Of a stretch of 49,063 bases of DNA, positions 1 to 49,063 are shown piece by piece. A program made the position numbers and the translations under genes. The notes under the pieces are model-generated. The model saw nothing but the letters and a program-made list of their open reading frames with translations, was not told the DNA's origin and searched no databases. Position 1 is the stretch's first letter; each line of letters opens with the position of its first letter. Origin of the DNA: a virus (lineage: Duplodnaviria; Heunggongvirae; Uroviricota; Caudoviricetes); the IMG/VR virus record IMGVR_UViG_2718217860_000001. One strand, written 5' to 3'.

Positions 1-1230
1 TTAGGCTACCAGAGCATTTGATCTTTGAGCTTGAACGTAATCACTCCACCATTGCATCAAACTCTGTCGCTCTATCAGATATTCTGCACGATTGTATGCT
101 GCGATAATTTCATCTTTTTTCGAGTGGGCAAGCGCTGCCTCAAGAACTTCAGCTCTGAATTTACCAGACTCCTCTGCCGCTGTTCGTGCAATAGAACGCA
201 TACCGTGAGCTACAAGCTCGCCTCCGAACCCCATTCGGATGATAGCTGCGTTGGCTGTTTGTTCATGCATATGATTAAGAGGCGCTTTTATGCTGGGGAA
301 AACCCATTCTCTATGCCCACTTATTGATTTCATTAATTCAAGGATGCGCAAAGCTTCTTTACTCAAAGGAACTTTGTGAAGCTTTTTCATTTTCATGAAA
401 TCAGCAGGAATGTTCCAAATGCTGTTGGTTGTATCAATATCAGACCACCTTGCGCGAACGGCTTCACCCGGACGAACCCATGTCAACAATTGCCATTCAA
501 TTAGCATACGTGTTTCCAACCGGATTGACGCATTCGTCAAAGATTCCATAAACCTTGGCAATTCGCTTGGGGGAAGGGCAGGCATATTTTGCTTTTTTGG
601 TTTACTGAATCTTTGACCAAGGTTGTCAGCCGGGTTGAACTCAATAAGTTCTTCAGTAGCTGCCCACCGGAAGATTTCATTCAGACGTGAAATGATACGG
701 CGTAGAGTTTCCAATACGCCTCGTTGCTCAATAGGATCAAGGTGTTGTTTTAAGAGCTTAGGTCGGATCTCATTGATAGGGACATTACCCAGACCGGGAA
801 AGACATTTCTCTCTAAGCTGCGCCAGATGTCTGCTGCATGGTCTTGTGAGATACCTGATGTCTTTACCTTCTCATCTAACCATTTCCGCGCTACGGCTTG
901 GAGAGTGTGCTCAGTAGCACTCTTTAATGCCTTCGCCTTATCGTTGTTATGGATTTGGGGATCAACACCATTTGCCAGAAAGGAGAGATATTCATCACGT
1001 AAGGCTCTGGCTCTTGCAAGGGTAAGGTGAGGATATGTCCCAAGGCTCATTTTGGTTCTTTTCTTGCTCACTGGTACTGCATACCTGAAATACCAATTTT
1101 TCTTGCCTCCTTTCGCCAAAGGAGCGATTCGTAGAATCAGACCATCACCGTCAAACAAGTTGATTTCTTTATCGGCTGGCTTGGTACTTTTGATTTCAGT
1201 GTCAGTGAGCTTCTTAGCGATTTTTGCCAT
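1..1230 (-). CDS. int: P4-type tyrosine integrase (IntA/CP4-57-like)
   Basis: ORF open from 1272, but ATG at 1230 has a GAGGG RBS and gives MAKIAKKLTDTEIK..., which aligns from the N-terminus with E. coli IntA as I recall it (DGDGL, WYFRY, DIWRSLERNVFP, MQWW motifs). Stop codon at 1..3. Sits ~165 bp from the ssrA 3'-end repeat, as intA does next to ssrA. Confidence 0.85.
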   Translation of the reverse strand: MAKIAKKLTDTEIKSTKPADKEINLFDGDGLILRIAPLAKGGKKNWYFRYAVPVSKKRTKMSLGTYPHLTLARARALRDEYLSFLANGVDPQIHNNDKAKALKSATEHTLQAVARKWLDEKVKTSGISQDHAADIWRSLERNVFPGLGNVPINEIRPKLLKQHLDPIEQRGVLETLRRIISRLNEIFRWAATEELIEFNPADNLGQRFSKPKKQNMPALPPSELPRFMESLTNASIRLETRMLIEWQLLTWVRPGEAVRARWSDIDTTNSIWNIPADFMKMKKLHKVPLSKEALRILELMKSISGHREWVFPSIKAPLNHMHEQTANAAIIRMGFGGELVAHGMRSIARTAAEESGKFRAEVLEAALAHSKKDEIIAAYNRAEYLIERQSLMQWWSDYVQAQRSNALVA

Positions 1231-1395
1231 TTTGGGACCCTCGGTTTTTGGACCCTTCTTAGTGGGTCCCATTCAGGGTGCCATAACTCGTAGTTCTCAG
1301 CAATTCTCACTGGACGACAATAGACGTAAAAAAGCCCGCAGAGCTTGTGCTGTGTGGGCTTAGTAGACTTCATTGAACTTCAAACAACTAAAAAG

Positions 1396-1428
1396 TGGTG
1401 GAGCTGGCGGGAGTTGAACCCGAGTCCG
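1396..1428. repeat. 33-bp direct repeat of the ssrA (tmRNA) 3' end; att-site remnant
   Basis: 1396..1428 (tggtggagctggcgggagttgaacccgAgtccg) matches 48662..48694 of the intact ssrA with one mismatch at 1423; flanking sequence diverges on both sides. Confidence 0.85.
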
Positions 1429-1500
1429 TATTTTTATAATTAGCTGAAATAAAACGATTAATACTAACCATTTTATTCTGCGGATCTTTTGCGGCTCCTT

Positions 1501-2400
1501 TTATGTCTGGATGTGGTCGTCAACACATCCTCTTTTAAATACAGGCGCTTTTACCTTAGTTGGATCATCTGTTTTAAAGATTTTCAATCGTTCACTGAAG
1601 AACATTACCTCAGATCCTTTGTACCGATCTTGAGCACTGTAGTTTATTCCATATACTAATGATGATGTCTTATACATAGCTTGGATCTCAGGAGTGTTAT
1701 CGTAAGAAACAATCCAAGGCGTTTTAATATTATTCTGTACGACTTTTGCAACCCTAACATGATCATCATGATCATAATGGTTGATATATAAACCTTTACC
1801 TTTTATGTAATAAGGTGGATCCAAATATGTTAATGAGTTTTGTGGCAATTGAATAACTATTTTTTTTATGAAATCAATTGCATCCATGTTATATAAATCT
1901 ATTCTGTGACGATTTTCTGATATTTTATGGATTCGAGAAATCAAATCACTCTTATTATAGCGAGCGTCAAGCTTCCATTTCCCTTCTTGATTTTTACCGC
2001 CAATTACACCACCTTTTAATATTCCAGAACGATTTGTTCTATTGAGAAAAAAGGTTGAGAAACCAATTGTTAAAAGATCATGGTCTTTAGGATTATTAAT
2101 TATATCTTTCTGCCTAAACCATTCATCCATTGTAACTTCTGTTCTTTCAATTAAAGAACATAATTGATCTGCATGATTTAATACACTGTGCCAAAAAGCA
2201 TAAACAGAAATATTAATATCATTAAGGATGATTTTTTCAGCTGCATTTAGATGTAACAGTTTCAATGCTAAACCAGCACCCCCAGCATATGGTTCGGCAT
2301 AATGTATAGGCGAAAGATTATTTTCTTCAATAATCCGAAGCATGAAATTTGCAAGCTTGCCTTTACCGCCAGGATAGCGAAGTGGGGTGTTAAAACGCAT
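1501..2400 (-). CDS. Dam-family (D12 class) N6-adenine DNA methyltransferase
   Basis: 299 aa. N-terminal AdoMet-binding region RYPGGKGKL...EPYAGGAGL resembles E. coli Dam (AGGK...EPFVGAGS); catalytic DPPY motif present (LDPPYYIKG). Low-GC gene with AGAGG RBS. Confidence 0.8.
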   Translation of the reverse strand: MRFNTPLRYPGGKGKLANFMLRIIEENNLSPIHYAEPYAGGAGLALKLLHLNAAEKIILNDINISVYAFWHSVLNHADQLCSLIERTEVTMDEWFRQKDIINNPKDHDLLTIGFSTFFLNRTNRSGILKGGVIGGKNQEGKWKLDARYNKSDLISRIHKISENRHRIDLYNMDAIDFIKKIVIQLPQNSLTYLDPPYYIKGKGLYINHYDHDDHVRVAKVVQNNIKTPWIVSYDNTPEIQAMYKTSSLVYGINYSAQDRYKGSEVMFFSERLKIFKTDDPTKVKAPVFKRGCVDDHIQT

Positions 2401-2431
2401 ATGATACCTCTAAATGTCAGATCTAAAGTAT

Positions 2432-2465
2432 ATCAAAAAAAGGGCTTTATGGCCATCACATAAAA
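2432..2465 (-). terminator. imperfect hairpin with U-tract between the ATPase and methyltransferase genes
   Basis: Minus-strand stem-loop (aagggttttatg...ccataaagccc) followed by a T-run, in the 79-bp gap 2401..2479. Confidence 0.3.
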
Positions 2466-2479
2466 CCCTTTTTAATCAA

Positions 2480-4059
2480 TTAGTTATCTGACAGATATGA
2501 TGAGATGGTAGCAGAATCGACACCATGTCCACTTATCATAATAACTTTAAGACTCTTTATTAGTTCATTCTTGAAGCTATCCGATTGCACAGGATTTTTC
2601 TCGACCCAATATCGATATGGGTTATCTTTAACTCGTCCTTTGACTTGGTCCTGAAATTGAGTCGTATGTGCAAAATCTTTAAACAGTTTTCTCACTCTCC
2701 CGCCATGATTTTTGTTAACTTTTTTATAATTATCTATAAGGATTTTTAAATCAATCGGAGCGTTACCAATCTTTAGCGTTGTAATTATGTCTTTAGCTGT
2801 TTTCATAAAAACAGATTTTGTAAATTTATTTTTATTTTCCCAATATGCATCATCAGGTGGTAAATTATATAAAAACTCAAAAATCATTTGGTCTGGAGGT
2901 AAGGTGCTTGGAAGCAAACATAAGTTTTTTTCTTTTTTGGCTTTTTTTGCATTAGCACTGTTGTCGTGAACAACATCACCGTCTAAGACGATCAAGCTTT
3001 TAGCTGTAAATTCTGGTATTTTTCTTGCCATTAAGTCAAGCATGGCAGAGCAGCTAATATTTATATTCCCTAATGGATTTAATATTTTATTTATTTTTCG
3101 ATCTGTTATCAATTGTTTGAAAAAGTCGAAACCTTCTTTGTCTTCAAAATATACATTTGCTTTTGGAAGACAAATGTCATCATTAATTTTTACAGTTTCA
3201 ACATGTAAATCAGCGTGGATATCTGTCCATGAAAGATTATTCTTTGTTTTAATATCTCCATATGTGTCTGTAAGATATATTGTTTTAAAGCTATCACTAT
3301 CTTGTTTTGAACGATTATAGATATCCTCTATTATTAATGGAGAGTGCGAGGTCATGATTATTTGCAGATCGTATTGTTTTGCTGCTTTAGTTAGAATATT
3401 AATTAGCTCTAACTGTGCAGCAGGGAAAAGACCTGCATCGGCTTCATCAATTAACAATATTCCGCCATGATAATCAGAATAAGTTTCCTTCAATCTTTTA
3501 AATGAAAAAATTGCTTGGATTAATTGTCCAACATTATCTTCACCAACAGATACTGATTGGTGATCATAATTGTCACCATGGACAACCATTGAATCGATAG
3601 TACCTTTTGTTGCTGTTACTGAGCTTCCATTGTTTTTTAGTAAGAGTTGGTTACTCATCATTCTGATTTCATCAGAATTTTCATTGATGTACTGAACATC
3701 CCGTGTTGAGTAATCAGTCCTTAATGTAATAGGAAGAAGTCGTGCTAAGCTTAAAAAAATAACAGGATGAGTAACGTTTCTACTTTGGTTTTTTTCCGGT
3801 ATTGAATCATTTCCCCTGACTACAGGCCTTGATTTATCTCTGTCACTGTAGCTGTATAAACCTAATGTTAGTTTTTCAAGATGTTTGTTCGATGCACCAT
3901 CATAGACACTAATTTTGACGTCCATTGAACCAGGAACATCAAATTGTTCTGAAAGCCTAAAATGTTCGCTGAAAGCTGACTTGAAGCTGCCATTTGTTAA
4001 TGTTTTATATTGTGTTAAATCAGTCTCAGGGTTTTTGGTAAAGTCCTTTGTAAAGCTAA
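2480..4059 (-). pseudogene. C-terminal part of an IS5-interrupted ABC ATPase with Toprim-like C-terminal domain (OLD-like)
   Basis: Reading frame is open upstream of the called Met (3925) all the way to the IS5 boundary at 4059, with no start codon. Contains Walker B ILLIDEADAGLF and H-loop MTSHSP typical of AAA_15/AAA_21 ABC ATPases. C-terminal region has a candidate Toprim signature: KEGFD and, ~50 aa later, LIVLDGDVV. Confidence 0.75.
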
Positions 4060-5254
<1,195 letters not shown>

Positions 5255-5412
5255 CTAAATATTTGGGCGATAATGCCAAGAATTGTGGATTTAGATGTGC
5301 CATTTTTACCACAAATAACAGTTAGGCGAGAACCAAACTCGATGTTTATATTTTTCAGTCCGCGAAACTTCACAACATTTATATTTTTTAGTTTGGTAAT
5401 TTGATTTGCCAT
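5255..5412 (-). pseudogene. N-terminal part (Walker A) of the same IS5-interrupted ABC ATPase gene
   Basis: MANQITKLKNINVVKFRGLKNINIEFGSRLTVICGKNGTSKSTILGIIAQIF carries the P-loop GKNGTSKST. After removing IS5 plus one CTAA copy (1199 bp) the frame continues without a stop into 4055 and on to 2480, giving a ~576-aa protein. Confidence 0.7.
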
Positions 5413-5470
5413 GTTTGTATCTTGCTCCGTAAAATGGCCACAAATTGTGGCCAATAGTTTCATGCTTGGA

Positions 5471-6637
5471 TTATATTGTTATCTTCTTCAAGCTTGTTTG
5501 TCCATCATATTCCTTCAGATATGAGCCATAGTGCCTGAAAAGCATCTCCGGTCCTTTATGCCCCATTTGAGCTGCAAGCCAAAACAGGTTTGCTCCTCGG
5601 CTGATATGGCTGGTGGCGAATGTATGCCTGGTTTGATATGGATTTCTGTATCGAATACCTGCTTTCCGCAATGTTGGAACCCATGCTTTTTTCCTGATTG
5701 CATCAGCACTTGCCCAAGGCTTATTGGTCTTTGGGTCTTCAAAGACAGTAGCATCCTTCATGAATGTAAATGGCTTCTGATTTATCAGCGCCAACATTGC
5801 TTCTTCTGTCAGTTCAACTTTACGAGTACCTGCTTTTGTCTTTGTCCCTTTGATAACACCGACAACACTTGCGCTCTGGACATGGGCAGTTTTTCCAACA
5901 AAGTCGATATCACGCCATCGAAGGGCACATAATTCAGAACTACGCAGGCCTGTATGTATAGCGAACCGGAACAGATTCTCCCATTGTTTGTTTCCGGCTG
6001 CTGCTAGTAATGCATCAACTTCTGCTGGTGATAGCGGATCAACCACGTAGCTGCTTTCTGCTTCTGACTTATCACTTTGGTAGCGCGAAGCAGTTACCAA
6101 CGATACGGGGTTAATTTGAAGTACCCCATCGGTTACGGCTTCATCAAGTGCTGACCGCAGGAAAGATAACTGGTTGCGAATTGTTTTTAAGGTCGTTTTC
6201 TGGCTTTGAATCCACGCTTTCAGGATTGCTGGTGTTAATTCACTTGCAGGGCAAATGTGGAGTGAGGCTAACGCACTACGGCATTTTTTATAACCACCAA
6301 TCGTTGAGGGTGAGAGTTTTCTCGTTTCGCAGATTTCAAGGTATTCGTCCAAGTACATTTTTACCGTTTTGCCTGCAGCAGCATTACCAAAAATTTTCAA
6401 ACGAGCAGAACGGGGAAAATATTCCGCATAAATGAATGTTCCCCTTTCGATCTTATTATGAATTTCGCCGAGTGTGCGCTCGGCGTATTTAATGTTCTTT
6501 GGTGTTACTTCCAGATTGGAAAGAGGCTCACGACATTTAACTCCTTTATAGGTGAAAGTTATATTGATCGTTTCGCCCTGGCGGTGTTTCCTGATTGTTA
6601 CGCCGCGCGGTAGTTTGAGCAGTTTTGTCTGGCCCAT
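5471..6637 (-). CDS. int: prophage tyrosine integrase (lambdoid, Arm-type N-terminus)
   Basis: 388 aa. C-terminal catalytic region with R...HxxR...Y context (QTRHTFATSHISRGANLFWLAAQMGHKGPEMLFRHYGSY); sits at the prophage end and is overlapped by a small upstream ORF, as lambda xis overlaps int. Confidence 0.85.
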   Translation of the reverse strand: MGQTKLLKLPRGVTIRKHRQGETINITFTYKGVKCREPLSNLEVTPKNIKYAERTLGEIHNKIERGTFIYAEYFPRSARLKIFGNAAAGKTVKMYLDEYLEICETRKLSPSTIGGYKKCRSALASLHICPASELTPAILKAWIQSQKTTLKTIRNQLSFLRSALDEAVTDGVLQINPVSLVTASRYQSDKSEAESSYVVDPLSPAEVDALLAAAGNKQWENLFRFAIHTGLRSSELCALRWRDIDFVGKTAHVQSASVVGVIKGTKTKAGTRKVELTEEAMLALINQKPFTFMKDATVFEDPKTNKPWASADAIRKKAWVPTLRKAGIRYRNPYQTRHTFATSHISRGANLFWLAAQMGHKGPEMLFRHYGSYLKEYDGQTSLKKITI

Positions 6638-6816
6638 TTTGCAACCTCACTAAGATCAATCCACCTCTCCTTAACGCCTTCAACCTTTAAAACCTGAACA
6701 CCTTCACGCCAAACACCGCGCTGTACACGTTTGTTTATTGCTTCAGGAGTTTCGCCAGTTTCTTTGCAATAAGTTGAGATTGGAACACAATCGAGGTTCA
6801 GCATATGTTTCTCCAC
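6598..6816 (-). CDS. excisionase-like small DNA-binding protein
   Basis: 72-aa ORF immediately upstream of int, overlapping its start by 40 nt; basic helix region KRVQRGVWREGVQ. Call rests on position and size. Confidence 0.5.
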   Translation of the reverse strand: MEKHMLNLDCVPISTYCKETGETPEAINKRVQRGVWREGVQVLKVEGVKERWIDLSEVAKWARQNCSNYRAA

Positions 6817-6863
6817 TTAGCCCGCTGCACACGGGCAGTAATATCAAATTCCAGTCCTGATAA

Positions 6864-7079
6864 TTAATTTTGTTCCCTGGTTGCTACCTGTTTTATTGGC
6901 CTGATGCTGTCCAGTAGCAGACGGCGACGCATGTTAGGTGCACCCCAACGGTAACCAGTCTTTTTGTCGTAGGATTCACAACGTCCGGCAACCCAGGACG
7001 TTTCAGTGGAATGTAATTTCATCCGCTTTTCACCGTCTCGGGTGATAACAATTCCTGTATGAGTTTTTATCACGCTCAT
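6864..7079 (-). CDS. hypothetical small protein (early-left operon)
   Basis: 71-aa ORF; its start overlaps the upstream gene's stop (ATGA at 7076..7079), suggesting translational coupling. Confidence 0.35.
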   Translation of the reverse strand: MSVIKTHTGIVITRDGEKRMKLHSTETSWVAGRCESYDKKTGYRWGAPNMRRRLLLDSIRPIKQVATREQN

Positions 7080-7438
7080 TTCTTAGTCTCTGGTGCTTTC
7101 GGCATTACTGCCCAGTGAGTGATATTGACGTTTTCAAGGTCCCCGACCTGAAATGTCCACTGCCATTCTCCGGTTTCTTTTTGTCCCCAGGTGTACCAGA
7201 GAGAACGCCAGCCAATCAGCCAGCCTTCTCCGTTAGCATCAAATAACAGAACACTTTCATTTGCTGGAGGCAGTTCAGCTGACACTGGTATTATTTTGCT
7301 TTCCAGTGCCGCACATTTAGCTTCAAGCGCGTCGAATTTACGTACCAGGTACTCAGCATTTGTTTCGTTCACTTTCAGATCTCGCGGTACACATTTCCCG
7401 CGAAGAAACCCTTCCATTTCGAAAACATTCATGCGCAT
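7076..7438 (-). CDS. hypothetical protein, YfdS-like (120 aa)
   Basis: 120-aa ORF in a colinear block whose sizes match the yfdP-yfdQ-yfdR-yfdS genes of E. coli CPS-53 prophage (120/274/178/120 aa, from memory). Confidence 0.45.
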   Translation of the reverse strand: MRMNVFEMEGFLRGKCVPRDLKVNETNAEYLVRKFDALEAKCAALESKIIPVSAELPPANESVLLFDANGEGWLIGWRSLWYTWGQKETGEWQWTFQVGDLENVNITHWAVMPKAPETKK

Positions 7439-7965
7439 TTGCGTAATTCCGATAATTCGTTAAAGCGTTTCATAAACATCCCGTAGGCATGGCCTGGAGC
7501 CAGTGGAATAACTTTGAACATCTCTGTTGCCGGGATACCTTCCAGTACAGGCCAGAAAGAGCCATCATCAAGCCCGAGATCGCGGCGTTCGGTTGCCAGC
7601 ATGATGAGATCGGCATATTTCACGGGCGTGCTCATAACCGGGGGTAACCCGTATTTCTCACGGATGACGACGTCTATTTTTTCTTCCATCCGTTTATAGT
7701 CAGGAAGAAGTCGTTTCAGTGGTGCGGGGATGTCCTGGCAATACGCTTCTGTTGCATCATGCATTAACGCTTCAAAAGCAAATTCCTGCGGCACCAGCTG
7801 GCTGCAAAGCACTGCATGCTGGGCGACACTGTAGAAGTGTGAAAGATGTCCTGCAAAGCGACAGATATTTGAAAGGGAAACCGCGATATCGTTAATCACG
7901 ATGTCGTCTTTATTTATCTTGTCATAATAAAAATGCTTCCCGGAAAAAGTTTTAATAAATGACAT
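7429..7965 (-). CDS. HD-domain phosphohydrolase (YfdR-like 5'-deoxynucleotidase)
   Basis: HD signature (…HLSHFYSVAQHAV…ALMHDATEAY…). ATG at 7965 has a GGAG RBS and gives 178 aa (MSFIKTF...); the ORF track starts further upstream at 7992. Confidence 0.75.
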   Translation of the reverse strand: MSFIKTFSGKHFYYDKINKDDIVINDIAVSLSNICRFAGHLSHFYSVAQHAVLCSQLVPQEFAFEALMHDATEAYCQDIPAPLKRLLPDYKRMEEKIDVVIREKYGLPPVMSTPVKYADLIMLATERRDLGLDDGSFWPVLEGIPATEMFKVIPLAPGHAYGMFMKRFNELSELRKCA

Positions 7966-8092
7966 TTTGTTCTCCACGTATATGCGCTGCACCGCGCTGA
8001 ATTTTGGTTAAAGAAAACCCTCGCCATCAGGCGATTATTGAGTCAATTATGTTTCCATAAATGCCCCCGCAGGGGCATTTGCAGTAAGGAAA

Positions 8093-8917
8093 TCAGGCGG
8101 TAAAAGTACCAATAAAGGTTTCTACTTTGCTGTCTTTGAATTTCTCAACAAGCAGATCACGAAATTCGTTAGCCATTTCTTCCTGCACTGCTTCCAGCTG
8201 AATAATGCGCAAAACCAGTACCGGACGATCGCCAGTGATAATGCTGAGGCGTAATTTAAACGGACGTTCTTTCAGGCCTTCAAACGGAACGCATTTAAAT
8301 TCAAATGCCACTGGCATAATGTCTTTGGTCTTCGCTTCGACAGATTCCATCAGGGAGCGTTTGCCGCTGAAGTCATTATCTTCAAAATCAGCGGTCTGGT
8401 TTGCTTCAATCGTGATTTTACGGACTGCCGCAGCCGCTTTTGTTGCCTGAATGGCGTCACCATTAGCATCAAAGCCCACAAGGTAGTCGGCCCAGTCTTC
8501 AATCCATTCTGCTAGTGACTTCTGGGAGTTACGCTCGCCGTTAACAGACAACAGAGCAGAGAACGGTGCTGTCTTTTTCAGTTTGAGTGTGGCGGTGTTA
8601 TCTGCGTGACCTGGTTCATCAATAGTACCCAGGTTAAGCACACTGACGGCACGCATATTATCAGCATCGATAAAGCAGCGGGTGCCTTCATCTGCAAGAT
8701 CTTTAGAATAACGGGTAAAGTCATCGATGCTGGCAGTGGAAAGCGCACCACGGAAACGGAAGCGATTTAAATTAAATTTTTCCAGATCATGAATGCGGAA
8801 ATTCTCAGGCAATGCCACAGCATCGGCACCAATCTTACTGATAATTTCATTAACACCCTGAGCAGAAATAAGGGCATGGATTTGATTAATTGCGGTTGCG
8901 TCTAAGTTCTGAGACAT
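8093..8917 (-). CDS. hypothetical protein, YfdQ-like (274 aa)
   Basis: 274-aa ORF; size and position fit the YfdQ family of lambdoid prophages. No catalytic motif recognised. Confidence 0.55.
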
Positions 8918-8982
8918 AATAAGTCCTCACTATATAAAGATATTCAGTGATGAGATAAATAATCAGTTAATTAAGAACGATA

Positions 8983-9345
8983 TTAATGACCTGCTGCGCG
9001 AAGTTTTCCGTCAGGTTCACCGGCAAGAGTCAGTAATTGTCCCTGGTCTTCCTGCAGAATAGTCAGGCGACCACCGCGATTGACATACATCGGTGTTTCG
9101 GTGGTGTCTTCTTCAGAAATTTTCCCGCGGTTAGTCGGGCGAACATATGAGAGTTTGTGTTTGATTTTCACACGGTTCTCATCAAACGGTTCGATTTCCA
9201 GGTTGAGCGAGACCTTACCTTTGGTTTTCGTGTTCATCACACCGGAAGCGACTTCACTGAGAACAGCGCCGATTTTGGTTTCAAATACGCCGCCGTCCAG
9301 CTCCCCGATAAATGCCTGCACATCAGTACTGCGTTCGCTAGCCAT
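8983..9345 (-). CDS. hypothetical protein, YfdP-like (120 aa)
   Basis: ORF is open to 9576, but the internal ATG at 9345 is preceded by AGGAG and gives 120 aa (MASERSTDVQAFIGELDGG...). Confidence 0.45.
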   Translation of the reverse strand: MASERSTDVQAFIGELDGGVFETKIGAVLSEVASGVMNTKTKGKVSLNLEIEPFDENRVKIKHKLSYVRPTNRGKISEEDTTETPMYVNRGGRLTILQEDQGQLLTLAGEPDGKLRAAGH

Positions 9346-9978
9346 TTTGCTGCTCCTCATCATATCGACCCTGCAAGGTCGGTTGGTTTCTCCACAAAAC
9401 AGAGAAGAACACCTGCGGTGACTGCCGCCCGGATGGATTGGGTTATGAGCCCGTCGTCCGGTGATGCTCTTCTCTGTTTTGTAAAAAGAGCGGTACCAGC
9501 CGGAAGCAAGGGTACAAACTGGTACCGCCAAAGCAGTGGCTGTTGTGGTGGGGTTGTCACTCAGGCGTATGGTCAACCTGACAATCCGGTGTCCTCAACG
9601 GGGAAAGAGTAACCCCGCCATACTTACCGCCGCGCCATTTCGCGGATTACCACAACGCTGAGAGCACTTAGCCAGTTACGGCACCACACTTTGTCGCGGC
9701 TCCATAAATGCCCTCATCGTTGCACCCTGGTCTCTTCCCAGGCGTCAAACCGAATCGCCACGCTGGTTAGGCGTCTTATCAGCATCATCATTGACTTGCA
9801 CATTCCGGCTACCTGGTTTGTTTGCCCGAGCAAGGAGTGGATTGTCCCCTTTAACGTCCCCAGACCGCTAACGACGCATGTGCCATACGCCGTGTTACAA
9901 CCAAATTTTGTTTTAATCTTGCCTGTGTTATGTTTCTTTTAGATACATTATGTATCTCATGGGTACATTGTCAAGTAT

Positions 9979-10000
9979 AAAAAAACCTGCCGAAGCAGGT
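9979..10000 (-). terminator. rho-independent terminator downstream of the repressor gene
   Basis: Minus strand: hairpin acctgc-ttcg-gcaggt followed by a U-run, 14 nt after the CI stop. Confidence 0.5.
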
Positions 10001-10013
10001 TCATAAATATTGA

Positions 10014-10688
10014 TTAGGCCTTTATTGTGTATCTTCTTGGTTTTCCCGAGAAAATCACTGTACCAATTATAGAGCAATTACCGTTAATCTTAATGTAAGG
10101 CTCAGGCCAGTTTGGGTTTAATGCTTTGAGATAACGCTGTGTTCCATCTTCTATCAATCGCTTGAAGGTGGTTTCGCCTGTATCGTGCATCAATGCAATA
10201 ACGTCGTCACCGTGGCAGGCAGGGACTTCGGGATCAACAAAAATCATGTCTCCAGGGCGGTACTCATCAATCATTGAATCACCAATCACCCGCAAGATAT
10301 AAGTCATTTCGCCACAGGGTACAGGGCAGGGATACGTTTCTGCTGTGCTCAAATCAACCTCAGAATAGCCAACTTCTTTCCATGCTCCGGCCTGTACCCA
10401 TGATATGACAGGGACTAACGTTATTTGTTTGTTAGTGATTGAAACATCAGGTTTTTTTGTGATGTTCGTTGTCTGGTGTTCTTGATCAAGCCATCCGACA
10501 GGCAGGTCGAAACATTTTTCGATGTGCCGTGCCATGCTGTCACCGATATTTTTAGTAGCGCCATCCCCCATAAACCTGCTGGTTTGGGTTGGCTCGCGAT
10601 CAATCATGGTGGCAAAGGATGAATTTCCGCCAACACCATCTCTCAGTTTTCTGGCGTTAGACCGCCGGATGTCATGGATTGTTTTCAT
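10014..10688 (-). CDS. CI-like prophage repressor (HTH plus LexA-like S24 peptidase domain)
   Basis: 224 aa. N-terminal HTH region and C-terminal autocleavage-type domain (VIGDSM...GDMIFVD...); divergent from a Cro-like gene across a ~90-bp operator region. Confidence 0.85.
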   Translation of the reverse strand: MKTIHDIRRSNARKLRDGVGGNSSFATMIDREPTQTSRFMGDGATKNIGDSMARHIEKCFDLPVGWLDQEHQTTNITKKPDVSITNKQITLVPVISWVQAGAWKEVGYSEVDLSTAETYPCPVPCGEMTYILRVIGDSMIDEYRPGDMIFVDPEVPACHGDDVIALMHDTGETTFKRLIEDGTQRYLKALNPNWPEPYIKINGNCSIIGTVIFSGKPRRYTIKA

Positions 10689-10704
10689 AACGAAATTAAA
10701 ACCT

Positions 10705-10775
10705 TTGTACCGATAAGGTACAAGTATCTTGAAGGTTCATTTCAATCATGTAATATGTATACCGGAGGTACATAT
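10705..10775. promoter_or_regulatory. immunity operator/promoter region (candidate OR with PR)
   Basis: Perfect palindrome TTGTACC-gataa-GGTACAA at 10705..10723 and a related site TATACC-gga-GGTACAT at 10758..10773. Candidate rightward promoter: -35 TTGAAG (10729..10734), 16-bp spacer, -10 TAATAT (10751..10756). Confidence 0.5.
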
Positions 10776-10778
10776 TGT

Positions 10779-10979
10779 ATGAAAGCGTATTGGGACTCTT
10801 TAACCAAAGAACAGCAGGGCGAGTTGGCCGGAAAAGTTGGCTCAACACCTGGCTACTTACGGCTGGTTTTCAATGGTTATAAAAAAGCCAGTTTTGTGCT
10901 GGCGAAAAAACTTGAGCAATGCACGTCAGGTGCAATTACGAAATCTGACTTAAGACCGGATATCTATCCGAAAGATTAA
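10779..10979 (+). CDS. Cro-like HTH regulator (YdaS-like)
   Basis: 66 aa (MKAYWDSLTKEQQGELAGKVGSTPGYLRLVFNGYKKAS...); GGAGG RBS at 10764..10768; divergent from CI. Confidence 0.75.
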   Translation: MKAYWDSLTKEQQGELAGKVGSTPGYLRLVFNGYKKASFVLAKKLEQCTSGAITKSDLRPDIYPKD

Positions 10980-11010
10980 CAGAACACCTTCAATTTTTAA
11001 CCACAGAACG

Positions 11011-19180: not shown

Positions 19181-20233
19181 ATGAAAAATACTGTAAAAAT
19201 AAACAGTGTTGATTTGATCAACGCTGATTGCCTGCATTTTATTCAGTCCCTGCCTGATGATTCCATTGACCTGATTGTTACCGATCCGCCTTACTTCAAG
19301 GTGAAACCCAACGGTTGGGACAATCAGTGGAAAGGGGACGAAGATTACCTTAAGTGGCTGGACCACTGTCTGGCCCAGTTCTGGCGGGTGTTGAAACCTG
19401 CCGGAAGCCTTTACCTGTTCTGTGGGCATCGCCTGGCATCTGATATTGAGATCATGATGCGTGAACGTTTCAACGTGCTTAACCATATCATCTGGGCGAA
19501 GCCGTCCGGACGTTGGAATGGGTGTAATAAAGAAAGTCTGCGCGCATATTTTCCTGCCACAGAGCGCGTTCTGTTTGCTGAACATTACCAGGGGCCATAT
19601 CGCGGCAAAAGTGACGGCTATGCGGCAAAAGAAAGGGAACTCAAACAGCACATAATGGCACCGCTGATATCGTATTTCAGGGATGCTCGTGCCGAACTGG
19701 GTATAACGGCAAAACAAATTGCCGAAGCCACAGGTAAGAAAAATATGGTTTCCCACTGGTTTGGTGCCAGTCAGTGGCAGTTGCCGAATGAGGCTGACTA
19801 TCGGAAGTTACAGGCACTGTTTTCCCGTATAGCGGCAGAGAAGTTTCAGGAACAACAACTGGAACAACCACACCACCAGCTGGTGGCATCTTATGATTCA
19901 CTGAATCGCAAATATTCTGAATTGCTGGATGAGTTTAAATCTCTCCGGCGCTATTTCTCCGTATCAGTCTCCGTGCCTTATACCGATGTCTGGATGCATA
20001 ACCCCGTTCAGTTCTACCCGGGTAAACATCCGTGTGAGAAACCGGCGGATATGCTCAGGCAAATAATCAATGCCAGTAGTCGACCTGGTGATCTGGTTGC
20101 TGATTTTTTTATGGGATCCGGTTCCACAATAAAAGCAGCAATGGCGCTGGGGCGTCGGGCCTTAGGTGTTGAGCTTGAGTCAGAGCGGTTTAACCAGACA
20201 GTGAAAGAGATAAACGAGCTGGTGGGGAAATAA
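19181..20233 (+). CDS. DNA methyltransferase, beta-class (N6-adenine or N4-cytosine)
   Basis: 350 aa. Catalytic motif IV DPPY near the N-terminus (LIVTDPPYF) and AdoMet motif I near the C-terminus (DFFMGSGST); this motif order defines beta-class amino-methyltransferases. Confidence 0.8.
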
Positions 20234-20300
20234 TCTGGTGGCCACGTCAGGTGGCCTTTTTATTTCCATTACACAGCACCCGCATCTGCGAGGTGGGGTT

Positions 20301-20516
20301 ATGAAATCCATGGATAAGTTAACAACGGGTGTCGCCTATGGCACCTCAGCAGGTAGTGCCGGGTACTGGTTTTTACAGTTGCTCGATAAAGTCACGCCCT
20401 CACAGTGGGCGGCAATAGGTGTGCTGGGTAGTCTGGTATTTGGCCTGCTGACGTACCTGACAAACCTTTATTTCAAGATTAAAGAAGATAAGCGCAAGGC
20501 TGCGAGAGGTGAATAA
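20301..20516 (+). CDS. class II holin, S21-like pinholin
   Basis: 71 aa; [28 protein letters not shown]...[22 protein letters not shown] closely matches phage 21 S21 as I recall it, including the dual-start MKSM motif. GAGGTGG RBS. Confidence 0.85.
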
Positions 20517-21013
20517 TGCCTCCATCATTACGAAAAGCAGTTGCTGCTGCTATTGGTGGCGGAGCAATTGCTATAGCATCAGTGTTAATCACTGGCCCAA
20601 GTGGTGACGATGGCCTGGAAGGTGTCAGCTACATACCATACAAAGATATCGTTGGCGTATGGACTGTATGTCACGGACACACCGGAAAAGACATCATGCT
20701 CGGTAAAACGTATACCGAAGCAGAATGCAAAGCCCTCCTGAATAAAGACCTTGCCACGGTTGCCAGACAAATTAACCCGTACATCAAAGTCGATATACCG
20801 GAAACAACGCGCGGCGCTCTTTACTCGTTCGTCTACAACGTGGGTGCTGGCAATTTCAGAACATCGACGCTTCTTCGCAAAATCAACCAGGGCGATATCA
20901 AAGGCGCATGTGACCAGCTACGTCGCTGGATATACGCTGGCGGTAAGCAATGGAAAGGCCTGATGACTCGTCGTGAGATTGAGCGTGAAGTCTGTTTGTG
21001 GGGGCAACAATGA
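20516..21013 (+). CDS. SAR endolysin (lysozyme with N-terminal signal-arrest-release domain)
   Basis: Gly/Ala-rich weakly hydrophobic N-terminus ([20 protein letters not shown]) followed by a lysozyme-like domain; start overlaps the holin stop. Confidence 0.85.
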
Positions 21014-21477
21014 GCAGAGTAACCGCGATTATCTCCGCTCTGGTTATCTGCATCATCGTCTGCCTGTCGTGGGCGGTCAATCATTACCGTGATAACGCCA
21101 TCGCCTACAAAGAACAGCGAGATAAAAAAGTCAGTGAGCTGAAGCAGGCGACCGCCACCATTACTGACATGCAGCAGCGCCAGCGTTCTGCTGATGCACT
21201 CGATGCTAAATACACGAAGGAGTTAGCTGATGCGAAAGCTGAAAATGATGCTCTTCGGCGCAAGCTTGATAATGGTGGTCGGGTGTTCGTCAAAGGAAAA
21301 TGCCCTGTGCCATCCTCAGCCGAAACCTCCAGCGCCTCCGGCATGGGCAATGATGCCACCGTCGAACTCTCTCCAGTTGCTGGACGAAACGTTCTCGGTA
21401 TCCGGGACGGAATTATCCGCGACCAAACAGCACTGAGAACGCTTCAGGAATACATCAGGACGCAATGCCTTCGATGA
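21010..21477 (+). CDS. Rz-like i-spanin
   Basis: N-terminal transmembrane helix then coiled-coil-type sequence; start overlaps the endolysin stop (ATGA). Confidence 0.75.
21230..21436 (+). CDS. Rz1-like o-spanin lipoprotein (embedded in +1 frame of Rz)
   Basis: Lipobox VVGCSS followed by a proline-rich segment ([11 protein letters not shown]); entirely inside the Rz gene. Confidence 0.7.
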
Positions 21478-22105
21478 TAGCGATAATTTTACTCATCATC
21501 CTTCACATCTGGCTCTGTAGACAGGATGGTGATCACTTCTGGAGTGAATCCAGATTAAACATCTCATTGCTGATGCTTGATATTGAGCATCTTGCGCGCG
21601 GTAAGGGGCTGCGTTGAGATAAGAGCCAGTCATTACAAATACCAGGATTTAGCCTCGCATTCGCGGGGCTTTTTATTGCCATTACAAAAGCCACTCCCTA
21701 CAGAGTGGCTTTGATAATGGCTTATACCCTACACGGGATAGCTTAACTGATATCCCTTTTAACGGATAAAGGTATTCAAGCCTGACACATCATGCGCTGT
21801 ATCGTCGCCGTATTCCCGTATTAACAGAGACCGTAGCCCGACGGGGAACTCCTTCTGCGCGAGTGTGCGGGAATAATCAAAAACGATGCACACCGGGTTT
21901 TTACCGCGTTTATGGTTCGCGGGTTTGTCCCTCATGCTCGCCAGTCCTGTGCGGGGGTGGAAGAAACAGGACACTTACACAGATTCTTGTGGGCACGATG
22001 CTATGCCTTTCTGGATTATCCCGATGCCATTCATGCAAGGCGTTGTATCAGACGTTCGTCAGAGCTGTCAGGCTGACGGGTCCTCCCGGTGGGGTGGCCT
22101 GCCAC

Positions 22106-22187
22106 GGGGCGGGAGCGTCGCGGAAAAAGGCTAGTTTTTGAAATTTTATTCGTCATCACCACCACTGTAATTGATTGATATTACAGT
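22106..22187. other. candidate cos region (cosN-like GC block plus 8-bp inverted repeat)
   Basis: GC-rich block GGGGCGGGAGCGTCGCGG (22106..22123) followed by AT-rich DNA and a perfect inverted repeat ACTGTAAT-N8-ATTACAGT (22164..22187), ~110 bp upstream of the small terminase gene. Confidence 0.3.
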
Positions 22188-22292
22188 AGTTTTATTTTCA
22201 TGGTGTCGATTCTGATTGTTTTTTGTTCATCACTAACACCGTTTGCCTAAAGTTGTTCGCAAGATGCATGTTTAAAACATTCTGGAGCGGGT

Positions 22293-22787
22293 ATGGATCG
22301 AGAGTTAAAAAATCTGACGCTGAATATCAGTCAACTGGCGGCATTGTCAGGTGTACATCGCCAGACTGCTGCGGCAAGGCTGCAAAATCTACCCGTTGCA
22401 GGGGGGCATGAAAGCAACCTCAAGCTTTATCGGGTGGTTGATATTGTGTCGGCATTTCTGGCATTACCACCGCCGGTTGCAGAAGGCGAAATGGACGCGC
22501 ATGAGCGCAAAGCCTGGTATCAGTCTGAACGTGAGCGTCTTAAGTTCGAACAGGAAACGGCACAACTCATTCCGGCCAGTGATGTCAGACGGGAGTTTGC
22601 CATCTGGGCAAAAGCGGTCGTGCAGGTGCTGGAGACATTACCGGATATTCTTGAACGTGACTGCGGTCTGCAGCCTGCCGCTGTGAGCCGTGTTCAGTCC
22701 ATTATTGATGATCTGCGCGATCAGATAGCCCTGCGGGTGACTGAAGCAGGTGCGGATGATGAGGAGGAATTACAGCAGGAGGAGTAA
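22293..22787 (+). CDS. terminase small subunit (Nu1-like)
   Basis: 164 aa; N-terminal HTH-like region, acidic C-terminus; directly upstream of and overlapping the large terminase start. Confidence 0.7.
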   Translation: MDRELKNLTLNISQLAALSGVHRQTAAARLQNLPVAGGHESNLKLYRVVDIVSAFLALPPPVAEGEMDAHERKAWYQSERERLKFEQETAQLIPASDVRREFAIWAKAVVQVLETLPDILERDCGLQPAAVSRVQSIIDDLRDQIALRVTEAGADDEEELQQEE

Positions 22788-24889
22788 TGCTGAATCAGGA
22801 AACCGCAAAGGCAGCACGAACCGATTCAGGTTATATCCTTCGCGCACCGAGACGAATGCGGGTTGCTGATGCCGTTGCTCAGTATATGCGGGTGCCCATG
22901 GGGGCAGGGAACTCAGTCCCGTGGGATCCGCAGGTGGCACCGTATGTTATTGAGCCTATGAACTGCCTGGCCTCGCGTGAATACGACGCAGTGATATTTG
23001 TTGGCCCGGCACGAACCGGCAAGACTATCGGCCTGATTGACGGCTGGGTGATTTACAACGTGATTTGCGATCCTGCTGATATGCTGATCATTCAGATGAC
23101 GGAGGAAAAAGCCCGCGAACACTCCAAAAAACGACTCGCCAGAACGTTTCGCGTCAGCCCGGAAGTGGTCAGTCGCCTGAGTCCGAACAAAAATGACAAC
23201 AACGTTTATGACAGAACATTCCTTGCTGGCAACTACCTGAAAATCGGCTGGCCGTCAGTCAATATCATGTCTTCATCAGATTATAAATGCGTGGCGCTGA
23301 CGGATTATGACCGTTTTCCGGAAGATATTGATGGTGAGGGGGATGCCTTCTCTCTTGCCTCAAAACGTACCACCACATTTATGTCCAGTGGTATGACGCT
23401 GGTGGAGAGTTCCCCCGGCAGGGATGTGAAGGATGTGAAATGGCGACGGACTTCACCGCATGAGGCTCCACCAACCACGGGGATCCTGTCGCTCTATAAC
23501 CGTGGCGATCGCCGTCGCTGGTACTGGCCCTGTCCACACTGTGGTGAGTATTTTCAGCCCTGCGGCGATGTGGTTGCTGGTTTCCGTGATATTGCCGATC
23601 CTGTGCTGGCAAGTGAGGCGGCTTATATTCAGTGTCCTTCCTGTTCAGGACGGATTTTGCCTGAACAAAAACGCGAGCTGAACGGACGTGGGGTCTGGTT
23701 ACGGGATGGTGAATCCATCAATGCAGATGGCAGTCGTTATGGTGATCCCCGGCGTTCACGTATTGCGTCATTCTGGATGGAGGGTCCGGCAGCTGCTTAT
23801 CAGACACTCTCGCAACTCGTTTACAAACTGCTTACTGCAGAACAGGAATACGAGACAACCGGAAGTGAAGAGACACTCAAGACGGTTATCAATACCGACT
23901 GGGGATTACCTTATCTTCCCCGCGCCAGCATGGAGCAACGAAAAAGTGAATTGCTTGAGCAGCGGGCAGAGCCAGTTCCTTCCCGCAGTGTGCCGGATGG
24001 CGTTAATTTCCTTGTGGCGACAGTGGATGTGCAGGCGGGACGTCATCGCCGTTTTGTGGTTCAGGTAACGGGCTATGGCAGCCGTGGAGAACGCTGGATT
24101 ATTGATCGTTACAACATCACGCAGTCATTGCGCGGTGACAGCGACGGGGAGAGCCAGCGAATTGATCCGGCCAGCTATCCGGAAGACTGGGATGTCCTGC
24201 TGACGGATGTTTTTCATAAAAGCTGGCCGCTGGCCTCCGACCCTTCTCAACAAATGCGACTGATGGCAATGGCGGTGGACTCCGGCGGTGAAGACGGGGT
24301 CACTGATAATGCCTATAAATTCTGGCGTCGTTGCCGTCGTGATGGCCTTGGTAAACGTATTTACCTGTTTAAGGGCGACAGCATCCGGCGCGCAAAACTG
24401 ATCACCCGTACATTCCCTGATAACACCGGACGAACGGGCCGACGGGCGCAGGCCGCAGGTGATGTGCCGCTCTGGCTTCTTCAGACGGATGCCCTGAAAG
24501 ACCGGGTGAATAACGCGTTATGGCGTGACTCGCCAGGTCCCGGCTATGTGCATTTCCCTGACTGGCTGGGGAGCTGGTTTTACGACGAACTGACGTATGA
24601 AGAGCGGAGCAGTGACGGGAAATGGAGTAAGCCGGGTCGCGGTGCCAACGAAGCTTTTGACCTGATGGTGTATGCCGAGGCTCTGGTCATTCTGTATGGA
24701 TACGAAAAGATCCGCTGGCCGGATGCACCGGAGTGGGCGAGCCGGGAAACCTGGCTGGAGTGTGTCCCGGACAGTACCGAACCGTCACCCTCACCGGAAC
24801 CGGTATCCACGCCTGTTAAAAAACAAAAACGGAAGAAAACAGTAACTGACGATGTTAACCCCTGGCTGACTTCCGGAGGATGGTTATGA
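22787..24889 (+). CDS. terminase large subunit (gpA-like)
   Basis: 700 aa; Walker A-like VGPARTGKT and size comparable to lambda gpA. Confidence 0.9.
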   Translation: MLNQETAKAARTDSGYILRAPRRMRVADAVAQYMRVPMGAGNSVPWDPQVAPYVIEPMNCLASREYDAVIFVGPARTGKTIGLIDGWVIYNVICDPADMLIIQMTEEKAREHSKKRLARTFRVSPEVVSRLSPNKNDNNVYDRTFLAGNYLKIGWPSVNIMSSSDYKCVALTDYDRFPEDIDGEGDAFSLASKRTTTFMSSGMTLVESSPGRDVKDVKWRRTSPHEAPPTTGILSLYNRGDRRRWYWPCPHCGEYFQPCGDVVAGFRDIADPVLASEAAYIQCPSCSGRILPEQKRELNGRGVWLRDGESINADGSRYGDPRRSRIASFWMEGPAAAYQTLSQLVYKLLTAEQEYETTGSEETLKTVINTDWGLPYLPRASMEQRKSELLEQRAEPVPSRSVPDGVNFLVATVDVQAGRHRRFVVQVTGYGSRGERWIIDRYNITQSLRGDSDGESQRIDPASYPEDWDVLLTDVFHKSWPLASDPSQQMRLMAMAVDSGGEDGVTDNAYKFWRRCRRDGLGKRIYLFKGDSIRRAKLITRTFPDNTGRTGRRAQAAGDVPLWLLQTDALKDRVNNALWRDSPGPGYVHFPDWLGSWFYDELTYEERSSDGKWSKPGRGANEAFDLMVYAEALVILYGYEKIRWPDAPEWASRETWLECVPDSTEPSPSPEPVSTPVKKQKRKKTVTDDVNPWLTSGGWL

Positions 24890-25098
24890 ACCAGAATGAT
24901 ATCGAAGCCATGATTCAGCGTTATACGGAAGCTGAAATGGCGGTACTGGACGGAAAATCCGTCACCTTTAATGGTCAGCAGATGACCATGGAAAACTTAT
25001 CTGAGATCCGGCAGGGACGGCAGGAGTGGGAGCGCCGCCTTGCGGCTCTGATTACACGACGACGGGGGCATCCTGGGTACCGGCTGGCGAGGTTCTGA
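24880..25098 (+). CDS. head-tail joining protein W-like
   Basis: 72 aa between terminase and portal; C-terminal RRRGHPGY resembles lambda gpW. Confidence 0.7.
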   Translation: MVMNQNDIEAMIQRYTEAEMAVLDGKSVTFNGQQMTMENLSEIRQGRQEWERRLAALITRRRGHPGYRLARF

Positions 25099-26606
25099 TG
25101 GCAATTCTTGATGATGTGATTGGCGTTTTTTCACCAGGATGGAAAGCGGCAAGGCTGCGTTCCCGTGCGGTGATCCAGGCTTATGAGGCCGTAAAAACGA
25201 CACGGACACACAAAGCCCGGCGGGAAAACCGAACTGCCGACCAGTTAAGCCAGTACGGGGCCGTGTCGTTACGTGAGCAGGCCCGTTACCTTGATAACAA
25301 CCACGATCTGGTTATTGGTGTATTTGACAAGCTGGAAGAACGGGTGGTGGGGAAAAACGGGATTATTGTCGAGCCACATCCGGTATTACGCAATGGGGCC
25401 ATTGCCCGTGATCTGGCAGCGGAGATACGCACCCGATGGAGTGAATGGTCTGTCAGTCCGGAAGTCACCGGGCAGTTTACCCGTCCGATGCTGGAACGTC
25501 TGATGCTGCGTACCTGGCTGCGCGATGGTGAGGTGTTTGCCCAGATGGTTTCCGGGCGCATAAACAGCCTGACGCCTTCTGCCGGTGTTCATTTCTGGCT
25601 GGAGGCGCTCGAGCCGGACTTTATTCCCATGACCAGTGATGAGAGCAACAGGCTGAATCAGGGCGTGTTTGTTGATGACTGGGGGCGTCCCGAAAAATAT
25701 CTGGTGTATAAAAGCCGTCCCGTATCCGGGCGGCAGATGGAAACCAAAGAAGTGGATGCAGAGCGAATGCTGCATCTTAAATTTGTTCGCCGTCTGCACC
25801 AGATGCGCGGGACGTCTTTGTTGTCCGGTGTGCTGATCCGCCTCAGTGCCCTGAAAGAGTATGAAGATTCTGAGCTGACTGCAGCAAGGATCGCCGCTGC
25901 TCTGGGGATGTACATCCGCAAAGGCGACGGGCAGAGCTATGAACCGGATGGTAATGGCAGCAAGGAGAATGAACGCGAGCTTACCATTCAGCCAGGCATT
26001 ATTTACGACGATCTGAAACCCGGCGAAGAAATCGGAATGGTGAAGTCGGATCGTCCCAATCCTAACCTTGAAACTTTTCGTAATGGTCAGTTGCGTGCCG
26101 TGGCGGCGGGCAGTCGTCTGAGTTTTTCCAGTACGGCACGCAACTATAACGGCACTTACAGCGCCCAGCGTCAGGAACTGGTTGAGTCTACTGATGGCTA
26201 CCTGATCCTGCAGGACTGGTTTATTGGTGCCGTCACCCGCCCGATGTATCGTGCCTGGCTGAAACAGGCTGTGGCATCCGGTGTTATCAGGCTACCCCGC
26301 GATCTTGACCGTTCTTCACTGTATACCGCGGTGTATTCCGGACCAGTGATGCCGTGGATTGACCCTGTTAAGGAGGCTGAGGCCTGGAAAATCCAGATTC
26401 GTGGTGGAGCGGCGACAGAATCAGACTGGGTACGTGCAGGTGGTCGTAATCCGGATGATGTCAAACGTCGGCGCAAGGCCGAAATTGATGAAAACCGCAA
26501 GCTGGATCTGGTATTTGATACCGATCCTGCCAGTGATAAAGGAGGCAGCAGTGACGCAACGAAACGACAGGAACCGCAGCACACCGACGACCAGTCCGAA
26601 GAATAA
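25098..26606 (+). CDS. portal protein (gpB-like)
   Basis: 502 aa from ATG at 25098 (MAILDDVIG...), overlapping the W stop; position and size fit lambda portal. Confidence 0.9.
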   Translation: MAILDDVIGVFSPGWKAARLRSRAVIQAYEAVKTTRTHKARRENRTADQLSQYGAVSLREQARYLDNNHDLVIGVFDKLEERVVGKNGIIVEPHPVLRNGAIARDLAAEIRTRWSEWSVSPEVTGQFTRPMLERLMLRTWLRDGEVFAQMVSGRINSLTPSAGVHFWLEALEPDFIPMTSDESNRLNQGVFVDDWGRPEKYLVYKSRPVSGRQMETKEVDAERMLHLKFVRRLHQMRGTSLLSGVLIRLSALKEYEDSELTAARIAAALGMYIRKGDGQSYEPDGNGSKENERELTIQPGIIYDDLKPGEEIGMVKSDRPNPNLETFRNGQLRAVAAGSRLSFSSTARNYNGTYSAQRQELVESTDGYLILQDWFIGAVTRPMYRAWLKQAVASGVIRLPRDLDRSSLYTAVYSGPVMPWIDPVKEAEAWKIQIRGGAATESDWVRAGGRNPDDVKRRRKAEIDENRKLDLVFDTDPASDKGGSSDATKRQEPQHTDDQSEE

Positions 26607-26619
26607 TTCCTGGTTCAGG

Positions 26620-28578
26620 ATGCAGGCTGGTCACCAGAGTGACGCGGATATTTATATTTATGACGAGATTGGTTTCTGGGGTGTTACAGCGAAGCAGTTT
26701 ATCAGTGATCTGAATGCACTGGGCGATATCACCCACATTAATCTCCATATTAATTCACCGGGTGGCGATGTCTTTGAAGGCATCGCCATTTTTAATGCGC
26801 TGAAAACACATGGTGCGTCCATTACCGTTTATGTCGACGGTGTGGCGGCGTCAATGGCGTCGGTCATTGCGATGGTGGGAAACCCGGTCATTATGCCGGA
26901 AAACACCTTCATGATGATTCATAAACCATTTGGCTTTACGGGCGGTGATGCGGAGGACATGCGCACCTATGCCGACCTGCTCGATAAGGTTGAGGCGGTT
27001 CTGTTACCCGCTTATGCACAGAAAACCGGGAAAACCACCGATGAAATTGCTGCCATGCTGGCGGATGAGACCTGGATGTCCGGTGCCGAATGTCTGGCAC
27101 AGGGATTTGCTGATCAGGTAACGCCAGCCGTTAAGGCAATGGCATGTATTCAGTCAAAACGTACAGAGGAATTTAAAAAGATGCCGGAATCCATTCGAAA
27201 CATGATTACTCCGCCACGCAACAGTGCTCCACGCGTACAGGATGATGAACCTGCAGCCTCCCGGACGCCAGTGCAGGCAGCAGCACCCGTGGTGGATGAA
27301 AACAGTATCCGTGCGCAGGTACTGGCAGAGCAAAAAGCGCGTGTAAACGGTATTAATGATCTGTTTGCCATGTTTGGCGGGCGTTATCAGACGCTGCAGG
27401 CTCAGTGTCTTGCCGATCCTGAATGTTCGCTGGAGCAGGCCCGCGAAAAGTTGTTGAACGAGATGGGGCGCGAGTCCACGCCATCCAATAAAAATACCCC
27501 GGCTCATATTTATGCCGGTAACGGTAATTTTGTGGGGGACGGGATCCGCCAGGCGCTGATGGCGCGTGCCGGATTTGAAAAAACCGAACGTGATAATGTC
27601 TACAACGGGATGACCCTGCGTGAATATGCCCGTATGTCACTGACTGAACGGGGTATTGGGGTTTCCAGTTATAACCCGATGCAGATGGTCGGTGCGGCGT
27701 TCACACACAGTACGTCTGACTTCGGTAATATTCTGCTGGATGTTGCGAACAAAGCCATTCTGCAGGGCTGGGAAGATGCCCCTGAAACCTATGAACAGTG
27801 GACGCGGAAAGGTCAGTTGTCTGATTTTAAAATTGCCCATCGTGTGGGTATGGGGGGCTTCAGTGCTCTGCGTCAGGTGCGTGAAGGGGCGGAATATAAA
27901 TACGTCACCACCGGAGATAAACAGGCCACTATTGCACTGGCGACCTATGGCGAGCTGTTCAGTATCACCCGTCAGGCCATTATCAATGATGATCTGAATA
28001 TGCTGACCGATGTCCCGATGAAACTGGGCCGTGCGGCGAAATCCACTATTGCCGATCTGGTTTATGCCATTCTGACGTCTAACCCGAAAATCTCCACAGA
28101 TAATGTAAGTCTGTTCGATAAAGCGAAACATGCAAACGTACTGGAGAGCGCTGCAATGGACGTGGCATCGCTGGATAAAGCCCGCCAGTTGATGCGCGTT
28201 CAGAAAGAGGGGGAGCGTCATCTGAATATTCGTCCTGCGTTCGTACTGGTACCGACGGCGATGGAGTCTGTTGCTAACCAGGTCATTCGCTCCTCAAGTG
28301 TCAAGGGGGCTGACATTAACGCCGGTATTATTAACCCGGTGAAAGATTTTGCGACCGTTATTGCAGAGCCTCGTCTTGATGATAACAGCCAGACCACTTT
28401 CTACCTGGCTGCGTCCAAAGGCTCCGATACGATTGAAGTGGCTTATCTCAACGGTGTGGATACGCCATATATTGATCAGATGGAGGGCTTCAGTGTGGAT
28501 GGCGTGACAACGAAAGTGCGTATTGACGCCGGTGTCGCGCCAGTTGATCACCGCGGTCTGGTGAAATGTACGGCGTAA
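26620..28578 (+). CDS. fused prohead protease / scaffold / HK97-fold major capsid protein
   Basis: 652 aa. N-terminal ClpP/S49-like serine protease region (HINSPGGDVFEGIAIFNAL...GVAASMASVIAMVG), central scaffold-like helical region, C-terminal capsid-like domain. Start at 26620 after the portal stop. Confidence 0.85.
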   Translation: MQAGHQSDADIYIYDEIGFWGVTAKQFISDLNALGDITHINLHINSPGGDVFEGIAIFNALKTHGASITVYVDGVAASMASVIAMVGNPVIMPENTFMMIHKPFGFTGGDAEDMRTYADLLDKVEAVLLPAYAQKTGKTTDEIAAMLADETWMSGAECLAQGFADQVTPAVKAMACIQSKRTEEFKKMPESIRNMITPPRNSAPRVQDDEPAASRTPVQAAAPVVDENSIRAQVLAEQKARVNGINDLFAMFGGRYQTLQAQCLADPECSLEQAREKLLNEMGRESTPSNKNTPAHIYAGNGNFVGDGIRQALMARAGFEKTERDNVYNGMTLREYARMSLTERGIGVSSYNPMQMVGAAFTHSTSDFGNILLDVANKAILQGWEDAPETYEQWTRKGQLSDFKIAHRVGMGGFSALRQVREGAEYKYVTTGDKQATIALATYGELFSITRQAIINDDLNMLTDVPMKLGRAAKSTIADLVYAILTSNPKISTDNVSLFDKAKHANVLESAAMDVASLDKARQLMRVQKEGERHLNIRPAFVLVPTAMESVANQVIRSSSVKGADINAGIINPVKDFATVIAEPRLDDNSQTTFYLAASKGSDTIEVAYLNGVDTPYIDQMEGFSVDGVTTKVRIDAGVAPVDHRGLVKCTA

Positions 28579-28601
28579 ACGTCGCAGACAACAACTCTGA
28601 T

Positions 28602-28622
28602 GGCCCGTAAGGGCTTTTTTTG
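28602..28622 (+). terminator. hairpin with T-run after the capsid gene
   Basis: ggccc-gtaa-gggc followed by T8. Confidence 0.5.
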
Positions 28623-28664
28623 TACCTGAAATCAGCCCCTGAACGGGGCTGTGCGGAGACAGTT

Positions 28665-28988
28665 ATGGCAAAGAATTTTGTAGAAGAAGGAAAAACGGTG
28701 GCGATTGTTGCCAGTGCAGCCATCAGCAGCGGAGATCTGGTGCAGGTGGGCGATGTTTTTGCGGTGGCGCTGACCGATATTCCACAGGGTGAAACAGGCG
28801 ACGGCATGACCGAAGGTGTGTTTATGCTGCCTAAGCTGAAAACGGATGACATGAAAACGGGTAAGAAGGTTTATCTGAAGTCCGGAAAAGTTCAGCTGAC
28901 TAACAGCGGCTCTGATCCGCTGGTCGGGGTTGTCTGGGCAGATGCCGGAACCAGTGCAGAAGAAGTGCCGGTAAAACTCAATGTCTGA
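28665..28988 (+). CDS. head decoration/cement-like protein (DUF2190-like)
   Basis: 107 aa from ATG at 28665 (MAKNFVEEG...) with GGAG RBS; placed right after the major capsid gene. Confidence 0.5.
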   Translation: MAKNFVEEGKTVAIVASAAISSGDLVQVGDVFAVALTDIPQGETGDGMTEGVFMLPKLKTDDMKTGKKVYLKSGKVQLTNSGSDPLVGVVWADAGTSAEEVPVKLNV

Positions 28989-29256
28989 TCCCTTTTCCCG
29001 GCTGGCAGCGCGTATGGATGCTATCACGGTCAGAAAGATGGGAAAGACAGCCTCGATTAATGATGTCGATATGACTGTGATCCCGGGAGAAACACTGGCA
29101 GAACTGAATGCTCTGTCCGGACCTGCGGTCTCTCTGGTGGTGTTTTCTTCGGGATACCGCCCACGGCGCGGGGATCGCGTTGTTTATGACGGACAACAAT
29201 GGACGGTCACACGGCATGAACGCTTTAACGGTAAGCCAATGATCTTTATTGAGTAA
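28981..29256 (+). CDS. head-tail connector/completion protein (FII-like position)
   Basis: 91-aa ORF between head and tail genes; call is positional. Confidence 0.45.
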   Translation: MSDPFSRLAARMDAITVRKMGKTASINDVDMTVIPGETLAELNALSGPAVSLVVFSSGYRPRRGDRVVYDGQQWTVTRHERFNGKPMIFIE

Positions 29257-29267
29257 AGAGGTGTGGG

Positions 29268-29846
29268 ATGAAGGGGCTTGAGAATGCCATCCGTAATCTG
29301 AACAGCCTTGATACCCGTATGGTGCCACAGGCCAGCGCATGGGCGATAAACCGTGTGGCACAGAAAGCGGTCTCGGTCGCCACCCGGCAGGTTGCCGGGA
29401 ATACCGTTGCGGGAGATAACCAGGTGAAAGGGATCCCCCTGAAACTGGTACGTCAGCGTGTCCGGGTGTTTAAAGCCAGTCCGTCAGGAAAAATGACGGC
29501 CAGGATCCGCGTTAACCGGGGCAATCTGCCCGCTATTAAGCTGGGGACAGCCCGGGTCAGACTGGCCCGGCGTGGTGGAAAACTGCAGTACCGTGGCAGT
29601 GTGCTGAAGGTGGGTAAATATCTTTTCCGGGATGCGTTTATTCAGCAACTGGCGAATGGTCGCTGGCATGTGATGCGGCGTATTGATGGCAAAAATCGTT
29701 ACCCCATTGATGTGGTGAAAATCCCGCTTTCCGGACCGCTGACACAGGCATTTGAAGATGCCCGCGACCGCATCATTGCTGCGGAAATGCCGAAACAGCT
29801 GGGGTATGCACTGAAACAACAACTGAGGTTATGGCTGACCCGATGA
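29268..29846 (+). CDS. minor tail/tail completion protein Z-like
   Basis: 192 aa, same length and position as lambda gpZ. Confidence 0.6.
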   Translation: MKGLENAIRNLNSLDTRMVPQASAWAINRVAQKAVSVATRQVAGNTVAGDNQVKGIPLKLVRQRVRVFKASPSGKMTARIRVNRGNLPAIKLGTARVRLARRGGKLQYRGSVLKVGKYLFRDAFIQQLANGRWHVMRRIDGKNRYPIDVVKIPLSGPLTQAFEDARDRIIAAEMPKQLGYALKQQLRLWLTR

Positions 29847-30244
29847 ACCGACATACACAAATCCGCCAGGCCGTACTGGCACGCCTTCGGGAACAGTGTG
29901 GAGACAGCGCCACGTTTTTTGACGGGCTTCCGGCATTTATTGATCCGCAGGAACTGCCTGCCGTGGCGGTGTGGCTGAGTGATGCTCAGTACACCGGAAA
30001 AATGACGGATGAAGATGACTGGCAGGCTGTTCTGCATATTGCTGTCTTCATCCGGGCACAGGCACCGGATTCAGAGCTGGATATGTGGATGGAGAGCACC
30101 ATTTTCCCGGCCCTGAATGATGTACCGGCACTTTCCGGACTCATCGACACCCTGATCCCACTCGGTTTTAACTATCAACGTGATAATGAGATGGCCACCT
30201 GGGCGATGGCGGAAATCACGTACCAGATCACGTACACGAATTAA
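29831..30244 (+). CDS. tail terminator protein U-like
   Basis: 137 aa immediately upstream of the major tail protein gene; size and position as lambda gpU. Confidence 0.65.
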   Translation: MADPMNRHTQIRQAVLARLREQCGDSATFFDGLPAFIDPQELPAVAVWLSDAQYTGKMTDEDDWQAVLHIAVFIRAQAPDSELDMWMESTIFPALNDVPALSGLIDTLIPLGFNYQRDNEMATWAMAEITYQITYTN

Positions 30245-30249
30245 AGGAG

Positions 30250-30999
30250 GTGGCAATGACCACACCAAATCCACTGGCAAAAACGAAAGGTGCGGGAACG
30301 ACGTTCTGGATGTACACCGGCAAGGGCGATGCGTTTGCGAACCCTTTATCGGACACTGACTGGCTGCGTCTTGCGATGGTGAAGGATCTGCAACCTGGCG
30401 AAATGACCGCTGATGCAGAAGATGACACTTATCTCGATGATGAAGATGCAGACTGGAAAACGACAACCCAGGGGCAGAAATCCGTCGGTGATACTTCGGC
30501 GACGCTGGCCTGGCGTCCGGGTGACAGCGGGCAGAAAAAACTGGTTCAGTTGTTCGACTCCGGTGAAGTCTGCGCGTTTCGTATCAAATATCCCAACGGC
30601 ACTGTTGATGTTTTCCGTGGCTGGCTGAGCTCACTGGGTAAAACCATTGCCTCAAAAGACGTGATGACCCGCACAGTGAAAATCAGCGGTGTGGGGCGTC
30701 CGTATCTGGCAGAGGAAGGCACTGAAACAGTGAGCGTTACCGGGCTGACGGTGGCACCGGCATCTGCCAGTGTAAAAGTGGGAGCAACCACCACGCTGAC
30801 CTTTACAGTAAAACCTGACGGAGCCAGTGACAAAGCGATCAGTGTGCATTCGACAGATCCACAGACTGCCACGGTGACCCTGAACGGGCTTGTGGCCACG
30901 GTGAAAGGCGTGAAGCAGGGCAGTGTCAGCATTGTGGGCATGACTTCTGACGGCGATTTTGTGGCAGTGGCTGCGGTGGCTGTCAGCGCCGCAGGTTAA
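30250..30999 (+). CDS. major tail protein V-like with C-terminal Ig-like domain
   Basis: KGAGTTFWMYTGKGDAFANPLSD...YLDDEDADW...FRGWLSS closely parallels lambda gpV as I recall it; C-terminal Ig-like extension. Confidence 0.9.
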   Translation: MAMTTPNPLAKTKGAGTTFWMYTGKGDAFANPLSDTDWLRLAMVKDLQPGEMTADAEDDTYLDDEDADWKTTTQGQKSVGDTSATLAWRPGDSGQKKLVQLFDSGEVCAFRIKYPNGTVDVFRGWLSSLGKTIASKDVMTRTVKISGVGRPYLAEEGTETVSVTGLTVAPASASVKVGATTTLTFTVKPDGASDKAISVHSTDPQTATVTLNGLVATVKGVKQGSVSIVGMTSDGDFVAVAAVAVSAAG

Positions 31000-31017
31000 C
31001 AGGACGATACTCATCAT

Positions 31018-31446
31018 TTGCCCCGGTTATCCGGGGCTTTTTTGCAGGTGGAGAACATGATGTTTCTGAAACAGGGCACGTTTAATTATGAAAAGCAGTC
31101 CGTGGTGCTCAGTGAGCTGTCCGGGCTGCAGAGAATTGAATATCTGGCGTTTGTTCAGCAGCGAACGGCAAAGTTTGATGCCGAAGAGGGAGAACTGCCG
31201 GAGGCTGAACGACAGATTGCTTTTCTGCGTATGGGGATGGATATCAATGCCTGGCTGGTTTCCCGCTCACTGTGGAATGCGGAACAGTCTCAGGATGTTG
31301 AGACGCTTTGCGCATCCGTTATTACAACATGGTCGTATGATGCCCTGGGAGCGGGGGCGGAGATGGTTCTGTCGCTGAGCGGTATGGGAGCCATTGAGAA
31401 TGCCGGGGATTTGGAGCATGAGGTGCTGACGCCGGAAAAGTCCTGA
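31018..31446 (+). CDS. tail assembly chaperone G-like
   Basis: 142-aa ORF between the major tail and tape-measure genes; the downstream -1 frame is open across its stop. Confidence 0.7.
   Translation: MPRLSGAFLQVENMMFLKQGTFNYEKQSVVLSELSGLQRIEYLAFVQQRTAKFDAEEGELPEAERQIAFLRMGMDINAWLVSRSLWNAEQSQDVETLCASVITTWSYDALGAGAEMVLSLSGMGAIENAGDLEHEVLTPEKS
31020..31043 (+). terminator. hairpin with T-run after the major tail gene
   Basis: gccccgg-ttat-ccggggc followed by T6. Confidence 0.5.
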
Positions 31447-31784
31447 CGCGGGAAATGCAGTTTGTCATGCGGCTTGCCCGGGAGTTCCGGCGGGCAGACT
31501 GGCGGCGGATGCTGTCGGAAATGTCGGCCACTGAGCTTGGTGAGTGGGGCGATTATTTCCGGATGCAGAGCTTCAGTGATGTGTGGATGGATGCGCAGTT
31601 TGCCTCGCTGAAGGCATTGATCGTGAGAATGGTGTCCGGCAGCAGTGATGCTGCGGTGGCTGATTTCAGCCTTTTACCGGAAGAGAACGGGATACCGGAG
31701 CGAACGGACGAAGAACTGATGCATCTTGGAGAAGGTATTTCCGGAGGTGTGCGTTATGGACCAGATAGCCAACCTGGTCATTGA
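31422..31784 (+). CDS. T-like extension, expected to be expressed as a G-T fusion by -1 frameshift
   Basis: -1 frame is open from 31422 and overlaps the last codons of G; candidate slip site GGAAAAG at 31434..31440; ends just inside the tape-measure gene start. Confidence 0.55.
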   Translation, partial: GADAGKVLTREMQFVMRLAREFRRADWRRMLSEMSATELGEWGDYFRMQSFSDVWMDAQFASLKALIVRMVSGSSDAAVADFSLLPEENGIPERTDEELMHLGEGISGGVRYGPDSQPGH

Positions 31785-34700
31785 TTTGGGGATTGATGCG
31801 GCAGAGTTTAAAAATGAAATTCCCCGTATCAAAAACCTTCTGAATGGTGCCGCCAGCGATGCAGAACGGTCTTCTGCCCGTATGCAGCGTTTTATGGAGC
31901 GTCAGACTCAGGCCGCCCGGCAGACAACGCAGGCGGCTTCTTCGGCTGCAACAGCCGCATCCGTCCATGCGCAGACGGTGGAGAAGAACGCACAGGCTCA
32001 TGAACGCATGGCCCGCGAGGTGGAGAAAACCCGCCAGCGCATGGAGGCGCTGAGCCAGAAAATGCGCGATGAACAGGCGCAGGCCATGGCTCTGGCGGAG
32101 GCTCAGGATAAAGCGGCTGCTGCGTTTTATCGTCAGATTGACAGTGTGAAACAGGCCAGTGCGGGGCTGCAGGAATTACAGCGTATTCAGCAGCAGATCC
32201 GACAGGCCAGAAACAGTGGCGGGATTGGTCAGCAGGATTATCTGGCGCTGATTTCTGAGGTTACGGCGAAAACCCGTGTTCTTACACAGGCTGAGGAAGA
32301 GGCTACCCGACAGAAAGTGGCGTTTATCCGTCAGCTTAAAGAGCAGGCAACCCGCCAGAATCTTTCTTCTTCTGAGTTGCTTCGTGCTAAGGCTGCCCAG
32401 CTGGGGGTAAGCAGTGCTGCAGAAGTGTATATCCGCAAAATGGAGCAGGCAGGAAAAGCCACGCATTCGCTGGGTCTGAAAAGTGCAGCGGCCCGCCAGG
32501 AGATAGGCGTTCTGATAGGTGAACTGGCTCGCGGCAATTTAGGTGCGCTGAGGGGATCCGGGATAACGCTGGCTAACCGTGCCGGATGGATAGACACACT
32601 GATGTCACCGAAAGGCATGATGCTGGGCGGGGTTATTGGCGGTATTGCCGCGGCCGTCTATGGTCTGGGTAAAGCCTGGTATGACGGTCAGAAGGAGGGG
32701 GAAGAATTTAACCGCCAGTTGTCGCTGACGGGGCATTATGCCGGAGTCACTGCCGGGCAGCTGTGGACGCTCAGTCGTGCTATTTCCGGGAATGGTATCA
32801 CGCAACATGCTGCAGCCGGTGCGCTGGCTCAGGTGGTGGGGAGTGGTGCATTTCGTGGAAACGATATCGGTATGGTGGCGAGAGCTGCCGCACAGATGGA
32901 GCGATCGGTTGGCCAGTCGGTCAGCGATACCATAAATCAGTTTAAGCGGCTGAAGGATGATCCTGTAAATGCCGCGAAGGCTCTGGACAATGAGCTGCAT
33001 TTTCTTACTGCCACTCAGCTTGAGCAGATACGTGTCCTTGGGGATCAGGGACGGTCCAGTGATGCTGCACGGATAGCCATGTCTGCACTGGCAGAGGAAA
33101 CCGGTCGGCGTACTGCGGATATTGATAATAACCTCAATGCGCTGGGCAGTACGCTGAAGTATCTGTCTGATTTATGGAGTCGTTTCTGGGATGCGGCCAT
33201 GAATATTGGTCGTGAAGACTCGCTGGATGAACAGATTTCCGCTTTACAGGAGAAAGTGTCGCGGGCGAAAAGACTCCCCTGGACGGCATCATCTTCTCAG
33301 GTTGAGTACGATCAGCAGCGTCTTAACGAGCTTCAGGAGAAAAAACGCCAGAAGGATTTGCAGGATGCAAAAGAGCAGGCAGAGCGGAATTATCAGGAGC
33401 AACAGAAACGCCGTAATGCTGAAAATGCTGCACTGAACCGGATGAATGAAACGGAAGCAGCACGACATCAGCGTGAAATTGCGCGTATTAATGCCATGCA
33501 GTACGCCGATCAGGCTGTCAGGGATGCGGCGATACAACGTGAAAATGAACGTTACGAGAAAGCCCTGGCATCCGGTAAGAAAAAAACACGCGAACCCCGT
33601 AATGATGAGGCCACCCGGTTATTGCTGCAGTACAGTCAGCAACAGGCACAGGTGGAAGGACAGATTGCTGCTGCCAGACAGTCAGCAGGCATTGCCACGG
33701 AAAGGATGACAGAAGCGCATAAACAGCTTCTGGCTCTGCAGCAGCGCATCAGCGACCTGGACGGGAAAAAACTGACGGCAGATGAAAAGAGTGTGCTGGC
33801 CCGTAAAGATGAACTGATTCAGGCACTGACGCTGCTGGATGTAAAACAGCAGGAGCTTCAGAAACAGACGGCACTCAACGAGCTGAAGAAAAAAACAATT
33901 CAGCTGACCAGTCAACTGGCTGAAGAAGAGCGCGCTCAGCGTCAGCAACATGACCTGGATATCGCCACGGTGGGTATGGGTGATCAGCAGCGGCAGCGAT
34001 ATCAGGTACAACTGAGTCTTCGCCAGAAATACCAGCAACAGCTGGAACAGTTGAGGCGGGATAGTGAGCAGAAAGGAACATATAACACGGATGACTACAG
34101 AAAGGCCGAGCAGGCGCTGACGGAGAGCCTGAACCGACAACTGAATGAGAATCGCCGTTACTGGCAACAGCTTGAAGTTGTGCAGGGTAACTGGAAAAAC
34201 GGAGTCCTGCGTGCATTTCAGGATTTTACCGTGGATGCAGATAATACGGCAGGAACAGCAGAACAGGTGTTCTCGTCAGCCTTCAGCAACATGGGAAATG
34301 GCCTGGCAACTTTTGTCACTACCGGCAAACTCAATTTCAAATCCTTCACCTCTTCTGTGCTGTCAGATATGGCGAAAATCCTGGCGCAGGCAACCATGAT
34401 GAAATCGATAAAAGGGATTGGCAGTGTACTGGGATTTGATCTCAGCAGCCTTTCCCTGAATGCCAATGGGGGGATTTATCAGTCTGCTGATTTGAGTCGT
34501 TACAGTGGCACGGTGGTTAACCGTCCGACGTTTTTTGCTTTTGCAAAAGGCGCGGGTGTGATGGGGGAAGCGGGACCTGAAGCCATTCTGCCACTGCGTC
34601 GTGGTGCTGACGGTAAGCTGGGGGTTGTGGCGGATATTGGTGGTTCAGGTATGGCGATGTTTGCCCCGCAGTACAACATCGAGATCAATAACGATGGCAC

Positions 34701-34821
34701 GAACGGGCAGATAGGTCCGGCTGCCCTGAAGGTGGTTTATGACCTTGGGAAAAAAGCGGCAGCGGACTTTATGCAACAGCAGGCCCGTGATGGTGGTCGG
34801 TTAAGTGGAGCATATCGGTAA
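31756..34821 (+). CDS. tail tape measure protein (gpH-like)
   Basis: ~1021 aa from ATG at 31756 (GGAGG RBS); long helical Ala/Gln/Arg-rich protein with Gly-rich C-terminus. Confidence 0.9.
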   Translation: MDQIANLVIDLGIDAAEFKNEIPRIKNLLNGAASDAERSSARMQRFMERQTQAARQTTQAASSAATAASVHAQTVEKNAQAHERMAREVEKTRQRMEALSQKMRDEQAQAMALAEAQDKAAAAFYRQIDSVKQASAGLQELQRIQQQIRQARNSGGIGQQDYLALISEVTAKTRVLTQAEEEATRQKVAFIRQLKEQATRQNLSSSELLRAKAAQLGVSSAAEVYIRKMEQAGKATHSLGLKSAAARQEIGVLIGELARGNLGALRGSGITLANRAGWIDTLMSPKGMMLGGVIGGIAAAVYGLGKAWYDGQKEGEEFNRQLSLTGHYAGVTAGQLWTLSRAISGNGITQHAAAGALAQVVGSGAFRGNDIGMVARAAAQMERSVGQSVSDTINQFKRLKDDPVNAAKALDNELHFLTATQLEQIRVLGDQGRSSDAARIAMSALAEETGRRTADIDNNLNALGSTLKYLSDLWSRFWDAAMNIGREDSLDEQISALQEKVSRAKRLPWTASSSQVEYDQQRLNELQEKKRQKDLQDAKEQAERNYQEQQKRRNAENAALNRMNETEAARHQREIARINAMQYADQAVRDAAIQRENERYEKALASGKKKTREPRNDEATRLLLQYSQQQAQVEGQIAAARQSAGIATERMTEAHKQLLALQQRISDLDGKKLTADEKSVLARKDELIQALTLLDVKQQELQKQTALNELKKKTIQLTSQLAEEERAQRQQHDLDIATVGMGDQQRQRYQVQLSLRQKYQQQLEQLRRDSEQKGTYNTDDYRKAEQALTESLNRQLNENRRYWQQLEVVQGNWKNGVLRAFQDFTVDADNTAGTAEQVFSSAFSNMGNGLATFVTTGKLNFKSFTSSVLSDMAKILAQATMMKSIKGIGSVLGFDLSSLSLNANGGIYQSADLSRYSGTVVNRPTFFAFAKGAGVMGEAGPEAILPLRRGADGKLGVVADIGGSGMAMFAPQYNIEINNDGTNGQIGPAALKVVYDLGKKAAADFMQQQARDGGRLSGAYR

Positions 34822-35150
34822 TGGAGACGTTTCACTGGAAAGTGCGCCCGGATATGAATGTGGTATCAGAGCCGAAAGTGGTGACAGTGAAGCTGGGCGA
34901 TGGTTATGAACAGCGTCGTGCGGCGGGACTGAATAACCAGTTGTCGACTTACAGCGTGACGATACGTGTTCGTAAATGTGAACACCCATCTTTAAAAGCC
35001 TTTCTGGAACGGCACGGTGGCGTCCGTGCATTTCAGTGGACGCCACCTTATGACTGGAAACCGATTAGGGTGGTTTGTCGTAAATGGTCGGCAAGCGTGG
35101 GGGCGCTGTGGGTAACCATAACGGCAGATTTTGAACAGGTCGTGGCATAG
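34821..35150 (+). CDS. minor tail protein M-like
   Basis: 109 aa, same length and position as lambda gpM. Confidence 0.8.
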   Translation: METFHWKVRPDMNVVSEPKVVTVKLGDGYEQRRAAGLNNQLSTYSVTIRVRKCEHPSLKAFLERHGGVRAFQWTPPYDWKPIRVVCRKWSASVGALWVTITADFEQVVA

Positions 35151-35159
35151 GAGGCTCTG

Positions 35160-35858
35160 ATGCAGGATATTCCACAGGAAACACATCATGAGACGACACG
35201 CCTCACTCAGTCAGCCCAGGTGGTGCTCTGGGAAATCGATCTGACAGAGGTCGGTGGTGAACGTTATTTTTTCTGTAATGAGCAGAACGAAAAAGGTGAG
35301 CCGGTTACCTGGCAGGGGCGGCAGTATCAGGCATACCCCATTCAGGGGACGGGATTTGAACTGAATGGCAAAGGCACCAGTACGCGCCCCACACTGACGG
35401 TTTCTAACCTGTACGGTATGGTCACCGGGATGGCGGAAGATCTGCAGAGTCTGGTCGGCGGAACGGTGGTCCGGCGTAAGGTTTACGCCCGTTTTCTGGA
35501 TGCGGTGAACTTCGTCAACGGAAACAGTGACGCCGATCCGGAGCAGGAGGTGATCAGCCGCTGGCGCATTGAGCAGTGCAGCGAACTGAGCGCGGTGAGT
35601 GCCTCTTTTGTACTGTCCACGCCGACGGAAACGGACGGCGCTGTTTTTCCGGGACGTATCATGCTGGCCAACACCTGCACCTGGACCTATCGCGGCGATG
35701 AGTGCGGTTATCACGGTCCGGCGGTCGCGGATGAATATGACCAGCCAACGTCCGATATCACGAAGGATAAATGCAGCAAATGCCTGAGTGGCTGTAAGTT
35801 TCGCAATAACGTCGGCAACTTTGGCGGCTTCCTTTCCATTAACAAACTTTCGCAGTAA
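35160..35858 (+). CDS. minor tail protein L-like
   Basis: 232 aa, same length and position as lambda gpL; C-terminal Cys cluster. Confidence 0.8.
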   Translation: MQDIPQETHHETTRLTQSAQVVLWEIDLTEVGGERYFFCNEQNEKGEPVTWQGRQYQAYPIQGTGFELNGKGTSTRPTLTVSNLYGMVTGMAEDLQSLVGGTVVRRKVYARFLDAVNFVNGNSDADPEQEVISRWRIEQCSELSAVSASFVLSTPTETDGAVFPGRIMLANTCTWTYRGDECGYHGPAVADEYDQPTSDITKDKCSKCLSGCKFRNNVGNFGGFLSINKLSQ

Positions 35859-35863
35859 ATACC

Positions 35864-36607
35864 ATGACACAGACAGAATCAGCGATTCTGGCGCACGCCC
35901 GGCGATGTGCGCCAGCGGAGTCGTGCGGCTTCGTGGTGAGAACGCCGGAAGGGGAAAGATATTTTCCCTGCGTGAATATCTCCGGTGAGCCGGAGGAGTA
36001 TTTCCGGATGTTGCCGGAGGACTGGCTGCGGGCAGAGATGCAGGGTGAGATTGTGGCGCTGGTCCACAGCCACCCCGGTGGTCTGCCCTGGCTGAGTGAG
36101 GCCGACCGGCGGCTGCAGGTGCAGAGTGATTTGCCGTGGTGGCTGGTCTGCCGGGGTGAGATTCATAAATTCCGCTGTGTGCCGCATCTCACCGGGCGGC
36201 GCTTTGAGCACGGGGTGACGGACTGTTACACGCTGTTCCGGGATGCTTACCATCTGGCGGGGATTGAGATGCCGGATTTTCATCGTGAGGATGACTGGTG
36301 GCGTCACGGTCAGAATCTCTATCTGGATAATCTGGAGGCCACAGGGCTGTATCAGGTGCCGTTGTCAGCGGCACAGCCGGGCGATGTGCTGCTGTGCTGT
36401 TTTGGTTCATCGGTACCGAATCATGCCGCCATTTACTGCGGCGACGGCGAGCTGCTGCACCATATTCCTGAACAACTGAGTAAACGAGAGAGGTATACCG
36501 ACAAATGGCAGCGACGCACACACTCCCTCTGGCGTCACCGGGCATGGCACGCATCTGCCTTTACGGGGATTTACAACGATTTGGCCGCCGCATCGACCTT
36601 CGTGTGA
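35864..36607 (+). CDS. tail assembly protein K-like (JAB/MPN plus NlpC/P60-like)
   Basis: HSHP metalloprotease-like motif (ALVHSHPGG) and Cys-containing C-terminal half. Confidence 0.8.
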   Translation: MTQTESAILAHARRCAPAESCGFVVRTPEGERYFPCVNISGEPEEYFRMLPEDWLRAEMQGEIVALVHSHPGGLPWLSEADRRLQVQSDLPWWLVCRGEIHKFRCVPHLTGRRFEHGVTDCYTLFRDAYHLAGIEMPDFHREDDWWRHGQNLYLDNLEATGLYQVPLSAAQPGDVLLCCFGSSVPNHAAIYCGDGELLHHIPEQLSKRERYTDKWQRRTHSLWRHRAWHASAFTGIYNDLAAASTFV

Positions 36608-37152
36608 AAACGGGGGCTGAAGCCATCCGGGCGCTGTCCACACAGGTCCCGGCGTTTCGTCAGAAACTGAATGACGGCTGGTATCAGGTGCGCATTGCCG
36701 GGCGTGATGCAGGTGAAACCGAATTATCTGCCCGTCTTAATGAGCCGCTGGCAAATGGTGCCGTGATCCATATCGTGCCGCGTCTGGCGGGAGCTAAAAG
36801 TGGCAGTGTATTTCAGGTGGTGCTGGGGGCGGCGTTGATTGCTGTGGCATGGTGGAACCCTGTGGGCTGGCTGGGTGCCGCGGCTGTATCGGGCATGTAT
36901 GCGGCAGGGGCCAGTATGATCCTGGGCGGTGTGGCGCAGATGCTGGCACCGAAAGCCAGGACGCCCACGGCAGCCAGTACAGATAACGGCAAACAGAACA
37001 CCTATTTCTCCTCACTGGATAACATGGTTGCTCAGGGCAATGTTTTGCCTGTTCTGTACGGTGAAATGCGTGTGGGGTCGCGGGTGGTTTCTCAGGAGAT
37101 CAGCACGGCAGACGAAGGGGACGGTGGTCAGGTTTTGGTGATTGGTCGCTGA
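36505..37152 (+). CDS. tail assembly protein I-like
   Basis: 215-aa ORF overlapping the K gene end; hydrophobic Gly/Ala-rich central segment; start uncertain. Confidence 0.7.
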   Translation: MAATHTLPLASPGMARICLYGDLQRFGRRIDLRVKTGAEAIRALSTQVPAFRQKLNDGWYQVRIAGRDAGETELSARLNEPLANGAVIHIVPRLAGAKSGSVFQVVLGAALIAVAWWNPVGWLGAAAVSGMYAAGASMILGGVAQMLAPKARTPTAASTDNGKQNTYFSSLDNMVAQGNVLPVLYGEMRVGSRVVSQEISTADEGDGGQVLVIGR

Positions 37153-37170
37153 TGCAAAATGTTTTATGTG

Positions 37171-37193
37171 AAACCGCCTGCGGGCGGTTTTGT
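37171..37193 (+). terminator. hairpin with T-run upstream of J (possible attenuator)
   Basis: aaaccgcc-tgcg-ggcggttt then T-rich. Confidence 0.35.
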
Positions 37194-37212
37194 CGTTTAT
37201 GGAGCGTGAGGA

Positions 37213-40200
37213 ATGGGTAAAGGCAGCAGTAAGGGGCATACCCCGCGCGAAGCGAAAGATAACCTGAAATCCACGCAGCTGCTGAGTGTGATTGATGCCA
37301 TCAGCGAAGGGCCGGTTGAAGGTCCGGTGGATGGATTAAAAAGCGTGCTGCTGAACAGTACGCCGGTGCTGGACAGTGAGGGGAATACCAACATCGCCGG
37401 CGTCACGGTGGTGTTCCGGGCAGGTGAGCAGGAGCAGACACCGCCGGAAGGTTTTGAATCCTCCGGCTCCGAGACTGTGCTGGGTACGGAAGTGAAATAT
37501 GACACGCCGATCACCCGCACCATCACGTCTGCAAACATCGACCGTCTGCGCTTTACCTTCGGTGTGCAGGCACTGGTGGAAACCACCTCAAAGGGTGACA
37601 GGAATCCATCGGAAGTCCGCCTGCTGGTTCAGATACAGCGTAACGGTGGCTGGGTGACGGAAAAAGACATCACCATTAAGGGCAAAACCACCTCGCAGTA
37701 TCTGGCCTCGGTGGTGGTGGATAACCTGCCGCCGCGCCCGTTTAATATCCGGATGCGCAGGATGACGCCGGACAGCACCACAGACCAGCTGCAGAACAAA
37801 ACGCTCTGGTCGTCATACACCGAAATCATCGATGTGAAACAGTGCTACCCGAACACGGCACTGGTCGGCGTGCAGGTGGACTCGGAGCAGTTCGGCAGCC
37901 AGCAGGTGAGCCGTAATTATCATCTTCGCGGGCGCATTCTGCAGGTGCCGTCGAACTATAACCCGCAGACGCGGCAATACAGCGGTATCTGGGACGGAAC
38001 GTTAAAACCGGCATACAGCAACAACATGGCCTGGTGTCTGTGGGATATGCTGACCCATCCGCGCTACGGCATGGGGAAGCGTCTCGGTGCGGCGGATGTG
38101 GACAAATGGGCGCTGTATGTCATCGGCCAGAATTGCGACCAGTCGGTGCCGGATGGCTTTGGTGGCACGGAGCCGCGCATCACCTGTAATGCCTACCTGA
38201 CCACACAGCGTAAGGCGTGGGATGTTCTCAGTGATTTCTGCTCGGCGATGCGCTGTATGCCGGTATGGAACGGGCAGACGCTGACGTTCGTGCAGGACCG
38301 ACCGTCGGATAAGGTGTGGACCTATAACCGCAGTAATGTGGTGATGCCGGATGATGGCGCGCCGTTCCGCTACAGCTTCAGCGCCCTGAAGGACCGCCAT
38401 AATGCCGTTGAGGTGAACTGGATTGACCCGAATAACGGCTGGGAGACGGCGACAGAGCTTGTTGAAGATACGCAGGCCATTGCCCGTTACGGTCGTAATG
38501 TCACGAAGATGGATGCCTTTGGCTGTACCAGCCGGGGGCAGGCACACCGAGCCGGGCTGTGGCTGATTAAAACGGAGCTGCTGGAAACGCAGACCGTGGA
38601 TTTCAGCGTGGGCGCAGAAGGGCTTCGCCATGTACCGGGCGATGTCATTGAAATCTGCGATGATGACTATGCGGGGATCAGCATCGGCGGGCGTGTGCTG
38701 GCGGTGAACAGCCAGACCCGGACACTGACGCTCGACCGTGAAATCACTCTGCCATCTTCCGGCACCACGCTGATAAGCCTGGTTGACGGACAGGGGAATC
38801 CGGTCAGCGTGGAGGTCCAGTCCGTCACCGACGGCGTGAAGGTGAAAGTGAGCCGGGTTCCTGACGGCGTTGCCGAGTACAGCGTGTGGGGGCTGAAGCT
38901 GCCGACGCTGCGCCAGCGCCTGTTCCGCTGTGTGAGTATCCGTGAGAATGACGACGGCACGTATGCCATCACCGCCGTGCAGCATGTACCGGCAAAAGAG
39001 GCCATCGTGGATAACGGGGCGCACTTTGACGGTGACCAGAGCGGCACGGTGAATGGTGTCACGCCGCCAGCGGTGCAGCACCTGACCGCCGAAGTCACCG
39101 CAGACAGCGGGGAATATCAGGTGCTGGCGCGCTGGGACACGCCGAAGGTGGTGAAGGGCGTGAGCTTCCTGCTTCGCCTGACCGTGGCAGCGGATGACGG
39201 CAGTGAGCGGCTGGTCAGCACGGCCCGGACGACGGAAACCACATACCGCTTCACGCAGCTGGCGCTGGGGAATTACAGGCTGACAGTCCGGGCGGTAAAT
39301 GCGTGGGGACAGCAGGGCGATCCGGCATCGGTATCGTTCCGGATTGCCGCACCGGCAGCACCGTCGCGGATTGAGCTGACGCCGGGCTATTTTCAGATAA
39401 CCGCCACGCCGCATCTTGCGGTTTATGATCCGACGGTACAGTTTGAGTTCTGGTTCTCGGAAAAACGGATTGCTGATATCAGGCAGGTTGAAACCAGCGC
39501 GCGTTATCTTGGTACGGCGCTGTACTGGATAGCCGCCAGTATCAATATCAAACCGGGCCATGATTATTATTTTTACGTTCGCAGTGTGAACACCGTTGGC
39601 AAATCGCCATTCGTGGAGGCTGTTGGTCAGCCGAGTGATGATGCGTCCGGCTATCTGGATTTTTTCAAAGGAGAGATAGGGAAAACCCATCTGGCTCAGG
39701 AGCTGTGGACGCAGATTGATAACGGTCAGCTTGCGCCTGACCTGACTGAAATCAGGACGTCCATAACGGATGTCAGCAATGAAATAACACAGACCGTCAA
39801 TAAGAAACTGGAAGACCAGAGTGCAGCGATCCAGCAGATACAGAAGGTTCAGGTTGATACAAATAATAACCTGAACAGCATGTGGGCAGTGAAGCTGCAG
39901 CAGATGCAGGACGGACGCCTTTATATTGCGGGTATCGGTGCCGGTATTGAGAACACCCCTGACGGCATGCAGAGTCAGGTGCTGCTGGCAGCAGACAGGA
40001 TTGCGATGATTAATCCTGCGAATGGCAACACAAAGCCGATGTTTGTTGGTCAGGGCGATCAGATATTCATGAATGAAGTGTTCCTGAAACGCCTGACGGC
40101 CCCCACCATTACCAGCGGCGGTAATCCTCCGGCATTTTCCCTGACATCAGACGGGAGACTGACGGCGAAAAATGCGGATATCAGTGGCAGTGTGAATGCG

Positions 40201-40710
40201 AACTCAGGAACGCTCAACAATGTCACGATTAACCAGAACTGTACGATTAAGGGCATGCTGGAGGCGACCCAGGTCAGAGGAGATTTCGTTAAAGCTGTAT
40301 CAAAAGCCTTCCCGAAAAAAGTCGGTACGTGGGGTAACACGGAAACACCAAACGGTACGGTTACAGTCACCATCAGCGATGATCATAACTTTGACCGCCA
40401 GATTATTATTCCGCCCATTATTTTTAACGGTATAGCGTATGACGATCCGGGGAGCGGAAATAACCCAGGAGGCACGCGATACACGGGTTATGGTTTTGAA
40501 GTTCGCAAAAACGGCGTATTAATCGCATCCAGAGAAACTAAAGGGGCCATTCCCGGTAGTTACAGTGCAGTTATTGATATGCCGAGTGGCAGGGGAAGCG
40601 TCACTCTGGAGTTTAAGATTTTCCAGAAAGGCAATCAGGGGGCAGGCAATATCACCGACTGTACGGTGATTGTGACCAAAAAAGCCGCTTCCGGCATCAG
40701 TATTCGTTGA
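37213..40710 (+). CDS. central tail fiber / host specificity protein J-like
   Basis: 1165 aa, size and position of lambda gpJ; fibronectin-like middle region; distinct C-terminal receptor-binding region. Confidence 0.9.
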
Positions 40711-40732
40711 AATATTTATAACCCCAATAAAG

Positions 40733-49063: not shown

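Follow-up and report, generated by a model that had tools for sequence, protein, structure and literature searches.

M.EcoGII of E. coli O104:H4 C227-11 has been characterised as a non-specific adenine methyltransferase (Murray et al. 2018, PMC5778455), and RNA and DNA:RNA hybrids are reported there as further substrates. Activity of the enzyme is approximately 90-fold higher on DNA than on RNA (PMC11551740 Table S3). All of the tested reconstructed ancestors methylate both DNA and RNA, and no discernible sequence motif was found on RNA for M.EcoGII or for the reconstructed enzymes Anc291 and SUPREM (PMC11551740). M.EcoGII has been modelled with a split Rossmann catalytic domain, a HTH four-helix target-recognition domain and helical linkers (PMC11551740).

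Both M.EcoGI and M.EcoGII are unexpressed in the lysogen and are presumed to be switched on at induction; late expression and protection of progeny DNA have already been proposed for the M.EcoGII family in the same reports (PMC5778455, PMC12707154, PMC7736820). Homologues of the two enzymes gave no methylation signal in lysogen methylomes (PMC6602927), constitutive expression of M.EcoGII is deleterious (PMC5778455), and the biological function of M.EcoGII has been stated as unknown (PMC11551740). When the literature was searched for direct evidence of late induction of, or anti-restriction by, enzymes of the M.EcoGII type, only presumptions were found.

The genomic setting of such genes has likewise been described, with 45-kb Stx2a phages encoding a transcriptional regulator and a DNA methylase between q and the tRNAs (PMC8456039). 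Phages cdtI, Ayreon and mEp460 and the Stx2c/Stx2a-converting phages also have an ORF annotated ‘DNA methylase’ after q and ahead of either stx or the lysis cassette, and the order is alike in the window, by which we refer to the whole stretch of 49,063 nucleotides analysed here (IMG/VR record IMGVR_UViG_2718217860_000001). The ORF in question, at 19181..20233 (+), is a fresh copy of a well-known and characterised family in its usual genomic slot; the literature already covers the gene, the family, its silence in lysogens and the slot that separates q from the lysis or stx genes.

Relative to M.EcoGII, the product of this ORF was found to be identical at 281 of 349 positions (approximately 80%) in a full-length, collinear alignment with two one-residue gaps, although the M.EcoGII sequence was taken from a machine-read table (Table S1 of PMC11551740) in which a few residues may be wrong. 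M.EcoGII is 349 and the ORF product 350 amino acids in length, both are of the beta class with DPPY and FxGxG motifs, and they are further alike in being prophage-borne and in having no partner nuclease; a helical central region is predicted, at low confidence, for the ORF product as well. They differ by approximately 69 substitutions (approximately 20%).

Sequence and conservation of the methyltransferase

The ORF begins with ATG and encodes a full-length protein of 350 amino acids, as given in the ORF list. Pfam searches matched residues 29-341 to PF01555 (N6_N4_Mtase) with an E-value of 2.2e-42 and a score of 146 bits, relative to a cut-off of 26.7 bits, which is far above chance level. Motif IV (DPPY) is located at residue 35, followed by the target-recognition region and then motif I (FMGSG) at residue 310, an order that places the protein in the beta class. 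The first-pass annotation had called it a beta-class amino-methyltransferase, and both the Pfam match and the N-terminal DPPY/C-terminal FMGSG order bear this out; together, PF01555 and the M.EcoGII alignment assign it as an M.EcoGII-family beta-class N6-adenine methyltransferase. In an alignment of 28 members of this family, the DPPY(F) motif, the FMGSG motif (within an FFxGSGST block) and a large part of the central region were invariant.

A comparison with the 80%-identical methyltransferase of Stx2a phage EH2246 returned a dN/dS of 0.086, which indicates strong purifying selection on the ORF and hence that it is no decaying relic. An AlphaFold2 model built from the shallow 28-sequence alignment was of low confidence (mean pLDDT 61.7). 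Helices in this low-confidence model spanned residues 146-173, 177-184, 190-194, 204-223 and 232-254, with alpha/beta segments on either side, and its secondary structure agrees with the published arrangement of a split Rossmann fold, a helical target-recognition domain and helical linkers. A sequence search against solved structures retrieved only distant beta-class relatives (RsrI, MboIIA, CcrM and 9c3u/8urk), and these matched the catalytic halves rather than the target-recognition region, being uninformative for specificity.

The ORF is flanked by a 67-aa winged-helix ORF and a holin, with no restriction endonuclease gene on either side. Since no nuclease gene is adjacent, we consider the enzyme to be an orphan methyltransferase rather than part of a Type II restriction-modification system.

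Position in the late region and recurrence in other phages

The first-pass annotation had placed the methyltransferase between a late promoter and the lysis cassette, and this arrangement was recovered, with Q, a candidate pR' and a candidate tR' upstream and a holin directly downstream, all on the same strand. Q is encoded at 17145..17897 (+), where the start coordinate follows the annotation of phage Ayreon, and was identified as a PF03589 (Antiterm) antiterminator (E 7e-54) with a zinc-finger-like CXXCXGXG region (DnaJ_CXXCXGXG). The candidate pR' at 17929..17957 (+) consists of TTGCAT, a 17-nt spacer and TAAGAT, the first hexamer beginning 32 bases past the Q stop codon. Its hexamers match the consensus weakly (approximately 7/12), and it was placed by cross-phage conservation, the automated promoter scan not having listed it. 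When six diverged phages sharing this Q family were aligned, it lay in the longest invariant block, with variation in the candidate -10 element confined to the two central positions.

Approximately 50-70 nt downstream of the candidate pR' is a GC hairpin with a T-run (18005..18030, +; -14.4 kcal/mol, z -2.8), which we take as a candidate tR'-type intrinsic terminator. It is an annotated terminator in Ayreon and SfV, and the hairpin persists in other phages despite differing stem sequences. Beyond it are a 141-aa lipoprotein moron with the lipobox LVGC (18178..18603, +; phrog_4748, E 7e-91), a second intrinsic terminator near-identical to the first (18681..18706, +), annotated as a terminator in Ayreon, and the small winged-helix ORF (18827..19030, +; phrog_331, E 3e-26), which directly precedes the methyltransferase and whose homologues are named as TrmB-family or DprA-like winged-helix proteins.

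Between the methyltransferase stop codon and the holin start is another terminator-like hairpin with a T-run (20240..20265, +; -19.5 kcal/mol, z -4.45), matched in stability by 0 of 200 shuffles and likewise an annotated terminator in Ayreon. The lysis cassette that follows comprises a P21/S21-type (pin)holin with a dual-start MKSM and starts at 20301/20310 (20301..20516, +; PF04971, E 4e-35), an endolysin of the phage lysozyme type with a hydrophobic N-terminal segment (20516..21013, +; PF00959, E 2e-45) and an Rz spanin (20998..21477, +; PF03245, E 9e-29), within which the ORF list includes an embedded Rz1-like lipoprotein ORF (21230..21436, +).

pR' promoters are constitutive, with transcripts stopping at tR' in the lysogen and Q-modified polymerase reading through after induction, as set out in PMC7547250 and PMC6266700. 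As the methyltransferase is located behind both tR' and the second terminator, it would be expected to be shut off in the lysogen and to be switched on when the genes for lysis and morphogenesis are.

The segment 17800..21600 was found to be 99% identical to phage Ayreon and approximately 98% identical to mEp460 and phage cdtI, and its first 2.4 kb were 92.7% identical to Stx2c-converting phages. The methyltransferase gene itself is 97-100% identical in cdtI, Ayreon and mEp460 at the nucleotide level, with the cdtI protein at 99.7%, and occupies the same slot in Ayreon as in the window; protein identities of 85% and 80% were obtained for the Stx2c and Stx2a phage copies, respectively. What comes next differs, with tRNAs and stx2 after the methyltransferase of the Stx phages and an S21-type lysis cassette directly after that of the window. 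More broadly, homologues with 76-99% identity occur across the Enterobacterales, and the gene was found in 1255 of 5426 complete E. coli genomes. These homologues are named ‘site-specific DNA-methyltransferase’ in databases, by automatic annotation.

The terminator, the lipoprotein gene, the small winged-helix ORF and the methyltransferase gene recur as a block behind three Q types, and are followed by differing lysis cassettes or by stx2 instead. The Q of Stx2a phage EH2246 is of another, shorter kind and precedes a small hypothetical ORF 54% identical to the winged-helix ORF, a methyltransferase 92% identical to M.EcoGII, tRNAs and stx2AB. Salmonella prophages have a third Q type (PF06530/DUF1133), after which come the same hairpin, a lipoprotein (74% identical to that of the window), a winged-helix ORF (49%), a methyltransferase (82%) and then an unrelated holin and GH19 endolysin cassette. 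A more distant likeness was found in Vibrio phage VHML, the ORF17 methyltransferase of which is 48% identical over 97% of the length and likewise precedes terminase and late genes, though VHML is a myovirus with a genome architecture unlike that of the window prophage.

Prophage boundaries and the two other methyltransferases

The prophage is bounded by an exact 27-bp direct repeat, one copy of which (1396..1422) duplicates the 3' end of ssrA at the left boundary, and the other of which (48662..48688) is the 3' end of ssrA itself (tmRNA; 48662..49024, -), identified with ARAGORN. These att repeats delimit approximately 47.3 kb, and its lambdoid integrase is encoded at 5471..6637 (-; Arm-DNA-bind_2, Phage_integrase). 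A P4-type integrase at 1..1272 belongs to a neighbouring island outside the prophage. Assignment of the first methyltransferase to that island was considered and rejected, as the att repeat at 1396..1422 places 1501..2400 inside the ssrA prophage, and the same methyltransferase/ATPase pair is also present at the genome end of Citrobacter phage phiNP.

All three methyltransferases that the first-pass annotation had reported in the window were recovered within these boundaries, matching PF02086 (1501..2400), PF05869 (13943..14596) and PF01555 (19181..20233), and a scan for [DNS]PP[YFWH] across all ORFs of at least 90 aa in the window matched these three alone. Its statement that no restriction gene is adjacent also stands, there being no nuclease gene flanking the second or the third. 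It had further named two contrary cases, in which the enzymes are catalytically dead or all share one specificity with the host Dam. Motif IV is kept in all three, and since they belong to three unrelated families (D12/PD-lambda-5_B, PF05869 and M.EcoGII), a single shared specificity is judged from their sequences to be unlikely.

The first methyltransferase (1501..2400, -), located between attL and int, is of the D12 class (PF02086, E 1.8e-19) with DPPY present, and its residues 1-282 matched the PADLOC model PD-Lambda-5_B (E 5.8e-124). According to PMC9519451, PD-lambda-5 is a compact ‘RM+Abi’ system of prophages, and the host used for its cloning lacked the mrr region. The neighbouring ATPase gene was found to be severed by an IS5 insertion with a CTAA target duplication (4060..5254, -), recognised by DDE_Tnp_1 and DUF772 matches, terminal repeats and an IS5 match; its C-terminal 525 codons are at 2480..4059 (-; AAA_15, AAA_21) and its N-terminal 52 codons, with the Walker A sequence GKNGTSKST in their translation, at 5255..5412 (-). 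An intact homologue, a 577-aa AAA ATPase (phrog_3940), is encoded in E. coli M10. The description of this neighbour as a disrupted ATPase/Toprim gene thus held as regards the disruption but not the Toprim domain, which was sought in the intact homologue with Pfam, where only AAA_15/21/23 were matched. PD-Lambda-5_A was absent from the best 25 PADLOC hits of an intact homologue and from its hits at E <= 1e-19, and the C-terminal half of the ATPase had no PADLOC hit. The ATPase and first methyltransferase resemble a defence pair related to PD-lambda-5 more than a classical restriction-modification system.

The second methyltransferase, in the Nin region (13943..14596, +), is of the phage Dam family, with matches to PF05869 (E 1.1e-45; 155.7 bits, cut-off 28.1) and TIGR01712 (255 bits, cut-off 97) and an NPPY motif at residue 97, as counted from a GTG start at 13910. 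It is 99.5% identical to the Nin-region copies of Stx2c phages. Phage-record matches above 80% identity numbered 42, Stx2c phages included, all of them at least 95% identical and none in the range of 80-95%; no characterised enzyme from which a GATC target could be assigned by closeness was among the matches listed.

A single prophage may deploy three adenine methyltransferases at three stages, with the PD-lambda-5-type enzyme acting during lysogeny, the Dam of the Nin region at an early stage and the M.EcoGII-type enzyme at a late one. The 67-aa winged-helix protein, encoded directly upstream of the last in the E. coli and Salmonella lambdoid phages examined, may be its dedicated partner, setting when or how much of the enzyme is made or targeting it to phage DNA. 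Taken jointly, these two suggestions are speculative and must be regarded as doubtful. If the partner reading is true, the winged-helix ORF and the methyltransferase would constitute a self-contained, two-gene late module.

Probable specificity and proposed role of the methyltransferase in the late region

We consider it probable, at approximately 0.7, that the ORF encodes an active, orphan M.EcoGII-family enzyme of an ssrA lambdoid prophage, which is expressed late and Q-dependently, methylates without sequence specificity and shields progeny DNA. Under this proposal, the candidate pR' and tR', the lipoprotein moron, the second terminator, the winged-helix ORF, the methyltransferase, the hairpin and the holin, endolysin and spanin genes would form one Q-dependent late unit. 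In the lysogen, transcripts from pR' would end at tR' and leave the methyltransferase silent, whilst upon induction Q-modified RNA polymerase would pass the terminators, such that the enzyme would be made alongside the proteins for lysis and morphogenesis. As with M.EcoGII, methylation by this enzyme would then extend to adenines in essentially any context, and phage DNA would be heavily m6A-modified before packaging. Such m6A-rich progeny genomes would be shielded in the next host from adenine-sensitive restriction of Types I, II and III, and expression confined to the late phase would avoid the toxicity of methylating adenines genome-wide and in RNA. The published silence of the family in lysogens and the toxicity of M.EcoGII fit both late expression under Q and a hypermethylated state of the progeny DNA.

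A parallel in concept may be drawn with Mom of phage Mu, a late, broadly acting adenine modification that is kept silent in lysogens and is toxic when mis-expressed (PMC12707154). Mom differs from the M.EcoGII-type enzymes in that its protein and chemistry are unrelated, and in that its control is exerted through Com, C and Dam and not through antitermination by Q. The product of Mom is N6-carbamoylmethyl-adenine.

An active and non-specific enzyme might instead have been selected for a role other than anti-restriction, either in host takeover or shut-off through RNA or host DNA, or in regulation of the life cycle, with packaging, a replication switch or the expression of late genes as conceivable steps and the winged-helix protein as a possible partner. 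The reported action of M.EcoGII on RNA and DNA:RNA hybrids, the published statement that its function is unknown, the discussion of orphan phage methyltransferases as life-cycle regulators (PMC12707154) and the conservation of the winged-helix ORF beside the methyltransferase are all in keeping with such a role. We nonetheless hold it to be unlikely, given the strong preference of M.EcoGII for DNA, and given that residue 179 of the ORF is Q, the residue introduced by the SUPREM E179Q substitution, which lowers RNA methylation activity (PMC11551740). Late expression just before packaging would, moreover, be most simply accounted for by protection of DNA.

Site specificity was weighed in the comparison with characterised and reconstructed enzymes. 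[quoted passage not shown] The 18 residues of this region that differ from M.EcoGII would allow for a sequence-specific orphan methyltransferase, either protecting against particular restriction-modification systems or regulating specific sites, and the site-specific enzyme M.PflMI does share the overall predicted fold (PMC11551740); the database name of the homologues also points this way, though it was automatically assigned. Such a function appears quite improbable, however, as the closer relative, Anc291, is itself among the enzymes active on DNA and RNA that leave no RNA motif, and the charged linker and target-recognition region of the ORF align to M.EcoGII without gaps. Among characterised site-specific relatives the nearest is M.PflMI, which has no more than 27% identity to M.EcoGII and is without the charged linker (PMC11551740), and homologues approximately 93% similar to M.EcoGI/GII are labelled ‘nonspecific’ in REBASE-based tables (PMC6602927). 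By identity, the ORF would thus fall among enzymes characterised as non-specific, and its target is most likely any adenine.

With regard to expression, the winged-helix ORF and the methyltransferase could alternatively be an autonomous moron with its own unrecognised promoter upstream, in keeping with the strong terminator-like hairpin that separates the methyltransferase from the holin. A promoter scan of 17700..20700 returned 5 sites, with 5.0 expected from shuffles, and hence no excess of promoter-like sites over this region. That the prophage is decaying and the ORF mere inert cargo within it, preserved by chance and never put to use in this strain, is very improbable: the prophage carries at least one IS5 insertion and M.EcoGI and M.EcoGII gave no methylation signal in lysogens (PMC5778455, PMC6602927), but the IS5 interrupts only the accessory ATPase, the ORF is full length with intact catalytic motifs and a low dN/dS, the ORFs for Q, lysis, terminase, head and tail functions are likewise all intact, and the region is near-identical to the genome record of phage Ayreon.

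For annotation, the value of assigning this ORF to an M.EcoGII-type, putatively non-specific late enzyme lies in the database name of its homologues, which reads ‘site-specific DNA-methyltransferase’ when the characterised relative, M.EcoGII, is non-specific. The conserved winged-helix ORF, and the hypermethylation and protection of progeny DNA by M.EcoGII-type enzymes, are the points worth pursuing. If the anti-restriction role is true, it would explain why approximately one quarter of complete E. coli genomes carry the methyltransferase gene, and would reveal by what means lambdoid phages, Stx phages among them, overcome the restriction barrier.

Prophage boundaries and flanking cargo

The lambdoid prophage is bounded by an exact 27-bp att repeat (1396..1422 and 48662..48688), its insertion site being the 3' terminus of ssrA (48662..49024, minus strand), which encodes tmRNA. 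A second island, headed by a P4-type integrase (1..1272, minus strand), lies in tandem with it. The stretch from the tail-fibre assembly gene to attR, where morons or defence genes usually lie, was found to encode two cargo ORFs on the minus strand, of 419 aa (45532..46791; phrog_19262) and 277 aa (47651..48484; phrog_8766), neither of which had any match in Pfam, NCBIfam or PADLOC.

The D12-class and Nin-region methyltransferases

The D12-class methyltransferase, which matched PD-Lambda-5_B (E 6e-124), forms a minus-strand locus (1501..5412) together with an ATPase gene and an IS5 element. Its partner is a 577-aa AAA ATPase (phrog_3940) that differs from PD-Lambda-5_A, to which no match was obtained; no Toprim match was identified in Pfam. 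The IS5 copy (4060..5254, target duplication CTAA) breaks the ATPase gene after codon 52, hence the methyltransferase is now an orphan. E. coli M10 has the pair unbroken, as does Citrobacter phage phiNP at the end of its genome.

The Nin-region Dam gene is flanked on the plus strand by ORFs encoding a PerC-like protein (13467..13943) and a LexA DNA-binding domain (14593..14919). Phage Ayreon is elsewhere collinear with the window, yet lacks a Dam gene at this site, and the Dam gene is therefore an insert that was acquired separately.

Surroundings of the M.EcoGII-type methyltransferase

Two near-identical intrinsic terminators (18005..18030 and 18681..18706) bracket a moron encoding a 141-aa lipoprotein (18178..18603; phrog_4748, lipobox LVGC). 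In Salmonella prophages (L006-L008), an unrelated Q gene is followed by the same hairpin and a lipoprotein with 74% identity to that of the window. Another strong terminator-like hairpin (20240..20265, plus strand; -19.5 kcal/mol, z -4.45) is located inside the late operon, after the stop codon of the methyltransferase gene and before the start of the holin gene, and is not kept in the Salmonella version of the methyltransferase module.

A few entries in the database homologue list (P0005, P0027 and P0111) carry the first 80-85% of the M.EcoGII-type methyltransferase at 99-100% identity, joined to unrelated domains (Rz-lysis PF03245, PF26078/PF26079, or PF06316/PF13505). Errors of gene calling or of assembly at prophage junctions probably created these fusions.

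Directly preceding the methyltransferase gene in the window, Ayreon, the Stx2a phage EH2246 and the Salmonella prophages is a winged-helix ORF, of 67 aa in the window (18827..19030, plus strand; phrog_331), whose homologues are named as TrmB-family or DprA-like winged-helix proteins. Identity to the window's ORF was 54% in EH2246 and 49% in the Salmonella prophages. This small protein may control the M.EcoGII-type methyltransferase or act as its partner.
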